Below are positions 1 through 64,000 of a stretch of 64,000 nt of DNA, piece after piece. The notes beneath the pieces are model-generated. The model did no database searches and was not told the origin of the DNA. It saw nothing but the letters and a program-made list of their open reading frames with translations. The translations under genes were made by a program, and so were the position numbers. The stretch comes from Candidatus Saccharimonadota bacterium (GTDB taxonomy: Bacteria; Patescibacteriota; Saccharimonadia; Saccharimonadales; Saccharimonadaceae), in the NCBI GenBank assembly GCA_037141755.1, contig JBAXBX010000002.1:28915-92914 (forward strand), in the 5' to 3' direction. The number at the start of each line of letters is the position of its first letter. Position 1 is the stretch's first letter.

Positions 1-762
1 GCTCATGTTGTATCAGTTTTGGCGCCACATCTAACAAACTTACAAAAAGCCTCTGAAACCGCCAAAGTTACACCACATTCAATTATTATTGCTGGTGTTG
101 CGGCTGCTCGGTCGGTATTAAGCGAACAACAGATTGAAAACGGTGTTGTTTTGATTGATATTGGTGGCGCCACAACTAACGTTGCTATTTACGAGGAAGG
201 TGATTTGCAATTTACGGCCGTTATTCCGATTGGTGGCGTCAATATTACCAATGATTTGGCAATTGGGCTAAAGACCGATCCTGAAATTGCCGAAAAATTA
301 AAACTTGAACACGCGTCGGCTGTTAGTCGCAAAGAATCATCTGGCATCAGTATAAAACATGGTGGTGAAATTCACAGTTTTAACACTTCAGAGATTGACG
401 AAATTGTTGAAGCGCGATTAGAAGAAATTTTTGAAGCTGTTAACCACGAATTAAAGCGTGCTGGTAGGGCAGGAAAATTACCAAGCGGTGCTGTTTTGAC
501 CGGTGGAACTGCTCAACTAAAGGGAGTTGCTGATTACGCCAAAGAATCACTAGGTTTGGCGGCACGTGTCGGCATTGCAAGCGGTTTTGGCGGTGTGGCT
601 GATGGTGTCGACAAACCTCAATTTGCAACTGTTATTGGTCTAATGTTAATTGATGCCGAAGGTGGTGGTGCAACTAAACATAACGACAAATCCAGAGGTA
701 AAGGTGCTATTTCAAAGGGCTTTGGTACATTATCAAAATTGTTTGGACGTTCAAGGGCTTAG
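1..762 (+). CDS. ftsA: cell division protein FtsA, C-terminal part (5' end lies outside the window)
   Basis: The frame is open from base 1. Actin-like ATPase motifs are present (VLIDIGGATTNVAIY, AVLTGGTAQLKG). It sits immediately upstream of ftsZ. Confidence 0.85.
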   Translation, partial: AHVVSVLAPHLTNLQKASETAKVTPHSIIIAGVAAARSVLSEQQIENGVVLIDIGGATTNVAIYEEGDLQFTAVIPIGGVNITNDLAIGLKTDPEIAEKLKLEHASAVSRKESSGISIKHGGEIHSFNTSEIDEIVEARLEEIFEAVNHELKRAGRAGKLPSGAVLTGGTAQLKGVADYAKESLGLAARVGIASGFGGVADGVDKPQFATVIGLMLIDAEGGGATKHNDKSRGKGAISKGFGTLSKLFGRSRA

Positions 763-821
763 TGTTTTTTGGACCAAGTGTTATACTAGATATTGAATAA
801 GAATGTTGGAGATATAGTCAC

Positions 822-2024
822 ATGCCTGAAGTAAAACCAAGCGATATACAAACCTTTGCCAGCATAAAAGTTGTTGGCGTCGGCGGAGCGGGTGGCTCGG
901 CTGTTAATCGAATGAAAGATGCTGGATTAACCGGTGTTCAATTCATTGCTATGAATACTGACGCTCAAGCGTTGCATAACAGTAAAGCCGATGTCAAAAT
1001 TCACCTGGGTAGTACTACAACTGGTGGATTAGGTGCCGGTGCAAACCCAACCGTTGGTGAAGCCGCTGCTAATGAATCTCGTGATCAAATTCGTGAAGCT
1101 TTAACTGGTGCTGATATGGTCTTTGTGACAATTGGTGCTGGTGGTGGTACAGGTAGTGGTGCTGGTTACGTTGTGGCAGAAGTGGCCCGTGAACTAGGCA
1201 TTCTAGTTGTTGGCGTTGCAACCAAGCCGTTTAGCTTTGAAGGTGAAAAACGCCGTCAAAATGCTGAATGGGCAATTAACCAATTAGGTCGCCAAGTTGA
1301 CACACTAATTACGATTCCAAACGACCGTTTGTTACAAACAATCGATCGTCGTACACCTCTACTTGAGACTTTCAAGATTGCTGATGACGTTTTACGTCAA
1401 GGCGTTCAAGGTATTTCAGAATTAATTACCGAACACGGTTTAATTAACCTGGACTTTGCTGACGTCAGGGCTATTATGAGCAACGCCGGATCAGCCTTGA
1501 TGGGAATTGGACGTGCTAGTGGTGAAAATCGCGCTGCCCAAGCTGCTCAACAAGCAATTGAATCACCACTGATCGAAGTTTCAATCGATGGTGCCAAAGG
1601 CGTTTTGTTCAACGTTACAGGTGGTTATGACATGAGTATGAGCGAAATCCAAGAAGCCGCTGAAATTATTACCAGCGCTGTTTCACCAGATGCTAATATT
1701 ATCTTTGGCGCAACCCTGAAGGCTGATTTGGAAGACGAATTAATCATTACAGTAATTGCAACTGGTTTTGATTCAGCTTATTTCCATCAAGACCAGCCAA
1801 AAACTGAAGAAAAAACTGCTCAACAGGTAACTGATCAAGTGATTGGTGAAAAAGTTGGCGATATTGATTTGAATTTAGACCACAGCGAATCATCGGCTAT
1901 ATTCGCCGAAGAAAATACACACGATATTTGGAATCAACCACCAGAAGACGAAGAAAAGTCAGATATTCCAGCATTTTTGCGTCGCCGTAAAAAGAACAAA
2001 AATCCAGACAACAAGGAAAATTAG
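822..2024 (+). CDS. ftsZ: cell division GTPase FtsZ
   Basis: Tubulin signature GGGTGSGA, a conserved C-terminal peptide DIPAFLRRR, and a GGAG RBS upstream. Confidence 0.95.
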
Positions 2025-2029
2025 TCAAA

Positions 2030-2485
2030 ATGGCCAAGTATAATATTGGTGACAGCCGAGTAATTGAATCGCGCGAAGTTAGCGATGGCATTACGATTCG
2101 TCGTCGTCGTGAATCGCCTGACGGTAAACGCTTTACGACCTACGAAAGGGTTGAAAAGCCTAACTTAGCGGTTATTAAAAAAAGTGGCGTCCGTGAATTA
2201 TTCGAACGCGACAAATTATCTAGTGCTATTAAACGTTCAGTTGGCAAATTTTTTGCGTCGGAAGTCGAAGTCGAAGAAATGATATCTGAAATTGAAGATG
2301 CTTTGTATCTGATTGGTGAAAACGAAATTACATCTAAGCAAATTGGCGACAAGGTGTTAGACGAACTGGCAAAACGCAATGACGTTGCGTATGTTCGCTA
2401 CGCCAGTGTTTATTATAAATTTAAAACCCTAGACGATTTTGTCAAAATTCTTGAACAACGCCGTACTCAAAAGAAGGAATCGTAA
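2030..2485 (+). CDS. nrdR: NrdR-family transcriptional repressor with an ATP-cone, lacking the four zinc-ribbon cysteines
   Basis: SRVIESR...IRRRR...RFTTYERVE plus an ATP-cone (VIKKSGVRELFERDKL) matches the NrdR layout. The CxxC...CxxC positions read MAKY and SPDG. Confidence 0.8.
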   Translation: MAKYNIGDSRVIESREVSDGITIRRRRESPDGKRFTTYERVEKPNLAVIKKSGVRELFERDKLSSAIKRSVGKFFASEVEVEEMISEIEDALYLIGENEITSKQIGDKVLDELAKRNDVAYVRYASVYYKFKTLDDFVKILEQRRTQKKES

Positions 2486-2489
2486 TAAT

Positions 2490-2750
2490 ATGCGGGTGGT
2501 AGTAATTTACAAAGATCAAACAGATTATACTCGGACAGTATTGGACTTTTTGCGTGATTTTCAACATCAAACTGGTCACGAGCTTGAAACGCTTGACCCC
2601 GATACAGCTGGTGGCACACAATTCTGTGACACCTACGATATTGTTGATTATCCAACAATCATTGCCGTTAGTGATGATAGTATAATGCAAAATTCTTGGC
2701 GCGGTTTGCCACTGCCAACAATCAGCGAATTGAGTTATTATGTTCAGTAA
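2490..2750 (+). CDS. small hypothetical protein, possibly thioredoxin-fold-like without CXXC
   Basis: An ATG follows an AAGGAA RBS. The beta-alpha-beta-like start MRVVVIYKDQTDYTR and its overlap with the VKOR gene are the only support. Confidence 0.4.
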   Translation: MRVVVIYKDQTDYTRTVLDFLRDFQHQTGHELETLDPDTAGGTQFCDTYDIVDYPTIIAVSDDSIMQNSWRGLPLPTISELSYYVQ

Positions 2751-3372
2751 ATTTATTAATTTTTTTACCCACCGCGACCAAAAAATACGTAGTAAACGCT
2801 GGATATTTATTGTCATCTTAGTGACAGCTGTTTTGGGTCTTTTGGCGGCTTTTGTGTTGTCGGTTGATGCAGTTGTGCTTGCTAAGGATTCAAAGGCTGT
2901 ACTTAGTTGCAATATTAACCCTATTATTAATTGTGGAGCAGTAGCTAACTCTCCATATTCGTCGATGCTGGGCTTTCCAAACAGCTTTTTGGGTATGATG
3001 GTTGAACCTGTTTTTGTCATTGTGGCAATTGCTGGACTTTACGGTGTTAAATTCCCACGTCAATTTATGTTTGGCGTCCAAATTGCGGCATTATTTGCAC
3101 TAATTTATGCATTTTTCCTGTTTGATATTAGTGTAAATATTATTCAGGCGCTGTGTCCATGGTGTCTATTGGTTGATGTAGTGACGATAATTATGGTTGC
3201 CGCTATTACTCGTTACAATATAATTGACGATAATTTATATTTATCAAAGAAAGTTTCTGCAAAATTTAAAGAATTTGTCGTCAGAGATTTTGACAAATTT
3301 GCTGCTGCGCTGTTAATCGTGCTTGGCATTGCGACGATTATTGTCAAATTTGGCAGTGGTCTTTTCGCCTAA
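2740..3372 (+). CDS. vitamin K epoxide reductase (VKOR) family membrane protein
   Basis: Multi-TM protein with a loop cysteine pair (SCNINPIINC) and an active-site-like CPWC in a TM helix. Confidence 0.7.
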   Translation: MFSKFINFFTHRDQKIRSKRWIFIVILVTAVLGLLAAFVLSVDAVVLAKDSKAVLSCNINPIINCGAVANSPYSSMLGFPNSFLGMMVEPVFVIVAIAGLYGVKFPRQFMFGVQIAALFALIYAFFLFDISVNIIQALCPWCLLVDVVTIIMVAAITRYNIIDDNLYLSKKVSAKFKEFVVRDFDKFAAALLIVLGIATIIVKFGSGLFA

Positions 3373-3383
3373 ATAATCTTTAC

Positions 3384-3412
3384 TTGCGTACAGTAGTAAA
3401 AATGACTATAAT
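3384..3412 (+). promoter_or_regulatory. sigma70-like promoter of the ileS leader (TTGCGT-17 nt-TATAAT)
   Basis: -35 at 3384-3389, -10 at 3407-3412, with an exact 17-nt spacer. Confidence 0.45.
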
Positions 3413-3419
3413 GTATGTT

Positions 3420-3590
3420 GAACGTCCTATGAATTAGGTGAGTGACTATCAACCACGAATGTTCAAACGGCATCGACCCGTCAGATCGAATAAACTAAGC
3501 GCTAAAAGGAATCTCTTTTTAGAAACTGGATGGTACCGTCCTATCGTATGATGGGGCTCCAGTCACTAAATAGGGATTTTTTGTTTTTCA
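3420..3590 (+). promoter_or_regulatory. probable T-box leader (Ile specifier) upstream of ileS
   Basis: UGGAUGGUACCG at 3527-3538 resembles the T-box core GGGUGGUACCGCG. There is a short stem I (GTTGAAC...GTTCAAAC) with AUC-A at 3448-3451. A U-rich tract at 3577-3588 follows a weak hairpin. Confidence 0.5.
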
Positions 3591-3605
3591 AAGAAAGGAA
3601 ACAAA

Positions 3606-6509
3606 ATGAAATTTAAATCAGGCACCCGCAGACGAGCATTGGAATACGAGAAAGATTTAGTTGCCCAGTGGAAGCAAAACAAAACTTTTGAAAAATCAGT
3701 CAATCAACGACCAATCGAAAATTCGTATGTTTTTTACGATGGTCCACCATTTATTACTGGTGTACCACATTATGGAACCTTGCTAAGTAGTATTGTCAAA
3801 GACGCCGTGCCAAGGTATCAAACCATGAAAGGCAAACGTGTCGAGCGTCGTTGGGGTTGGGATTGTCATGGACTGCCCGCCGAAAACTTCGTCGAGAAAA
3901 AATTAGGTATAACCAGCCGACATGACATTGGCGAAAAAATTAGTTTAGCTGATTATATTACAACTGCACGCGATAACATGGTTCAAAACAGTGCAACCTG
4001 GGAAGATACAATTGACCGTATTGGTCGTTGGGTTGACTTTAAGGGCGCCTACAAAACCATGGATAAAGATTTTATGGAATCCGTTTGGTGGGCCTTTAAA
4101 GCTTTGTACGAAAAAGGCAAGATTTATGAAGGTGAACGCGTTTTAATGTATGATACCAAGTGGGCGACACCACTGTCGAAGGCTGAAGTTACAATGGATG
4201 CCGGTGCTTATATTGTTGTGACTGACCCGAGTGTTTATGTGAAGTTCAAAATGGCTATTGGAATATGGAATATGGAAGATAGCGAATCTCGTAATAGTCA
4301 TCCAGTTTCGTTGTTGGCTTGGACAACGACGCCTTGGACTTTGCCTGGCAATACGGCGCTGGCGATTAATCCAAAGTTGATTTATGCCGAGGTTGAGTTA
4401 GAAGGCGAGCATTTTATTATCGCCAAGGACTTAGTTGATGCCGTACTGACAAATGAGAAACATGTTGTTTTGGACTACAAAATTATTCGAACGTTCAAGG
4501 GTTCAAAATTAATAGGTTTGACCTACGAACCACTATTTGGTGACCGTGGCGACAATGCACACAAAATTTGGGCAGCTGATTATGTAACAACCGAATCAGG
4601 TACGGGTATTGTTCATATTGCGCCAGCTTATGGTGAAGAAGACTTTGCTTTGGCTAAAGAAAACAATATTCCCGTGGTTCATGTCTTGGACGAATACGGT
4701 AAATATATCGAAACTGAATGGTTAGGCAGTGATGTTTGGGAAATTAACAAAACTATTGCCAAAACTTTACACGAACGTGGCGTTGTTTGGAAAATTGATT
4801 ACATTCGTCACGAGTATCCACACAACCCACGCACTGGTAATCGTTTGATGTATCGGGCACATCCAAGTTGGTTTATGGATATCGATGGTCAACGAACTGA
4901 AATGTTAGCTGAAAACACTGAACACATAAATTGGTTTCCGGACCACATAAAACACGGTCGTTTTGAAAAAACTATCGAGACTGCACCAGATTGGAATTTG
5001 TCGCGCGATCGTTTTTGGGCGACAGCAATGCCAGTTTGGAAGGGGATTGATGCTGACGGTAACGAACTTATCAAAGTCATTGGCAGTTACGCCGAGCTTA
5101 AAGAACTTAGCGGCGTTGAGTTGCAGGATTATCACCGCCCATGGGTTGATGACATTAAATTTACGATTGATGGTGTCGAATATACTCGCATCGACAAAGT
5201 TTTGGATGGTTGGTTTGAAAGTGGCAGTATGCCATTTGCACAATTCCATTATCCATTCGAAAATGTTGCCAAATTTGAAGCCAACTTTCCTGGTGACTTT
5301 ATCGTTGAATATGTCGGTCAGGTTAGGGCTTGGTTTTACTACGTGCATGCCGTAAACGTTGGACTGTTTGGTCATAATGCCTTCAAAAACGTTATTGTGA
5401 CCGGAACAATCGCTGGTAATGACGGCCGCAAGATGAGCAAAAGTTATGGTAATTATACCGACACTAATGAATTAATGGATAAATTTAGCGCTGACAGTTT
5501 ACGCTTCTTATTATTGTCCAGCCCGTTACTTAGCGGTGAAGATTTTGCGTTGCAAGACAAAGAAGTCGGTGACGTGGCCCGAAAATTGTCGATGATTTGG
5601 AACATGTACGACTTTTTCACGATGTATGCCGAAGTTGACAGGTGGGAGTTTACGGGTGATTTGTCAGACCCAGTTGAATCGCTAACTAATCCACTGGATA
5701 TTTGGGTTGTCAGTCGTTTACACCAATTAACAGCTGAAGTCGAAAGCAAAATGGATGGTTATGATGTGGCCGGTGCGCTTAAACCTGTACTACCATTTAT
5801 TGAAGACGCCAGCAACTGGTATGTCCGTCGCAGTCGTCGCCGTTTTTGGAAGGCAGGGGATGATACCGACAAAAACAATGCTTACCGAACATTACATTAC
5901 GTACTAGTCCAATTATCGATGATATTAGCACCATTTACGCCATTTTTGGCTGAAGAATTGTATCAAAAACTAATTGGCGGTGAAAGTGTTCACTTGTTGG
6001 ATTGGCCAACGGTTGGACATATTAATGAGTTGGTTGTTACCGAAATGGAAACGGTTCGTGATTACGTAAATCAAGGCCTTAGCATTCGAGCCCGCGAACA
6101 TCAAAAAGTTCGTCAGCCACTAGCTAGCGTTACAGTCCAGAAAATGGGTGAATTTGTTGATTTTGCCGATATTTTAAGCGAAGAATTAAACGTCAAATCA
6201 GTCTTAACTGGCCCAGAATTTAGTCTTGATTTAACGATTACGCCAGAATTAAAAAGTGAAGGCATTGCCCGCGAAGTTATTCGCCATATTCAAACTGCCC
6301 GCAAAGATGCTGGCCTAAATATCGACGATCGAATTCAACTGGTCTTATTAACAGATGACAATGAACTAAAACAGGCGATTGTTGACCATAAAAAAGTAAT
6401 TGTCGAAGAAGTTTTGGCAACCGAGCTTCACGCCACTGGCGACAAAGATTATACTGCCAAAGTTAAAATTGACGCTGCTGATTTAACCATATCTTTGCAA
6501 AAAGCCTAA
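3606..6509 (+). CDS. ileS: isoleucine--tRNA ligase
   Basis: 967 aa with a class I HIGH-like PHYGTLL, KMSKS, WDCHGLP, and an editing-domain-sized insertion. Confidence 0.95.
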   Translation: MKFKSGTRRRALEYEKDLVAQWKQNKTFEKSVNQRPIENSYVFYDGPPFITGVPHYGTLLSSIVKDAVPRYQTMKGKRVERRWGWDCHGLPAENFVEKKLGITSRHDIGEKISLADYITTARDNMVQNSATWEDTIDRIGRWVDFKGAYKTMDKDFMESVWWAFKALYEKGKIYEGERVLMYDTKWATPLSKAEVTMDAGAYIVVTDPSVYVKFKMAIGIWNMEDSESRNSHPVSLLAWTTTPWTLPGNTALAINPKLIYAEVELEGEHFIIAKDLVDAVLTNEKHVVLDYKIIRTFKGSKLIGLTYEPLFGDRGDNAHKIWAADYVTTESGTGIVHIAPAYGEEDFALAKENNIPVVHVLDEYGKYIETEWLGSDVWEINKTIAKTLHERGVVWKIDYIRHEYPHNPRTGNRLMYRAHPSWFMDIDGQRTEMLAENTEHINWFPDHIKHGRFEKTIETAPDWNLSRDRFWATAMPVWKGIDADGNELIKVIGSYAELKELSGVELQDYHRPWVDDIKFTIDGVEYTRIDKVLDGWFESGSMPFAQFHYPFENVAKFEANFPGDFIVEYVGQVRAWFYYVHAVNVGLFGHNAFKNVIVTGTIAGNDGRKMSKSYGNYTDTNELMDKFSADSLRFLLLSSPLLSGEDFALQDKEVGDVARKLSMIWNMYDFFTMYAEVDRWEFTGDLSDPVESLTNPLDIWVVSRLHQLTAEVESKMDGYDVAGALKPVLPFIEDASNWYVRRSRRRFWKAGDDTDKNNAYRTLHYVLVQLSMILAPFTPFLAEELYQKLIGGESVHLLDWPTVGHINELVVTEMETVRDYVNQGLSIRAREHQKVRQPLASVTVQKMGEFVDFADILSEELNVKSVLTGPEFSLDLTITPELKSEGIAREVIRHIQTARKDAGLNIDDRIQLVLLTDDNELKQAIVDHKKVIVEEVLATELHATGDKDYTAKVKIDAADLTISLQKA

Positions 6510-6569
6510 ATAATATAATCGGTTAACGTGCTAAAATAAAAACATAAACACGATTAAATTGGAGTACCT

Positions 6570-7256
6570 ATGGACCCAAACACTTTACCGAATCAACCAG
6601 TGCCCGAAACACCACAACCAACGCCAGTGGTGACACCTGTGCAACAGTCAGTCGCTCAACCTCAACAGCCTTATATACCACCGCAGCCTGTTGGTGGTGT
6701 TCAGACACCACGACTAGTCGCAAAAGCAAAAAGTTTGCCGCTAAAAATCATAATCGGTGTAATAGTTATCATATTAATTGCTGGCGGAGTGAGCGCCTAC
6801 GTTATGTTTACTAGTCAAAAGGCTAGTGACACAACGACAAAAGTAGTCAAAACGTCAGACAATTCTGCTTCAAAGCCAACTACAACCAATTCTTTTAGCC
6901 CGTATGTAAATGCGAATAATGCCAAAGCAATAACTAACGCCCAGACAGTATCGAATGTGGCTGAAGTTTATTTTGCAGATTCTGGTTTTTACCCAGCTTC
7001 GGCAATTGATTTGATGAACGGTGACAGCACCTCGCAAGTGCCAAAAGGCATAACAATCATGCCTGGGGCTGAACCATCTCCGTTAAATGCCACCAATGGG
7101 ACCGACCACGTTACTTGGTCATGCTTGGTCACTTGTACCGAAACAAAAGGCGGCAAGATTACATACTGGGATTATACAACTAGCGCTGTCTCGACGGATG
7201 TAATTTATGCTGGTGATGCAACTGTACATTCAACATTTGTTAATCCAGCATCTTAG
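6570..7256 (+). CDS. hypothetical single-pass membrane protein with a Pro/Gln-rich N-terminal tail and a pilin-like ectodomain
   Basis: The N-terminal ~55 aa are P/Q/V-rich, followed by one TM helix. The ectodomain has AKAITNAQTVSNVAEVYFADSGFYP and a late C..C pair. Confidence 0.5.
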   Translation: MDPNTLPNQPVPETPQPTPVVTPVQQSVAQPQQPYIPPQPVGGVQTPRLVAKAKSLPLKIIIGVIVIILIAGGVSAYVMFTSQKASDTTTKVVKTSDNSASKPTTTNSFSPYVNANNAKAITNAQTVSNVAEVYFADSGFYPASAIDLMNGDSTSQVPKGITIMPGAEPSPLNATNGTDHVTWSCLVTCTETKGGKITYWDYTTSAVSTDVIYAGDATVHSTFVNPAS

Positions 7257-7328
7257 TCACAATATATGCTTGCAATTTCATAAACTTTATGCTTAAATAG
7301 GTATAAAGGTAAACAAAAACAAACAAAA

Positions 7329-7520
7329 ATGTCATTACTAAACTATCTGCGATTTCAAGAAATAGACTCGTCACCAGACGATATTTCTGACACGCATCGT
7401 GAACAAGACGATATTTTGTTGGATGAAAAACTTGACGAACAATCACTAGAAGAATTTTGGGAACAAGTCGTCCAAGATATTCACGATGATCCTGACTGGT
7501 TTTCGTTTGCCGATGAATAA
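7329..7520 (+). CDS. small acidic hypothetical protein
   Basis: 63-aa ORF that is highly D/E-rich. It lies 17 nt upstream of the next gene. I recognise no family. Confidence 0.35.
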   Translation: MSLLNYLRFQEIDSSPDDISDTHREQDDILLDEKLDEQSLEEFWEQVVQDIHDDPDWFSFADE

Positions 7521-7537
7521 GACTGTATAATTAGTAC

Positions 7538-7915
7538 ATGACTGATGCGGAATTTGATATTTTGATTACCAAGGCGATGAATGAATTGCCTCAAAAATAT
7601 ATTAAGGGTTTGGATAATGTGGCAATTGTTATGGCGGATAATCCAACGCCCGAACAGCGCCAAAAAATGAATATCGATAGCGACCATCTGTTGTTGGGTC
7701 TATATGAAGGCATTCCATTAACCCAACGTGGGGCAGGCTATTCATTTGTATTACCTGACAAAATTACACTATTCAAAAATTCACTTATCGCCTCAGTAAA
7801 CAATGAAACTGATTTATTTGAACAAATCAAACATACACTTTGGCATGAAATTGCGCATTATTATGGGCTAGATCACGACAGGATTGATCAACTGAGGCGC
7901 AACAATAAACACTAG
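7538..7915 (+). CDS. zincin-like metallopeptidase family protein (DUF1025-like)
   Basis: C-terminal HEIAHYYGLDHDRI (HExxH) and a size of about 125 aa are typical of this family. Confidence 0.65.
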   Translation: MTDAEFDILITKAMNELPQKYIKGLDNVAIVMADNPTPEQRQKMNIDSDHLLLGLYEGIPLTQRGAGYSFVLPDKITLFKNSLIASVNNETDLFEQIKHTLWHEIAHYYGLDHDRIDQLRRNNKH

Positions 7916-7939
7916 TCTTGTTAGTACGCTATATCCGGT

Positions 7940-7967
7940 CGCTGGAGGACAGTCCTCTAGAGGTGTT
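7940..7967. repeat. left 28-bp inverted repeat (cgctggaggacagtcctctagaggtgtt)
   Basis: Its reverse complement matches 8697-8724 at 27 of 28 positions. It contains the nested palindromes GAGGACAGTCCTC and CCTCTAGAGG. Confidence 0.9.
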
Positions 7968-7981
7968 GTTTTGTGCTAGTT

Positions 7982-8611
7982 TTATTTATTCGCAAGTTGG
8001 TCTTTTATTTCATGCAATGTGTCGCGCATCTCTTCGTAATCTGAGACAAAATCAAGATACGATTGTCTAGAAGTAAATAACTCTAAAATTCTAGCTGAAG
8101 TAAGCCAGTTTGGTTCTTTGCCATGTACATAGAAACTTAGGCTTGAGTATTTATACTTTTCCCATAATCTGGGATTCAGGTAAATGTAGCGACTAATATG
8201 TTGCAAATATGATTCTTGATCTATCCTGACAGCCTTGTAACGACTTTCAAACACTGATCCAGTTCGTTTATACTTTAAGTTAAAATAACGACTATAGCTT
8301 GTCATTACGCAGCGCATAAGCTTTTCTAGATAGGGTGTATCGATTTGGTATATCAGCAGATGGAAATGATTAGTCATCAGGCAATATGCCAAAACTTCAA
8401 TCTGTCCAAGGAAGTTAGGGTATATCTCGTTTGTTTTGCTGATAGCAGGCTCCTCGGATAGATATCGTTCGAATAACTTAAGGAAGTACTTATAGTCAGC
8501 ACTTTCTATAAATAGTTTTTGCCTATTAATACCTCTGGCATAAACATGATAATAAGAATTAGGTACTTGATTCTTGATTATATTCCTAGATGGCATATGT
8601 TCATTATACAT
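7982..8611 (-). CDS. HUH/Y1 transposase (IS200-like / REP-associated tyrosine transposase-like)
   Basis: HUH motif in TNHFHLLIY, a catalytic-Tyr region SRYIYLNP, and the YHVYARG start typical of the PF01797-type fold. Confidence 0.8.
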   Translation of the reverse strand: MYNEHMPSRNIIKNQVPNSYYHVYARGINRQKLFIESADYKYFLKLFERYLSEEPAISKTNEIYPNFLGQIEVLAYCLMTNHFHLLIYQIDTPYLEKLMRCVMTSYSRYFNLKYKRTGSVFESRYKAVRIDQESYLQHISRYIYLNPRLWEKYKYSSLSFYVHGKEPNWLTSARILELFTSRQSYLDFVSDYEEMRDTLHEIKDQLANK

Positions 8612-8696
8612 AATAACTACTATATTTTAAGCTTAAATTAATAATTAAATACATAAAAACCGTCTTTATAAACAGTGACAAAAAGTGACACGAAAT

Positions 8697-8724
8697 AACA
8701 CCTGTAGAGGACTGTCCTCCAGCG
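8697..8724. repeat. right 28-bp inverted repeat
   Basis: aacacctgtagaggactgtcctccagcg is the reverse complement of the left repeat with one mismatch. Confidence 0.9.
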
Positions 8725-8872
8725 AAGCTGTGTGTATAGCTATGTGATAGGGTATGAATAGGTATGTATATTTTGCAATATGCTTTACAAATGTACACTA
8801 TTGTAGTAATATATTGTTTAGTGAAATAAGGTGAAGTGGGCGATAGAATCTTTCTGAGGTTTCACAAAAAAT

Positions 8873-8896
8873 AGAGACGAGGGCGTCTCTTTTTTG
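8873..8896 (+). terminator. hairpin plus T-run (AGAGACG-aggg-CGTCTCT-TTTTTG), with T-runs on both sides
   Basis: 7-bp GC-containing stem followed by T5. It lies between the transposase unit and the glycan operon. Confidence 0.5.
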
Positions 8897-8943
8897 TATG
8901 TCAGAATAATCGCCAACTCGTAATTAAAAGGAGAGCCAAAGCT

Positions 8944-9618
8944 ATGCAAGAAATCAATTTATATCATCTATTAAAATTCTATATCAGTAAATGGAAGCTT
9001 GTTTTAGCATTAACAATCGCTGGTTTGGCTGTTGGCCTTTGTTATAACGTATTTATTCAAGTGCCAATGTATAAAAGTAGCGCCACGCTGATTTTAATCA
9101 ATCCAGTTGATAAAACTGCCGCTACTGACGTCACACTTATCAATAACTATATCGAGTTATTTAAATCTCGTCGCGTGCTAGAACCAGTTGTTGCTGGTCA
9201 CAAACTTAACATGACATATGACGACTTAGTAAGCTCAACGAACGTGGTGAATACTAAAAGCACGGCCGTTATTGACGTATCGATTACCTCTAAAGATTCG
9301 TTAACCAGCCAATCATTAGTTGATAGTGCGGTTGCGTCATTCAAATCCCAGTCTAAATTGTTGTATTCTGACGACAACATCCAGGTAGTTGATAATGCCA
9401 GCCTTGAAACCAAGCCATACAATGTCAATCAAGTAATGCAGTTGGCCTTGTCAACAGCTGTTGGCTTCATTATATCTGTAATTGCATTATTCTTTGCCTA
9501 CGACTATAAACAAAACAAAAAAACCGTAACTAAGAAAGCTCAGCCTGCGTCAACTAAAAAAGTGGCTAAGGTTAGCCTTAAAAAGGCTGCATCAAAAAAA
9601 GTTGCTAAAAAGAAATAA
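8944..9618 (+). CDS. Wzz/YveK-type polysaccharide chain-length determinant protein
   Basis: N-terminal Wzz-like segment with a TM helix (KWKLVLALTIAGLAVG...YKSSATLIL), a second TM helix near the C-terminus, and a Lys-rich tail. Confidence 0.75.
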   Translation: MQEINLYHLLKFYISKWKLVLALTIAGLAVGLCYNVFIQVPMYKSSATLILINPVDKTAATDVTLINNYIELFKSRRVLEPVVAGHKLNMTYDDLVSSTNVVNTKSTAVIDVSITSKDSLTSQSLVDSAVASFKSQSKLLYSDDNIQVVDNASLETKPYNVNQVMQLALSTAVGFIISVIALFFAYDYKQNKKTVTKKAQPASTKKVAKVSLKKAASKKVAKKK

Positions 9619-9640
9619 ATTAAGCAAGGAGTACTGGTGT

Positions 9641-10372
9641 ATGTATCAAAAATTTATCAAACGCCCGCTAGATACTGCATTTGCACTTGTTATCTTTTTG
9701 GTGACATTACCAGTCGGTATTGTCATTGCTGTGATTATTAAACTAGAGAGTAAAGGTCCAGTATTTTTCAGGCAACAGCGTATTGGTATGAACATCCGAA
9801 CGTTTACTATATATAAATTTCGTACAATGCGGACTGATGCACCAAAATTACCACCTAATAAATTCAAAGATGTTAACAAATATATCACCAAATCAGGCGC
9901 AATTTTGCGCAAAACGTCACTGGATGAATTGCCTCAACTTTTTAATGTTCTAAATGGTGACATGTCAATTGTTGGTCCACGACCTGGTGCCGCCCAAAAC
10001 GAAGACGAATTAATTGTCGAACGTCAAAAATACGGTGTATTCGATGTACGTCCAGGTATTACTGGCTGGGCACAAGTCAATGGACGTGACGAACTGGCGG
10101 CCAGTGTACCGCACAAGGTAGCCTATGACGCTGAATATGTAGAAAATTTAAGCCTTATTATGGATTTAAAGTGTCTATACAAAACTATTCTGACCGTATT
10201 AAAGAGTGACGGCTATAACGAAGGTATCGTTAGCGACGCAATTAAACAGCCACGAATTGCAGTTAATCAGCAGCCTATGTTTTATGCTGAACTTCCTTCG
10301 CAAGCAGGTAAAAATAGTAAACGTTCAGTAGTGCGCCACCAGAATATTACTAAGTCAGAAAAGAATAACTAG
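9641..10372 (+). CDS. initiating sugar-phosphate transferase (bacterial sugar transferase family)
   Basis: DELPQLFNVLNGDMSIVGPRP and GITGWAQVNGR motifs. I prefer the ATG at 9641 (AAGGAG RBS at 9626-9631) over the track's TTG at 9602. Confidence 0.85.
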   Translation: MYQKFIKRPLDTAFALVIFLVTLPVGIVIAVIIKLESKGPVFFRQQRIGMNIRTFTIYKFRTMRTDAPKLPPNKFKDVNKYITKSGAILRKTSLDELPQLFNVLNGDMSIVGPRPGAAQNEDELIVERQKYGVFDVRPGITGWAQVNGRDELAASVPHKVAYDAEYVENLSLIMDLKCLYKTILTVLKSDGYNEGIVSDAIKQPRIAVNQQPMFYAELPSQAGKNSKRSVVRHQNITKSEKNN

Positions 10373-10380
10373 GTCAAATC

Positions 10381-11508
10381 GTGAAAAAAGTATTATTCAC
10401 AGCCACCGTTGATTCGCACATACTGGCATTTCATACGCCTTTTTTGAAGTACTTCAAGGAGAATGGCTATGAAGTTCACGTTGCGACAAACGGCACTGAA
10501 AATATACCTTATTGTGACAAAAAGCACGTTATTTCTTTCGAGCGTAGTCCATTTAAATTAAATAACCTTAGGGCAATCAGACAATTAAAAAAAGTTGTTG
10601 ACGCGGAACATTACGATATTATTCATACGCACACGCCAATGGGGGGGGTGGTAACTCGATTGGCGGCAATTGCGGCGCGTAAAAAAGGCACGCGAGTTAT
10701 CTATACAGCGCACGGATTTCACTTTTTTAAGGGCGCACCACTGATTAATTGGCTGACATATTATCCTATCGAAAAGTTAATGTCCAAATATACAGACACA
10801 TTGATAACTATCAATAACGAAGATTACGAACGCGCTAAAAGCAAATTCAAAACTGACATTCAATACGTCCCTGGTGTTGGTATCGACCCAAAAAAGTTCG
10901 ACTTCAAAATGTCAAAATCGCAAAAGTCAGAATTAAGACAATCTCTTGGGTTAGCTGATGATGATTTCGTCATGATTTATCCGGCCGAATTAAACAAGAA
11001 TAAAAATCAATTATGGTTAATTAAATCTATTGCAGATTTAATAAAAAATAACTCAAAAATACACTTATTACTACCAGGTGTCGACAGCCTAAACGGTAAA
11101 TGCCAAAAACTAGCAATAAAACTAGGTATTGATAAAAATATTCACTTTTTGGGATACAGAAAAGACATCCCTCAATTGCTAAAAATAGCAGATTTATCGG
11201 TCTCATCATCGTTGCGAGAGGGGTTGCCTGTGAATATCATGGAGGCGGCTTATCTAGGCCTGCCTATTATTGCGACTAATTGTCGAGGTAATCGAGACAT
11301 AGTTGCAGATACTAATAACGGAAAACTATATGACATAAATGATTCAGATAAAATTATTAATGAAGTTTTTGTTGTTTATAGTAGCATACGGCACCCCTAC
11401 GGTAATATTGCCGTAACGCCTCAAAAAAACAACATATATTCTCTATATATGATTATCTATAGGATGTCGGAAGTATATGATCATAGTGTGCGTGAGGCTA
11501 ATATATAA
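10381..11508 (+). CDS. glycosyltransferase family 4 (GT-B fold)
   Basis: REGLPVNIMEAAYLGLPIIAT (E-x7-E region). The N-terminal domain resembles Glyco_trans_4. Confidence 0.85.
   Translation: MKKVLFTATVDSHILAFHTPFLKYFKENGYEVHVATNGTENIPYCDKKHVISFERSPFKLNNLRAIRQLKKVVDAEHYDIIHTHTPMGGVVTRLAAIAARKKGTRVIYTAHGFHFFKGAPLINWLTYYPIEKLMSKYTDTLITINNEDYERAKSKFKTDIQYVPGVGIDPKKFDFKMSKSQKSELRQSLGLADDDFVMIYPAELNKNKNQLWLIKSIADLIKNNSKIHLLLPGVDSLNGKCQKLAIKLGIDKNIHFLGYRKDIPQLLKIADLSVSSSLREGLPVNIMEAAYLGLPIIATNCRGNRDIVADTNNGKLYDINDSDKIINEVFVVYSSIRHPYGNIAVTPQKNNIYSLYMIIYRMSEVYDHSVREANI
10641..10648 (+). repeat. G8 homopolymer inside the GT4 coding sequence
   Basis: atg ggg ggg gtg encodes M-G-G-V. It is one of only two G/C runs of 8 or more that I saw in the window. 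Confidence 0.9.
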
Positions 11509-12962
11509 TGAAGTCAAAATGGATAATATTTTTCATAACTTACATCTTTATCTTTTTTTCTATATTTACTTTAAGTTTTATAAATTATGATATTTACAAC
11601 ATTAACAAAGTCTGTATATATTGGGGATTAATAATTGTTAGTCAGCTCATTTTATTTTTTATACTATATTATTCAAAACACAAGACGCTAAATAACCCCT
11701 TTATATATTTCGTAATTACTGCATTTGTGTGTTGGTTTGGCCAAATAATGGTCGTGCTTTTCAATCTAAACCATGATACAACACTTATAATCAATACTTT
11801 TAATTCTAGTGAGCTATACGCAACACTGCAATATAGTACAATCTGCTTCTTCACTCTGTGTATTGCTGGGCTTTTGTTCTCCGGAAAAAATAGCTACAGT
11901 AATTTTACGACGGGTATTAGTGACAAAATATTTAAAAAGAGTATGAATCTAGTAGGCATGTCTTTATCTTTTATTGGCATTTACGGCTATTTCTCGGAAA
12001 AATTTACAAGCATAGCATCGTCTTTTAATACTGGTTATTCTTCAATGTATCAGAATAACGCAAATGCCTTAGACGCTATATCAAATAGTACAGATAATGT
12101 TATTTCAAATTTTAGCATGTTTTTTATACCAGGAATCGTAATTCTATTTATTGCAAATAAGGACAATAAAACAATTAGAAGAATTATTGTTTCGGTGCTT
12201 CTTTCTTCTGTTTTAATGTCATTTATAGCAGGCGGACGAGCTGAAGCGCTGGCGATTATTATTGGGCTATTTTGGATATATTCTAGCGAGATCAAGAAGA
12301 TTGACTTAAAAGTGATTATTTGGTTGATAATCATAGCGATATTCATTCTAAAACTAATTACAGCCATAGCGCAATTTAGAATTATGCCAGACAGGAGTCT
12401 GAGTGTATTTATAGACATATTTTTTTCAAACAGTAATAGTTTTGGAAATTCACTTGGCAATATGATGGGGGAGTTTGGCTTTAATATTTTTTCTTTACAT
12501 GAGACTATGAATCTCATACCGGCGACACAAGACTATTCATTGGGCTACACATACTTTGCTTCAGTCATGGCTGTTATACCTAGTTTCTTATTTGGTGGAT
12601 ATTCATTTTCAAGCGCAGCAGGTCTACCAAGCTGGCTAATGAATAAATTACACATGGACTACGGCCCAGGCTATTCTATTGTTGCAGAATCATATTATAA
12701 TTTCGGCTGGATCGGTATTATATCAATGTTCATTATTGGTATCATTTTAGTAAAAATGTTGTCCAATGACAAAACTAACGATGATTATAAAAGTCTTCGT
12801 AATGGCCTTATAGCCATTATTATATATTCCAACCTATTTATTGCTAGGGGCACGTTTTTATTGATCTTTAGGAAATATTTTTACACAGTACTAATACCCA
12901 CTATGTTAATTATGTTTGCGTATGAAATGTATAGACGAAGAGGTCGAAATCTAAATGCGTAG
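11508..12962 (+). CDS. polytopic membrane protein, probable O-antigen/EPS polymerase (Wzy-like)
   Basis: About 12 predicted TM segments, very AT-rich, and located between glycosyltransferases and the flippase. Confidence 0.55.
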   Translation: MKSKWIIFFITYIFIFFSIFTLSFINYDIYNINKVCIYWGLIIVSQLILFFILYYSKHKTLNNPFIYFVITAFVCWFGQIMVVLFNLNHDTTLIINTFNSSELYATLQYSTICFFTLCIAGLLFSGKNSYSNFTTGISDKIFKKSMNLVGMSLSFIGIYGYFSEKFTSIASSFNTGYSSMYQNNANALDAISNSTDNVISNFSMFFIPGIVILFIANKDNKTIRRIIVSVLLSSVLMSFIAGGRAEALAIIIGLFWIYSSEIKKIDLKVIIWLIIIAIFILKLITAIAQFRIMPDRSLSVFIDIFFSNSNSFGNSLGNMMGEFGFNIFSLHETMNLIPATQDYSLGYTYFASVMAVIPSFLFGGYSFSSAAGLPSWLMNKLHMDYGPGYSIVAESYYNFGWIGIISMFIIGIILVKMLSNDKTNDDYKSLRNGLIAIIIYSNLFIARGTFLLIFRKYFYTVLIPTMLIMFAYEMYRRRGRNLNA

Positions 12963-14889
12963 TAGGAATCATGATATTTCGATTGTTATGTCTGAGTATA
13001 ATACAAACGAAACATATTTGCGTCAATCCATAATTAGTATATTAAACCAAACTTTTGTAGACTTTGAGCTCATAATCGTCGACGATTGCGGATCTAATGA
13101 TGTCGCAAAAATCGTTGCAGAATTTAATGACGACAGAATTATAATTGTTAAAAATTCAAATAATATGGGTCTATCCTACTCATTAAATAATGGCATTAAA
13201 CACGCTCGAGGCAAATACATCGTCAGAATGGATACCGACGATATTGCCATGCCTGCCAGAATCAAAGAAATTTACAATTTTATTATCTCTCATCCGGAAT
13301 ATGACGTTGTTGGATCTAGAGCTGTAGAGTTCTCAGATAATGAAACAGGCGGAATACTTGGCAAAAGTGGCGAAAAAACAAAAAAATCAATAATGCACGG
13401 TGACACAATGATACACCCTAGCGTTATAATGAAAAAAAGTGTTATAGAAGCAGTTGGTTATTACACACACTATAAAAGAGCTGAAGACTTAGCTCTATGG
13501 TGTGAGCTACTACTTCGTGGAAATAGACTATACATTATCGACAATGTACTTTTGCAGTATCGTGTAAATCTGAGCGATTACAGCAAAAGGAAGTTAAAAA
13601 CTCGGAAAGATGATATCAGGATTAGGCTCAACTATTATTATAAGATGAGGGCTAATCTATTTGACTATATGTATATATTAAAAGGCATTATCTCTGCAAT
13701 CTTGCCAGTAAGGGTCGTAAGAAAATATAGAAATATATTCGTATTGAAACAATACAAAAAACAGGCACGTAAGTCACCTAACGACGGTATTATTATTTTG
13801 CATATCGTTGGCAGCATGAATAGAGGCGGCGCTGAAACATTTTTGATGAATGTGCTGCGGAATATAAACAAAAATAAGTTTAAGTTTGTTTTCTTATGCT
13901 ACGGCGACACCAAATTCGATTACGAGAATGAGATTATCGATCTTGGCGGAAAGATTATAAGAACTGACGACGTAAAAGAAGTTGGTATATTAAAACATAT
14001 AAAAAATATTCAACAAATTATCCAAGACGAAAAAATTGACATTGTTCATACGCACACCTGTCGCAATTCTATGTTTTCGCTGATTGCAGCTAAACGATGT
14101 CGAGTTAATACACGAATTGCTCATTCACATAACACCAGGACAAGCCAAGGCGAAAATCTAATAAAGAAGATGTACTTTATTTTCGCAAAATACATTATCA
14201 ACAAATATTCGACTAAGTATCTTGCTTGTGGCGAGCAAGCTGGCAAAGCATTATTTTATCCAAAAAATACGTTTACCGTTATAGATAATGGCATCAATTT
14301 AGATGATTTTTATTATAATGACGGTGTTCGTCAGGACATAAGGAGAAAATTAAACATTTCGAATGATACTGTCGTGATTGGACATGTGGGTAGAATCGAT
14401 AAAAATAAAAATCAAAATTTTGTAATCGATACATTTTTCGAATATTTAAAATTACAGCCTAAATCTAAACTTATTTTAGTAGGCGATGGAATTTTAAGAA
14501 GTCAAATTGAAAACAAAGTACGCAAACTAGGAATACAAAAAAATGTATTGTTTTTAGGAAACCGATCTGACGTAAACAAACTATATAATGCATTTGATAT
14601 CTTTATATTCCCATCGATACGCGAAGGTCTGCCAGTGACATTAGTTGAAGCGCAGACAAATGGATTAACTTGTCTAATTAGCGATTCAATTGACGAATCA
14701 GTAGAATTGACTGATTGTATTACCTTTTTTTCACAAAATAATAATTCGCAACAGTGGGCAAACCAGTTAAACAAATTAGACATTAAAAGAAAAGACACGA
14801 AAAAAATATTAAGTCACAGCCAATATAATATGTCCAAAAATATACGAAAAATTGAGTCGCTATATGCTAGCGCGCTGGAAGGTAATTAA
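12955..14889 (+). CDS. fused two-domain glycosyltransferase (N-terminal GT2 plus C-terminal GT4)
   Basis: GT2 motifs are ISIVMSEYNT, VDDCGSND and RMDTDD. The GT4 part has REGLPVTLVEAQTNGL. Confidence 0.8.
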   Translation: MRSRNHDISIVMSEYNTNETYLRQSIISILNQTFVDFELIIVDDCGSNDVAKIVAEFNDDRIIIVKNSNNMGLSYSLNNGIKHARGKYIVRMDTDDIAMPARIKEIYNFIISHPEYDVVGSRAVEFSDNETGGILGKSGEKTKKSIMHGDTMIHPSVIMKKSVIEAVGYYTHYKRAEDLALWCELLLRGNRLYIIDNVLLQYRVNLSDYSKRKLKTRKDDIRIRLNYYYKMRANLFDYMYILKGIISAILPVRVVRKYRNIFVLKQYKKQARKSPNDGIIILHIVGSMNRGGAETFLMNVLRNINKNKFKFVFLCYGDTKFDYENEIIDLGGKIIRTDDVKEVGILKHIKNIQQIIQDEKIDIVHTHTCRNSMFSLIAAKRCRVNTRIAHSHNTRTSQGENLIKKMYFIFAKYIINKYSTKYLACGEQAGKALFYPKNTFTVIDNGINLDDFYYNDGVRQDIRRKLNISNDTVVIGHVGRIDKNKNQNFVIDTFFEYLKLQPKSKLILVGDGILRSQIENKVRKLGIQKNVLFLGNRSDVNKLYNAFDIFIFPSIREGLPVTLVEAQTNGLTCLISDSIDESVELTDCITFFSQNNNSQQWANQLNKLDIKRKDTKKILSHSQYNMSKNIRKIESLYASALEGN

Positions 14890-14890
14890 T

Positions 14891-16345
14891 ATGAGCAATA
14901 AAATAGAATTACTGAAAAATACATTTATTCTTGCCACGGGCAAGTTGTCAGCCCAACTAATATCATTTCTACTTCTTCCTATTTATACAGCATTTTTATC
15001 GCCTAGTGAATACGGCGTATTAGATTTAACAATCATATATATGGCACTACTAGTCCCAATCATTACCATACAACTTGAAATGGCATCATTCCGATTCTTG
15101 ATTGAAAACAGAAAAAATAAAGTCCACCAGCAACAAATTATATCAAACGTCATACAAACAGTAACGTTGATATTGGTAATATTTATAGTAATATACGCTA
15201 TTTTCTATAACTATATCAACATTAGATACGCAAATTTAATCCTACTAAACGTCTGTTTAACTGCATATTCCAATCTATTTTTACAATTTGCACGTGGTTT
15301 TGGTGACAATAAAAGGTTTTCTATTGCCAGCGTTATTATAGGGTTCACCACACTTACTACTACGATTGGTTTAGCAATCTATGGTAATCTCGACGTTCAA
15401 GGTATTTTATTGTCACTGGCGTTCGCTAACTTTTTGTGTATTATATACCTGATTTTTTCACTAAAACTTTACAAATATATTAATATATCCAGCTCAAATA
15501 AAGACACTAAACAAAAGTTATTAAAATATTCGTATCCTTTAGTCCCAAGCGCTATATCTTGGTGGATAGTCAGTGTATCCGACAGAACAATAATTTCAAT
15601 TTTTCTTGGCATAGCAGCGAACGGTATTTATGCAATCGCAAATAAATACGCAACCATATTTAACGCTATATTTGCTATATTTAATATGTCATGGATAGAG
15701 TCTGCATCAATTCACATAGACGATCACAACAGAGATAACTTTTTTTCCGAAACAGCCAATGCAAATATTAAAGTGTTCGGATCACTCGGCTTGTTATTAA
15801 TAGCGTACATACCATTAGTGTTTACAGACCTAGTAAATAGACAATACAATGAAGCCTATTTATATATCCCCATCCTGACTGTCGCCGCATTCTTTAACGC
15901 CTTAGCTGGCTTCTACAGTGCAATTTACATAGCAAAAAAACTAAGCAAGCAGGTTGCTAATATATCTATTGTTGCTGCAATTATTAATATTATTATAAAC
16001 TTAATTTTTATTCAGTATATTGGCATATACGCTGCAGCATTATCAACAGTAATTGCATATCTGGCCGTATCAATCCATCGCCATTACGACATAAAAAAAT
16101 ATGTAAGCATTACTTATGAAAAAGGCATATTTATCAATATGGCAATATTATACGCTTTCGCGATTATCCTGTATTACTACAATAACGTCATCGGAAATGT
16201 GTTAAATGCTGTCATTATTACTATCATTGCAATAGTTTTAAACAAATCGGTCATAAAAGTCATCAAAGACAAAGTACTTAGCGTTAGCAACCGTAAACGT
16301 TCAAAACTAATAATCGAACAAGATCTATATGAAAATTCAATATAA
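14891..16345 (+). CDS. wzx: polysaccharide flippase (Wzx, MOP superfamily)
   Basis: About 12-14 TM helices and an N-terminal LLKNTFILATGKLSAQLISFLLLPIYT typical of polysaccharide biosynthesis (PST) proteins. The ATG at 14891 avoids overlap with the upstream gene. Confidence 0.75.
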   Translation: MSNKIELLKNTFILATGKLSAQLISFLLLPIYTAFLSPSEYGVLDLTIIYMALLVPIITIQLEMASFRFLIENRKNKVHQQQIISNVIQTVTLILVIFIVIYAIFYNYINIRYANLILLNVCLTAYSNLFLQFARGFGDNKRFSIASVIIGFTTLTTTIGLAIYGNLDVQGILLSLAFANFLCIIYLIFSLKLYKYINISSSNKDTKQKLLKYSYPLVPSAISWWIVSVSDRTIISIFLGIAANGIYAIANKYATIFNAIFAIFNMSWIESASIHIDDHNRDNFFSETANANIKVFGSLGLLLIAYIPLVFTDLVNRQYNEAYLYIPILTVAAFFNALAGFYSAIYIAKKLSKQVANISIVAAIINIIINLIFIQYIGIYAAALSTVIAYLAVSIHRHYDIKKYVSITYEKGIFINMAILYAFAIILYYYNNVIGNVLNAVIITIIAIVLNKSVIKVIKDKVLSVSNRKRSKLIIEQDLYENSI

Positions 16346-16781
16346 AAACCTGCTATTAATCACCTGGATGATACTAATCTTCCTATTTTCAAACGAAGTT
16401 GCAACCACATCATCCACGCGCAGTGCCGTTATTGTTAACGATATTATCAATACTTTGCATGTTAGTTTGTCCGAAGATATACTGACTTTTTTAACCCGCA
16501 AAGCAGCACATATTTTTCTTTATTTGGTGCTGGGTGTATTAATGTATAACGTCGTAAAGGAATATGGCTTCACAACCAAAAAGGCGATGTTGTTGAGTAT
16601 TTTATTTTCATTATCATATGCCGGTTTCGATGAAACTCATCAATTATTTATATCGGGTCGCAGCGGACAGGTGAGTGATGTGATGATTGATACAACCGCT
16701 AGTGCTGTTGGAGTTGCGGTATATTATTATTTACATAAATTACGCCATAATCTTATAGCTGTTAAGTTGGGTGATGAGTAA
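16329..16781 (+). CDS. VanZ family membrane protein
   Basis: Four TM helices and the DETHQLFISGRSGQVSDVMIDT motif. Confidence 0.7.
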   Translation: MKIQYKNLLLITWMILIFLFSNEVATTSSTRSAVIVNDIINTLHVSLSEDILTFLTRKAAHIFLYLVLGVLMYNVVKEYGFTTKKAMLLSILFSLSYAGFDETHQLFISGRSGQVSDVMIDTTASAVGVAVYYYLHKLRHNLIAVKLGDE

Positions 16782-18189
16782 TATGCTGAATGCTAAACCA
16801 TTAAAAATTATCAGTAAAGTAATCGCCATTATCGCAGTCGTCAGTTATATTGTAGCGGTTTATTTGGTTGTTGATGCTAGGCTGATTCCAGTTAAATATT
16901 TAGCAATCATCATATTAATTACAAGTTTGCTAATTATATGGCTGCTGTTTTTAACCTTTAAAAATAAGCTGTCGTCCAGGGGCGTAATTGCAGCGACTTT
17001 GACATCAACACTAATTATTTTGGCCAATGTCTATGTTATATCGACCAGTATTAGTACAAATATTTTTTTAAACAGCATTCAAGAAGCCAAATACACTCAG
17101 CAGGAATATAGTATTATCGCCAAAACCGATCAGGTTATTAACTTGGACTCTGGTGTCAATCGAATAGGGATTATCAACACTGACGTTAATAATGATTTAG
17201 TCAGGTCCGAGGTCAATAAACAGACCAAAGTTAGCTATGTAAAGTATGATAATATCAGTGGCATAACAGCCGCCTTGGATGATAAATCAGTCAATATGGC
17301 GGTCATCAAAAGCTCATATTTGCAATTGCTAAGTGAAAACTATGATTCTTTTTATCAGACCATCAAAGTAATTGGCAGACTGAATATCAAAGTCAAAAAA
17401 GACACAATTGTCACAAAATCAGATGTATCAAAACCATTTGTTTTGTATATCAGCGGCATTGATACTTATGGTGACGTATCGACGGTGTCACGTAGTGACG
17501 TTAATATTATGGTCGGTGTTAACCCGCAAACGCATAAAATTTTGTTGGTAAATACGCCTAGGGATTATTATGTTCAGCTGCATGGCACGACTGGCGTTCG
17601 CGACAAACTGACTCATGCTGGTATTTACGGTATCGATATGTCGGTTCAGACTATGGCGGATTTGTACTCTGTGCCAATTAATTATTATCTGCGTATTAAT
17701 TTTTCGTCACTAACTAATATCGTTGATGTACTGGGCGACGTTGACGTCATTTCGGAATATAATTTTTTGGCTGATGATAATCAGTATGTAGTTGGCGTTA
17801 ATCATTTAAATGGCAGTCAGGCGTTGAGCTTTGCGCGCGAGCGACATTCATTTGAGGCTGGTGATCGAACCAGGGGACAGAATCAACAACGTGTCATCGA
17901 AGCGATTATTGCCAAGATGAATAATCCTAATACGTTGGTTAAATACCAGCAAATCCTGGCATCACTGCAACGGACAATTCAAACCGACATGGATTCGGAC
18001 AGTATAACTACATTAATCAAAAACCAACTGGATAATATGATTAAATGGAGCGTCGAATCAATCAGTGTGACTGGCGTGGACAGCCATAATGTAACCTACA
18101 GCATGGGTAATTTGCCGCTTTACGTGATGGAACCAGACGCAGATTCATTAAACGCTGCTAAAACCAAGATTCAACAATACATAAAATAA
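16771..18189 (+). CDS. LytR-CpsA-Psr (LCP) family glycopolymer transferase
   Basis: N-terminal TM helices. The LCP core reads YISGIDTYGD...RSDVNIMVGVNPQT...NTPRD...GSQALSFARERH. Confidence 0.8.
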   Translation: MMSNMLNAKPLKIISKVIAIIAVVSYIVAVYLVVDARLIPVKYLAIIILITSLLIIWLLFLTFKNKLSSRGVIAATLTSTLIILANVYVISTSISTNIFLNSIQEAKYTQQEYSIIAKTDQVINLDSGVNRIGIINTDVNNDLVRSEVNKQTKVSYVKYDNISGITAALDDKSVNMAVIKSSYLQLLSENYDSFYQTIKVIGRLNIKVKKDTIVTKSDVSKPFVLYISGIDTYGDVSTVSRSDVNIMVGVNPQTHKILLVNTPRDYYVQLHGTTGVRDKLTHAGIYGIDMSVQTMADLYSVPINYYLRINFSSLTNIVDVLGDVDVISEYNFLADDNQYVVGVNHLNGSQALSFARERHSFEAGDRTRGQNQQRVIEAIIAKMNNPNTLVKYQQILASLQRTIQTDMDSDSITTLIKNQLDNMIKWSVESISVTGVDSHNVTYSMGNLPLYVMEPDADSLNAAKTKIQQYIK

Positions 18190-18255
18190 AAGTAGGGGAC
18201 GGTTCCTAAAAGTGATATCCGATATATGCTAACGCATCAATGGTATAATAATATT

Positions 18256-18372
18256 ATGAACAAAGCACAAATAGATAAACTCACAGAAAAGCAAAAAATA
18301 ACTGTTGAAAAAGCAGTTAAATTGACTGTGAAAAAATATCGAAAAACTTTGATTAGGCTTGCCTCTACTTAA
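18256..18372 (+). CDS. possible 38-aa basic mini-protein (not in the ORF track)
   Basis: ATG lies 6 nt after TATAAT (18244-18249). It translates to MNKAQIDKLTEKQKITVEKAVKLTVKKYRKTLIRLAST. There is no other support. Confidence 0.25.
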   Translation: MNKAQIDKLTEKQKITVEKAVKLTVKKYRKTLIRLAST

Positions 18373-18414
18373 AATGGTTTCCATAAACATTTAATTGTTT
18401 GTTATAATAGAACC

Positions 18415-18660
18415 ATGAGCACTGATGAATTTACAAGATTATTCAATTACATGACTGAACGTTTTGATAAGATTGATAAAATATTAGAGACCAAAGCCGA
18501 TTCTGATGATCTTCAAAGAGCTTTAGGCCTGCTGGATGCATTGGCCAAGCGCCAAGAAATATCCGATGATGAGCGACTTGTCATGGGACACCAACTTACG
18601 CGTTTACATGATTGGGTTGAAGAAGCTGCCAAACGTATTGATTTGAAATTTGTTCATTAG
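18415..18660 (+). CDS. hypothetical 81-aa helical protein
   Basis: ATG lies 6 nt after TATAAT (18403-18408). I recognise no family. Confidence 0.45.
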   Translation: MSTDEFTRLFNYMTERFDKIDKILETKADSDDLQRALGLLDALAKRQEISDDERLVMGHQLTRLHDWVEEAAKRIDLKFVH

Positions 18661-18708
18661 TGGCTCGCTTTTCATACATAAGTGTTTTATATTAGTATCA
18701 TCGTGAAG

Positions 18709-19617
18709 ATGAAGACAAACAAAAGTAAGACATTGGTTAAGTCGGTTGTAAAGCGGGCGCGTCATCATATCAAGATGGCGGTTGTACCACATCATAAAAA
18801 CGGCTATCGACCACATTTAATTCGTGGCTATGGATTAGTGGCGTTGGCTTTTGTTGTGATTGGAATTCAGTTGGGTTACAACGTGGCGGCGACAGGCCAG
18901 GTACTTGGGATACAATCAGACATTACAATTAACGCAGTATTTGATCAAACGAATCAAGCTAGGATAGAAGCGGGTTTTTTGCCGCTGAAGTTGAATGCTA
19001 AGTTGAACCAAGCGGCTTATTTAAAGGCTGAGGATATGTTTGCTAAACAATATTGGGATCATATTTCGCCTGATGGTGTTCAACCTTGGAAGTGGTTTGG
19101 GGATGTTGGTTATAATTACGATGAAGCAGGCGAGAACTTGGCGAAGGACTTTACATCGACTGATGCAATGGTAACTGCTTGGCTAAATTCGCCCGAACAT
19201 AAAGCTAATTTGTTGCGAGAAAGTTATCAAGATGTTGGGTTTGCGGTTGTTGGTGGAGATTTGAATGGGCAACCAACAATACTAGTCGTGGCATTGTATG
19301 GCAAGCCAGCTACGGTTGCGGTAGCGGCTGCAGCTCAACCATTGGCGCCAGTTGCAGATGGGGCAGCATCAAATGGAAGCCTTAATTTATTAACTCAGTT
19401 TGTAGTTGCGTTGCAATCAATTACACCAGCGGTGATTGTTGGGTTGGTATTAATAGCAGCGGCAATCATTGTCGCCTTATTAGCGCATGCTTATAGACGC
19501 CGATTACCAAAACCTATTCGTTTGTCTTGGCGTCGTCACCACGGATTATACAAAGTTATGGTATTAATATCGTTTAGCTTTGTCGTGATTTTGGTGTATG
19601 GCGGGGGACAAATTTAA
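18709..19617 (+). CDS. CAP/SCP (YkwD-like) domain protein with N- and C-terminal TM segments
   Basis: YWDHISPDG, GENLAKDF and WLNSPEHKANLL are CAP-domain signatures. I prefer the ATG at 18709 over the GTG at 18682. Confidence 0.75.
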   Translation: MKTNKSKTLVKSVVKRARHHIKMAVVPHHKNGYRPHLIRGYGLVALAFVVIGIQLGYNVAATGQVLGIQSDITINAVFDQTNQARIEAGFLPLKLNAKLNQAAYLKAEDMFAKQYWDHISPDGVQPWKWFGDVGYNYDEAGENLAKDFTSTDAMVTAWLNSPEHKANLLRESYQDVGFAVVGGDLNGQPTILVVALYGKPATVAVAAAAQPLAPVADGAASNGSLNLLTQFVVALQSITPAVIVGLVLIAAAIIVALLAHAYRRRLPKPIRLSWRRHHGLYKVMVLISFSFVVILVYGGGQI

Positions 19618-19621
19618 GTTA

Positions 19622-19745
19622 GCTATTGGAATATGGCTATTAGAATATGGCAGTGAGTCACAGTAGGTTAATTAGAAGATGGCAATTAGTTTCATGCCAA
19701 TAGCCAATAGCCAAATTCCAATAGCGGCTGAAGCTATTGCTTCAG
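19622..19745. repeat. palindromic element built from GCTATTGGAATATG-type 14-nt units, plus a terminal hairpin
   Basis: The left arm 19622-19651 matches the reverse complement of the right arm 19696-19725. A CTGAAGC-tatt-GCTTCAG hairpin lies at 19728-19745. Related copies are at 25488, 44622 and 52834. Confidence 0.8.
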
Positions 19746-19803
19746 TCCATCACATCTGTTATAGTGGATAATTGATTAGTAAAAAGTAATAAGGAATTAT
19801 CAA

Positions 19804-20112
19804 ATGACAAAAGCAGTCGTTAAGATCGGTGGCAAACAATTTATTGTCGCCGAAAAAGAGACCCTACTGGTGGACCTCCTCCAGGAAGGCACAAAAGAGC
19901 TCACGCTTGATGCACTGTTGGTTATCGATGGCGATAAAACGCAGGTCGGCAAGCCAACCGTTAAGGGTGTTAAAGTAACCGCTAAGGTTATCGAAGACCT
20001 CGTAAAAGGTGACAAAGTCCGCGTTATTCGCTACAAGGCTAAAAAACGTGTTCACAAAGAAAATGGGCACCGCCAAAAATACAGCAAGATTGAAATTACT
20101 TCAATCAAATAA
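19804..20112 (+). CDS. rplU: 50S ribosomal protein L21
   Basis: AVVKIGGKQFIV start and a size of 102 aa. Confidence 0.95.
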   Translation: MTKAVVKIGGKQFIVAEKETLLVDLLQEGTKELTLDALLVIDGDKTQVGKPTVKGVKVTAKVIEDLVKGDKVRVIRYKAKKRVHKENGHRQKYSKIEITSIK

Positions 20113-20121
20113 CTGACTAAA

Positions 20122-20150
20122 ATCCCCGCAAAATCTGCGGGGATTTTTTT
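20122..20150 (+). terminator. rho-independent terminator after rplU
   Basis: ATCCCCGCA-aaatc-TGCGGGGAT followed by T7. Confidence 0.85.
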
Positions 20151-20197
20151 ATGTGCTCATGCTATAATGAATTCAAATAGAGAGGGAATATCAACAC

Positions 20198-20965
20198 GTG
20201 GCAACTGTAATTTCAGTGACTAATCAAAAGGGTGGCGTAGGCAAAACTACGACGGCTGTTAACCTGGCTTATTATATGGCAAAATTCGGTAAGAAGACTT
20301 TATTAATTGATTTTGACCCTCAGGGAAACGCGACTAGTGGACTCGGTATTGATAAGCAAGAACTAAAACTGACGATGTCTGATGTAGCGCTTGAACAAGC
20401 TACTTTAGACCAAATTATTATCCCAACTGATTACAAAAACTTTTTTTTAGCTCCGACTATACCGGGTTTGGCGAATGCTGAGGTTCAATTAGCTCAGGCT
20501 GACAGACGTTTTTCGCGACTTAAAAGCGCTATCGAAGCCTGTAAGGGTGAGTATGATGTAATTATTGTCGATAGTCCACCTAGTTTAAGCCTGCTGACCG
20601 TTAACGGGCTAGTGGCGGCTAAATATGTGTTATTGCCGGTTCAGGCTGAATTTTATGCCCTAGAAGGCTTAGGACAGTTACTAGAGACTATGAAGCTGGT
20701 GCGTAAAGGTATGAATCCGATGCTCGAACTGTTGGGTGTTTTGCCAACTATGATGGACACGAGGACGACTTTAAGCGGTCAGGTGCACGAAGAGATTAAA
20801 AAACATTTCCCTGGCAAGGTATTTGACACTGTTATCCCACGAAATATTCGTTTAGCTGAAGCACCAAGTCACGGTTTACCAATTGGTGCCTACGACAGGT
20901 TTTCAAAGGGCGCACGTGCCTATAAAGCGTTTTCAAAGGAGGTGATTAGTCGTGCCAGTATCTAA
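20198..20965 (+). CDS. parA: chromosome partitioning ATPase ParA/Soj
   Basis: Deviant Walker A NQKGGVGKTT, GTG start, followed by parB. Confidence 0.9.
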   Translation: MATVISVTNQKGGVGKTTTAVNLAYYMAKFGKKTLLIDFDPQGNATSGLGIDKQELKLTMSDVALEQATLDQIIIPTDYKNFFLAPTIPGLANAEVQLAQADRRFSRLKSAIEACKGEYDVIIVDSPPSLSLLTVNGLVAAKYVLLPVQAEFYALEGLGQLLETMKLVRKGMNPMLELLGVLPTMMDTRTTLSGQVHEEIKKHFPGKVFDTVIPRNIRLAEAPSHGLPIGAYDRFSKGARAYKAFSKEVISRASI

Positions 20966-21854
20966 TAAAAGCCAAAAACATGGTTTAGGCCGTGGATTTG
21001 AATCATTAATCCCAACTGACTTGCTGGATGAGTCATTTGATCCAACAGCGTCGCAAGATCAAATGGTTAGTGAACTGCGTAATATTAAAATTGATCAAAT
21101 AGTCATTGATCCTAATCAGCCGCGACGTCAATTTAGTCAGGAAGAACTGGATGAACTGGCGGATTCAATTGATGAACATGGTGTATTGCAGCCAATTATT
21201 GTCACACCATATAAAGGTGGTTATCAAATTGTAGCTGGCGAGCGCCGATATAGGGCGTCTAAGCAGGCTGGGCTTGATAAAATACCTGCCCTAGTTAGGA
21301 CTTTAACTGACCAACATAGATTAGAAATTTCATTGATTGAAAATCTACAACGTCAAGATTTGAATCCAATGGAAACAGCGACTGCCTATTTAAAATTGCG
21401 TGATCAATTTAATCTGACTATCGAGCAAATTGGTAAACGAGTTGGTAATCGTTCGATGAGTGCCGTCAGCAATAAATTGCGACTGTTGAAATTACCTGAT
21501 TTAGTAAAGGATGCATTAGTTAGTGGTAAGGTATCCGAAGGTCAAGCAAAACCTTTGATTGGGCTTGATGATGATATTATTGAAAAAGTTTTTCCAAAAA
21601 TTATCAAAGAAGAATGGACAGCCCGCAAAGTCGAACAATTTGTAGTTGATTTAAAAAAGAATCGTTTAGACCATGAAGTTGTTTCTCCAAAAAAGATTGT
21701 TGAACAGCCATATAGGGCGCAGCTAAAACGAATTCAAAATCATTTAAAAGCTGATGTCAGAATTCAAACAAATACTAGAGGCGCTGGACAAATTACAATT
21801 AAATTCAAAAACGAAAAAGAGTTTGAACGTTTGCAAGATTTATTAGGTAACTAA
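20952..21854 (+). CDS. parB: chromosome partitioning protein ParB/Spo0J
   Basis: ParB box GERRYRA, LQPIIV and an HTH region. Confidence 0.9.
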   Translation: MPVSNKSQKHGLGRGFESLIPTDLLDESFDPTASQDQMVSELRNIKIDQIVIDPNQPRRQFSQEELDELADSIDEHGVLQPIIVTPYKGGYQIVAGERRYRASKQAGLDKIPALVRTLTDQHRLEISLIENLQRQDLNPMETATAYLKLRDQFNLTIEQIGKRVGNRSMSAVSNKLRLLKLPDLVKDALVSGKVSEGQAKPLIGLDDDIIEKVFPKIIKEEWTARKVEQFVVDLKKNRLDHEVVSPKKIVEQPYRAQLKRIQNHLKADVRIQTNTRGAGQITIKFKNEKEFERLQDLLGN

Positions 21855-22468
21855 AACGTTCGTATTTTGTCGAATGGGAAAATCCGAACACTAACTGGCC
21901 CGACAACATCATAAAATGGAATTGTGCCAAGTCCGTTTCTTGAATCAAATGAATTTTGTCCTTGACGGTGATCGCCTGATACGAATAATTCGCCATCTGG
22001 TACAACTTCATCGATAGCGCCACTAGTTGGGCTACCAGGCTCGCCATTATTAGTATCATCAGGGTTAAAGCCGTTGTCTGGGTATGGATGTTCGTTATTA
22101 AAGACAGTATAGCTGCCGTTTTTCAGAATTACTCTTTCGCCAGGCAATCCAATAACGCGTTTTACGATAAATTCATCACTGACACCAGTTGTAAATAAAG
22201 GGTTTTTAAAGACAATAACCTGACCACGTTCGGGAATATATGTTTTATTTTGAATTTGAGCCCAAGTGACGGGAATACGATTAACTATCAGGCGATCACC
22301 AGTGTACATAGTTGTTTGCATACTTGGTCCGACTACACTGAAACTGCGAAAAACAAATGTATTTATTATAAGTGTGCCGATGGCGACACAAGCAACAAAT
22401 ATAATAATGCTGATGACATCTTTAATTACAGGGTAGCGTCTGAAAAAACTTGAATCCATTACTACCAC
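21851..22468 (-). CDS. lepB: signal peptidase I
   Basis: SMQTTMYTGDRLIVNR (catalytic Ser box), VKRVIGLPGE and GDHRQGQNSFDSR. Confidence 0.9.
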   Translation of the reverse strand: MVVMDSSFFRRYPVIKDVISIIIFVACVAIGTLIINTFVFRSFSVVGPSMQTTMYTGDRLIVNRIPVTWAQIQNKTYIPERGQVIVFKNPLFTTGVSDEFIVKRVIGLPGERVILKNGSYTVFNNEHPYPDNGFNPDDTNNGEPGSPTSGAIDEVVPDGELFVSGDHRQGQNSFDSRNGLGTIPFYDVVGPVSVRIFPFDKIRTF

Positions 22469-22563
22469 CTACTATACACTTTTTATTACTGTATGGACAG
22501 AAAAACTTATGCATATAAAGGTTTTAATATGCCTATAAGTTAGGTATAGTAGTATAAGTATTT

Positions 22564-24201
22564 ATGAATAAGAAAAATGCCTCTACTGACGGTTTTATTC
22601 CCAGAAGGTCTGGTGACCAGCTGGGTTCTTTGCATGACGAAAGAAATAAACGCTATGCCTTGACAGACATATCAGAGAATAGGCCACTTCACACTAATGG
22701 TGGAGATATTAATCGTCCGATTGGTGAACCGCAAACTGGTCGTGGACTGGGACGATCCGATATTGATGAATCGTTGAATGATATTGATGATGACAAGGCC
22801 CCAGTTAAAAAACTTAGTCGTCGTCAACGTCGACGTTTGGCTGGTCAGGTTAAAAGACCACGAAGCTTGGCGCGACGTATTATTAAATGGTTAATAATTT
22901 TGATTATATTGGCGGCGCTATCTGCTGGAGGGTATGTGGCCTACAAATTCTATGGTGCTGGTAGTAATATTCTGCAGGGTAGTTTTCTAGATATCTTGAA
23001 AAATCAGCCACTGAAACAAGACAGTAATGGCCGCAGTAATTTTTTGATTCTTGGAACGTCTGAGGACGATCCTGGTCATGATGGGGCAAATTTGACTGAC
23101 TCGATGCTGGTTGTCAGCATTGACCAGAATAACAAGAATATTTATATGTTTAGTGTACCGAGAGATTTGTATGTAAAATATGGAATGGCTTGTGTAGCGG
23201 GCTATTCAGGTAAGATAAATTCATATTTTAGTTGCGTTGATGATGGAACAACTGCTGAGGCCGAGCAAGATAGGCTGACTCAGACTCAAAAATTTGTTGG
23301 CGATATATTTGGCATGGATATTCAATACGGTATTCATGTTAATCATACTGTCATTAAAGAAGCAATTGATGCGGTTGGTGGAGTTGATGTTGACATTGAA
23401 GGTAGCAATGGTGATTCGGGTGTCTTGGATCGTAATTTTGACTGGCGCTGCAAGTACACTTGTTATTTAGTTAAATATGATAACGGCACATACCATTTAG
23501 ACGGCGAACATGCATTATATCTGTCGATGGCCAGGGGTGATGTAGCGCCAACCTACGGATTGAGCAATTCAAATTTTGATCGTGAAAAGAACCAACAAAA
23601 AATACTAATGGCCTTAAAAGATAAGGCAATGACGACTGGAACTTTAACTAACTTAAGTGCAGTTACAAAATTAATCGACACCTTTGGTGCGAATTTACGA
23701 ACAAATATTCAAACCAGCGAGATACGAACCCTGATGCAAATTTCTAGTGAGGTTAAAACAGCTGATATCTTTATGTTGAGTTTAGTCGGTGCTGATAATT
23801 CTGTGGTTACAACTGGCAATTATGATGGTGCCAGTGTGGTGATGCCTTCGGCTGGGATCTATGATTATAGTGAGATTCAAAGTTTCATTAAAAAGAATAT
23901 TACTAGCGATCCAATCGTCAAAGAGGCTGCGCCAATTGTAGTGTTGAATGGCACTGGTCAAACTGGATACGCACAAACGCAGGCTGATACGTTAACGGCT
24001 GCAGGCTATACTGTTTCATCAGTTGATAATGCACCTGACGGTACCTATGATAAAGTTGAAATATATCAAATCGGAACAGCTAATGTAAGCACGGCCGCTA
24101 AACTATCTAAGACTTATAATGTGACAATAAAGACAACCAAGCCACCAGTTTTAGTAACTGGTGATGTAAAATTTGTGATAATATTTGGGGCTACTAGTTA
24201 G
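22564..24201 (+). CDS. LCP family protein with a basic cytoplasmic N-terminus and a C-terminal LytR_C-like domain
   Basis: NFLILGTSEDD...LTDSMLVVSID...SVPRDLYV and LSMARGD. The tail reads VVLNGTGQTGYAQ. Confidence 0.8.
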   Translation: MNKKNASTDGFIPRRSGDQLGSLHDERNKRYALTDISENRPLHTNGGDINRPIGEPQTGRGLGRSDIDESLNDIDDDKAPVKKLSRRQRRRLAGQVKRPRSLARRIIKWLIILIILAALSAGGYVAYKFYGAGSNILQGSFLDILKNQPLKQDSNGRSNFLILGTSEDDPGHDGANLTDSMLVVSIDQNNKNIYMFSVPRDLYVKYGMACVAGYSGKINSYFSCVDDGTTAEAEQDRLTQTQKFVGDIFGMDIQYGIHVNHTVIKEAIDAVGGVDVDIEGSNGDSGVLDRNFDWRCKYTCYLVKYDNGTYHLDGEHALYLSMARGDVAPTYGLSNSNFDREKNQQKILMALKDKAMTTGTLTNLSAVTKLIDTFGANLRTNIQTSEIRTLMQISSEVKTADIFMLSLVGADNSVVTTGNYDGASVVMPSAGIYDYSEIQSFIKKNITSDPIVKEAAPIVVLNGTGQTGYAQTQADTLTAAGYTVSSVDNAPDGTYDKVEIYQIGTANVSTAAKLSKTYNVTIKTTKPPVLVTGDVKFVIIFGATS

Positions 24202-24236
24202 ACTGTGAGTCTAATCGTGCTATACTGGTAACAGAT

Positions 24237-25037
24237 ATGGAGTTTCTAAAAGTTGTCAAAAGACGCTCGTTTCTAAACGAAGTCATATATATCGCATTAA
24301 ACGTAGCTTTAGCGGTTGGTTTGATGTTGTTAATTAGAACTACTGGATCGGTTTATCCAGCGTTTGGGTTAGTTTTAATTAGTAAATGGCGTATATTTGC
24401 TGTTCGCCCACGGTTTTGGTTTGCTAATATCCAAACGAACATGGTTAGTTTTATTGTTAGTGTTAGTTATGTAACTTTCTTGTATACGACCAGCCTGACC
24501 AGTATGAGTGAATCTCAAATACTGATTCTTCAAAGTATATTGGCGATTTTCGATATCGCATGGTTAGTGTTGTTAAAGCCACAGTCAAAGCGAATTTATG
24601 TCGTGTTGCAGGCTGGCGTAGCTTTGTTTGTTGGGGTTACTGCTCTTAGTAGTGTGTCTTATGGGTGGATGTCATCGCCAGTTGTGTTGTTGACTTGGTT
24701 GATTGGTTACGCTGTTTCTCGACATGTGTTGAATAACTATGACGACGAAAGCCATACTTTGTTTTTAAGTCTAGCTTGGGGATTGGTATTGGCCGAAATT
24801 GGGTGGCTGGCATATCATTGGACAATTGCTTATCAATTGCCGATTTTCAACAAAATATTATTACCGCAAGTCTCGATTATTGCATTGTGTTTTGGATTTT
24901 TGACATTCAAAGCATATGATTCATACTATCATCACCAAAAGATTCGTCTTGTAGATATTATTTTGCCACTAATCTTTACAGTTAGTGTTGTTGCGATGTT
25001 GTTGGTCGCATTCAATAATGTTACTACTGGTGTTTAA
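24237..25037 (+). CDS. hypothetical polytopic membrane protein
   Basis: About 7 TM segments. TATACT lies 10 nt upstream of the ATG. I recognise no family. Confidence 0.5.
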   Translation: MEFLKVVKRRSFLNEVIYIALNVALAVGLMLLIRTTGSVYPAFGLVLISKWRIFAVRPRFWFANIQTNMVSFIVSVSYVTFLYTTSLTSMSESQILILQSILAIFDIAWLVLLKPQSKRIYVVLQAGVALFVGVTALSSVSYGWMSSPVVLLTWLIGYAVSRHVLNNYDDESHTLFLSLAWGLVLAEIGWLAYHWTIAYQLPIFNKILLPQVSIIALCFGFLTFKAYDSYYHHQKIRLVDIILPLIFTVSVVAMLLVAFNNVTTGV

Positions 25038-25851
25038 ATACTAGAATATAGTTGGCTTGTTGGTCGATTGTAAACGAATGTTGTCTTGCATAATTAATTA
25101 AATCTTGGTGTTGCTCTGGATCGGCTTCGATAATTAAATAACTGCCAGGTGACATTATTTTACTAGCTTGAATGATTAATTTATTGATTAAGGCTTTGCC
25201 GCCATCATCGGCGAATAGAGCCAGTGTTGGCTCGTAGTTGGTTTCAGGTGAACGTTTCCATGATCTGTCGACGTATGGTAGATTAGCGATAATAATATCT
25301 GGTCGGCCTTTGTATTTTTTTAACAAATCATTTTGTAGGAATGATACGTTGGCTGATAGTTTTTTGGCGTTTAAAGATGCAATCTCTAAGGCCTCAGCAC
25401 TGATATCGGTTAGTGTAATGTCAAGGTTGGGGAATTCTAATTTAGCGGTAATGCCTAGACATCCACTGCCTGTGCCAATGTCAATTAGGTTGGCTATTGG
25501 AATATGGCTATTGGAATATGGCAATACAATGCTTTTTAGGATAGTGATAATGTCTTCGGATTCGGGGCGGGGGATTAGAGTAGCTGGCGTGACTGTGAAA
25601 TTGCGTCCGTAAAATTCTTTGTAACCTGTAATATAGGCGCTTGGTATACGATTTAGGCGCTTGACTAAGTATCCATCGGCGTCTTTTGTCTGTTGATCAT
25701 CAAGAATTTGTTCTGGATGGGCGTGCAAATAGGTGCGGTCCTTATTTATGGCACAGGCCAAAAGAACTTCGGCGTCCAGGCGCGCGCTAATTATCTCGGC
25801 GACTGATAATTGTGTTGTTGCTGTACTTATCCAATCTTTAATGGCTGGCAT
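25024..25851 (-). CDS. prmC: release factor glutamine N5-methyltransferase PrmC/HemK
   Basis: SAM motif IDIGTGSG and a motif IV variant IIANLPYV (NLPY instead of NPPY). It overlaps the end of prfA. Confidence 0.9.
25488..25527. repeat. tandem 14-nt repeat units of the dispersed family, located inside the prmC CDS
   Basis: ggttGGCTATTGGAATATGGCTATTGGAATATGGCaatac. The minus strand encodes [13 protein letters not shown]. Confidence 0.85.
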
Positions 25852-26908
25852 TTGCGGCGTTCAACTCTCTTTCATAGCCTTGTAAGTGTTCGATCAAGTC
25901 TTCGATATCACCGTTCATGGCGCCAGGAATGTTGCTACGTGAGTATCCGATGCGGTGGTCGGTAATGCGGTCTTGAGGGAAGTTGTAGGTTCTAATTTTT
26001 TCGCTGCGGTCGCCCGATCCGATTAGACTACGGCGTTCGGCGGTTTGTTTGGCTTGTTCGGCGTCAATTTTTTGTTGCAACAGGCGGCTGCGCAAAACAC
26101 CCATGGCTTTTTCTTTATTTTTGGTCTGAGATTTTTCGTCTTGGTTAATTACGACCATACCACTTGGAATGTGGGTGATTCGGACAGCACTGTCGGTTGT
26201 ATTAACAGATTGGCCGCCATGACCGCCTGAACGGTAAATATCGATACGCAAGTCATTGGCATTGATTTCGATGTCGGCTTCTTCGGCCTCGGGCAAGACA
26301 GCGACAGTAACCGTACTAGTGTGAATGCGACCCTGAGATTCGGTGGTTGGAATACGTTGCACGCGATGAACGCCAGATTCAAATTTAAGTTTAGAATATG
26401 GAGCGTCGCCTTTGACGCTAAAGATAACTTCTTTTAGACCGCCCGAATCGTTGGCACTTTCGTTGATAAGGTCGGTTTTAAGTGAGTGAGTTTCGCAATA
26501 ACGTAAATACATACGATAAAGTTCGGCGGCAAACAAACTGGCTTCGTCGCCACCAGCGCCAGCGCGAATTTCGACGATAATATTTTTTTCGTCGTTCGGG
26601 TCTTTGGGTGCTAGCATTGCAAATAAATCTTCTTCTAACTTTTCCAGGCGATTTTTGATGTCGTCTACTTCAAGGGCTGCCATTTCGGCCAATTCGTCAT
26701 TGCCGCCGGCAAGTTCTTTGGCTTCTTCAAGTTGGTTTTCAAGAGTATGGCGTAAAATTGCTTTTTCCAGAATTTTTTCAAGTTCGGTTAGGCGTTTATT
26801 TTTTACGGTGTAATTTGGGTCAGTATAAGCCGAAGGTGATGACAAAAATGAAGTAAGCTCGGTTTTTTCGAGTTGTAATTCGTCGATGTTGAGCGATATT
26901 TTTGCCAT
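25838..26908 (-). CDS. prfA: peptide chain release factor 1
   Basis: PTT tripeptide ([10 protein letters not shown]) and GGQ ([20 protein letters not shown]). Confidence 0.95.
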
Positions 26909-26990
26909 ATTTTCCTTTAGCGTTTAACTTTCATAATTCATTGTAACAAAAAAGAGGCCATCGTGACGATAACCTCTTTTTAAAATAGCG

Positions 26991-27311
26991 CTACTTTTCA
27001 GTTTTGCTGGCTTTGCGAGTGCTGGCTTTTTTAGCTTTGCTGGCAAGCGCAACTTTGCGAGCTTCGGCAGCAGCAAATTTAGCTTTAAAGCGATCGACGC
27101 GACCTTCGGTGTCGATAATCTTTTCTTCACCTGTAAAGAATGGGTGAGAAGCTGATGAGATGTGGATTTTAACAAGTGGATACTCGTTGCCATCTTCCCA
27201 TTTAATAGTTTCGGTAGTTTGCGCGGTAGACTGTGTCAAAAACGCAAACCCAGCCACCTCGTCGCTAAATACGACAGGGCGATATTCGGTTGGGTGTAAT
27301 TTAGTTTTCAT
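26991..27311 (-). CDS. rpmE: 50S ribosomal protein L31, type B (Cys-less), with a Lys/Ala-rich C-terminal extension
   Basis: MKTKLHP...HPFFTG...GRVDRF core without CxxC, followed by a basic tail of about 30 aa. Confidence 0.9.
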
Positions 27312-27373
27312 ATTGGACTATTGTATCTGTTTTTTGGTGAATTGTCAAAGGGTAAAGTTGTTCGCTTACGGCA

Positions 27374-27422
27374 CGGGTCCTGCCGTCCGGTTTCCCCGGC
27401 CCAATCCCCACCGAACGTCACC
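27374..27422 (-). ncRNA. compact copy of a conserved bipartite structured motif
   Basis: The minus strand reads GGUGACGUUCGGUGGGG-auugggccgggga-AACCGGACGGCAGGACCCG. Both blocks are identical to 42777-42793 and 42843-42861. Confidence 0.5.
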
Positions 27423-27488
27423 TGTTTTAAATCTGTTACTTAGTCGAAAGTATAGTATACAACATTGAAAGGTGTAAATATCGTAAAT

Positions 27489-27507
27489 TCCTGGGTTGAA
27501 CCTAGGA
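27489..27507. repeat. imperfect palindrome TCCTGGGTTGAACCTAGGA
   Basis: Seen directly. It shares a GGGTT-S-AACC core with the next palindrome. Confidence 0.7.
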
Positions 27508-27553
27508 AAAATAAAACATGGTTCACTACAGAAGATAAGGTATCTACATATTT

Positions 27554-27580
27554 GTCAATCAGGGTTCAACCCTGATTGAC
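27554..27580. repeat. perfect 13-1-13 palindrome GTCAATCAGGGTT-C-AACCCTGATTGAC
   Basis: Seen directly. It lies in the divergent rpmE / DGR-target intergenic region. Confidence 0.85.
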
Positions 27581-27623
27581 TGAATGACGAATTATGATTA
27601 AAACTAGTTTATTGATTTATCAC

Positions 27624-27652
27624 TTGCATTTCTCTACGGGGGGGGCTACAAT
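27624..27652 (+). promoter_or_regulatory. putative promoter of the DGR target gene with a G8 tract in the spacer
   Basis: TTGCAT (27624-27629), then a 17-nt spacer containing G8 (27638-27645), then TACAAT (27647-27652). Confidence 0.5.
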
Positions 27653-27724
27653 AATAAGCATAAGTAATAATTAAGTTTTTTAAATGTATACACATAAGGG
27701 GTTATCCAAAATGAATAAAATATT

Positions 27725-28819
27725 ATGAATAAAATATTCTTAACTTCGAAAAATGAACCTGTCACTCTACCACCTACTACCTACAAACTACCATCTACCA
27801 AACCTGGTTTCACCCATGCTTCGCCAAGGCTACGCAGGATAAAGGTAGCTTCGCCAGCCTTTACAATCGTCGAACTCCTAGTAGTCATCGTAGTCATCGG
27901 TATCCTTGCCGCTATCACAATAGTTAGCTACACTGGTATCTCTCAAAAAGCTATTGTCGCCACCCTCCAATCTGATCTAGGCAATGCTTCAAAAACAATT
28001 AAGCTATATCAAGTCGAACAAGGACAATTTCCAACTTCCTTTGATGCCAACAATTGCCCAGTCCCAGCCAATGCCAGATACTGCCTGAAAGCCAGTTCAG
28101 GTAATACTTTTGACAGGACTGCCTATGCTGCATCTGTCAACAACTCGACTAATCCTCAAACCTTTACATTGGATGTTACTAATACCAATACGACTAAATA
28201 CCGCATTACTAATAATTCAGCACCAATAGCTGTATCTGCCACACCTGAAACACTAGCCGACACAGACCCAGCTAACTGGCTAGCCATAGGAACTCAGGTC
28301 TGGGGCAAATACAACCTTAACGTCGGTACTATGGTTACTGGCGTAACTGCTCAAACTAACAACTTAATCCTAGAAAAATACTGTTCCGCCAACACTGAAT
28401 CAAACTGCACAACCTACGGTGGTCTATACCAATGGGATGAAGCCATGCAATACGTCACAACTAACGGCGCTCAAGGCATCTGTCCAACTGGATCACATAT
28501 TCCATCTGACAACGATTGGAAGGTGTTAGAGGTTCAACTCGGTATGACTCAGGTGCAAGCTGATGCGATTGCTTGGCGCGGTACTAATCAAGGCACTCAA
28601 TTGAAAAATGGCGGAACGTCGGGGTTGAATATGCCGCTTGCCGGCCTCCGCTACACCGACGGGTCCTTCGACACTCTGTCGTCGTTCGCTTACTTGTGGT
28701 CTAGTTCGGAGTCGAGCACTAGTGCTTGGGAACGTACCTTGTACTCGGGTTACGCGACGGTGTACCGTGACACGCTTGGCAAGGCGGGCGGTTTTTCGGT
28801 ACGCTGCCTAGGAAATTGA
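27725..28819 (+). CDS. DGR variable protein: type IV pilin-like N-terminus fused to a FISUMP / C-type-lectin-fold domain
   Basis: Class III signal-like A|FTIVELLVVIVVIGILAAITIVSY. FISUMP-like YGGLYQWDEAM, CPTGSHIPSDNDW and GFSVRCLGN. The last ~62 codons are the VR. Confidence 0.9.
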   Translation: MNKIFLTSKNEPVTLPPTTYKLPSTKPGFTHASPRLRRIKVASPAFTIVELLVVIVVIGILAAITIVSYTGISQKAIVATLQSDLGNASKTIKLYQVEQGQFPTSFDANNCPVPANARYCLKASSGNTFDRTAYAASVNNSTNPQTFTLDVTNTNTTKYRITNNSAPIAVSATPETLADTDPANWLAIGTQVWGKYNLNVGTMVTGVTAQTNNLILEKYCSANTESNCTTYGGLYQWDEAMQYVTTNGAQGICPTGSHIPSDNDWKVLEVQLGMTQVQADAIAWRGTNQGTQLKNGGTSGLNMPLAGLRYTDGSFDTLSSFAYLWSSSESSTSAWERTLYSGYATVYRDTLGKAGGFSVRCLGN

Positions 28820-28821
28820 TT
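28634..28821 (+). repeat. DGR variable repeat (VR)
   Basis: 188-nt ungapped match to 29424-29611. It has 21 mismatches, 20 of them opposite TR adenines. Confidence 0.92.
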
Positions 28822-28935
28822 GTTCGATTTGACTATTTGACCCTTTGACTATTTTTGTACAAAATAAATTAGATTTGGCTGTTAAATATAAAATTTCGTG
28901 ATGGTATGTTTATTAAAATAAGGTGGATAAAAAAT

Positions 28936-29334
28936 ATGACGACATATTACAATTTGCCTGTTTATAAACAAAGTTATGATTTGCTTTTAGAGATATTTAA
29001 ATTGACGAAGGAATTTAATCGGGAATATAAATATACGATTGGTGAAGAACTAAAAAAAGAGACTACTGCAATGATAATCAATATTTATCGAGCTAATAGC
29101 AGCAATAATAAAGTCGATTATATCGTTAGTGCTAGGGAAAATATTGAGGTTATTCGATTATTGATTAGGCTGCTAAAAGATTTAAAACAAATTCAAGTGG
29201 CTAGAATTGCCAGATTAAATTTAGCGATCGAGGAACTGTCGAAACAGTTAACCGGTTGGGGAAATTATTCAAAAATAAATAGTGCTAAAGGGCCAGAACC
29301 ATTCGTTGCCAAGTTGGCGAGTGGGCGCGCCTAA
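28936..29334 (+). CDS. avd: Avd-like accessory protein (four-helix-bundle family)
   Basis: 132 aa. LPVYKQSYDLLLEIFKLTKEF..EYKYTIGEELKKE is typical of the four-helix-bundle / 23S IVS protein family. AGGTGGA RBS. It is positioned between VR and TR. Confidence 0.8.
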   Translation: MTTYYNLPVYKQSYDLLLEIFKLTKEFNREYKYTIGEELKKETTAMIINIYRANSSNNKVDYIVSARENIEVIRLLIRLLKDLKQIQVARIARLNLAIEELSKQLTGWGNYSKINSAKGPEPFVAKLASGRA

Positions 29335-29349
29335 TCAATTTAGTAATCT

Positions 29350-29376
29350 CCTCGCTTAGCGAGCGAGGTCTATAAT
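29350..29376 (+). promoter_or_regulatory. hairpin (CCTCGCT-tagcg-AGCGAGG) followed by TATAAT, a possible TR-RT promoter region
   Basis: Stem at 29350-29356 / 29362-29368 and a -10-like box at 29371-29376, about 48 nt upstream of the TR. Confidence 0.35.
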
Positions 29377-29423
29377 TTACCAAAAGACATTTTCTTTTAG
29401 TAAAGAGGTATATGATTACTGTC

Positions 29424-29611
29424 CCGCTTGCCGGCAACCGCAACACCGACGGGTCCTTCAACAATCTGTCGTCGAACGCTAACTTGTGGTCTAGTTCGGA
29501 GTCGAGCACTAGTGCTTGGGAACGTAACTTGAACTCGGGTAACGCGACGGTGAACCGTAACACGAATGACAAGGCGAACGGCTTTTCGGTACGATGCCTA
29601 GAAAATTGATT
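29424..29611 (+). repeat. DGR template repeat (TR), non-coding
   Basis: The VR homolog carries AAC/AAT wherever the VR codons vary. It ends 14 nt before the RT ATG. The 65-aa ORF called here is an artefact. Confidence 0.92.
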
Positions 29612-29625
29612 AAAAAGTAAAATAT

Positions 29626-30846
29626 ATGACAGAAAAACATATACAAATTACTCACGAATATAGCCTGATTGAGGATATCTTTCAGGCTTATTATGATGCT
29701 CGTAAAAATAAACGAAATTCTAATAGTTCTTTGGGATTTGAACTTGAATATGAGAAAAACTTGGTACAACTCTTCCACGAAATTAATGAACGAAGTTACA
29801 AGCCCAGGCCTTATTCTGCATTTATTATCGAAAAACCAGTCAAAAGAGAAGTTTTTGCAAGTGAGTTTAGGGATAGAGTAGTCCATCATCTGATATTTAA
29901 TTATATTAATCCAATATTCGACCCACTTTTTATAAATGATAGTTACAGTTGTCGCGTAAATAAAGGTACTTCGTATGGTATAAAAAGAGCTGACTATTTT
30001 ATAAAGTCATGTAGCCAAAACTATAAAAAAGACGCCTACATAATGAAATTAGATGTAGAAGGTTATTTTATGTCGATTGATAAAACGATACTTTTTGAAA
30101 TTATTAAAACGCAAATTATTAAACGTCAAGACAAGTTGATTTGTGAGTTAGATTTAATATTATTTTTGGTTGAAAAGGTTATTTTTTGCGACCCAACGAA
30201 AGATTGCATAATTAAAAGTGGGCGAGAGTCGTGGCAAGGGTTGCCAAAATCAAAAAGTCTGTTCTTTTCTGGTAAAAATAAAGGTCTACCGATAGGTAAT
30301 TTGACATCTCAGCTTTTCGCAAATATTTATCTGAATGAAATTGATCAATTCATAAAACGGGAGCTAAAATTTAAATATTACGGACGATATGTGGATGATA
30401 TGATTTTTGTCGATAATGATAAAGAGCGATTAATATGGGCTATTAAAGAAATTAAAAAATATTTAGCGTCCAATTTATCATTAAAGCTTCATCCAAAGAA
30501 AATATATTTGCAGAACTCCAATAAGGGAGTTAATTTTTTAGGCGCATTTATAAAACCATATAGGATTTTAGTCGGGAAAAGAATAAAAAGTAATTTATAT
30601 CGTAAAGTGTATGAAGGACTATATATTTTGAACTATTCGAATGCTAAAATCAGTGATTTTGATAAAAATTTTGAATTTAAACAATTAATTAATTCATATT
30701 TTGGTATATTAAAACAGGCAAATTCTTATACATTCAGAAAAGGAGTCGTAGAATTAATTGTCGATATATCTAGAGGTGATTTTGTGCCAAATGATGATTT
30801 TAGTGTGATAAGTTTATGTAAAAAATATACAGTTTTGAAAGTGTGA
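29626..30846 (+). CDS. DGR-type reverse transcriptase
   Basis: LPIGNLTSQLFANIYL (DGR-type motif 4), catalytic YVDD, and an RVVHHL fingers region. 406 aa. Confidence 0.9.
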   Translation: MTEKHIQITHEYSLIEDIFQAYYDARKNKRNSNSSLGFELEYEKNLVQLFHEINERSYKPRPYSAFIIEKPVKREVFASEFRDRVVHHLIFNYINPIFDPLFINDSYSCRVNKGTSYGIKRADYFIKSCSQNYKKDAYIMKLDVEGYFMSIDKTILFEIIKTQIIKRQDKLICELDLILFLVEKVIFCDPTKDCIIKSGRESWQGLPKSKSLFFSGKNKGLPIGNLTSQLFANIYLNEIDQFIKRELKFKYYGRYVDDMIFVDNDKERLIWAIKEIKKYLASNLSLKLHPKKIYLQNSNKGVNFLGAFIKPYRILVGKRIKSNLYRKVYEGLYILNYSNAKISDFDKNFEFKQLINSYFGILKQANSYTFRKGVVELIVDISRGDFVPNDDFSVISLCKKYTVLKV

Positions 30847-30853
30847 AGGGATG

Positions 30854-30972
30854 CGTCCAACACCACTTGGTTTATTGCAAACGGATGCGAAGCGGTAGCG
30901 GAGGCCGAACGCCACGTGCTGACGAAGTCACACGTAGAGTGGCCGTTTGTATGAACTTAGTGGTGGTGGACG
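30854..30972 (+). ncRNA. GC-rich structured element downstream of the RT (candidate ncRNA, function unknown)
   Basis: Nested stems: 30854-30867 with 30959-30972 (13 of 14 bp), 30877-30884 with 30943-30950, and an inner hairpin at 30914-30935 with a GAA loop. It is markedly GC-rich compared with its surroundings. Confidence 0.35.
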
Positions 30973-31110
30973 GGAGAATAAGAAATGTATTGATTTTAAC
31001 CACCCAAGGTGTTAAGATAGTCAGGTAAACAATTTTAATGAAGCAGTTTGCGTAGATAACTCCTGGTAATTAATCGGGTACGCAAGCGAAGAAAAAGGAG
31101 TTCAAATATT

Positions 31111-31845
31111 ATGGCAGTAGATGTCGATATTAAAGCTTTACTCGAAGCTGGTGTTCATTTCGGACACAAAACGAGCAGTTGGCACCCTAAAATGGCGCCT
31201 TACATTCACAGTAAACGCCAAGACAGTCACATTATTGACTTGGTAAAGACAGTTGAAGGTTTGGAAGTGGCTTTGCCATTTTTGACCAAAGTTGTATCAA
31301 GCGGCAAAAAAGTATTATTTGTTAATACTAAAAAACACACCAAGGACATCGTTCGGGCTACAGCCGAAGCAATCAATCAGCCATTCGTAACTGATCGTTG
31401 GTTGGGTGGAACGTTAACAAACGTTTCAACTGTATCTCAACAAGTTAAAAAACTAAAAGACCTTGAAAAGCGCATGGCTTCAGGTGACTTGGAAAAACGT
31501 TATTCTAAATTAGAAGTTCAACGCTACCAAGAAGAAATCGATGATTTGAATATTAAATACGGTGGTGTCAAAGATTTAAGCGGCAAACCAGGTGCATTGT
31601 TTGTAATCGATGTTATCGGTGATATGAATGCTATCAAAGAAGCCAACACATTGGGAATTCCAGTAGTTGCGATTGTTGATACAAATGCAAATCCAACTTT
31701 GGTTGACTATGTTATCCCAGGCAATGATGATGCTATCAAAGGCGTACAATTAATCCTTGATTATGTACGTGCAGCAATTGCTGAAGGTGCCGTTTCAAAT
31801 AAAACAGTCGAAACAATCGAAAAAACTGATACAAAGGAGAATTAA
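31111..31845 (+). CDS. rpsB: 30S ribosomal protein S2
   Basis: LLEAGVHFGH start and an AAGGAG RBS. Confidence 0.95.
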   Translation: MAVDVDIKALLEAGVHFGHKTSSWHPKMAPYIHSKRQDSHIIDLVKTVEGLEVALPFLTKVVSSGKKVLFVNTKKHTKDIVRATAEAINQPFVTDRWLGGTLTNVSTVSQQVKKLKDLEKRMASGDLEKRYSKLEVQRYQEEIDDLNIKYGGVKDLSGKPGALFVIDVIGDMNAIKEANTLGIPVVAIVDTNANPTLVDYVIPGNDDAIKGVQLILDYVRAAIAEGAVSNKTVETIEKTDTKEN

Positions 31846-32448
31846 GTGATGGGCGTATCGATCGAAGATATCAAAAAGTTAAAAGAATTAAGTGGTATTG
31901 GTTTGACTGATGCTAAAACAGCATTAGTTGAAGCTGGTGGCGATTTTGATAAAGCCCTAGAAGTACTTCGCAAAAAAGGCGTTACCAAAGCCGAGAAAAA
32001 AGGCGATCGTGAAGCTCGCGAAGGACTAATTGACAGCTATGTTCATGGTGGACGCATCGGCGTTATCGTTGAAGTTAACTGTGAAACTGATTTCGTAGCC
32101 CGTACTGATGGCTTTAAGTCTTTTGCGCACGAGATTGCATTGCAAATTGCATCGATGTCACCAATTTATGTCAGTGAAGCTGATATTCCTGCGGCCGAAC
32201 TTGATCGTGTTCGCAGTGAAGCCAAAGAACGTATTGTTACTGAAGGCAAAAAACCAGCCGATATGATTGATAAAATCGTTGATGGTCAGGTTAAAAAGCA
32301 CTTTGCTGAAAAAGTTTTGATGCAACAAGAATACATCAAAAATGACAAGCAAACTGTTGAAGATTTTGTTAAAGAAAACATTGCTAAAACTGGCGAAAAC
32401 CTAATCATTCGTCAATTTAAACGAATTGAATTAGGCGTCAACGACTAA
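31846..32448 (+). CDS. tsf: translation elongation factor Ts (short form)
   Basis: UBA-like N-terminus IKKLKELSGIGLTDAKTALVEAGGDFDKALEVLRKKG. It follows rpsB. Confidence 0.9.
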   Translation: MMGVSIEDIKKLKELSGIGLTDAKTALVEAGGDFDKALEVLRKKGVTKAEKKGDREAREGLIDSYVHGGRIGVIVEVNCETDFVARTDGFKSFAHEIALQIASMSPIYVSEADIPAAELDRVRSEAKERIVTEGKKPADMIDKIVDGQVKKHFAEKVLMQQEYIKNDKQTVEDFVKENIAKTGENLIIRQFKRIELGVND

Positions 32449-32466
32449 CAATTCAGATTGATATTA

Positions 32467-32500
32467 AATGACCACGTAGAAAATACGTGGTCATTTTGTT
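32467..32500 (+). terminator. rho-independent terminator after tsf
   Basis: AATGACCACGTA-gaaaa-TACGTGGTCATT followed by TTGTT. Confidence 0.8.
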
Positions 32501-32514
32501 ACAATAGATATATT

Positions 32515-33069
32515 ATGTTTGACACAAAACCCTACGAAAGCAGATTTGAAACGGCGATTAATCATTACACCGAAGAACTTAAAAAAGTTCGTACCGGTCG
32601 GGCGCACCCAGGCCAATTAGAGGGAGTGAAGGTTGAAGTTTACGGAACTTTAATGCCGTTAAACCAGGTGGCTAATATTACAGCACCCGAGGCTCAATTG
32701 TTGCAGATTACGCCATTTGATCCGGGCAGTATTACGGCTATTAGTGCGGCGATTCGTAATGATCAAAGCCTAGGATTTAACCCTAGTGATGATGGTCGCG
32801 TAATACGCGTACCAGTACCACCACTTACCGAAGAACGACGTAAATTGTTGGTTAAACAAACTAGCGAAAAAGTTGAAGAGGCAAAAATTGCACTACGTAA
32901 TATTCGTCAAGATGCTTTGAAAGAAGCTAAACGCAAAAAAGAAGCCAAAGAATTATCCGAAGATGATGTTAAGCGTGTTGAAAAGACAATTGATAGTATT
33001 ATGGCAGCCGAGAATGCCAAAGTCGATGAATTATTTAGAACTAAAGAGAAAGATATTTTGACAATTTAA
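32515..33069 (+). CDS. frr: ribosome recycling factor
   Basis: RTGRAHP, ITPFD and IRNIRQDA motifs. The ATG at 32515 lies 9 nt after TACAAT. The track's upstream start would run through the terminator. Confidence 0.9.
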   Translation: MFDTKPYESRFETAINHYTEELKKVRTGRAHPGQLEGVKVEVYGTLMPLNQVANITAPEAQLLQITPFDPGSITAISAAIRNDQSLGFNPSDDGRVIRVPVPPLTEERRKLLVKQTSEKVEEAKIALRNIRQDALKEAKRKKEAKELSEDDVKRVEKTIDSIMAAENAKVDELFRTKEKDILTI

Positions 33070-33761
33070 TGACTGAATCTATTATTCCTAATCATATTGG
33101 CTTTATTGTTGACGGCAATCGTCGTTGGGCTAAAAAGCATGGTTTGCCAGGCTATGAAGGCCATTTGGCAGGTTATAATACCGTCCAAGATATTGTGACG
33201 GCGACTTTTGAAGCTGGTGTTAAATTTGTATCACTATATATATTTAGCACTGAAAATTGGAAGCGTAGCGAAGATGAAATTAGTCGAATTATGGGGTTAC
33301 TAATTAAATCATTAACGTCAGACTTACCGATCTTTGAAAAAAATAATATTAAACTGGATATTTTGGGGTCTCGCGAAAATTTGAGTGACCGTTTGCTAAA
33401 AGAAATTGATAACGCCGAAAAGGTAACTGCCAATAATACAACTGGTACATTGTCAATCTGTTTTAATTACGGTGGACAACTAGAAATTGTTGATGCGGTA
33501 AAAAATATCGTTAGGTCTGGCGTGTCGGCTGATGATGTTACGCCGGAATTGATTGAGAAAAATCTTTATTCACCCGAGGTGCCACCAATTGATTTGGTCG
33601 TTCGAACCAGTGGCGAACAAAGATTGTCAAATTTTATGTTGTGGCGCATAGCATATAGCGAAATTATGTTTATTGACAAATTATGGCCTGACATGACCAA
33701 AGACGACGTCATGGATATATTAACAGAGTTTAACCGACGCTCAAGGCGATTTGGGGGGTAA
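33069..33761 (+). CDS. uppS: undecaprenyl diphosphate synthase
   Basis: DGNRRWA and RTSGEQRLSNFMLW. Confidence 0.9.
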   Translation: MTESIIPNHIGFIVDGNRRWAKKHGLPGYEGHLAGYNTVQDIVTATFEAGVKFVSLYIFSTENWKRSEDEISRIMGLLIKSLTSDLPIFEKNNIKLDILGSRENLSDRLLKEIDNAEKVTANNTTGTLSICFNYGGQLEIVDAVKNIVRSGVSADDVTPELIEKNLYSPEVPPIDLVVRTSGEQRLSNFMLWRIAYSEIMFIDKLWPDMTKDDVMDILTEFNRRSRRFGG

Positions 33762-33763
33762 AT

Positions 33764-34903
33764 ATGGGTTTATTAGTCGGAATTATTATTGGGCTTTTTA
33801 TCCTAGTATTTTTGGTTGTAGTTCATGAACTTGGGCATGCTGTTATTGCTCGTCGTAATGGTGTCGTCGTAAAAGAATTTGGTATTGGTATGCCGCCACG
33901 AGCTTGGAAGAAAAAGTTGAAAAATGGCGTACTACTCACTTTAAACTGGTTACCACTGGGTGGTTTTGTTAGCCTGAAAGGCGAGTATGATGCCGCTGAT
34001 AAACCAGGTGATTATGGGGCAGCGACTTTTTGGCAAAAAACGCGGATATTATTTGCCGGCGTAGTTGCTAACTGGATTGTGGCGGTGGTATTACTGTCAA
34101 TTTTGGCATTAACTGGTTTACCAAAAGTTTTGCCAGATCAATTTACGGTAGCGGGTGATACGACGATTATTAATCAGCCAGTTATGGTTGCTGGTTTAAC
34201 GGCTGGTCATGCAGCTGAAAAAGCGGGTATAAAAACGGGCGATACGATTATCAGTTTTGCTGGCCAGCAGGTATTAACGGCCGATCGAATGATTGAACTG
34301 TCGGGACAGAATAAAGGCACAACAGTCGAAGTCGTTTATAATCGCGCTGGTGTTGAAAAAACTATTCAAGTAACTTTGGGTACGGGTGAAAATGGTGGCT
34401 ATTTTGGAGCAAGTTTAGGTCAACGTGATTTAATCAAATCAACTTGGTCGGCGCCAATTGTTGGTGTTGCAACAACAGCGCAATTTACGTGGCTAACACT
34501 ATCCAGTTTAGGTGGTATGCTTGGTAATTTGGTAAATGGCTTGGTTGCACAATTTAATCCTGATTCGGCTGTGCGTCAGCAGGCCTCAGCTGATTTGCAA
34601 TCGGTAAGTGATGGTGTATCTGGTCCGATTGGTATTTTGGGAACGATATTTCCAGCCGCTCAGCAGGCAGGGGTGACTCAATTGGTCTTTTTGACGGCAA
34701 TAATTTCGTTGTCATTAGCGGTCATGAATATCTTGCCAATTCCAGCGCTTGACGGCGGCAGATGGTTTACGATTGTTGCTTTTAAGTTGTTTAAAAAGAA
34801 ATTAACCAAAGAGCGCGAGCAAAAAATTCAAACAGTCGGTTTTTCATTATTAATGGGGCTAACATTGTTAGTTACAATCGCTGATGTTGCAAAATTATTC
34901 TAA
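33764..34903 (+). CDS. rseP: RIP metalloprotease RseP (M50) with a PDZ domain
   Basis: HELGHAV and NILPIPALDGG. Confidence 0.85.
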   Translation: MGLLVGIIIGLFILVFLVVVHELGHAVIARRNGVVVKEFGIGMPPRAWKKKLKNGVLLTLNWLPLGGFVSLKGEYDAADKPGDYGAATFWQKTRILFAGVVANWIVAVVLLSILALTGLPKVLPDQFTVAGDTTIINQPVMVAGLTAGHAAEKAGIKTGDTIISFAGQQVLTADRMIELSGQNKGTTVEVVYNRAGVEKTIQVTLGTGENGGYFGASLGQRDLIKSTWSAPIVGVATTAQFTWLTLSSLGGMLGNLVNGLVAQFNPDSAVRQQASADLQSVSDGVSGPIGILGTIFPAAQQAGVTQLVFLTAIISLSLAVMNILPIPALDGGRWFTIVAFKLFKKKLTKEREQKIQTVGFSLLMGLTLLVTIADVAKLF

Positions 34904-35615
34904 ATTGCCAAAATTCATCAAAGCCTTAGCTTTGCCGGTATGGGTTGTTGTCAGTTTTTATATGACGCAGATAATAGTTGTTGTGGCATTAAGGTTATTA
35001 ATCGCCGTTGGTGTACCAGTGATGTCGTTGAATAGCTCTGTTTTAAATGCAACGGCGGCTGCGGCTATATATTTAATAACTTTAATAATAGTAATTGGCT
35101 TGCCTTGGTTGATTAAAAAAAGAAGTACGTCATTAAAGGATATTGGTTTAACTAGATTGCCAACCTGGACGGATATATTAATGGCACCAGCTGGTTTGAT
35201 TATTTATATATTTTTATCAGCGATTTTGATATATATTACAACTCAAATCTTGCCTGGCTTTGACATTAATCAAGCTCAAGATACTGGTTTTAGCGGCATT
35301 AATCAAAGATACGAATTGATTTTGGCCTTCATTACACTGGTTGTAGTTGCGCCGATTGCCGAAGAAGTATTATTTCGTGGCTATTTGTATGGAAAAATAA
35401 AAAAATATTTGCCAATTTGGGTTGCAATACTTTTAACAAGCGTAACTTTTGGATTTTTGCATGGCGCCTGGAATTTGGGTGTTGATACGTTTGCCTTAAG
35501 TGTTATTTTATGTTTGTTGCGTGAATCAACTGGTAATATTTGGTCGTCAATTTTGCTGCATATGGCAAAAAATGGTATCGCATTCTATTTCCTGTTTATT
35601 GTCAGTTTACATTAG
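34884..35615 (+). CDS. CPBP family intramembrane glutamic endopeptidase
   Basis: EEVLFRGYL and FGFLHG motifs in a polytopic protein. Confidence 0.75.
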   Translation: MLQNYSKLPKFIKALALPVWVVVSFYMTQIIVVVALRLLIAVGVPVMSLNSSVLNATAAAAIYLITLIIVIGLPWLIKKRSTSLKDIGLTRLPTWTDILMAPAGLIIYIFLSAILIYITTQILPGFDINQAQDTGFSGINQRYELILAFITLVVVAPIAEEVLFRGYLYGKIKKYLPIWVAILLTSVTFGFLHGAWNLGVDTFALSVILCLLRESTGNIWSSILLHMAKNGIAFYFLFIVSLH

Positions 35616-37039
35616 TAGCTTTGAGCAAATATCCATTCGGTTGATGAAGGTTCACCGGTTATAAAGTCTTTGCCGACTTTTTCTTGGTGATCAACAATCA
35701 TACAACGACTAGAAGCGGTTGTTTCTTTTTTGATTTTTTCTTCAATTTCAGAGTTGTCATTCCAGAAGACTTTTACAAATCCTTTATGAGTAGTAATGAT
35801 TGATTTGAATTCATCGTAATCAGCGGCCGAGCGAGTATTTTCGGTCAAGTTTTGTGCGCTGTTTGCTAACATGGCTGTTTGAATATCAGCCAGCCATTTG
35901 GTCGTCTCATCTAAACTATTTTCAATTGAAATTTCTCGTTCTTCTTTGTTAAAACGGGCTTTGGCGGTAACTTTTTGATTTTCGACTTCTCGGGCGCCAA
36001 TTTTGTAAATAATAGGGACGCCTTTGACTTCCCATTTATTCAATTTAAATCCAAATCGCTCGTCATCGCGTGTATCAATCTCGGTCCGTATATTGCCATT
36101 TTCCAGAGTAGTTTTTAGCTCGTTAGCGAATTTTGTTTCGGATTCTGTCATATTAACGGTAACGATGATTACTTGAATTGGGGCAAGTTTTGGTGGTAAA
36201 ACTAATCCGTCGTCATCGCCGTGTGTCAAAATTAGACCGCCGATGGAACGAGTTGATAGACCCCAGCTGGTTTGCCAGGCAAATTCGTCAACGCCGTCTT
36301 TGGTTTGGAAGGATATGTTAAATGGTTTGCTGAAATTTTGTCCTAAATTGTGTGAAGTAGCAGCTTGTAATGCTTTACCACTTGGCATTAATGCCTCGAA
36401 GGTCATAGTTTCGTCGGCGCCAGAAAAGCGTTCAGCTTTTGATTTATAGCCAATGCAGCCGTCAATTGCAAAATAGTTGTTGTAGATATTTTTATACATA
36501 TCCATGGCCCATTTTTGAGTTTCAAGGGCTTCATCTAGTGTGGAATGAGCGGTATGACCCTCTTGCCATAAAAATTCGCTAGTACGTAGGAATGGGGTAG
36601 TGCGTTTTTCCCAGCGAACGACGTTATTCCATTGGTTCATCATGATTGGTAGATCGCGCCAAGATTGGACCCAGTTGGCGTAGGCATTGTACATGATTGT
36701 TTCGCTGGTTGGTCTGACGACCAGTGGTTCTTCTAATTTTTCATTGCCAGCGATTGTAACCACGGCTAGTTCAGGTGAAAAACCTTCGATATGGCTGGCT
36801 TCTTTTTCAAGTAAGCTCATTGGAATTAATAGTGGAAAATAGGAATTACCGACACCTTTTCGTTTAATTAGTGGATTCATGGCGTTCTGGACATTTTCCC
36901 AGATAGCATAGCCATAAGGTTTGATGATAATCGAGCCTTTGGATGGGCCATAATCAGCCAGGTCGGCTAATCTAATAATTGTTGTATACCAATCGGTTGG
37001 AAATTCTTTTTTTGATGGTAAAAGTTTTTTCTTTGTCAT
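35612..37039 (-). CDS. proS: proline--tRNA ligase, archaeal/eukaryote-like type
   Basis: FPTDWYTTIIRLADL start, class II motifs, and a C-terminal domain ending in ...FAQSY. I prefer the ATG at 37039 (TATAAT 9 nt upstream). Confidence 0.85.
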   Translation of the reverse strand: MTKKKLLPSKKEFPTDWYTTIIRLADLADYGPSKGSIIIKPYGYAIWENVQNAMNPLIKRKGVGNSYFPLLIPMSLLEKEASHIEGFSPELAVVTIAGNEKLEEPLVVRPTSETIMYNAYANWVQSWRDLPIMMNQWNNVVRWEKRTTPFLRTSEFLWQEGHTAHSTLDEALETQKWAMDMYKNIYNNYFAIDGCIGYKSKAERFSGADETMTFEALMPSGKALQAATSHNLGQNFSKPFNISFQTKDGVDEFAWQTSWGLSTRSIGGLILTHGDDDGLVLPPKLAPIQVIIVTVNMTESETKFANELKTTLENGNIRTEIDTRDDERFGFKLNKWEVKGVPIIYKIGAREVENQKVTAKARFNKEEREISIENSLDETTKWLADIQTAMLANSAQNLTENTRSAADYDEFKSIITTHKGFVKVFWNDNSEIEEKIKKETTASSRCMIVDHQEKVGKDFITGEPSSTEWIFAQSY

Positions 37040-37154
37040 AATAAGATGATTATAACAGCATTTGGTCACCAATTCTGTCGCACATGATGAAAAATGACAT
37101 CGCATTTTACTTCCTCTTTATTAATACATCATTATTAACTATAATTAAGTAAAT

Positions 37155-38402
37155 ATGCGAGTTTCTAAACTATTCACCAAAACCAGTAAAAGTGTTCCAT
37201 CTGACGAAGTTGCTAAGAATGCTCAACTATTAATCAGGGCTGGATTTATTCATAAAGAGATGGCGGGTGTTTACGCATATATGCCACTTGGTTTGCGTGT
37301 GATTGAAAACATTAAGCAGATTGTTCGTGAAGAAATGAACGCTGTTGGTGGTCAAGAAGTGATGATGACGACATTGCAACCCAAGGATATTTGGGAAAAA
37401 ACTGATCGTTGGGATGATGCCAAAGTTGATAATTGGTTCAAGACCAAATTAGTTAATGGAACTGAATTAGGTGTTGGATTGACTCACGAAGAGCCAATTG
37501 TTGACGCCGCCAGTAATTATTTAAATTCGTACAAAGATTTGCCATTTGCGATGTATCAAATTCAAAGTAAGTTTCGCAATGAATTACGGGCAAAAAGCGG
37601 ACTTTTGCGTGGTCGCGAATTTTTGATGAAAGACATGTATACTTTCAGCCGTGATCAACAACAACATGAACAAGAATATGAAAAGATTGTTGCGGCCTAT
37701 TTTAGGGTTTATGAACGATTAGGCTTGGGCGGCATCACATACCGAACTTATGCTGATGGTGGTATATTTACGCCAAGATTTAGTGATGAATTTCAAACCC
37801 TAAGTGAAGTTGGCGAAGACACGATTTATATCGACGAAGCCAAAAATATCGCTGTTAATGAAGAGATCATGTCAGATGAAAATTTGGCAAAACTAGGGTT
37901 AGACCGCAGTAAATTGGTTCAAAAAAAGGGCATTGAAGTAGGTAATACTTTCCATTTGGAATCAAAATATACTGATGCGCTAGGCGTTTATTATACCGAC
38001 GAAAAAGGCGAGAAGCAGTCGATTATCATGGGCTGCTATGGTATTGGCGTCAGCCGTTTGATGGGTGTTGTGGCTGAATTATTTGCTGACGATAAAGGTT
38101 TAGTCTGGCCAGAAGCTATTGCGCCATTTAAGGTGTATTTAGTGGGTATTGGTGATGAAAAATCTATGGCCCATGCCGATGAACTATATAAAGAACTAAC
38201 CGACAAAGGTATCGAAGTATTATACGATGATCGCGTTGTTAGACCAGGCCAAAAATTTGCTGACAGCGAATTAATTGGTGTACCATACAGGGTCACTGTT
38301 AGTGATCGTATGATGGCTGATAATGTTTATGAATTTGTTGCACGCAAAAATGGTGAAAAAGAGTTATTGACACGCGAGCAACTGCTTGCTAAACTAAGCT
38401 GA
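37155..38402 (+). CDS. proS: proline--tRNA ligase, bacterial type, lacking the INS editing domain
   Basis: The N-terminus aligns with bacterial ProRS (AGFIHKEMAGVYAYMPLGLRV, THEEPI, FRNELRAKSGLLRGREFLMKD, GCYGIGVSR). At 415 aa there is no room for the ~180-aa INS domain. Confidence 0.8.
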   Translation: MRVSKLFTKTSKSVPSDEVAKNAQLLIRAGFIHKEMAGVYAYMPLGLRVIENIKQIVREEMNAVGGQEVMMTTLQPKDIWEKTDRWDDAKVDNWFKTKLVNGTELGVGLTHEEPIVDAASNYLNSYKDLPFAMYQIQSKFRNELRAKSGLLRGREFLMKDMYTFSRDQQQHEQEYEKIVAAYFRVYERLGLGGITYRTYADGGIFTPRFSDEFQTLSEVGEDTIYIDEAKNIAVNEEIMSDENLAKLGLDRSKLVQKKGIEVGNTFHLESKYTDALGVYYTDEKGEKQSIIMGCYGIGVSRLMGVVAELFADDKGLVWPEAIAPFKVYLVGIGDEKSMAHADELYKELTDKGIEVLYDDRVVRPGQKFADSELIGVPYRVTVSDRMMADNVYEFVARKNGEKELLTREQLLAKLS

Positions 38403-38492
38403 CTATAAAAGGTACTAGGTAAAATTACGCTATATATAGCGTATATTTACTTTCAAAAGACACTTTTTATATTGGAAAGAGGAATTTAAATT

Positions 38493-38948
38493 ATGAAAAA
38501 ACAATATCAAATCACTATCGAAGGTCAAAAAGAACTTGGTTTAGAGTTGACGACTTTAATTGGTCGCCGCAGTGAAGTCGCTGCCAAGATTGCTGAAGCG
38601 CGTGAATTTGGTGATTTAAGTGAGAATGCTGAATATGACGTTGCTCGTGAAGAGCAAGGCTTAGTTGAAACTCGTATTGCTGAAATTGAAGATATTTTGC
38701 AAAATTCTGAAATTATTAAGAGTGGCAGCAAATCAAAAGTCACACTAGGTAGCCAAGTTGAATTGAAACTGGGTAAAAAACAATTTGTTTACTCAATTGT
38801 TGGACCTGTCGAAGCCGATCCACTGGCTGGCAAAATCAGTAACGAATCACCAATTGGCATAGCATTATTTGGTAAAAAAGTTGGCGACACAGCCACTATC
38901 GTCACCCCAAAAGGTGAAGTGACTTACGAAATCGCCAATATTGGCTAA
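38493..38948 (+). CDS. greA: transcription elongation factor GreA
   Basis: GDLSENAEYDVAREEQ and a C-terminal FKBP-like domain. Confidence 0.9.
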   Translation: MKKQYQITIEGQKELGLELTTLIGRRSEVAAKIAEAREFGDLSENAEYDVAREEQGLVETRIAEIEDILQNSEIIKSGSKSKVTLGSQVELKLGKKQFVYSIVGPVEADPLAGKISNESPIGIALFGKKVGDTATIVTPKGEVTYEIANIG

Positions 38949-38989
38949 GAGCCGCAATAGGCCCTTTGAAAATTTGCTATACTAATAGT

Positions 38990-40754
38990 ATGAAACGATT
39001 TATTTTGGGGCTAATCGCGGTAGTTTTAGTATCGGTACTTAATATAAATCTAACTTATGCTGATACCAGTAATTTTACGATTACTGATTTTCAGGCCGAT
39101 TATTATTTGGATAAAGATTCAAGTGGCCATTCAACTTTAAAGACAGTTGAACAGATCACGGCTGATTTCCCAAACTATGACCAAAATCACGGTATCGAGC
39201 GGGCGATCATCGCTAATTACGACGGTCATACAACTAAACTAAATATCGAATCAGTCACAGACCAAAATGACAGCGAATTAAACTATTCAACCTATTGGAA
39301 TAATTCAAACTTAATCTTGCGCATTGGTGATAGCGATACTTATGTTCATGGTTTAAAAACATATGTAATTAAATATTCACAAACTGATGTGACGCGGTAT
39401 TTTGCCGATACTAATGACGATGAATTTTATTGGGACGTTAATGGCACTGGATGGAGTCAAAAATTTTATAGTGTTACAGCTAGATTACATCTAGGGGCAG
39501 GAATTACTGGGCAGGTGACAGATAGCAATGCATGTTATTATGGCCAATTTAGTTCAAACAGCAAATGTGACATTATAAAATCTGGCGATGTAATTACGGC
39601 TAATGTGACAGACCTCGGTGTTGGTGAAAACATGACGATTATATCTGGGTTCAAGCCTCATACTTTTGCTGATTATAAAATGACATTGTCCGATTTTTTG
39701 GCGATGTACTCGTTTATAATATCTGGTGCTGTCGGACTAATATTGTTGATTGTTTTAATTGTCTTAAAATTAACTCTTGGCCTTGGTGCTAAGGGGCGGG
39801 GCACGATAATTGCTGAATATTTGCCACCCAAAGGCGTCGATGTTGCGCTGTCGTCAGTTATTGAGGGCAAAGAGGCTACGTGGGTCGTCTGCGATATATA
39901 TTGATTTGGCGGTGCGACGTAACTTAAAAGTTATTCAAGCTGAAAAAAAATTATTCAATAAAGTTGGTTATAGTTTGGAATATATTAATTCTGATGGGTT
40001 GGATGATACCGAAAAAGCGATTGTCGCAGCGCTATTTGGCGATAATCCAGTTAGTGGAGCTAGATATGAAATTGATCCGAATAAATTTAACTATGAAACT
40101 TCAAAATCATTAAAAAAGTGCTACAAGGATGTTAAGTTGTTTTCCAAACAAAACGGCTATTATATTAGTGATAAAAAATTGCAAAAATTGATGATAACTC
40201 TGGTTGTAATAACAGCTTTGCAGGCGATGATTATGTGGTTGGCTTCAATGTCGTCGGAACTTGGTTTTTTGAATATTGTAACTGGGTTATTCTTTACATT
40301 AATGGGAATATTAGTAGTCGCTTCAATCAAACCGCTGTCTATAAAAGGCCGTGAATTGCATGATTATTTAAAAGGTTTGCAGGTGTATATTAAATGCGCT
40401 GAGGCTGATCGTATTAAGATACTGCAAAGTCCGATGGGCGCTGAAAAAACACCAGTCAATACTAATGACACTGATATGATGATTCATTTATACGAAAGGG
40501 TATTGCCCTATGCAGTGTTGTTTGGAATTGAAAAAGAATGGACTAAAGTGCTGGGTGAATATTACGAACAGCAGAATGTGACCCCTGGTTGGTATGTTGG
40601 CAATAATGCCTTTAATATGGCGGCCTTTAGCTCGTCGATGTCTAGCTTTTCGGGTAGCGTATCCAGTAGCAGCTATAGTTCGTCCAGTGGCGGCTCGGGT
40701 GGCGGTGGATTTTCGGGTGGCGGTGGTGGCGGCGGAGGCGGCGGCGGCTGGTAG
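38990..40754 (+). pseudogene. DUF2207 family membrane protein interrupted by a +1 frameshift
   Basis: ORFs 38966-39904 and 39810-40754 overlap in different frames. The family motif SSAIYIDLAVRR is read only in the second frame. There is a C-terminal Gly-rich tail. Removing one G near 39882-39884 restores a single ORF. Confidence 0.7.
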
Positions 40755-40783
40755 TTAACACCTTTAAAGAGTATAATAGATAC

Positions 40784-41467
40784 ATGATAGAGGTGAAAAA
40801 AATATCGAAGACTTACGGCAAGGGCGACAACGCTTTTAAGGTCTTGAAAAACATAAATTTTACAATTCCAGATGGTGCTAGTGTGGCGATTTTGGGCAAA
40901 TCAGGCAGTGGTAAATCAACCTTGATGCATGTTATGAGCGGTCTTGATCGACCGGATAGTGGTGAAATTATTATAGATGGCAAAGATATATTAAAACTTA
41001 GCCAAAAAGATGTCGACAAATTTCGCTCGACCAAGATGAGCTTTATTTTTCAAAGCTTTTTCGTTCAAGCTAACGAAAGTTGTTATGACAATGTCAGTTT
41101 GCCACTTGAAATTGCTGACTTATCGGCTGGTAGACGTCGATCGAAAATTGAAACGGCTTTAACTGCAGTTGACTTGGCTGATAAAATAAAATCACGGGCC
41201 AGGGATTTGTCTGGTGGCCAAAAGCAACGTTTGGCAGTCGCTAGAGCGATTGTTAATAGTCCACAAATTTTGTTTGCCGATGAACCAACTGGAAATCTAG
41301 ACAGTGTGACTGGTGGTAAGGTTGAAAGTTTGTTGTTTAATTATAATAAAAAGAACAAAATCACATTGATTGTTGTAACGCATGATCCAGAATTAGCGGC
41401 CCGATGTGATATCCAAATTCATATCAAAGATGGCAAGATTGATTCAATCAAGGAGATGAAAAAATGA
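40784..41467 (+). CDS. ABC transporter ATP-binding protein (MacB/LolD-like)
   Basis: GKSGSGKST, LSGGQKQR and LFADEPTGNLD. Confidence 0.9.
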   Translation: MIEVKKISKTYGKGDNAFKVLKNINFTIPDGASVAILGKSGSGKSTLMHVMSGLDRPDSGEIIIDGKDILKLSQKDVDKFRSTKMSFIFQSFFVQANESCYDNVSLPLEIADLSAGRRRSKIETALTAVDLADKIKSRARDLSGGQKQRLAVARAIVNSPQILFADEPTGNLDSVTGGKVESLLFNYNKKNKITLIVVTHDPELAARCDIQIHIKDGKIDSIKEMKK

Positions 41468-42741
41468 AATTACGTGATATAGCGATAAGGGCTGGACGAA
41501 GCCTAAAACAAGCTAAGGCTCGAACATTGCTGACTAGTTTGGCAATCGGCGTTGGTGCTTTTACGATTACTCTATCACTGGCAGCGGGTGTCGGTGGGCG
41601 AGCTTACACTGATCAGATTGTTAATGCCAACACTAATGTTAAGGAATTGAGTGTGACAAAAAAACCACCAGCTGCTCAGCAAGGACCACAAAAATACACT
41701 GGCGTTGCTGCAGTTTCTTCAAGCTCGTTTTTCTCTGGCCAGGAATTGACACAAGATGACATAGACAAAATTCTAAAAGTAGATGGTGTCGTTTCGGTTT
41801 CGCCAAATTACAGTCCGCAAATAAAATATATTACTAGAACGGATCAAGAAAAATATGTTGCCACAATTAGCACTTTTAGCCCCAGCGTGACGCTCAAATT
41901 TGCCGCTGGTTCGGTTAGTGGTGATCTAGCTGATAATGAAATAATTTTAACTGAAGAATATGTTACAGCGCTTGGATTTAGTAGTAATGCTGACGCGGTT
42001 GGAAAGACTGTCGAAATTGTTGCCGATAAGTTGTCGTCACCAGTGACTGCCCCTGAAAGTAACACATTTATATATACAGTCAAAGGTGTCAGCAGTAAAT
42101 CTGGTTTGGCGTTTAGAGCTCAAAGTTCACTGTTAATATCAAATGCCTCAGCTAAAACTTTGTATGATTATATAAATATTGGCACTCGTAGTTATGGTAA
42201 CTACCTTGTGGCTTCGGTTGAGACCGCTAGTGCTAGCCAAGCGACAAAAGTGAAAGACGATTTGACGAGTATGGGTTATTTGGCGCAGACAGCGGCTGAT
42301 GTGCTGGGTGTAATTAATACATTTATCAATGTCTTGCAAGGAATTTTGCTGGGCTTTGGTGCTTTGGCAGTATTAACATCGGTCTTTGGAATCATCAACA
42401 CTCAATATATTAGCGTCTTGGAGCGTACACAACAGATTGGGTTAATGAAAGCGCTGGGTATGCGACGTCGAGATGTTGGGCGATTGTTCAAACTTGAAGC
42501 CGCCTGGATTGGACTGCTGGGCGGGTCAATTGGCACAGGTTTGGCGGTGATTTTGGGCGTAATTGCTAATCCGATTATCAGTAAGTCACTTGATATTGGT
42601 GATGTTAGTTTGATTGTCTTTACTCCGATGAATATTGCAATTGTAATCATCGGCTTAGTATTCGTATCTGTTTCATCTGGCATCTTACCAGCACGCAAGG
42701 CTGCCAAATTGAATCCGATTGAAGCATTACGAACAGAGTAG
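41464..42741 (+). CDS. ABC transporter permease (FtsX/MacB-type)
   Basis: N-terminal TM helix, a large periplasmic-type domain, and a C-terminal FtsX-like 3-TM bundle. It overlaps the ATPase gene. Confidence 0.85.
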   Translation: MKLRDIAIRAGRSLKQAKARTLLTSLAIGVGAFTITLSLAAGVGGRAYTDQIVNANTNVKELSVTKKPPAAQQGPQKYTGVAAVSSSSFFSGQELTQDDIDKILKVDGVVSVSPNYSPQIKYITRTDQEKYVATISTFSPSVTLKFAAGSVSGDLADNEIILTEEYVTALGFSSNADAVGKTVEIVADKLSSPVTAPESNTFIYTVKGVSSKSGLAFRAQSSLLISNASAKTLYDYINIGTRSYGNYLVASVETASASQATKVKDDLTSMGYLAQTAADVLGVINTFINVLQGILLGFGALAVLTSVFGIINTQYISVLERTQQIGLMKALGMRRRDVGRLFKLEAAWIGLLGGSIGTGLAVILGVIANPIISKSLDIGDVSLIVFTPMNIAIVIIGLVFVSVSSGILPARKAAKLNPIEALRTE

Positions 42742-42749
42742 TTTTGCTA

Positions 42750-42883
42750 AACCTGAGTTGTAAAACCCAAACCGCGGGTGACGTTCGGTGGGGCGACCCC
42801 AATATTGTTTTGTTTGTAATCGAACAAAAAATATTAGGGGTGAACCGGACGGCAGGACCCGAGGGGGTTTTGCAACTCAGGTT
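42750..42883 (+). ncRNA. extended copy of the conserved bipartite structured motif, closed by a 19-bp outer stem
   Basis: Outer stem 42750-42768 / 42865-42883. The core blocks 42777-42793 and 42843-42861 are identical to the rpmE-side copy. An inserted hairpin lies at 42797-42840. Confidence 0.5.
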
Positions 42884-42916
42884 ATCAACAGATGAAAAAT
42901 CTGGTACAATATTGAT

Positions 42917-44215
42917 ATGTTAGATATTAGATTTATCCGTGATAACGCTGACGCAGTTCAAATCAACGCTAAGAATAAGGGATATGATGTAGATATTACT
43001 ACATTATTGAAGTTAGATTCTGAACGTCGTGAACTGTTAGTCCAAGTTGATGATTTACGCCAAAAGCGCAATGATATTGTATCTCAAACCAAAGGCGGTA
43101 AGCCAACAGATGAATTGATTGCGGCTGGTAAAGTTGTTAAAGATCAATTAGCTATTATTGAACCACAACTTAAAGAAGCTGATGTCAGTTTTACAACGTT
43201 ACTTAAAAAAGTTCCAAACATGGCAGCCAGCGATGTGCCCATTGGCGCTACTGAAGATGAAAACGTTGTATCCAAAACGGTAGGTGACTTGCCACAGTTT
43301 GATTTTGCACCCAAAAACCATGCTGATATCGCTGCAAATTTAGGCTGGATTGATAAAGAACGCGCTGCCAAGGTGACGGGCAGTCGATTTGCCTATATCG
43401 AAGGCGATTTAGTCAGATTGCAATTGGCGATTGTCCAGTATGTGATTAACACTTTAGGTGACGAAGTGACGATTGCTGAGATTGCTAAAAACGCTGGTTT
43501 GACGGTCTCGCCTAAACCATTTACGCCAATTTTACCACCACTGTTGATTAGAACTGATATGTATGACGCCATGGATCGTCTGGAGCCTCGTGATGAAAGA
43601 TATAAGCTGGAAGGTGATGATTTGTGGTTACAGGGTAGTGCCGAGCACGTCCTGGGTAGTATGCATGCTGGTGAGGTGTTTGATGAATCTCAGTTACCAC
43701 TACGTTATGTTGGTTATGCCACTAGTTTTCGTCGTGAGGCAGGTACTTACGGCAAAGATATGGAAGGTATCTTTAGAATGCATCAATTTGATAAATTGGA
43801 AATGGAAAGTTTTGCAACTGCTAGCGATGGTCTAAATGAGCATCTGTTATTTGTTGCGATTCAAGAATATTTGTTGGCCCAATTAGGATTGCCATACCGA
43901 GTCTTGCAAAAATGTACTTTTGATATTGGCAAACCAAATGCGCGCGGTGTGGACATGGAAACGTGGTTGCCAGGACAGGGAAAATACCGTGAAACCCACA
44001 CAGCTGATTACATGACTGACTATCAGTCACGACGTTTGAACACACGCGTCCGTCGTCAGTCGGGTGAACTTGAACTGGTTCATACTAATGATGCGACGGC
44101 ATTTGCATTAGGCCGTATTATGATTGCGATTATCGAAAATGGGCAAACGGCGGACGGAAAAGTTCGCGTGCCAACAGTTTTGCAGCCTTATTTGGCTGGC
44201 AAAGCAGTGCTATAA
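42917..44215 (+). CDS. serS: serine--tRNA ligase
   Basis: N-terminal coiled-coil arm, class II motifs (FRREAG, GQGKYRETHT). TACAAT lies 6 nt upstream of the ATG. Confidence 0.95.
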   Translation: MLDIRFIRDNADAVQINAKNKGYDVDITTLLKLDSERRELLVQVDDLRQKRNDIVSQTKGGKPTDELIAAGKVVKDQLAIIEPQLKEADVSFTTLLKKVPNMAASDVPIGATEDENVVSKTVGDLPQFDFAPKNHADIAANLGWIDKERAAKVTGSRFAYIEGDLVRLQLAIVQYVINTLGDEVTIAEIAKNAGLTVSPKPFTPILPPLLIRTDMYDAMDRLEPRDERYKLEGDDLWLQGSAEHVLGSMHAGEVFDESQLPLRYVGYATSFRREAGTYGKDMEGIFRMHQFDKLEMESFATASDGLNEHLLFVAIQEYLLAQLGLPYRVLQKCTFDIGKPNARGVDMETWLPGQGKYRETHTADYMTDYQSRRLNTRVRRQSGELELVHTNDATAFALGRIMIAIIENGQTADGKVRVPTVLQPYLAGKAVL

Positions 44216-44248
44216 TTATAGTATCGACCGATTAATTAGGAGGGTAGA

Positions 44249-44620
44249 ATGATTACATCAATTCAAATTACAGGTATTGCATATGAAGTCGACGATAACA
44301 CTCGCAAATATGTCGAAAAGCGGATTGGACGATTGGATAGATATTTACCAAAGCATGCCCGTAACAGTGTGACGGCTGATGTAAAGCTAGCTCAGGTTAA
44401 TCATAATCATGGTAATAAATACGAAGTTGAAGTTATTTTGAATGTGCCAAATAAGATAGTGACCGCTAAAGATTCAACCAGTAATATTTTAGCTGCAGTT
44501 GATATTGTTGAGGCAAAAATTCAAGCGCAATTACGTGAATACAAGCAATCGGCGATTGCTCATATTGGTAAGCGTGGTGTGATGAGCCGATTTAAGAAAA
44601 GCTTTAAACGCGAATTATAA
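44249..44620 (+). CDS. hpf: ribosome hibernation promoting factor (short HPF/RaiA family)
   Basis: The layout I.ITG....V.D..R.YVEKRIGRLDRYL is typical of the sigma54-modulation / S30EA family. Confidence 0.85.
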   Translation: MITSIQITGIAYEVDDNTRKYVEKRIGRLDRYLPKHARNSVTADVKLAQVNHNHGNKYEVEVILNVPNKIVTAKDSTSNILAAVDIVEAKIQAQLREYKQSAIAHIGKRGVMSRFKKSFKREL

Positions 44621-44621
44621 A

Positions 44622-44740
44622 GGTTGGCTATTAGAATATAGCTATTGGAATATGGCGCGGGTTAGATATTGGCTAATAGAAGTTGGCTGTTGGAATTGAG
44701 ATTTCCGCCATATTCCACATTCCAATAGCCAATAGCTAAA
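44622..44740. repeat. palindromic element of the GCTATTGGAATATG repeat family
   Basis: The left arm 44626-44657 matches the reverse complement of the right arm 44706-44736. Confidence 0.8.
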
Positions 44741-44864
44741 AACATAGTCAATGGATGGTATTGAAATTGCTCAGATATCTTGTCTAATTCTTACCTAGGC
44801 TTTATAGTAAGGTGTAGTATTTCACTTTAGGATTTTCATAAATAGGGAGTAGAGGTTTTTAGCT

Positions 44865-47486
44865 ATGGTAAGCAAGAATAAGGTTTTGACTAAAATATTT
44901 GGCGACCCACAGGCGCGTCTGTTGAAGGGGTTGCAAAAAAAAGTTGTAGCGATTAATGCCTTGTCTGACAAGTATAAACAAATGTCCAAGGTTGAATTAA
45001 AAAAGCAAACATCAGTACTAAAAGAGAAGCTACAAACAAAAGGTACGACACTCGATAGTATTTTGCCTGATGCTTTTGCCTTGGTGCGTGAAGCCAGTGA
45101 CAGGGTGCTGGGGATGCGTCATTTTGACGTGCAGTTAATCGGCGGTATGACATTGCATGATGGCAACGTTGCCGAGATGAAGACTGGTGAGGGTAAAACT
45201 TTGGTGGCGACTTTACCGGTGTATTTGAACGCACTTGAAGGCAAAGGTGTCCATGTTGTGACAGTTAACGATTATTTGGCGCAACGTGATGCCAGCTGGA
45301 TGGGTGGAGTTTATCATTTCTTAGGTCTGTCGACGGGTGTTATTATCAACGAAGCATCGTTTATTTATGATCCTGAATATGACAACGAGGCTCATGATGA
45401 CGCTCGAATGAAACATTTGCGTCCAGCCACTCGTAAAGAGGCTTATGCGGCTGATGTGACCTATGGAACTAACAACGAATTCGGATTTGATTATTTGCGT
45501 GATAACATGGTTAACGAAGTTGACTTGTTACGGCAACGTGATTTGAATTTTGCGATTGTCGATGAGGTTGACAGCATTTTAATCGATGAAGCTAGGACGC
45601 CACTGATTATTAGTGCGCCAGCGGCCGAAAACCCTGACAGTTATTATCAATTTGCTAAAATCGCTGCTAAATTAGTTCCCGAAGATTACATTATGGACGA
45701 AAAACACCGTACAGTTGCGCTGACTGACGAAGGTACTGAAAAAGTTCAAAAAATGTTGGGCATTAAAAATTTGTACAGTCCAGATTATGTTCGCTCAGTT
45801 TATCACTTGGACCAATCCTTACGTGCTCAGACGCTGTTTAAGCGCGATAAAGACTATGTTGTGACTGGTGATGGCGAAGTTATCATTGTTGACGAGTTTA
45901 CCGGTCGTTTGATGCAGGGTCGACGTTATAATGAAGGTCTACACCAAGCCATTGAAGCCAAAGAAGGTGTGCCGGTGTTGCAAGAAAGTATGACTTTGGC
46001 GACGGTTTCGTTCCAAAACTATTTCCGTCTGTACAAAAAACTATCAGGAATGACAGGAACAGCCTTTACTGAAGCCGAAGAATTTCAACAAATTTATAGT
46101 CTTGATGTTATTCAGATCCCGTCGAATCGACCAATTGCTCGTATCGATGGTCAAGATTTAATATTTAAAACTGAAAAAGCCAAATTAAAAGCCGTAGCTG
46201 AAGCTATCAAAGAATATCACGCTGCAGGACGACCAGTCTTGGTTGGATCAGCTTCGATTGCAAAAAACGAGTTGATTGCATCATATTTGGATAAAGTTGG
46301 CGTCCCATACGAACTGCTAAATGCTAAAAATAACGAACGTGAAGCGGCGATTATTGAAAAAGCTGGTGAAAAAGGTGCAATTACACTGGCTACTAATATT
46401 GCTGGTCGCGGTACCGACATTAAATTAGGCAAAGGTGTGGTTGAACTGGGTGGTTTGATGGTTATTGGTTCGGAACGACATGAATCACGCCGTATCGACA
46501 ATCAGTTGCGTGGTCGTGGTGGCCGTCAAGGCGATCCAGGTGAGACACAATTTTACGTTTCAACCGAAGACGATTTGATGCGTATTTTCCAAGGCGAACG
46601 CATTGCAAGCCTGATGGATCGATTGGGTGTCAGTGAAGACACCCCAATTCAAAATAAGGCGGTGTCGAAAACTTTGGAAGCGGCTCAAAAACGCGTCGAA
46701 GGATTCAACTTTGATACTCGCAAAAACGTCGTACAATACGATAACGTTATCAATCGTCATCGTAAATTTGTTTATACTGTTCGTCGTAAGATTCTTGAAG
46801 GTGGTGATATTAAACCCGAGATGGAACGACTGATTGATTCAAAAACTCGTGAGTTAGTAGCGCTGCCTATCAAAAATAACAAAAATTTTGTTGAAAATTT
46901 CGAAGCGATTTTCCCACTGAGCGACGAAAAAATCAAAGCTATTGGTAATGAAAAAAATGATAAAGCTCGTGTTGAATTTGCACAAAGGGAAGTTGATGAG
47001 CTTTATGTTGATAAAGAGGCCGAACTGGAAACCGAAGTGTTACGTAAAGTTGAACGTGAAGTTTATCTGCAAGTATTGGATACTTTATGGATGCAACACC
47101 TCGAAAATATGCAACATTTACGCGAGGGAATTCACTGGCGTAGTGTTGGTCAACGCGACCCATTGGTTGAATACCGTAGTGAATCACAAAAGTTATTTGA
47201 CAGTTTGCAGGCAACTTTGCGTGACGAAGTTTTGCGCGCCATAATGCACGTTCGTAAAACTGATGTGATTGCTAAAACTGATGAAGAATACCAGACTGAA
47301 TTGACGCGTTTAGCTGAAAATGCTGTTGAAAAAGGTGTCAACGAAGTTACTGGTGGTGAATTAAATCGTGATAGTGACTTTAAAGTCAAAAAAGCCGTAT
47401 CGACGAATTTATCGAACAAGAAAAAACATGACTCTCGTAAGAAAAAGAAATCACAACGTCAAAATCGTAAGAAAAACCGTAAATAA
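44865..47486 (+). CDS. secA: preprotein translocase ATPase SecA (Lys-rich tail, no C-terminal zinc-finger cysteines)
   Basis: MKTGEGKTLV, DEVDSILIDEARTPLIIS and TNIAGRGTDI. Confidence 0.95.
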   Translation: MVSKNKVLTKIFGDPQARLLKGLQKKVVAINALSDKYKQMSKVELKKQTSVLKEKLQTKGTTLDSILPDAFALVREASDRVLGMRHFDVQLIGGMTLHDGNVAEMKTGEGKTLVATLPVYLNALEGKGVHVVTVNDYLAQRDASWMGGVYHFLGLSTGVIINEASFIYDPEYDNEAHDDARMKHLRPATRKEAYAADVTYGTNNEFGFDYLRDNMVNEVDLLRQRDLNFAIVDEVDSILIDEARTPLIISAPAAENPDSYYQFAKIAAKLVPEDYIMDEKHRTVALTDEGTEKVQKMLGIKNLYSPDYVRSVYHLDQSLRAQTLFKRDKDYVVTGDGEVIIVDEFTGRLMQGRRYNEGLHQAIEAKEGVPVLQESMTLATVSFQNYFRLYKKLSGMTGTAFTEAEEFQQIYSLDVIQIPSNRPIARIDGQDLIFKTEKAKLKAVAEAIKEYHAAGRPVLVGSASIAKNELIASYLDKVGVPYELLNAKNNEREAAIIEKAGEKGAITLATNIAGRGTDIKLGKGVVELGGLMVIGSERHESRRIDNQLRGRGGRQGDPGETQFYVSTEDDLMRIFQGERIASLMDRLGVSEDTPIQNKAVSKTLEAAQKRVEGFNFDTRKNVVQYDNVINRHRKFVYTVRRKILEGGDIKPEMERLIDSKTRELVALPIKNNKNFVENFEAIFPLSDEKIKAIGNEKNDKARVEFAQREVDELYVDKEAELETEVLRKVEREVYLQVLDTLWMQHLENMQHLREGIHWRSVGQRDPLVEYRSESQKLFDSLQATLRDEVLRAIMHVRKTDVIAKTDEEYQTELTRLAENAVEKGVNEVTGGELNRDSDFKVKKAVSTNLSNKKKHDSRKKKKSQRQNRKKNRK

Positions 47487-47508
47487 CAGTTAGGCAGAAA
47501 ACTAATAT

Positions 47509-48795
47509 ATGAAACATACCGTCGAAGAGATACGTTTAAAAAACGGGGCCCGAGGACTATTAATTGACGTACCTGATGCGACGACGATGAGTATGCAGTT
47601 TCAGTTTCGGGCTGGTAATCGTTATGTTAAGTCCAAAGATATCGAACAAGTAGCGCACATAATGGAACATATGGCTTTTGGGGCTAACGCTAGATTTAAA
47701 AGTGACCATGAATTTGAGTTTGAATTTACCAAAAATGGAGCTTACCGGAATGCTTACACCAGTGATTTATCAATGGTTTACGAAGCTGACTGTGCCGATT
47801 TTGAATGGTATCGAATTTTAGACTTACAAAAACTAGCAATTTGTCAGCCAAAATTTAATGAAGAAGAATTACACGCCGAAAAGGGAAATGTCAGAAGCGA
47901 ACTAACAAATTATCTAAACGACCATTATCGTATTTTGTGGCCACGTGTTCAGCAATTGATTGGTGAGGATGTCTTAACTTTCCGTCAGTCGTTACAGACG
48001 ATCAGCGCTGTAACACTAGCTGATGTACGCGAACATCACCGTCGAACTCATACGACCAACAACTTGCGTTTTGTAATTGCCGGTAAGTTATTAGGTCGTA
48101 AGGCTGAAATTAGGCGTCAGCTAGAAGATATGTCGTTGCCTGAAGGCGTACGTTTAGAAGTCCCTCGTGATGAATTATCCAAAGCTGGCCCAAGTGTGAT
48201 TCGTCGTAAGGATGCAACTAATATGACGTTTGGCTTGTTTATGGCAATTCCAAGAGAATTGAATGACGAAGAATTAGATGCTATGCATTATTTGAACCAT
48301 ATTTTAACTGGGACAATGCACTCACGCATCTTTGGCGCCGCTCGGCAAAAAGGCCTGGCTTATAATATTAGTTCGTATGTTGGTACCGGAATGTATGACA
48401 GTGGTTGGGATATTACAGGACAAGTCAACCACGAAGCTGCTGGTGAATTATTTGATATTATTGCCCGCGAAATTAAAAATGTTTTGGATGGAAAAATTGC
48501 TGATGAAGAAGTTAACGCTGCTAAGTCATTTGCACTAGGCAGATACCAAATGGGCGCTCAGACGGTGTCGCAAATTAGTGGTTTTTATACCGGACGTTAT
48601 TTTGATGATGGTTTTATTAAAGATTATGACAAAGTGCCTGAAATGATTAAAAACGTGACAGTGCAGCGTATGATAGATACGGCCAGGTATTTTATCAAAG
48701 AAGATATTTGGGTTCTAGCTGCCGTCAGTAGTGGCGACAAACAAGAATTAGTCGATTTAAATGATAAAGTAGCTGTACTTTTTGAGAAGGAATAA
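47509..48795 (+). CDS. M16 (pitrilysin) family peptidase, subunit 1
   Basis: Inverted zinc motif HIMEH (HxxEH). It is paired with a paralog downstream. Confidence 0.8.
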   Translation: MKHTVEEIRLKNGARGLLIDVPDATTMSMQFQFRAGNRYVKSKDIEQVAHIMEHMAFGANARFKSDHEFEFEFTKNGAYRNAYTSDLSMVYEADCADFEWYRILDLQKLAICQPKFNEEELHAEKGNVRSELTNYLNDHYRILWPRVQQLIGEDVLTFRQSLQTISAVTLADVREHHRRTHTTNNLRFVIAGKLLGRKAEIRRQLEDMSLPEGVRLEVPRDELSKAGPSVIRRKDATNMTFGLFMAIPRELNDEELDAMHYLNHILTGTMHSRIFGAARQKGLAYNISSYVGTGMYDSGWDITGQVNHEAAGELFDIIAREIKNVLDGKIADEEVNAAKSFALGRYQMGAQTVSQISGFYTGRYFDDGFIKDYDKVPEMIKNVTVQRMIDTARYFIKEDIWVLAAVSSGDKQELVDLNDKVAVLFEKE

Positions 48796-48798
48796 TTA

Positions 48799-50094
48799 AT
48801 GCCACTTAAACACACTGTTGAAGAAATAGTGATAGGTAACGGCATAAAGGGGTTGATAATAGACGTCCCTGATTCGACAGTTGTTTCATATGATATCAAC
48901 TTTCGAGCGGGCTATGATTATGCCGATCCGTCTATTCAGCAGGTAGCGCACTTGTTGGAACATTTGTCATTTGGAGCGAATGATAATTATTCAACAGCTG
49001 AAGAATTTAGCCAAGAATTTTCGAAGAATGGTGCAACTATTAGCGCAACGACATCTAATAGGAGTATGAGCTATTCGTCATTGTCGGCCTTGATGGAGCT
49101 AGGTCGAATTATGGACTTGTTTAAACTTGCCATTACTCATCCACAGTATAAGCAAAAACTGTTTGATGCTGAAAGAGGTAATGTACGAGAAGAGTTGGTG
49201 GCGCAGGCGAATAATCATAGCCGAGTTTTGTTTCAACAAATCCAAAGGGCTATGGGTGATACCTGCTTAATAGATTCCGAGAAGATTGAAACTATTAATA
49301 AAGTTGAGTTATCAGACATTCAAAATTTTTACACAAAAACTCATACTTTGAATAATATGCGATTTGTTATCGCAGGTAATATATCTGAATCTAAAGAAAT
49401 GATTATTGATAAGCTAAACAATTGGGATCTAACAGTTGGTGAAAGGTTTCCAGTAAAGCAGGTATCCGTAAAATCATCACCAATTGTACATTTATATCGA
49501 CCAGATCTTTCGAATTTAACATTTGAGATTACTATATTATTACCTCGACAATTATCGACAACTGAATTGGTTGCTATGGGTGGCCTAAACCACATATTAA
49601 CTGGAACGTTTCATTCTAGAATTTTCGGGAAAGCTCGTAGTCAGGGAATTTGTTATCATGTTAGTTCGAATTACGATACTGATGTTTCAAACGTATCATC
49701 ATGGGAGATATATGGCCGAGTTGGACTCGAAAATGCTGAATCACTATTCAAATTAATTATTGAACAGTTACAAAAGGTTATCGATAATGACATAACAAAC
49801 GAAGAATTGGATTCGGCAAAGCAATATGCTTTGGGTAGATATCAAATGAGAGGTCAAACAGTCGGCTCGGTTGTTGGTTGGTATGCGGAGGATTATTTTA
49901 ATCGTGAAGTTATTGAGATGATGGACCTGTCGCCAGAATCGATTAAATCAACAACGCTGCAGGATATGGTTGTATTGGCTAAAGAATTTATTGAAAAAGG
50001 CGAGTGGACTTTGGGTGGAATTGGCAATATATCGCAAGAACAATTACAATCATATTATGACTTGTTATTAAATCTTTTAAAAAAGGTGAAATAA
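48799..50094 (+). CDS. M16 family peptidase, subunit 2
   Basis: HLLEH motif and the same architecture as the upstream paralog. Confidence 0.8.
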   Translation: MPLKHTVEEIVIGNGIKGLIIDVPDSTVVSYDINFRAGYDYADPSIQQVAHLLEHLSFGANDNYSTAEEFSQEFSKNGATISATTSNRSMSYSSLSALMELGRIMDLFKLAITHPQYKQKLFDAERGNVREELVAQANNHSRVLFQQIQRAMGDTCLIDSEKIETINKVELSDIQNFYTKTHTLNNMRFVIAGNISESKEMIIDKLNNWDLTVGERFPVKQVSVKSSPIVHLYRPDLSNLTFEITILLPRQLSTTELVAMGGLNHILTGTFHSRIFGKARSQGICYHVSSNYDTDVSNVSSWEIYGRVGLENAESLFKLIIEQLQKVIDNDITNEELDSAKQYALGRYQMRGQTVGSVVGWYAEDYFNREVIEMMDLSPESIKSTTLQDMVVLAKEFIEKGEWTLGGIGNISQEQLQSYYDLLLNLLKKVK

Positions 50095-51393
50095 ATGAAA
50101 ATTGCGATTGCTGGTTATGGTCAAGAAGGTAGGTCAAGTTATCGATATTGGTCGGCTGATCCAAAAAATGAATTGACGGTTTTTGATGAAAATAAGCTTG
50201 AACAGATGGAGCCAGATGGCGTTTTTGCGATTATTGGCAATGATGCATTCTCGCAACTTAACGGATATGATTTGGTTGTACGAACAGCTGGTTTGGCGCC
50301 AAGTAAAATTGTGACTGACGGTAAAATTTGGTCGGCAACCAATGAGTTTTTTGCTAAATGTCCAGCCCAAATTATTGGTGTAACGGGCACAAAAGGTAAA
50401 GGCACAACTGCCAGTTTGATAGCGAGCATATTTGAAGCGGCTGGTAAAAAAGTATGGTTATTGGGCAATATTGGTACGCCATCACTTGACTCATTGAAGG
50501 ATATCAAGGCTGATGATATTGTGATTTACGAGTTATCTAGTTTTCAATTATGGGATTTAGAATCTTCACCACACGTTGCAGTAGTATTGTTGATTGAGCC
50601 TGACCATTTGAATGTTCACATTGATTTTGATGACTATGTTAATGCCAAGGCTAACATACGTCGTTTTCAAAAAGTAGGTGATTTGTGTGTATTCAACGCC
50701 TCAAATGAATTATCGTTAAAAATTGCCAGTGCTTCAGATACAGGTAAGGCTGTTCGGTACGCGGTACCTGACGATGGTGGAGTGTACGTAAATGATAGTG
50801 ACTTTTATGAAGGTGAACACAAAATTTGTTCAATCGATGCGTTGCAATTAATCGGTAATCATAATGTCGAGAATGCTTGTGCGGCGCTTACGGTTGCTAG
50901 ATTTTATAAATTAACAGATACGGATATCGAATCGGGCTTGCGTAAATTTCAAGGTTTACCACACCGCATTGAATATATTCGTGAAATTGACGGTGTTAAA
51001 TATTATAACGATAGTTTTTCATCGGCTCCATCGGCAACGATTGCGGCGATTAAATCATTTAAACAGCCAGAGGTATTAATATTAGGTGGTATTGATAAAG
51101 GTGCTGATTTTACTGAGCTGGCCGATGCGATTGCTGGTCGAAATAATATTAAATCAGTGATAATTATGGGCGAAATTCGTCAGAAATTAGCTGAAATTAT
51201 AAAGTCGGCAAATCAAAAATTGAAGATTGAAATAACTGATTTATCGACATTACAACCGATTATTGAACTAGCAAAATCACAGGCTGAATCTGGGGACGTT
51301 ATTGTGATGAGTCCGGGTTGCGCAAGTTTTGACATGTTTATCAATTTTTATGATCGTGGCGATCAATTTAGGGACATTGTAAATAATTTGTGA
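50095..51393 (+). CDS. murD: UDP-N-acetylmuramoylalanine--glutamate ligase (MurD family)
   Basis: GVTGTKGKGTT P-loop, Mur ligase middle and C-terminal domains, and GLPHRIE. Confidence 0.85.
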   Translation: MKIAIAGYGQEGRSSYRYWSADPKNELTVFDENKLEQMEPDGVFAIIGNDAFSQLNGYDLVVRTAGLAPSKIVTDGKIWSATNEFFAKCPAQIIGVTGTKGKGTTASLIASIFEAAGKKVWLLGNIGTPSLDSLKDIKADDIVIYELSSFQLWDLESSPHVAVVLLIEPDHLNVHIDFDDYVNAKANIRRFQKVGDLCVFNASNELSLKIASASDTGKAVRYAVPDDGGVYVNDSDFYEGEHKICSIDALQLIGNHNVENACAALTVARFYKLTDTDIESGLRKFQGLPHRIEYIREIDGVKYYNDSFSSAPSATIAAIKSFKQPEVLILGGIDKGADFTELADAIAGRNNIKSVIIMGEIRQKLAEIIKSANQKLKIEITDLSTLQPIIELAKSQAESGDVIVMSPGCASFDMFINFYDRGDQFRDIVNNL

Positions 51394-52643
51394 AACAATT
51401 TATTTTTAAATCATACGATTTTGATAAGGTTAATTCGTTAGCAAAATTTGAATATGGTTTTAATGATGGGCGAACATTTATCGAGACAGTAACATTCGAG
51501 GTCGGTGAACGATATGACGACCAATTGCTTGATAAAGCGCTTTTTTTGGCGTTTATGTTGATAGGTACATCGTATTATAAAACTTTTCCATTGGCGACTG
51601 TCAGATTAGGTTATAAGCTAGATAACTTGCAAGTTGACTTTTTTAACACAGTCTACCAAGAGGGTTTGGGACAATTTGCGTTTGAAAATAATTTAACGCG
51701 TGATGATTTGGCGCATTTTACAGCGACTGGTCCAATGCCAACTGGCGGCGTCAAATATAATGGTTCAGGGATTTTAGCACTTCAAAGTGGTGGTAAGGAT
51801 TCGCTTTTAACAGCTGAACTTTTAAAAAAATCTGGTAAAGAATTTACATCTTGGTATATTTCAAGTAGTGATAATTATCCAAAAGTATTAGATAAAATTG
51901 GCGCGAAACTGGCGCTCAGTAGGCGAAATATAGATCATGATGGTTTGCGCAAGGCCGAGGCTGACGGTGGGCTAAAAGGTCATGTACCAGTGACCTATAT
52001 TGTGCAAAGTTTGGCTATTATTCAAGCGATTTTGTTAAATAAAAATGAAGTTATTACTTCCATAGCCCACGAAGGCGAAGAACCTCACGCCTTTATTGGC
52101 GATTTGGCGGTTAATCATCAATGGTCCAAGACTTGGATGGCTGAAATGATGTTTGCGAAATATGTGTCAATTTATATTTCACCTGATTTACATATTGGAT
52201 CGCTGATTCGTGGTCTGAGCGAACTGCGAGTGGCGGAATTGTTTGTAAAAAATGTATGGCCAGATTATGGTCACGATTTTAGCTCGTGCAACTTGGCAAA
52301 TTATAAACAAGGTAACGATAACAGTGTTTTAAAATGGTGCGGAAATTGTCCAAAATGTGCTAATTCATATCTGTTGTTTGCGCCATTTTTGGAGGCAGTG
52401 GATTTAAAAAGTCTATTTGATGGCCAAGATTTATTTGTAAAACCTGATCTAGTAAATACATTCAAGGGTCTGCTGGAGATTGATGGTGTTATGAAACCAT
52501 TTGAATGTGTCGGTGAGGTTGATGAACTGCGTTTAGCATATCATATGGCGCAAAAAAAAGGCGGTTACGCGCAATTGCCGTTTGATGTGCCAGAATCGAC
52601 TTTTGATTATTTGAAAACATATCAATCGCAAGTGTCGTTATAA
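51390..52643 (+). CDS. PP-loop (SGGKDS) ATP-pyrophosphatase-like protein of unknown function, translationally coupled to murD
   Basis: LQSGGKDSLL PP-loop and a C-terminal CGNCPKC. The GTG start overlaps the murD stop (GTGA). Confidence 0.5.
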   Translation: MKQFIFKSYDFDKVNSLAKFEYGFNDGRTFIETVTFEVGERYDDQLLDKALFLAFMLIGTSYYKTFPLATVRLGYKLDNLQVDFFNTVYQEGLGQFAFENNLTRDDLAHFTATGPMPTGGVKYNGSGILALQSGGKDSLLTAELLKKSGKEFTSWYISSSDNYPKVLDKIGAKLALSRRNIDHDGLRKAEADGGLKGHVPVTYIVQSLAIIQAILLNKNEVITSIAHEGEEPHAFIGDLAVNHQWSKTWMAEMMFAKYVSIYISPDLHIGSLIRGLSELRVAELFVKNVWPDYGHDFSSCNLANYKQGNDNSVLKWCGNCPKCANSYLLFAPFLEAVDLKSLFDGQDLFVKPDLVNTFKGLLEIDGVMKPFECVGEVDELRLAYHMAQKKGGYAQLPFDVPESTFDYLKTYQSQVSL

Positions 52644-52833
52644 AAGCCCATCGGGTCCTGTTAGGTCGGGATTGGGGGTTGGGAAATGGGAAATAGGAAA
52701 GTAAAAAAGCAAGAAATAGTCTAACATAGGAAAAATAGAAAAGATGCACAAAATAACACTTCTCAAGGTCGGTGCTCTAACAGAGGGAAAATATTGCATT
52801 TTATGAAATGGTTATTAATCAACCTTTGCCACC

Positions 52834-52858
52834 TTCCAATAGCCAAATTCCAATCGCT
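52834..52858. repeat. single-arm copy of the dispersed repeat family
   Basis: TTCCAATAGCCAAATTCCAATCGC matches the right-arm type of the copies at 19696 and 44706. Confidence 0.6.
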
Positions 52859-52883
52859 AACTTAAGGTGTTACAATAAATACA

Positions 52884-53960
52884 ATGCAACCACTGTTAAA
52901 ACGACTGACAATATTGTTGACGCAAATTGATGCGGCTTTTGAGCGTTTGGACGTTATTAAAAAACAAGAACAAATTGCGGTTTTGACTAATCAACTGGCG
53001 CAATCTGAAGTGTGGAATAATCCGACTGATGCGCAGGTGAAGATCAAACAACAAACGACGTTATCAAACACAGTTGATCCTTGGGTAACTTTGCGCACTC
53101 AAGTTGCTGACATTATTGAATTTATTGGGTTGGGTGATGACAGTATGGTGCCAGAATTCGAACAGCAAACCTTGGCGCTGGAAAATGACTTTGCAAAATT
53201 ACGCAAAGAATTGTTGTATCATGGTAAATTTGACGACCACAACGCTATTTTGCGCCTAAGTGCCGGTGTTGGTGGTACCGATGCTCAGGATTGGACTGAA
53301 ATGCTGGAAAGAATGTATTTGCGCTGGGCAGATAAGTCAAATATGAAAGCAACTATAATTGAACGTTCGGCGGCCGAAGAAGCTGGCATTAAATCATCTG
53401 TGATTGAAATTATTGGCCATAATGCCTATGGGCGATTACGTAGCGAACATGGTGTTCATCGTTTGGTGCGACTAAGTCCGTTTAACAGTGACAATCTACG
53501 TCAAACTAGTTTTGCATTGGTAGAAGTTTTACCGCAAATTGACACACCCGAAGAAGTTCAAATTGATGACAAAGATTTGAAAGTTGATGTTTATCGAGCT
53601 GGTGGCAAAGGTGGCCAATCGGTTAATACAACTGACAGTGCGGTGCGTATCACACATATTCCAACTGGCATCGTAGTGGCGATTCAAAATGAGCGGTCGC
53701 AATTGCAAAATCGCGAAACGGCTATGAAAATTTTGCGGTCAAAACTAACTCAATTGCAACTTGAACAGCACACTGCTAGTATTACTGATTTGCAGGCAGG
53801 TGAGTCAGCCAATTGGGGCTCGCAAATTCGTAATTATGTTTTGCATCCATATACTATGGTTAAAGATACACGTACTAAACACGAAAACCAAAACGCCCAA
53901 GGTGTGTTGGATGGTGACATTGATGAATTCTCCGAAAGCTATTTAGAGTCAATCGCTTAA
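52884..53960 (+). CDS. prfB: peptide chain release factor 2 (uninterrupted, no programmed frameshift)
   Basis: SPF tripeptide (RLSPFNS) and GGQ ([20 protein letters not shown]). Confidence 0.9.
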   Translation: MQPLLKRLTILLTQIDAAFERLDVIKKQEQIAVLTNQLAQSEVWNNPTDAQVKIKQQTTLSNTVDPWVTLRTQVADIIEFIGLGDDSMVPEFEQQTLALENDFAKLRKELLYHGKFDDHNAILRLSAGVGGTDAQDWTEMLERMYLRWADKSNMKATIIERSAAEEAGIKSSVIEIIGHNAYGRLRSEHGVHRLVRLSPFNSDNLRQTSFALVEVLPQIDTPEEVQIDDKDLKVDVYRAGGKGGQSVNTTDSAVRITHIPTGIVVAIQNERSQLQNRETAMKILRSKLTQLQLEQHTASITDLQAGESANWGSQIRNYVLHPYTMVKDTRTKHENQNAQGVLDGDIDEFSESYLESIA

Positions 53961-53965
53961 ATTGA

Positions 53966-54952
53966 CTACTTTAATTCGGTTCCACCCCATTCAACTACAG
54001 TAAACCCTTTGCGGACGAATGGTTTTAATTCTTGAGCTGGAATACTTTGAAAACTGTCGAGTGGTTTTACGACCATAAATACCCGTAATATTGAATCAGG
54101 GGCAGGGGTGATTGTTAATTTAGCTGTGTCGGTATATTCAGTGCCAGCAAAATGTATCAAATTATACTTATTATTTTCGAGTTTTGGCAACCAATAAACA
54201 ATCATCTCGTTGTATTCTTTGGTTGTAAGGCCGAGATTTTTTAATGTTGTCTGAAGGAATGTTTTCGTGTCCGATCCCTTAACTACGAAACCAGAATCGT
54301 AATTAGGAAATGCAGTATTCGGCAAACCTTCCCAGAATAAATAGCTGTAACTTAGACCATCTTGGTGGTTTGTTAAACTGCCATCAGGATTGGCCGTAAC
54401 CTCCCAGCCATTAGTCGATTTATTGTAATCAGGATAAGTTGAAGTTAATTTACCATCATAATTTAACTCAACTTTGACGTTTTCGGTTTTGGTTGGATAT
54501 AAATATATGACTGGCTTGTCGTCTACAGTGTGTTCAAAGTTGATGTCAGTATGTGAAGAACTGGGGTAGTATGTGTGATAGTCAGTATTTATTAATTGTT
54601 GGTTTTCGTCATGCAGTCGATTTTGATTATATGCAGATAAGCCAGTCAATGCTACGGCTAAAACCGCAAAACTACCTACCAACCATAAAAGAATCTTATT
54701 TGTTTTTGAAACAATTTTTTTAGTTTTAGATTGACTAGTAAAGTAGAAGTACAAGAATATCGTTGCAGAACAGACTGATACTAGCGCCGAATAAACTACT
54801 AGGTCAACAGGACAAATACCAAAATCTAATGGGCTAAGCAGATAAGAGATAGTTATCATAGTAATAATGATAGAGCTTAGCGCAATAGTCAACGATAGTG
54901 ATTGATATTGTTGTCGTTTTGCGATTGCACCTTTTGATATATTTACACCCAT
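53966..54952 (-). CDS. hypothetical membrane-anchored protein with an extracytoplasmic domain
   Basis: 3-4 N-terminal TM helices followed by a ~200-aa beta-rich domain (KPVIYLYP...YSYLFWEG). I recognise no family. Confidence 0.5.
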   Translation of the reverse strand: MGVNISKGAIAKRQQYQSLSLTIALSSIIITMITISYLLSPLDFGICPVDLVVYSALVSVCSATIFLYFYFTSQSKTKKIVSKTNKILLWLVGSFAVLAVALTGLSAYNQNRLHDENQQLINTDYHTYYPSSSHTDINFEHTVDDKPVIYLYPTKTENVKVELNYDGKLTSTYPDYNKSTNGWEVTANPDGSLTNHQDGLSYSYLFWEGLPNTAFPNYDSGFVVKGSDTKTFLQTTLKNLGLTTKEYNEMIVYWLPKLENNKYNLIHFAGTEYTDTAKLTITPAPDSILRVFMVVKPLDSFQSIPAQELKPFVRKGFTVVEWGGTELK

Positions 54953-55089
54953 TTTTATACCCCAGTTATTTGTATAGCTAAATTATATCACTTATTTAAT
55001 CTAGCGATATTTTAATTAATTTTTAATGACAACATATTAATAATTCAATATTTGTGGTTATATTATAATTATAAGCTTAAAGGAATAAA

Positions 55090-55920
55090 ATGAATCCAGA
55101 ACAAAATCAACCAAACCCTATCGTGCCAGAGCCTCAATCAGTACCACAATCACCAGTTGTCGAGCCTTCTAACCCAATAGTGCCATCACCGACAGCAACG
55201 CAGCCATTGACGCCCGTTTTTGACGTGCAACCAACGGTCGTTGTTGCGCCAGTTGCGTCGCAGCAATTAATGAGCGTACAACCGACAGAAGCAGTTAGCG
55301 CAAATAGTAAAACAAAAAAATCAGAAACAAAGAAAATAATTATTGCAGCCATAGCAATAGTTGTTCTATTTGGATTAGGTATAGTAGCTTGGTTGTTGCT
55401 GCCAAGCACAGTATATAGTGGCTTGCCATTAAAAGAGTATTCAACAGATAAGTTTGTTGTATTAATTCCAGATACATACGTAAAATACGAAAGTAGTAGC
55501 GGTGTTAGATTCCAAGATCCAAGATCTGTTGGGGACACGCACTATACTTATAGGTCTAGTGTATATATAGATAAATACAGCCCAAATGATGATAGTCACG
55601 CAAAAGAATATATAGCCCCAATAGTGGAAGCATTTAATAAGTCTAACGCGGAAGCTGTAATAAATATTTTTACTATGGGATCACAATCATATTATTCTAT
55701 ATCAAATAAACATATGAATGTACGTTCCAATGGTTCAATTAAGGTTTATGAAATATCTGCACAATTTACGGATAAAAACACGCAGGAAGCAACATTTGGT
55801 GATTTTGCACTATTAACAAAAGACGGTACTTATTATCAGGTGATGATACAAGGTGATAAATATGAGCCCAAAATGGAAGCAAGCGCCCACAAAATTATTG
55901 ATTCATTCCAATTTAAATAA
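55090..55920 (+). CDS. hypothetical single-pass membrane protein with a Pro/Gln/Val-rich N-terminal tail
   Basis: Same architecture as 6570-7256: a P/Q-rich ~75 aa, a TM helix, then an ectodomain. Confidence 0.5.
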   Translation: MNPEQNQPNPIVPEPQSVPQSPVVEPSNPIVPSPTATQPLTPVFDVQPTVVVAPVASQQLMSVQPTEAVSANSKTKKSETKKIIIAAIAIVVLFGLGIVAWLLLPSTVYSGLPLKEYSTDKFVVLIPDTYVKYESSSGVRFQDPRSVGDTHYTYRSSVYIDKYSPNDDSHAKEYIAPIVEAFNKSNAEAVINIFTMGSQSYYSISNKHMNVRSNGSIKVYEISAQFTDKNTQEATFGDFALLTKDGTYYQVMIQGDKYEPKMEASAHKIIDSFQFK

Positions 55921-55994
55921 GGTCTAATATTGCCTTATTGATCGTGTGATTTGTTGTCATCTGCCAACTTACTTATGTTATAATTAATCAAGCA

Positions 55995-56678
55995 ATGATT
56001 CTAATTGATAGGGTAACAAAATCATACGGCAAAGACCTAAACCCAGCTGTTAACCAGGTGAGTTTATTCATTGAACCGCGCGAATTCGTGATTTTGGTTG
56101 GTACATCTGGTGCCGGCAAATCAACCTTGTTGAAGCTATTAACTCGTGAAGAAAAACCAACCAGTGGCAAGATTGTCGTTGGTGGAATTGATTATGACAC
56201 TTTAAAAGACAGTCATATTCCAATGTTGCGTCGCAAGATTGGTGTCGTTTTTCAGGATTTTAAATTATTGCCACAACGTACGGTTTTTGAAAATATTGCT
56301 TTTGCCTTGGAAATCGCTGGTATGACTCGACGTGAAATTCGAAACACCGTGCCAAAAGTTATTGAACTAGTCGGATTAACAGGCAAAGAAAAACAATTTC
56401 CAAACCAATTGTCGGGCGGTGAACGTCAACGAGTTGCAATTGCTAGGGCAGTGGTTAGACAGCCAAAAATTTTGATTGCCGATGAACCAACCGGAAATTT
56501 GGACCCAAAACACAGTTGGGATATTATTCGGTTGCTTGAAAAGATTAACAAATACGGCACAACCGTACTGTTGACGACACATAATGCTGATATTGTTAAT
56601 AAATTAAAACGTCGCGTTATTACGTTAGAGCACGGCAAAATTACTGGTGATCAAGCCGAGGGGAGTTATCGACAATAA
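55995..56678 (+). CDS. ftsE: cell division ATP-binding protein FtsE
   Basis: GTSGAGKST, LSGGERQR, and followed by ftsX with a TAATG overlap. Confidence 0.9.
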   Translation: MILIDRVTKSYGKDLNPAVNQVSLFIEPREFVILVGTSGAGKSTLLKLLTREEKPTSGKIVVGGIDYDTLKDSHIPMLRRKIGVVFQDFKLLPQRTVFENIAFALEIAGMTRREIRNTVPKVIELVGLTGKEKQFPNQLSGGERQRVAIARAVVRQPKILIADEPTGNLDPKHSWDIIRLLEKINKYGTTVLLTTHNADIVNKLKRRVITLEHGKITGDQAEGSYRQ

Positions 56679-57661
56679 TGATTGGTAAAAAGAAAAAATC
56701 AGATTCCAAATCATTGGCGTCACAAAAACGTAATCGTCGCAAATTGTTATCGTTTTTTAGGGTAATTCGATACGGTACCGACAGTTTTATTCGTAACTCT
56801 TGGTTGTCGATTGCAGCTACTGCTGTGATGACTATTACATTATTGATTATTTTTACGGCTTTTGTAGCTCAAAATATACTGACAGATACGATTGGTGATT
56901 TGCGTAGTAAAGTTAAAATGTCGATATATTTACAGACTGACACGACTGACCAAGTTGGATCAGATTTGTCGACTGAGCTTAAAAAATTATCATCAGTTCG
57001 TGCGGTTACGTATATCAGTGCCGAAGTGGCACAGACTCAAGACGCTCTAAATCATCAAGACGATGCCAGCTTTTTAGAAGCACAGAATGCCGCAACTAAT
57101 AAATATCCAGCAACACTAAGTGTTGAGGTGAACGACATCAGTAACACTTCGCAATTAGAAAATTTCGTAAATACTAACGCTATGGTAAAAAAATCTCTCA
57201 ATCCTGACCACAAGCCGTCATTTGCCGGTGTAAGACGTAATACAATTGAATCGATTGGGCGGGCTGTTAGTTTTGCACAAAAAGTTGGTTTGGCGGCGGG
57301 CGCAGTATTTATATTTATATCATCATTAATCATCTTTAATACGATTCGAATGGCTATATTTAACCGCAAAGAAGAGATTCAGATGATGAAGTTAATTGGT
57401 GCTGATAAGTCATTTATCCGTGGGCCATTTTTGGTCGAGTCTATGATGTATGGTTTTTTGGCGGCCCTGGTGGCAACAGGTTTGGGTATTTGGGTATTGT
57501 ACAATGTGTCTAGTACGCTTACAAGTTATCAAATAAAAGTTCAACCAACGATTGATTTAGTAACCATTTATGCTTGGCCCGTATTGTTGGTCATGATCGC
57601 TACTGGTTCAATTATTGGAGTAATTTCGTCGCTACTTGCAACGTACAGGTATTTAAAATAA
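56678..57661 (+). CDS. ftsX: cell division permease-like protein FtsX
   Basis: N-terminal TM helix, an extracellular domain of about 100 aa, and a C-terminal 3-TM FtsX bundle. Confidence 0.85.
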   Translation: MIGKKKKSDSKSLASQKRNRRKLLSFFRVIRYGTDSFIRNSWLSIAATAVMTITLLIIFTAFVAQNILTDTIGDLRSKVKMSIYLQTDTTDQVGSDLSTELKKLSSVRAVTYISAEVAQTQDALNHQDDASFLEAQNAATNKYPATLSVEVNDISNTSQLENFVNTNAMVKKSLNPDHKPSFAGVRRNTIESIGRAVSFAQKVGLAAGAVFIFISSLIIFNTIRMAIFNRKEEIQMMKLIGADKSFIRGPFLVESMMYGFLAALVATGLGIWVLYNVSSTLTSYQIKVQPTIDLVTIYAWPVLLVMIATGSIIGVISSLLATYRYLK

Positions 57662-58884
57662 TGAAGATTGCAATTTCTAAGCCTAACTTTCACTCTGTGG
57701 TGACAAAAACTGTTCTGGTGGTAATTAGTTTAGTTATCGCTATATCAGCGCCTATACAAATTATGACAAAGGATGCGTCTGCAGATACATCAGTGTCTCA
57801 ATTGCAGGCTCAGATTGATGCACTTGAGCAGGATATTGCAAATTATCATGCACAGGCGGCTCAGTTGAATAATGAAGCTCAGACGCTACAGACTGCTCTT
57901 GCAAAACTCGCAAGCGAGAGAGCGATAATTCAAGCTCAAATTGATATAAATCAGGCTAATTACGACTCGCTATTAGTGCAGATTAAAGACACTGAGAAAA
58001 AAATAACTGACAATCAAGACGCGCTTGGTTCTACTATTGCCGATATGTACGTAGATGGCAACGTTACGCCAATTGAAATGCTAGCCAGCAGCAGTAGTAT
58101 AAGTGATTATATGGATAAACAAGAGTATCAGACATCAATTCGTAATCAATTAACGACAACTATTTCAACAATTAAAAATCTAAAGAAGTCCCTTGTTGAT
58201 AAAAAGGCTGAGGTTGTTAAGGTGCTAGAAGATCAGAATAGTGCAAAGAACGCGTTAGTTGCGAAAGAATCCGAACAGCAAAGCATTCTAGATCAGACAC
58301 AAAATAGTGAAGCTGCGTATCAGAAGCTTTCTGCTGACGGAGAAAGCAAAAAGAAAGATTTAGTACAGCAACAGCAGGCAATCATTATTGCTGCTCAAAA
58401 TAGAGGCGGAACTGTAACTGGAATACCTGATGCAACAAAGGGTAATTATCCTTGGGGTGGAGGCAACTGCTACGTTGCATATGACGGATGGGGTAATCTG
58501 ATGTCATATAATGGCATAAATGGAGATGGTTCTGACGGTTTAGGCTATGCGTGTCGTCAGTGTACTAGCTATGCCGCGTGGAGAATATTAGAATATACAA
58601 ACAGAAGTTATCGATACTTGGGTGATGCTGCAAATTGGCCAAATAATTTTCCTGATAGCATGGTGCATACTACTCCAAGAGCAAATTCTGTCGGTGTTAT
58701 CTCAGCAGGCCAATACGGTCACGTTGTTTGGGTTGAAACAGACCCGGATGCTGACGGCTATATAATAATAAGTCAATATAATGACTATAGTCACAATTCT
58801 GGAGATAATAGTGGCTTAGGCTGGGGGAATTATAGTAAGATTAGAGTCCATGAATCAACTTATAATTATTATATATATTTCTAG
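57661..58884 (+). CDS. secreted coiled-coil plus CHAP-domain peptidoglycan hydrolase (PcsB-like)
   Basis: About 230 aa of heptad-rich coiled coil, then CHAP (CRQCTSYAAWR Cys box and GHVVWVE His box). The ATG overlaps the ftsX stop by 1 nt. Confidence 0.75.
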   Translation: MKIAISKPNFHSVVTKTVLVVISLVIAISAPIQIMTKDASADTSVSQLQAQIDALEQDIANYHAQAAQLNNEAQTLQTALAKLASERAIIQAQIDINQANYDSLLVQIKDTEKKITDNQDALGSTIADMYVDGNVTPIEMLASSSSISDYMDKQEYQTSIRNQLTTTISTIKNLKKSLVDKKAEVVKVLEDQNSAKNALVAKESEQQSILDQTQNSEAAYQKLSADGESKKKDLVQQQQAIIIAAQNRGGTVTGIPDATKGNYPWGGGNCYVAYDGWGNLMSYNGINGDGSDGLGYACRQCTSYAAWRILEYTNRSYRYLGDAANWPNNFPDSMVHTTPRANSVGVISAGQYGHVVWVETDPDADGYIIISQYNDYSHNSGDNSGLGWGNYSKIRVHESTYNYYIYF

Positions 58885-58976
58885 ATTTAAAAGCATAAGT
58901 TCTATAGCGCAACCACCATGTGTTGCGCTATAATTATATGTAATAGAAAAAGTGTGCCTAAACCCCAGGGGATATA

Positions 58977-60230
58977 ATGAAGCGTATTCAAGCTAAAATC
59001 AAAGCCAAAATTACTAAACATATTGTAGAGCATAGTCAAATAAAGACTAAACTATTAACCCCGTCAGTGTTTTTTGTGTCGATTGCGTTGGCTTTGGCGC
59101 TTGGTTATAGTGCTGGCGTCTATCATTATAATGTTGAATCGGCGATTGGCCCAGTTTTTGGGGCAAAAGCCCACGATGCGTCGATTGATATGAGTTCGTT
59201 ACAAGAGACTTACAATAAGTTGGCGGCTAATTATGATGGCACGTTAGATACAAATGCTTTGATTCAAGGTGCAAATCGTGGTATGGTCGCGGCGGCTGGC
59301 GACGCATATACAACCTATTTTAGCCCATCTGAGGCAATTGATTTTAATAACAATTTGTCGGGCAATATTGGTGGTGGTATTGGTGCTGAAATTGGCCTCA
59401 AAAACGACAAGGTTACTATTAATCGACCATTGAAGGACAACCCCGCTATTAAAGCTGGCTTGTTGGCGGAAGATGTTATATTGAAAGTTAATGATGAATC
59501 GATTGCTGGTTGGACGGTTGACCGGGCGGTTGGTGTAATTCGTGGCGATGTCGGCACAACAGTTAAACTGACGATCCAACGTGGTACTGAAGTTAAAGAC
59601 TATACAATCACTCGTGCAACTATTAACAATCCAAGTGTTGACAGTAGCGTTGTTGATGGACTTGGTACGATTACAATTTCACGATTTGATGATAAGACCG
59701 GCGCTTTGGCGAAGGCTGCCGCACAGGATTTTGTTAAACAAGGCGTTAAATCTGTAATCTTAGACCTACGATATAATGGCGGTGGCTATGTATCAGCTGC
59801 GGTCGACGTTGCGGGCTTGTGGTTGGATAATCAAGTAATTGTAACTGAACGAACAGGTACTGATGGTTCTAAGATTGTAAGTACTTCAAAGTCGGGTAGT
59901 GATGCAATACTAAAGGGCATACCAACTGTCGTACTAGTAAATGGTCAATCAGCTAGTGCTAGTGAAATTGTGGCTGGCGCTTTGCAGGATCACAAAGCAG
60001 CAAAATTGGTTGGCGAAAAAACATTTGGTAAAGGCAGCGTTCAAGAGCCGATGCAATTAAGTGGCGGTGCTGAAATTAAAGTTACAGTTGCGCGTTGGTA
60101 TACTCCAAACGGCAAAAACATTACCAAAGAGGGCATTACACCAGATGTGACGGCAACTTTGACACAAACAGACATTAATAACAGTGTTGATCCACAGGTT
60201 GATGCAGCTAAAAAAGCTCTTGGTCTTTAA
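58977..60230 (+). CDS. S41 family C-terminal processing peptidase with a PDZ domain
   Basis: GGGIGAEIG, PAIKAGL, NGQSASASEI and GEKTFGKGSVQ. Confidence 0.85.
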   Translation: MKRIQAKIKAKITKHIVEHSQIKTKLLTPSVFFVSIALALALGYSAGVYHYNVESAIGPVFGAKAHDASIDMSSLQETYNKLAANYDGTLDTNALIQGANRGMVAAAGDAYTTYFSPSEAIDFNNNLSGNIGGGIGAEIGLKNDKVTINRPLKDNPAIKAGLLAEDVILKVNDESIAGWTVDRAVGVIRGDVGTTVKLTIQRGTEVKDYTITRATINNPSVDSSVVDGLGTITISRFDDKTGALAKAAAQDFVKQGVKSVILDLRYNGGGYVSAAVDVAGLWLDNQVIVTERTGTDGSKIVSTSKSGSDAILKGIPTVVLVNGQSASASEIVAGALQDHKAAKLVGEKTFGKGSVQEPMQLSGGAEIKVTVARWYTPNGKNITKEGITPDVTATLTQTDINNSVDPQVDAAKKALGL

Positions 60231-60273
60231 ACGCTTGTGTTTTTAGGTCAGGTTGTAGTAATATAGGGGTAAT

Positions 60274-60666
60274 ATGGATACAAAGAAAAAGATTCTACTT
60301 GTCGAAGATGATGTTGCACTGTCTGCAGTTTATAAATCTCGTCTTGAGATGGAAGGTTTTGACACACACGCCGTGAATAACGGCGAAGTTGCTTTGTCGG
60401 CAGCGTTGGAATTTAAGCCTGATTTGATACTGCTTGACGCTATGATGCCTAAAATTAGTGGTTTTGATGTTTTGGATATTTTGCGAAACACTCCTGAAAC
60501 ATCGAATATTCGGATTATTATGTTGACAGCACTTAGTCAACCTAAGGATAAAGAACGTGCTGAATCGTTGGGCGTTGATGACTATCTGGTTAAATCACAA
60601 GTTGTTATCGGTGACGTTGTTGAACGAGTTAAATATCACCTTGGGTTGATGGAACACAAAGCTTAG
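60274..60666 (+). CDS. stand-alone response regulator receiver domain (CheY-like)
   Basis: LLVEDD, a phospho-acceptor LLDAMMP, and LTA...DYLVK. Confidence 0.85.
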   Translation: MDTKKKILLVEDDVALSAVYKSRLEMEGFDTHAVNNGEVALSAALEFKPDLILLDAMMPKISGFDVLDILRNTPETSNIRIIMLTALSQPKDKERAESLGVDDYLVKSQVVIGDVVERVKYHLGLMEHKA

Positions 60667-60685
60667 TAATAAAATATGCAAATTT

Positions 60686-60709
60686 AAAACTGCCCGACTG
60701 GGCAGTTTT
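60686..60709. terminator. bidirectional terminator between convergent genes
   Basis: AAAACTGCCC-gact-GGGCAGTTTT with A/T runs on both sides. Confidence 0.8.
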
Positions 60710-60730
60710 AAATTGGTTTCAAGATATTTG

Positions 60731-61003
60731 TTATAGTACGGAAACTTGAGTACGAGGAGTAGTTTTGCCTGTAAAGCGGCTTTTGCGAACTTTCCCGAAG
60801 CTTACAACACCGTCAACGGCTGCATGAATCGTAAAATCACGGCTGGTAAACGTACCAACACCACCGATTTTGGTTGAACCAGTTTGACGGACTAATACTT
60901 CGCCAGTGCGAACTTTTTGGCCACCAAAGCGTTTAACACCAAGTCGTTGACCGGGACTATTATGGACGTTTTTGGCTGTTCCACCTGCTTTAACATGTGA
61001 CAT
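60731..61003 (-). CDS. rpmA: 50S ribosomal protein L27
   Basis: MSHVKAGGTAKN....RLGVKRFGGQ.V..G. Confidence 0.95.
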   Translation of the reverse strand: MSHVKAGGTAKNVHNSPGQRLGVKRFGGQKVRTGEVLVRQTGSTKIGGVGTFTSRDFTIHAAVDGVVSFGKVRKSRFTGKTTPRTQVSVL

Positions 61004-61096
61004 GAGATAACTCCTTGAAATTTAATAACAAAATTTAGTTAATTGTATCAAATAATGGTGGTAGCGTCAAGGTGTTTGCGGATGTATTTTACATCA

Positions 61097-61285
61097 CCAC
61101 CACTCCACCCCTTCATTCCTCTGAATGTCCTGTTTGCCTGACGCGCTTAAAATTAAATCAACTAAACTATGTATCCTGCGTAACTCGTTACCACTCAGAC
61201 ATACTCGGATAGCATGGTTTAGGTTGATTTAATTTTAACGGTCAGCCAAAGGGACACTCAGAGGAACGATGGGATGAAGTGGTGG
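61097..61285 (-). ncRNA. ~190-nt imperfect long hairpin. Candidates are a structured ncRNA (6S-like shape), a leader RNA, or an ERIC-like palindromic element
   Basis: The left arm 61097-61167 pairs with 61217-61285. Four mismatches become G-U only on the minus strand, against one on the plus strand. Confidence 0.35.
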
Positions 61286-61296
61286 CTGGCGATTAG

Positions 61297-62481
61297 TTAG
61301 ACTCGAGTTAATACTAAAAGTTCGCGAGCGACAACTTGATCTTCGCGGTAGTACAGTAGGTCGTTTTGCGAGATATTGGTAAATTCGTGCGGTTTATATC
61401 CAAATCGGGCGATGATTGATGTGATTGGCAGGTGAGTGAATCGACCTTCCTTGTTGCGCCAAGCTGGAACAGCGATACAAACAGGGGTGCCTGGTTTGAT
61501 TTGAGTGCCTAGATTGCGCAAAAATTCGGTAATAATATAATCGCAATTTTTGACTACTTCTTCGAGTTTGGCGGGTGATGGCGGAGCGCTAAATGGTTGT
61601 CCTAGGTAAGTTTCGGCAACGACGGCGTTAATTGGCTGTTGCCATTTATTAGTCATCGCATCGCCATGGCTGAACTTATAATCGAATTCTTTGTGATAAA
61701 CATCTTCCAGCCATTTAATATTAGCATGGCTGTACTCAACCATTTTTTCTGACAAATCAGTGCCGTAGGCGGCATGTCCCATCAAGACTGCTTCTTGAGG
61801 TATAACGCCAGTACCGCAGAATGGGTCCAAAACAACTAATTTGCGACCTTCTTCAGGTCTTAGTTGTCCGCAGGCCAGATTAATCATAATTTGAGCTAGT
61901 TTTGGTGGTAACATACCAACGAAAGCATCGCGTTTGGGACGTTCTTGGTCGCGCTGGGCATAGGCGGTGATGTTTTGCGATCCAGTACTTTCGGCAATGT
62001 ATATTTTGCCTTCACGGGTACGGACGATTATTAATTCGACTTTGTTTGGCGACAGCCCAAGTTTGTTGTGGTGGCTGGTAGCGGTACTCAAGGCAGGGTC
62101 AGAGTTTGGGACTAGGCGTAAACTGACGTTATGCTTCTTGAGTTTTTGTTTTAGTATGATACCGGCTTGTTGGACCTCACGATTACTGACAACAAAATCA
62201 TAGACGCTGATGCCGAGTGTGATTTTGCCCTCAAATTTTGACCATTTGTCTGAATATAACTGGACAATTCGCTGACTGACCTGGCGCCAATTACTGGGTT
62301 GCAATTCGGTAATAACTTTGCCAGCTTTTAAAACGCCGCCAAATCTTTGAATTTCAAAATCTTCACAATCAATAATGACTGACTGAAGTGATATTGGCGT
62401 GACAGCTTTGCCGCCGTATATTCTTTCTAGCTCGGCCGTGCCAAGCGCTGGTTGTCGTCCTAAAATTGCTATGTAACTCAT
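61297..62481 (-). CDS. SAM-dependent RNA methyltransferase (UPF0020 / Trm11-like)
   Basis: DPFCGTGVIPQEA SAM motif. The N-terminal domain of about 180 aa could be THUMP-like. TATAAT lies 6 nt upstream of the ATG. Confidence 0.5.
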   Translation of the reverse strand: MSYIAILGRQPALGTAELERIYGGKAVTPISLQSVIIDCEDFEIQRFGGVLKAGKVITELQPSNWRQVSQRIVQLYSDKWSKFEGKITLGISVYDFVVSNREVQQAGIILKQKLKKHNVSLRLVPNSDPALSTATSHHNKLGLSPNKVELIIVRTREGKIYIAESTGSQNITAYAQRDQERPKRDAFVGMLPPKLAQIMINLACGQLRPEEGRKLVVLDPFCGTGVIPQEAVLMGHAAYGTDLSEKMVEYSHANIKWLEDVYHKEFDYKFSHGDAMTNKWQQPINAVVAETYLGQPFSAPPSPAKLEEVVKNCDYIITEFLRNLGTQIKPGTPVCIAVPAWRNKEGRFTHLPITSIIARFGYKPHEFTNISQNDLLYYREDQVVARELLVLTRV

Positions 62482-62533
62482 TCTTCTATTATACGTTGTT
62501 GATGGCGTTTTGGGTGCTATAATTATATTAGTT

Positions 62534-63565
62534 ATGTCATTTCGTTCTTGGGTATCATTAATTACTATTTTATTGCTGGCGCTAGTCGTTTATTTTGGCT
62601 GGGATCAGATTATGAAGGCTTGGGGATTGCTGGGCAGTGTAAATATTTGGATTTGGTTACTTTTAATTCCAGCGCAACTGCTGAGTTATTACACAACTGG
62701 TGAAATGATGTTTTCATACCTTCGTTCAAGAGGTGAATTGAAAACTACGTCACGCTGGGAAATGACACGCATGGCGTTAGAGTTAAATTTTGTAAACCAT
62801 ATTTTGCCAAGTGGTGGCGCAGCTGGTTTTTCATATTTAGGCTGGGTATTACATCGTCATGGGGTCAGTCCTGGACGGGCTACTATGGCACAAATTATTC
62901 GATTTGTCTTGTCGTTTGTTAGCTTTGTCGCTATGGTTATAATTGCTGTAACAATATTAGCGTTTGATAATGGCATCAACCAAACGATAACCGTCGTCAG
63001 CTCGATTTTGATTATTACGGCCATCGGCGGCACGTCATTCTTGATATATGTTGTCAGTAATCATCAGCGTTTAATATCTTTGTCTGGCTGGATTACGCGC
63101 GTTGTTAATAAAGTAATGGCAAAATTGACGCGTGGTAAAAAGAAAAATATATTAGTTTTATCCTCAGTTGAGGAATTTTTTACAGATATTCATCGTGACT
63201 ACCTTGAAATTCGCCGCGAAAAAAAGATATTAATTCGTCCGCTTATGTGGTCGGTTATAACAAATCTCTTGGATGTGTCATTGATTTTGATAGCATTTAT
63301 TTCACTGGGATATTGGATTAATCCAGCAACTTTGTTTATTGCTTTTGGAATTACGTCAGTTGTTAGTGTTATATCGTCATCACCAGGTGGCGCTGGTGTT
63401 TACGAAGCAGTAATGATTTCATTTTTGGCATCATCTGGTGTTCAACCTGATGTCGCAATTGCCGGTATACTATTGGCGCGGGCAACATTATTAACTGGTA
63501 CGATTTTATTTGGTTATGTGTTTTATCAACTGACAATTAATAAATATGGAAAAAACTCAGATTAA
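62534..63565 (+). CDS. UPF0104 / flippase-like (LPG-synthase TM region) membrane protein
   Basis: About 8 TM helices and a SPGGAGVYEAV motif. I prefer the ATG at 62534 (TATAAT 10 nt upstream) over the TTG at 62510. Confidence 0.55.
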   Translation: MSFRSWVSLITILLLALVVYFGWDQIMKAWGLLGSVNIWIWLLLIPAQLLSYYTTGEMMFSYLRSRGELKTTSRWEMTRMALELNFVNHILPSGGAAGFSYLGWVLHRHGVSPGRATMAQIIRFVLSFVSFVAMVIIAVTILAFDNGINQTITVVSSILIITAIGGTSFLIYVVSNHQRLISLSGWITRVVNKVMAKLTRGKKKNILVLSSVEEFFTDIHRDYLEIRREKKILIRPLMWSVITNLLDVSLILIAFISLGYWINPATLFIAFGITSVVSVISSSPGGAGVYEAVMISFLASSGVQPDVAIAGILLARATLLTGTILFGYVFYQLTINKYGKNSD

Positions 63566-64000
63566 ACCTATTTTCAGCGTCAGTGATTTTATTGCGGTTG
63601 TTAATCAAACGCTAGAATATGCCTATCCAACCGTCGAAGTTGAGGGTGAGGTTGCTTCATTTAAAGTTAATCAAGGCAAATATGTCTTTTTTGATATCAA
63701 AGACGCCGGCGGTAGTATCGGCTGTTTCATGAGTGTTTGGCAATTACGGGTTCCGATTGAAGACGGCATGAAAGTCATTGTTTCGGCTGTTCCAAAATTA
63801 ACCCAATGGGGTAAGTTTAGTCTGACGGTTAAAACAATTCGACCTAGTGGTGAAGGGGCCCTAAAAAAGAGTTTTGAATTGTTAAAATCAAAACTCGAAA
63901 CCGAAGGTCTTTTTGCGCCCGAACGTAAACGTCGATTACCGATTGTTCCGCAACATGTCGCTGTTATCGCCAGCACACAATCGGCTGGTTATGCTGATTT
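63546..64000 (+). CDS. xseA: exodeoxyribonuclease VII large subunit, N-terminal part (3' end lies outside the window; not in the ORF track)
   Basis: My own translation gives MEKTQIKPIFSVSDFIAVVNQTLEYAYPTVEVEGEVASFKVNQGKYVFFDIKD...GLFAPERKRRLP, which is the OB-fold N-terminus typical of XseA. Confidence 0.8.
   Translation, partial: MEKTQIKPIFSVSDFIAVVNQTLEYAYPTVEVEGEVASFKVNQGKYVFFDIKDAGGSIGCFMSVWQLRVPIEDGMKVIVSAVPKLTQWGKFSLTVKTIRPSGEGALKKSFELLKSKLETEGLFAPERKRRLPIVPQHVAVIASTQSAGYAD

Follow-up and report, generated by a model that had tools for sequence, protein, structure and literature searches.

The divergent pair of prolyl-tRNA synthetase (ProRS) genes in this freshwater member of Saccharibacteria (Saccharimonadales) is probably an intermediate of in-situ xenologous gene displacement that has been preserved and is maintained by selection. 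In related genomes, the same slot of a conserved gene cluster (uppS-rseP-CAAX-[proS]-greA) holds either an archaeal/eukaryote-type (E-type) enzyme, ProRS-A, or a bacterial-type (P-type) enzyme, ProRS-B, and sister lineages that possess only ProRS-A carry a scar of the gene for ProRS-B, which makes a displacement caught midway the main explanation for the presence of both. The genome (about 0.92 Mb) is represented by a MAG-like assembly of 14 contigs. Within the window (the whole stretch of 64,000 nucleotides that was analysed), the locus comprises the following features, each given with its evidence in brackets.

33764–34903, plus strand: rseP, encoding a site-2 protease (Peptidase_M50), left flank of the proS slot (open reading frame, Pfam on orthologous contigs, synteny)
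34884–35615, plus strand: gene of a CAAX/Rce1-like protease (open reading frame, synteny)
35612–37039, minus strand: ProRS-A, archaeal/eukaryote-type (E-type), 475 aa (TIGR00408, PF09180, PDB match, conserved columns)
37040–37154, no strand: divergent control region of 115 bp (sequence)
37155–38402, plus strand: ProRS-B, bacterial-type (P-type) without INS domain, 415 aa (TIGR00409, PDB matches, conserved columns, synteny)
38367–38395, plus strand: promoter-like site within the 3' end of proS-B (best-scoring site of the scan)
38493–38948, plus strand: greA, right flank of the proS slot (open reading frame, synteny)

Two prolyl-tRNA synthetases and a single tRNAPro

Matches to two different curated equivalog models bear out the proposal of the earlier note that two ProRS of different evolutionary types are transcribed divergently from a region of 115 bp. 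ProRS-A matches TIGR00408 (proS_fam_I) over residues 10–475 of 475 with 519.6 bits (cut-off 437), and its top match in the PDB is the ProRS of Thermus thermophilus (1H4Q; 449 bits, full length). It consists of the domains tRNA-synt_2b (PF00587), HGTP_anticodon (PF03129), and ProRS-C_1 (PF09180, residues 408–475), has no INS domain, and terminates in ...FAQSY, which agrees with the archaeal/eukaryote-like character and the C-terminal extension ending in Tyr that the same note had read from the minus strand. The open reading frame spans positions 35612–37105 (minus strand); homologues begin at the ATG at 37039 and support it as the start, and the start at 37105 (497 aa) is an extension made by the gene caller. 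The motif 2 loop (RTT) resembles those of bacterial-adapted E-type enzymes (RTR, TTR), unlike the eukaryotic FKHPQ.

ProRS-B scores 415 bits against TIGR00409 (proS_fam_II; cut-off 306.7), contains the Pfam domains tRNA-synt_2b and HGTP_anticodon, and has matches in the PDB to 5UCM and 2I4L; for both proteins, the matches to solved ProRS structures leave no ambiguity. The match to TIGR00409 is split into two stretches because the INS domain is missing: residues 1–237 and 252–411 align to residues 9–242 and 407–570 of the ProRS of Pseudomonas aeruginosa, and about 15 aa (between 238 and 252) replace the INS domain of about 165 aa (243–406 of P. aeruginosa ProRS). The plus-strand gene had been described as a bacterial-type ProRS with only about 60 aa in the place of the INS domain; the type is correct, but the length is too high. 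A YbaK-like INS domain of about 180 aa between motifs 2 and 3 is typical, though not universal, for P-type ProRS. ProRS-B remains under the cut-offs of the more specific models NF006625 (454 vs 558) and NF008979 (400 vs 550).

None of the conserved residues is missing from either protein. ProRS-A possesses all 113 columns that are conserved in at least 90% of 69 diverse E-type ProRS, and ProRS-B all 60 columns conserved at the same threshold among 138 diverse P-type representatives, including R141, E143, R145, R152, R154, E155, F156, G293–G298, and R301; the retained residues include the motif 2 loop Arg, which in P-type enzymes reads G72 of the tRNA (PMC11229370). Together with the scores against TIGR00408 and TIGR00409, the complete columns led us to reject both a pseudo-enzyme and the possibility, raised earlier, that the 415-aa protein belongs to another class IIa family. 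Both proteins look like genuine and fully functional prolyl-tRNA synthetases of their respective types.

Aragorn detected a single tRNAPro(UGG), encoded at 44032–44107 of contig C1 of this genome (G000), which has C1:G72 and A73 and is of the bacterial type. None of the 38 tRNAs on its list is unassigned or odd; the sequence inspected was that of tRNAPro alone. Two kinds of tRNAPro matched to two enzymes were rejected on these grounds. Intact genes for both types thus occur in a genome whose tRNAPro is exclusively bacterial (G72/A73), and both enzymes would be expected to charge this tRNAPro(UGG, G72/A73).

Neither ProRS has a cis-editing domain, as had been noted. A search of the entire genome for ProXp-ala, YbaK, or any other protein of the YbaK/INS/ProXp domain family (PF04073) found no match, so that a trans-editing factor offsetting the missing INS domain was also rejected. 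The same domain is absent from 39 of 41 genomes of the order, which indicates that its absence is unrelated to the presence of two ProRS genes, for which the earlier note had raised questions of editing.

The control region contains a TATAAT located 9 nt upstream of each ATG (37140–37145, plus strand, for ProRS-B; 37054–37049, minus strand, for ProRS-A), exactly as had been reported. The 115-bp region harbors no Shine-Dalgarno sequence for either gene, and both mRNAs are therefore probably leaderless or nearly so. A search for T-boxes, riboswitches, and other regulatory RNAs across positions 35000–39200 yielded no Rfam family at E ≤1, and a regulator that would differentiate between the two ProRS genes was not found. 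The region is about 95% identical in two other contigs with both genes (L111 and L116), despite saturated synonymous sites of the gene for ProRS-A. A further promoter-like site is present in the final 12 codons of proS-B (TTGACA, 17 nt, TAAACT, with TG); it is conserved at the nucleotide level in relatives that possess only ProRS-B and is likely the promoter of greA.

Occupancy of the proS slot in related genomes

The gene for ProRS-B is the resident of the slot, which it occupies alone in 35 of 40 sampled relatives. The order rseP-CAAX-[B]-greA is found, for example, in G018, G006, G019, G008, and G036, and the stop codon of the CAAX gene lies 1 nt upstream of the ATG of proS-B in relatives of this kind. 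Two other genomes (G022 and G024) have an inverted gene for ProRS-A in the same position, and many other Saccharibacteria have one that is co-oriented with its neighbors; the slot is thus filled by non-orthologous functional equivalents across related genomes. In the genome studied here, the convergent 3' ends of the CAAX gene and the gene for ProRS-A overlap by 4 nt. ProRS-A shares 93% identity with the single ProRS of G022 and G024, and ProRS-B 84–87% with that of G018, L132, and L133; some close homologues of ProRS-B are annotated by NCBI merely as 'aminoacyl-tRNA ligase-related'. Since for each copy there is a relative whose only ProRS is nearly identical to it, the neofunctionalisation of one copy that the earlier note had considered is unlikely.

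Remnants of proS-B persist in lineages that possess only ProRS-A. Four of them (L031, L032, L033, and L121) have a scar of about 35 nt upstream of greA that represents the last ~11 codons of proS-B (LT..QLLAKLS and the stop codon), and a fifth (L034) retains a 73-aa C-terminal relic of ProRS-B behind its gene for ProRS-A. The scar coincides with the strong promoter-like site (TTGACA-17-TAAACT), which in all four lineages is still located upstream of greA. Three of the scars (L031, L032, and L033) have both their right boundary and an ATAAT substitution in common but differ in their filler sequence; the identical boundary could have been fixed by selection for the greA promoter, as an alternative to a single shared deletion. 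The earlier note is correct in that there are two ProRS genes of different types, both intact, but the slot that accommodates either type and the scars in sister lineages show that the pair does not stand alone as an oddity.

The pair itself is not restricted to this assembly. It is present in at least three other contigs (L111, L112, and L116) that stem from other samples and different assemblers, and shorter contigs also show the 5' end of the gene for ProRS-A upstream of proS-B. The same arrangement, with ProRS-A on the minus and ProRS-B on the plus strand, was independently assembled from at least two other species-level lineages. One of the contigs with both genes (L116) is almost identical to a scar-bearing genome (L031) except for the presence of proS-B, and the two are nearly conspecific (dS of the flanks, 0.045–0.107). 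By similarity of the flanks, the lineages that possess only ProRS-B are intermediate between the clade of the present genome (G000) and P0003, a more distant lineage that bears an inverted gene for ProRS-A and a scar, so that either the cassette must have moved between lineages or proS-B must have been re-introduced by recombination.

ProRS-A is placed inside a clade of E-type ProRS from Saccharibacteria and other Patescibacteria, and its donor was probably another saccharibacterium. Its distribution is patchy; the family survey detected the type in 19 of 401 genomes and in 10 of 95 genera. Three additional species of the family likewise possess both types, with ProRS-A encoded at different loci.

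A comparison among the three lineages with both genes documents that each is under strong purifying selection. The dN/dS ratio is 0.035 for ProRS-A (at a dS of 0.96–1.3) and 0.017–0.028 for ProRS-B (at a dS of 0.40–0.60), and the amino acid identity of ProRS-B is 98%. Synonymous divergence is 0.3–0.6 in the tract from proS-B to greA and at least 1.0 on both sides of it. The lower divergence of the tract could reflect a recent recombinational spread of proS-B and greA rather than a continuous co-residence of the two ProRS genes, but it could also be caused by codon bias.

Proposed displacement and its alternatives

In the proposed displacement, the ancestral proS would have been the INS-less gene for ProRS-B, located directly behind the CAAX gene in a uppS-rseP-CAAX-proS-greA cluster. 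A gene for the archaeal-type ProRS-A, which circulates among Saccharibacteria and other Patescibacteria, would have been acquired laterally and placed, inverted, between the CAAX gene and its neighbor proS-B, creating a new divergent promoter region of 115 bp. In sister lineages, proS-B would subsequently have been deleted save for the last ~35 nt with the promoter of greA, which would have completed the displacement, whereas both genes would have persisted in the present genome and at least two other species-level lineages. The insertion of ProRS-A would thus have preceded the loss of ProRS-B. Where the two enzymes co-occur, both would be expressed and active, for which the purifying selection on both genes is indirect support.

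The persistence of both genes under strong purifying selection indicates that the redundancy is not neutral in this case. A short-lived redundancy in which proS-B has no selective value left and merely awaits its deletion would be consistent with its loss from sister lineages and with the sufficiency of ProRS-A in G022 and G024, but it is improbable: in a neutral gene of 1.25 kb, replacements would have built up and the reading frame would have been disrupted, whereas ProRS-B is intact in three lineages, with the low dN/dS, the high amino acid identity, and the complete set of family-conserved residues reported above. More plausible, although we do not expect it to be the case, is a stable functional specialisation, with one enzyme tolerant to stress or inhibitors and the other a faster or more accurate housekeeping enzyme, and with a selected polymorphism between lineages that possess both enzymes and those with only ProRS-A. 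Such a specialisation overlaps with displacement, because it addresses the reason for keeping both genes and not their origin. It would explain why the dN/dS of both genes stays at or below 0.04 over species-level divergence, why their intergenic region is so well conserved, and why three further species of the family also have the combination, with ProRS-A at other loci. There is also a precedent in Bacillus thuringiensis, whose P-type and E-type enzymes differ in their tolerance of stress and halofuginone (PMC11229370). Inhibitor resistance, which had been suggested earlier, or condition-specific roles may play a part here as well, and the inhibitor might be a natural one made by hosts or neighbors. 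However, proS-B is missing from the near-conspecific L031 and several sister lineages and must be dispensable at least in some settings; moreover, 15 of the 19 genomes with ProRS-A in the family survey lack ProRS-B, and neither a regulatory RNA nor a differential regulator was found.

It is very improbable that one copy is a pseudo-enzyme or has been neofunctionalised to serve another tRNA (like ProRSx), a changed amino acid specificity, or a role outside translation. A ProRSx with a dedicated tRNAProA is known from Streptomyces (PMC9437257), and both the NCBI label of some close ProRS-B homologues and the scores of ProRS-B under the cut-offs of NF006625 and NF008979 might point in this direction, but ProRS-B exceeds the equivalog cut-off of TIGR00409, every conserved residue is present in both proteins, each has an orthologue (84–93% identity) that is the single ProRS of a relative, and there is only one tRNAPro and no odd tRNA on the Aragorn list. 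The probability that assembly or binning created a chimera of two strains with one ProRS type each is close to negligible; although the assembly is MAG-like with 14 contigs and both alleles occur in related lake populations, the two genes are adjacent on a single contig, and the arrangement was recovered independently from several samples by different assemblers (L111, L112, L116, and the shorter contigs).

A simple one-way replacement, however, fails to explain the purifying selection on ProRS-B in combination with its rapid loss from a near-conspecific genome. We consider, more tentatively, that the pair is not a mere way-station but a selected, recombining polymorphism, with homologous recombination spreading the tract from proS-B to greA anew or removing it time and again. 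In that case, the ProRS types of these ultra-small, epibiotic bacteria would differ in a trait that is relevant only in some hosts or lakes; candidates are the sensitivity to natural ProRS inhibitors, stability under stress, and fidelity in the complete absence of editing of Ala-tRNAPro or Cys-tRNAPro. If true, such a polymorphism would jointly explain the purifying selection on ProRS-B, the lower synonymous divergence of its tract, and the near-conspecific deletion.

With displacement as the favored reading, a single genus-level clade provides a graded natural series that comprises the resident alone, both genes, the newcomer with a scar, and the newcomer alone, including a presence/absence difference of proS-B between nearly conspecific genomes. 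It adds the mechanistic detail that the surviving fragment of the old gene is the one that bears the likely promoter of the downstream gene, and it documents that two synthetases specific for the same amino acid can be retained under strong selection even in a genome of 0.9 Mb. No activity that would edit Ala-tRNAPro or Cys-tRNAPro is known for either ProRS, and the pair is a handy system for asking how P-type and E-type ProRS differ in vivo.

Comparison with known systems

Throughout the tree of life, distant equivalents have been inferred to have replaced essential genes of translation, but the intermediate with two genes is seldom observed. In cases of in-situ xenologous displacement, where a distant functional equivalent takes the place of an essential member of a conserved gene cluster, the event is usually deduced from the end states alone. 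ProRS is among the synthetases with a patchy distribution of two types in bacteria. Xenologous displacement and horizontal replacement of aminoacyl-tRNA synthetases have reportedly been described by Omelchenko et al. (2003, in Genome Biol), Wolf et al. (1999), and Woese et al. (2000). In contrast to the classical cases, the intermediate, the scars, and the presence/absence polymorphism are all visible here; the locus is a clean example that reveals no new principle but a known kind of event in unusual detail. A literature search found no paper that treats ProRS together with Saccharibacteria.

ProRS-B resembles the ProRS of Rhodopseudomonas palustris (PDB 2I4L) in that both are INS-less P-type enzymes with a catalytic domain followed by a short linker and a C-terminal anticodon-binding domain. 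However, the linker that replaces INS comprises about 15 aa in ProRS-B and about 38 aa in R. palustris, and ProRS-B falls short of the model that represents the R. palustris subgroup (NF008979). Alphaproteobacteria with an INS-less ProRS carry free-standing editing proteins of the ProXp/YbaK type, whereas the present genome encodes none. The ProRS of T. thermophilus (1H4Q), which acts on bacterial tRNAPro, has the same E-type architecture as ProRS-A, likewise with a Tyr at the end of its C-terminal domain, and its motif 2 loop is bacterial-adapted as well. In the alignment, however, ProRS-A lacks the four cysteines that bind zinc in the C-terminal domain of the Thermus enzyme.

The coexistence of P-type and E-type ProRS is already known in Bacillus; B. 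thuringiensis and the B. cereus group possess ProRS1 (P-type) and ProRS2 (E-type), both of which are expressed and active (Ivanesthi et al., NAR 2024, PMC11229370). The similarity extends beyond the presence of both types in one bacterium to the tRNAPro, all of which are bacterial (G72/A73), and to the non-eukaryotic motif 2 loop of the E-type enzyme (TTR in Bacillus, RTT here). There are also differences. Expression and activity have been demonstrated for the Bacillus enzymes, whereas the present pair is known from its genes. The P-type enzyme of Bacillus has an INS domain; ProRS-B has none, and a YbaK-family editing factor is absent. In Bacillus, the two genes are located apart in a large genome, whereas here they are divergent neighbors in a genome of ~0.9 Mb, and only here is the completed replacement visible in the same slot of relatives.

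Two intact prolyl-tRNA synthetases of different type

The two prolyl-tRNA synthetase (ProRS) genes described in the earlier note are of different type and lie where it had placed them, as both the open reading frames and the equivalog models agree. ProRS A comprises a class II core, an HGTP anticodon-binding domain, and a ProRS-C_1 extension that ends in Tyr (...FAQSY), and passes the archaeal/eukaryote-type (E-type) model TIGR00408 (519.6 bits; cut-off 437). ProRS B, with its class II core and anticodon-binding domain, was correctly recognized as bacterial-type (P-type): it passes TIGR00409 (415 bits; cut-off 306.7) and scores under the cut-offs of NF006625 and of NF008979, the "exception" model for INS-less proteins. 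The source genome (G000; 917,701 bp, 14 contigs, 99% complete), in which the window spans C2:28915-92914, has close relatives among MAGs from stratified lakes; remoter relatives are Candidatus Saccharibacteria or Saccharimonadales.

Features of the proS locus (window coordinates)
35612-37105, minus: proS-A ORF; homologue-supported start at ATG 37039 (475 aa)
37040-37154: intergenic region (115 bp) between the divergent proS genes
37054-37049, minus: complement of TATAAT, 9 nt from the ATG of A
37140-37145, plus: TATAAT, 9 nt from the ATG of B
37155-38402, plus: proS-B ORF (415 aa)
38367-38395: best promoter-like site of the region (TTGACA, 17 nt, TAAACT, TG ahead)

Inspection of the active sites, where a loss of catalytic residues had been suggested as refuting evidence, found none lost. 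Across 69 diverse E-type ProRS (from Melainabacteria, Actinomycetota, Nitrososphaerota, and Patescibacteria), 113 alignment columns reach 90% conservation or more, and ProRS A matches every one; ProRS B retains 60 of 60 columns conserved to the same degree in 138 P-type representatives, the median one of which misses 2. The solved structure nearest to A is that of Thermus thermophilus ProRS (1H4Q; 449 bits, full length); the motif 2 loop of A (RTT) resembles those of the bacterial-adapted E-type enzymes of Thermus (RTR) and Bacillus thuringiensis (ProRS2; TTR), unlike that of eukaryotic ProRS (FKHPQ). A is orthologous to the sole ProRS of two relatives (G022 and G024; 93% identity each) and B to that of three others (G018, L132, and L133; 84-87%). 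Among three lineages carrying both genes, dN/dS (Nei-Gojobori) is about 0.035 for A (dS 0.96-1.3) and 0.017-0.028 for B (dS 0.40-0.60), values as low as or lower than those of the flanking rseP (0.05-0.10) and greA (0.03-0.05). The only tRNAPro of G000 (UGG) carries C1:G72 and A73, the bacterial identity set (PMC11229370). Given the conserved residues, orthology, low dN/dS, and single tRNAPro, there is no sign that either protein is a pseudo-enzyme, that B, which passes TIGR00409, belongs to another class IIa family, or that one synthetase has a separate tRNA partner.

Only about 15 residues of B stand in place of the INS editing domain, because its residues 1-237 and 252-411 align to 9-242 and 407-570 of Pseudomonas aeruginosa ProRS, and 1-238 and 254-414 to 21-256 and 295-457 of Rhodopseudomonas palustris ProRS. 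The earlier interpretation stands as to two intact ProRS of different type; its linker of about 60 residues does not agree with either alignment. The proposed genome search for ProXp-ala/YbaK trans-editing factors yielded no match to the YbaK/INS-type domain (PF04073) in G000, in keeping with the claim that neither ProRS has a cis-editing domain. Of 41 genomes examined in the order, 39 lack PF04073, so the absence of known Ala/Cys-tRNAPro editing characterizes the clade as a whole and did not arise from the duplication. The sole exceptions are a relative whose bacterial-type ProRS (567-aa frame; G028:C21:6694-8385) retains an INS/YbaK-like domain and another with a free-standing 104-aa YbaK-like ORF (G009:C15:22969-23232).

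The 115-bp spacer with a TATAAT 9 nt before each ATG matches the sequence as originally described, and is about 95% conserved among lineages carrying both genes despite the saturated synonymous sites of A. The mRNAs of both proS genes may be leaderless, since TATAAT lies exactly 9 nt from each ATG and no Shine-Dalgarno sequence precedes either gene in this region. Unlike them, greA has AAGAGGA.

Variation of the proS slot among relatives

The conserved gene order is uppS, rseP, CAAX-protease gene, proS, and greA, followed in relatives by lysS. Among 40 sampled relatives, 35 carry only B and five only A (identity to A: G022 and G024, 93%; G035, 66%; G038, 63%; G023, 43%); within this sample, both types co-occur in G000 only. 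In B-only genomes, B directly follows the CAAX gene on the same strand, with the CAAX stop 1 nt ahead of the B start in L132 and L133. The slot is filled by an inverted A, without B, in G022 and G024, and by a co-oriented A in many other Saccharibacteria.

Where an inverted A occurs alone, the last ~11 codons of B persist upstream of greA. The remnant reads ...TTGACAC ATAAT CAACTGCTTGCTAAACTAAGCTGA in three of these genomes (L031, L032, and L033), compared with ...TTGACAC GCGAG CAACTGCTTGCTAAACTAAGCTGA at the intact 3' end of B; it encodes LTRHKLLAKLG* in the more distant L121. In L034, the A gene and greA are separated by a C-terminal relic of B 73 aa long. The retained fragment coincides with the promoter-like site at 38367-38395, whose motif is conserved at the nucleotide level where proS-B ends in B-only genomes, suggesting that a putative greA promoter inside the end of proS-B is the reason for its survival. 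The A-only genomes have the ATAAT substitution and the right-hand deletion boundary in common but carry different filler, a pattern that could reflect either one deletion allele spread by recombination or several promoter-constrained deletions. A perfect 18-nt palindrome (TACGCTATATATAGCGTA; 38426-38443) between the proS-B stop and greA, conserved in relatives with both genes, with A only, and in most B-only relatives examined, may be an operator or a greA leader hairpin.

The double arrangement is not unique to the G000 assembly. Proteins 98% identical to B are encoded on contigs of other samples (L111/L112 and L116) in the same order (rseP-CAAX-A(-)-B(+)-greA), and these represent different species-level lineages (rseP dS about 1.0-1.1). 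L116 is nearly conspecific with the A-only genome L031 (bin-329), with dS of 0.084 in rseP, 0.045 in A (identical protein), and 0.107 in greA, yet L031 has 134 nt of unrelated filler in place of 96 nt of intergenic region and 1210 nt of B; the presence of B is therefore polymorphic across very short evolutionary distances. A was found in 19 of 401 family genomes sampled (10 of 95 genera). Because three further genomes (G431, G079, and G242) combine B in the canonical slot with A at an unrelated locus, the double state arises repeatedly, in about 1% of species. A different kind of ProRS doubling occurs in some Saccharibacteria (e.g., a Candidatus Microsaccharimonas MAG), which have two tandem archaeal-type genes of only 34-36% mutual identity (L043 2535-5419; G416:C1:480449-483330; G314:C6:28795-31622).

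Origin of A and possible mosaic history of the locus

A phylogeny of 94 E-type ProRS places A of G000 with relatives of 92-94% identity, then with P0002 (83%) and P0003/P0005 (72%), all within a Saccharibacteria clade (SH-aLRT 99) with other Patescibacteria as sisters. This nested position points to another Saccharibacterium as the most likely donor. In P0002 and P0003, an inverted A adjoins greA without B. In the flanking greA, lysS, and ABC genes, B-only lineages are more similar to the G000 clade (76-85%) than is the P0003 lineage (68-79%), suggesting that the inverted-A cassette was probably transferred from one lineage to another at this slot, with recombination in the conserved flanks as the presumed route.

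Synonymous divergence across 33764-41467, in comparison with L111 and L116, suggests a mosaic recombination history: B and greA show dS of 0.3-0.6 and lysS 0.7, against 1.0-1.7 in rseP, CAAX, and A, and 1.3-1.7 in the DUF2207 and ABC genes, except for the ABC gene of L116 versus G000 (0.35). Either codon bias or a later spread of the B-greA tract by recombination may account for the step, an ambiguity that prevents firm dating of the co-residence of A and B.

A class II lysyl-tRNA synthetase (LysRS) gene follows greA in L111, L116, G022, G024, L121, and L132. It is gone from this position in G000, where a DUF2207 gene begins 17 bp after greA (38948-38966), and no class II LysRS was found anywhere in the genome. 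G000 encodes a class I LysRS outside the window (TIGR00467, 380 bits; G000:C2:180085-181602) that is absent from five relatives tested; this switch amounts to a further replacement of one synthetase type by another, here completed, two genes from the proS pair. The DUF2207 gene (38966-40754), a single gene of 587-604 aa in L111 and L116, is split into overlapping ORFs (38966-39904 and 39810-40754), with two tblastn HSPs in different frames.

Proposed in-situ displacement and known cases

The best explanation, which we consider probable as an evolutionary scenario, is that the locus represents an intermediate stage of in-situ xenologous proS displacement, maintained by selection. An E-type proS would have entered in inverted orientation between the CAAX gene and the P-type proS already in place, severing B from its upstream operon and creating the 115-bp divergent promoter region; both synthetases would charge the single tRNAPro. 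Later deletion of B as far as the putative greA promoter would have completed the displacement in some lineages. Strong purifying selection holds both genes in G000 and in two or more other lineages. Such selection on both implies that A and B are not interchangeable there. By analogy with B. thuringiensis, candidate reasons for keeping both are dose, stress tolerance, inhibitor sensitivity, and fidelity.

Horizontal replacement of synthetases and in-situ displacement are classical concepts; no paper in the literature collection searched combines ProRS and Saccharibacteria. According to PMC11229370, about 22% of bacteria use an E-type ProRS, and the coexistence of this type with a P-type ProRS has been documented and characterized for B. 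thuringiensis and most other Bacillus. The kind of event is therefore already known, and the value of this proS locus lies in its complete natural series and promoter-bearing scar.

Follow-up and report, generated by a model that had tools for sequence, protein, structure and literature searches.

A dispersed, rod-shaped folded element beside serS and rpmE in a Saccharimonadota genome, and its relatives in other bacteria

Introduction

Dispersed palindromic elements and orphan structured RNAs are known kinds of genomic feature, and several described systems come close to the element treated here. The Rickettsia palindromic elements (RPEs), reportedly introduced by Ogata and co-workers in Science in 2000, are dispersed sequences of about 100–150 nt that form long hairpins, are present in several copies per genome, encode no protein, and can be found in frame within conserved protein genes, to which they add a peptide segment. 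The REP and REPIN elements, which according to work of Bertels and Rainey from 2011 are said to be mobilised by RAYT transposases, form strand-specific hairpins with conserved bulges, are located after gene ends and between convergent genes, and also exist as inverted doublets. Integron attC sites are rods formed by a folded single strand, in which certain unpaired or bulged positions are conserved and the terminal structure varies in length; they are situated just past the stop codon of the preceding gene. Orphan non-coding RNAs and small ribozymes such as twister and hammerhead combine invariant loops with covarying stems, optional hairpins, and long and short forms, and occur in multiple copies across phyla with no consistent gene association.

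The family described below shares these properties, the in-frame insertion being found in mnmA of locus L119 and the inverted doublets at loci L119 and L169, and it also differs from each of the systems mentioned. RPEs are confined to one genus, whereas the present family occurs in at least three phyla with identical loops, shows compensatory stem changes, and has a low copy number. As compared to REP and REPIN elements, there is no GTAG-type 5' tag, a crude pattern search found no RAYT or Y1 transposase nearby, a handful of copies is detected instead of tens to hundreds, and identity extends across phyla. The R''/R' boxes of attC sites (RYYYAAC/GTTRRRY) are absent from the copies that were read, the ends of the present element being AACCTGA...TCAGGTT or variable; moreover, the copies are single, form no cassette arrays and lie beside essential housekeeping genes, with no integrase among the flanking protein families listed. 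Unlike the described orphan RNAs, the element matches no Rfam 15 model, and the fact that copies are inserted within a protein gene indicates that it moves as DNA. We could find no described family that unites all its features: loops that stay the same from phylum to phylum, stems that covary, few copies per genome, an insertion that keeps the reading frame, and a second RNA linked to it.

The stretch of DNA that was analysed, here called the window, comprises 64,000 nucleotides of contig JBAXBX010000002.1 (assembly GCA_037141755.1, Candidatus Saccharimonadota bacterium). A sequence-only reading had drawn attention to an unassigned structured motif upstream of serS that shares two blocks with a sequence upstream of rpmE. 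The serS motif and its rpmE relative are two copies of a dispersed family with a rod-shaped fold. We tentatively propose, at somewhat less than even odds, that this family represents either a new functional RNA class that crosses phyla or a new miniature mobile element that is recognised by its structure.

Two copies in one window

The block GGTGACGTTCGGTGGGG occurs exactly twice in the 64-kb window, at 42777–42793 on the plus strand and at 27406–27422 on the minus strand, and the same holds for AACCGGACGGCAGGACCCG (42843–42861, plus; 27374–27392, minus). No third match to either block was found in the window at up to three mismatches, and none of 100 shuffles reached two block matches, in agreement with the earlier statement that the shared blocks are no chance match. 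The order of the blocks and their orientation relative to the downstream gene, which had been described as equal, are indeed alike in the serS (plus) and rpmE (minus) copies. The serS copy folds with a minimum free energy (MFE) of −75.2 kcal/mol (z = −8.8), and the MFE structure contains both the extra hairpin and the 19-bp outer stem that had been proposed for this copy. The short rpmE copy, taken alone, has an ordinary stability (z = +0.98). The positions of the features are collected in Table 1.

Table 1 Features of the two element copies, the neighbouring genes and element B, in window coordinates
Feature	Position	Strand	Basis or remark
Outer stem, 5' arm (P1 extension, AACCUGAGUUGUAAAACCC)	42750..42768	+	Pairs with 42865-42883 (MFE fold)
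P1, 5' strand (CC-G-CGGGU)	42772..42779	+	Pairs with 42857-42864; recurrent G.A mismatch 42774/42862
Conserved GAC, 5' side of internal loop 1	42780..42782	+	Proposed pairs G42780-C42853, A42781.G42852, C42782-G42851
P2, 5' strand (GUUCGGU)	42783..42789	+	Pairs with ACCGGAC 42844-42850
Single-stranded G-run (GGGG + 1-5 nt), 5' side of internal loop 2	42790..42795	+	3' side 42842-42843
Variable P3 hairpin	42796..42841	+	Base ACCCC/GGGGU covaries; MFE fold
P2, 3' strand (ACCGGAC)	42844..42850	+	Covariation
Conserved GGCAGG	42851..42856	+	GGC faces GAC; A42854-G42855-G42856 form a 3-nt bulge
P1, 3' strand (ACCCG-A-GG)	42857..42864	+	MFE fold, RNAalifold consensus
Outer stem, 3' arm (GGGUUUUGCAACUCAGGUU)	42865..42883	+	MFE fold
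ABC-transporter permease gene	41464-42741	+	Stop codon 42739-42741
serS promoter (TTATCA, 17 nt, TG-TACAAT)	42882..42916	+	Sequence; ATG (42917) 6 nt downstream
serS	42917-44215	+	Leaderless
Short-form copy (core 27374-27422)	27367..27432	-	Covariance-model match, 46 bits, E = 7e-10
Candidate promoter (TTTACA, 18 nt, TATACT)	27449..27478	-	Consensus match; about 27 nt upstream of short copy
rpmE promoter (TTGACA, 17 nt, TACAAT)	27320..27348	-	Sequence; ATG 8 nt downstream
rpmE, leaderless	27311-26991	-	Promoter position
Element B, second conserved structured element	30866..30982 (approx.)	-	Conservation across Saccharibacteria

Anatomy of the element

Going inwards from the ends, the rod consists of P1, a helix with an invariant AGG bulge, P2, a loop with a G-run, and the variable P3 hairpin, and has a core length of about 95 nt, or about 135 nt when arms are present. 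The arms follow a consensus, AACCTGAnTCTCAAAACC...GGTTTTGAGAnTCAGGTT, that recurs in the outer stem at other loci; they resemble terminal inverted repeats and are common to a subset of copies, many of them in Saccharibacteria, and many other copies have only a short and variable P1. The inner CGGGU/ACCCG part of P1 is invariant, the length of this stem varies, and its closing C-G pair covaries to U-A and G-C. For internal loop 1, the C-G pair between GAC and GGC is present in the RNAalifold consensus, and in four variants, found with the covariance model only, GAC is changed to GGC together with a change of GGCAGG to GACAGG, so that A.G becomes G.A. P2 (about 7 bp) varies freely, with covariation at 4–7 pairs and a tandem G.A variant in about 20 sequences. 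The GGGG of internal loop 2 was half specified in the first of the two scans described below, yet it is present in 15 of the 15 genuine matches, and at loci L098 and L112 it can form no hairpin with the CCCC that follows.

P3 is variable. Its base is maintained by different pairs (alignment pair 30-88 is GC in 55 cases, AU in 21 and CG in 8), and the distal part ranges from absent in short forms, the rpmE copy among them, to branched and GC-rich in Acidobacteriota. In the serS copy it is an A/U-rich helix (UUGUUUU/AAAAAAU) with an apical G-UAAU-C loop at 42816–42821. The rpmE copy has P1, the AGG-bulged helix, P2 and the G-run intact, with a 13-nt loop in place of P3, and is followed on its 3' side by a local hairpin (ACGGCA/UGCCGU). 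Further short forms occur at L193 and L153. The rod can also be read as two diverged inverted half-sites.

Occurrence of the family

The wider search for the two blocks that had been suggested earlier was carried out in two ways and uncovered a large family, with at least 122 distinct cores on contigs with a GC content from 0.36 to 0.73. The first scan used the two-block pattern on one genome per GTDB species (185,579 species) and gave 84 matches, of which 15 are genuine low-GC copies, one is a variant (L037) and 68 are chance matches in GC-rich coding DNA. The 15 genuine copies are all located in Saccharibacteria-like metagenome-assembled genomes (MAGs), up to four per MAG, and this strict scan thus found them in only about 10 MAGs among all species covered. 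L037, in a MAG deposited as Deltaproteobacteria, is the single genuine one among 69 high-GC matches. The second scan, for which the pattern was anchored in the loops and the stems were left free, was applied to metagenome contigs and yielded at least 119 loci. Two to four copies per genome are detected.

The aspartyl-tRNA synthetase (AspRS) encoded at L164 shares up to 87% identity with proteins named Candidatus Omnitrophica, which places one subgroup in Omnitrophota. Since the PpiD protein of L122 is 61–65% identical to proteins of Acidobacteriota (order Vicinamibacterales), another subgroup can be placed there. As judged from such protein identities, the family spans at least three phyla, Saccharibacteria, Omnitrophota and Acidobacteriota. 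No member was found in 50,697 phage records, 72,556 plasmids and 2.9 million viral contigs (IMG/VR). Four matches of a 17-mer in viral contigs lie in coding DNA and were discarded as due to chance.

Conservation of the fold

Compensatory changes clearly exceed those in shuffled controls. Double-sided pair changes were counted in 101 cells of a MAFFT alignment of 91 sequences, as compared to 23 in shuffles, and none of 500 shuffles reached the observed value; in a model-fitted alignment of 106 matches the numbers are 150 and 32. The signal is lost when pairing partners are shifted. The fold is also strand-specific: the serS copy scores 97 bits with the covariance model on the plus strand vs 14.8 bits on the minus strand, and G.U pairs outnumber A.C pairs by 79 to 8 if one position is left out. 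Compensatory changes thus maintain the fold, and the covariation agrees with the pairings that led the sequence-only reading to call the motif a structured element. This applies in particular to the GUUCGGU/ACCGGAC helix, of which the pairing is backed by covariation in relatives. The proposed GGGU/ACCC helix is invariant in relatives, which speaks neither for nor against pairing.

Saccharibacteria, Omnitrophota and Acidobacteriota have the same loop sequences, an invariance that is partly built in because all fetched examples were selected with patterns in which the loops were fixed, as they were in both scans; the real test is formed by the few extra matches obtained with the covariance model. 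According to the earlier note, many additional copies in random orientations and contexts would indicate a plain dispersed repeat. Such copies, in varied contexts, were indeed found across genomes. However, the covariation of the structure, together with loops that do not differ between phyla, sets the family apart from a plain dispersed repeat.

Comparison with known RNA families

A search of the whole window with Rfam 15 (cmscan, gathering score) gave no match. With the threshold relaxed to E ≤ 10, the regions 42650–42950 and 27250–27560 gave only chance matches to miRNA and sRNA families, and the ydaO family (RF00379) was not among them, so the resemblance to the c-di-AMP riboswitch that had been suspected, including by name of this Rfam family, was not borne out. 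The element was likewise unmatched in 49 loci of relatives from Saccharibacteria, Omnitrophota and Acidobacteriota (33 at the gathering score, 16 at E ≤ 5). SRP RNA, 6S RNA, RNase P RNA, tmRNA, tRNA-like RNA, T-box, k-turn and group II intron domain V were all rejected as candidates on reading the sequences, which lack the motifs that define these RNAs and are present in multiple copies. ARAGORN and Rfam together matched none of these eight. A literature search by sequence word and by topic gave nothing relevant to the family, and the first part of the main section of a 2026 gLM2 preprint does not mention the element.

A sporadic distribution in multiple copies with no gene association, together with invariant core nucleotides and variable stems, is the signature of hammerhead- and twister-type ribozymes, and small ribozymes are common in viral contigs. 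A new class of self-cleaving ribozyme would fit the distribution of the present family over several phyla and the two conserved internal loops in its rod. We nevertheless consider this explanation very improbable, as no known ribozyme family matches even at relaxed thresholds, no conserved pseudoknot or loop-loop pairing was seen, no cleavage site is evident in the sequence, and the family is absent from viral contigs.

Setting in the window: leaderless genes and promoters

The genes of the window fall in two classes, those with a Shine-Dalgarno sequence and those with a TAnAAT box 6–9 nt before the ATG. Because of the position of this box, the genes of the second class, which are frequent in the window and include serS, rpmE and the ABC-transporter ATPase gene at 40784, are leaderless. 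The TACAAT boxes that had been noted close to the two start codons are present 6 nt (serS) and 8 nt (rpmE) before the ATG. The L31 protein encoded by rpmE is 85–98% identical to type B L31 of Candidatus Saccharimonadales, which places the window in a Saccharibacteria genome.

Since the serS mRNA is leaderless, the element lies outside this mRNA. The long copy starts 9 nt past the stop codon of the permease gene and ends where the −35 hexamer of serS begins, and for this reason it is part of the 3' end of the ABC-transporter operon (40784–42741), itself leaderless, and not of a serS leader. It would there form a 3'UTR hairpin that ends at the serS promoter. With the hairpin in an upstream 3'UTR and the serS promoter beyond it, an effect on serS, if any, would be at most insulation or stabilisation of the 3' end of the upstream transcript, and not ligand sensing. 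The rpmE copy is located between two divergent genes, on the upstream side of the rpmE promoter, and could be transcribed alone if the candidate promoter on its 5' side is active. Both copies thus lie upstream of the promoters of leaderless genes, which supports the earlier view that this is no classical 5'UTR riboswitch. This matters for genome annotation: upstream of housekeeping genes these elements have the look of riboswitches, but where leaderless genes abound they form part of the transcript of the preceding gene.

Neighbouring genes

Copies are found in short gaps between coding sequences, as a rule only a few nucleotides past a stop codon. The orientation of neighbours was counted for copies with confidently called, non-overlapping neighbouring genes and with no element B upstream. 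Relative to the element, the upstream and downstream genes are on the same/same strand in 21 cases, same/opposite in 16, opposite/same in 11 and opposite/opposite in 8. The upstream gene is therefore preferentially co-oriented (37 vs 19, p = 0.022), and the downstream gene shows no bias, being on the opposite strand in 24 of 56 cases. Copies lie 2–47 nt past the stop codon of a co-oriented upstream gene or, where the downstream gene is convergent, 1–49 nt from its stop codon, while distances to downstream start codons are longer and more scattered (28–200 nt). The 38 co-oriented downstream genes include serS, hisS, valS, aspS, gltX, rpmE, rpsF, xth, murB, rny, dnaX, uvrA and clpP. Other housekeeping neighbours, besides aminoacyl-tRNA synthetases and genes such as xth, murB, rny, dnaX and clpP, are GTPases, RF1 and TlyA. 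The 63 genes that end beside a copy are also of the housekeeping type, with no family dominant, and among the families listed for the 63 flanking proteins there is no transposase, integrase or reverse transcriptase. A crude pattern detected no Y1 transposase in 1.57 Mb of loci.

These data bear on the possibility that serS and rpmE are controlled by the element as a riboswitch, for example one that senses c-di-AMP, or as a leader to which a protein binds. The co-orientation of both window copies with the downstream gene agrees with such a role, as do the presence of several aminoacyl-tRNA synthetase genes and a second rpmE (L160) among downstream genes elsewhere and the location of the Omnitrophota element 30–50 nt before ribosome-binding sites. 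However, serS and rpmE are leaderless with the element upstream of their promoters, neither ydaO nor another Rfam family matches at E ≤ 10, a search for consistent, functionally related downstream genes found none, many downstream genes are on the other strand (see the above count), and relatives lack the element at rpmE and at aspS. The riboswitch reading is not tenable, and its ydaO version fails every test. The ydaO/yuaA likeness is a loose one, consisting only of G-rich and C-rich stretches around a hairpin; the ydaO RNA has a pseudo-two-fold architecture, whereas the present element is a single rod, outside a 5'UTR and in an unrelated gene context.

More generally, a specific link to serS and rpmE, as implied by the sequence-only reading, is contradicted by the absence of the element upstream of rpmE in relatives and by the many unrelated housekeeping neighbours in all orientations. 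The upstream intergenic regions of rpmE in three sets of relatives with close L31 homologues are short (60–80 nt) and do not contain the motif.

The location of copies just past stop codons raises the possibility of a 3'-end module acting in cis, that is, a conditional terminator, an insulator or an mRNA-stabilising hairpin that shields leaderless promoters from read-through, with the conserved bulge binding a termination or decay factor. The serS copy, which extends to the −35 box of serS with no other terminator after the ABC-transporter operon, would suit this role. Furthermore, armed copies have a GC-rich stem with an A-tract on one side and a U-tract on the other, in the manner of bidirectional terminators. 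The GGUUUU(G) stretch of these copies is paired with an upstream A-tract, though, and only four U residues follow the core stem. Most copies, however, are without a U-tract, and a terminator would be harmful within operons, where copies are found just before the ribosome-binding site of an essential gene (hisS-A-aspS, gcvPA-A-gcvPB, in which A denotes the element). In addition, standard intrinsic terminators serve other genes of the window, so the element is not the general terminator of this organism, and a terminator has no need of loops that stay the same from phylum to phylum. Such a module is therefore improbable as an explanation of the family.

Signs of movement

Several pairs of copies have cores that are 93–98% identical in unrelated flanks, and the serS copy of the window has a near-identical core but unrelated flanks in L073, where the downstream gene resembles rnpA as far as its N-terminal sequence goes. 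The mnmA gene of L119 contains two inverted copies with the reading frame intact. Two segments of the encoded MnmA, residues 6–132 and 243–457, correspond to parts that directly adjoin each other in solved structures of this protein, so that the product of L119 has some 102 residues more at this point. A 132-nt unit of this gene recurs with 95% identity after dnaN in L169, which also carries an inverted pair of copies.

Filled and empty sites can be compared in the conserved dnaE-hup-hisS-aspS cluster of Omnitrophota. Among the relatives compared, only L164 has a copy between hisS and aspS, although the AspRS proteins of those that lack it are 75–90% identical to that of L164. The two genes abut or overlap in L227 and L232; L234 has 27 nt between them, and L229 an unrelated spacer of 158 nt. 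Close relatives thus differ in the presence of a copy at the same junction, which again argues against the implied serS/rpmE link. In L164, the UGA of the conserved GGGUGAC is the stop codon of hisS.

Near-identical copies at unrelated loci, filled vs empty sites and an in-frame coding insertion are what a MITE- or RPE-like element would leave behind. Our best reading, to which we assign a probability of about 0.42, is that of a structure-dependent, non-autonomous dispersed element, similar to RPEs and REPINs, that is transcribed as a 3'UTR hairpin. Such a family would spread at the DNA level as a non-autonomous miniature element, and its folded single strand, either DNA or RNA, may be recognised by a copying or insertion machinery. 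Recognition of structure would explain why the bulged helix and the G-run are invariant while the stems drift. If the family is mobile, it is an unusual one, a non-coding element of about 100 nt that has identical recognition loops across phyla and is tolerated inside an essential gene, and this implies a shared mobilisation system, with machinery conserved from Saccharibacteria to Acidobacteriota.

Several observations count against mobility. No linked transposase, integrase or reverse transcriptase is present among the families listed for the flanking proteins, the copy number is low, and the family is absent from the phage, plasmid and viral records that were searched. At the ends of the few armed copies that were inspected by eye, no target-site duplication was seen. 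Invariance of loops across phyla is unusual for REP- or MITE-like repeats and typical of functional RNAs. Copies that stay at the same locus with compensatory stem changes also count against it.

Selection and a possible role in trans

Same-locus copies are kept across species with compensatory stem differences, as found for L071/L076/L138 and for loci upstream of xth, murB and rny. Since copies persist at their loci while the stems change in a compensatory manner, it is suggested that copies are under selection after insertion. In two genomes, the two sequence subtypes occupy each other's loci, so that copies may have been exchanged.

The main rival explanation, which we regard as rather unlikely, is that of a stable small RNA or ribonucleoprotein scaffold that acts in trans, with the AGG bulge and the G-run binding a conserved cellular partner. 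It would be produced by read-through from housekeeping genes, after element B, or from an own promoter, and be trimmed at P1; its copies would have duplicated much like tRNA genes. The invariant loops across phyla, the covarying stems, the strand-specific fold, the persistence of copies at the same locus across species, and the absence of the family from viruses and plasmids are all in favour of such an RNA. Read-through from the upstream gene agrees with the preferred co-orientation of this gene and with the low number of terminators between it and the element (5 of 92 loci). Divergent or antisense copies (such as the rpmE copy and L106/L186) would need an own promoter, and -10-like boxes are indeed present there. 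On the other hand, no positional peak of −10 boxes that would indicate a promoter at a fixed distance upstream of the element was found, and a terminator on its 3' side is present at 13 of 92 loci, no more than at control positions. Two copies lie in frame in mnmA, presence varies at the hisS-aspS junction, and genuine copies from the strict scan are restricted to some ten MAGs. The readings are partly compatible and not fully exclusive. All of them start from what is shown, namely a dispersed element with a fold that is constrained on one strand, its distribution, its genomic contexts and the insertions, whereas the way of mobilisation, the transcription of the element and an influence on neighbouring genes are inferred.

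If the family is a functional RNA, it would be a scaffold that binds protein, or else a self-cleaving ribozyme of a new kind, with the invariant AGG-bulged helix and the G-run at its centre. It would then constitute a widespread orphan RNA class in ultrasmall Saccharibacteria, in Omnitrophota and in soil Acidobacteriota, and its conserved bulged helix would be a natural starting point in looking for a binding partner.

Element B and the DGR cassette

A second unannotated structured RNA of about 120 nt, element B, accompanies the element in Saccharibacteria, and it likewise gave no match in Rfam, at gathering or relaxed thresholds, in the window and the 49 loci. In other Saccharibacteria, element B is located 61–190 nt upstream of a copy of the present family (A) on the same strand; this is so in 14 of 17 occurrences. 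One contig carries the resulting B-linker-A unit, about 300 nt long, in duplicate, and the similarity does not extend beyond the 3' end of A. A link of the element to the DGR reverse transcriptase that is encoded in the window was considered and rejected, since such a reverse transcriptase occurs at no other locus. In the window, a 3.4-kb DGR cassette lies between element B and the rpmE copy, and this short copy carries the usual 3' part of the B-A linker.

Element B and the diversity-generating retroelement

The second structured element, element B, is a conserved non-coding element of about 120 nt. Its hairpin (CUACGUGUGAC-loop-GUCAGCACGUGG) is nearly invariant, its outer stem covaries, and no matching family was found for it in Rfam. 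Element B occurs in multiple copies, two of them on contig Ga0209512_1000059, and usually lies 61–190 nt upstream of a copy of family A, the dispersed rod-shaped element. In other genomes, element B lies next to the short family-A copy. In the window the two are separated by a complete diversity-generating retroelement (DGR; 27725–30846, plus strand), in which the target gene is followed by a putative Avd-like gene, the template repeat and the reverse transcriptase.

Features located in the window and in related loci
Feature	Position or locus	Strand	Remark
Element B, window copy	30866-30982	-	
Element B, other loci	L077, L100, L112, L131, L137, L154, L156, L157, L172, L182, L200, L201, L212, L226, plus others		
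DGR target gene	27725-28819	+	variable repeat at its end (...GFSVRCLGN)
Avd-like gene	28906-29334	+	putative; assigned from sequence alone
DGR template repeat	about 29412-29609	+	rich in Asn/AAC
DGR reverse transcriptase	29626-30846	+	motifs LPIGNLTSQ and YVDD
GGCTATTGGAATAT repeat sites in window	19621-19726, 25492-25522, 44626-44730, 52828-52858, 4253-4269		
TAnAAT-box genes, examples	7538, 22564, 24237, 27311, 37155, 40784, 42917, 52884, 55995, 62481		
Family-A copies in L119 mnmA	584-679, 696-798		

Family-A copies in genes and possible exchange between copies

In the mnmA gene of locus L119 (141–1526, plus strand), two inverted family-A copies make up an insertion of about 102 residues that keeps the reading frame, at a site corresponding to residues 136–143 of solved MnmA structures. 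At L164 (349–354), the upstream gene ending at 354, which is hisS by synteny with relatives, runs into the element and uses as its stop codon the UGA of the conserved GGGUGAC segment; in the data set, two ORFs lying upstream terminate 5 nt inside the family-A core.

The variable hairpin P3 occurs in two subtypes, AAUAUU..GCCG and AUAAUU..AUGG, and their presence at swapped loci in the MAGs GFS_10842 (L071/L095) and LacPavin (L076/L100) suggests that copies have undergone gene conversion or replaced one another. In MAG bin-1717, two contigs (L039 and L081) have one and the same family-A copy at their end or start, with identical upstream flanks but diverging downstream sequences, and the assembly was probably broken there by the repeat.

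A third repeat family and leaderless genes

A third repeat family in the window is built from the 14-nt unit GGCTATTGGAATAT, with 12 matches against 0.33 expected. Its repeats form long hairpins after the gene at 18682–19617 and after hpf (44249–44620), copies are also present in coding regions, and a single one interrupts the linker between element B and family A at L172.

Throughout the window, many operon-first genes have a TAnAAT box 6–9 nt before the ATG and lack a Shine-Dalgarno sequence, and they are therefore leaderless; Shine-Dalgarno sequences are present at operon-internal genes.
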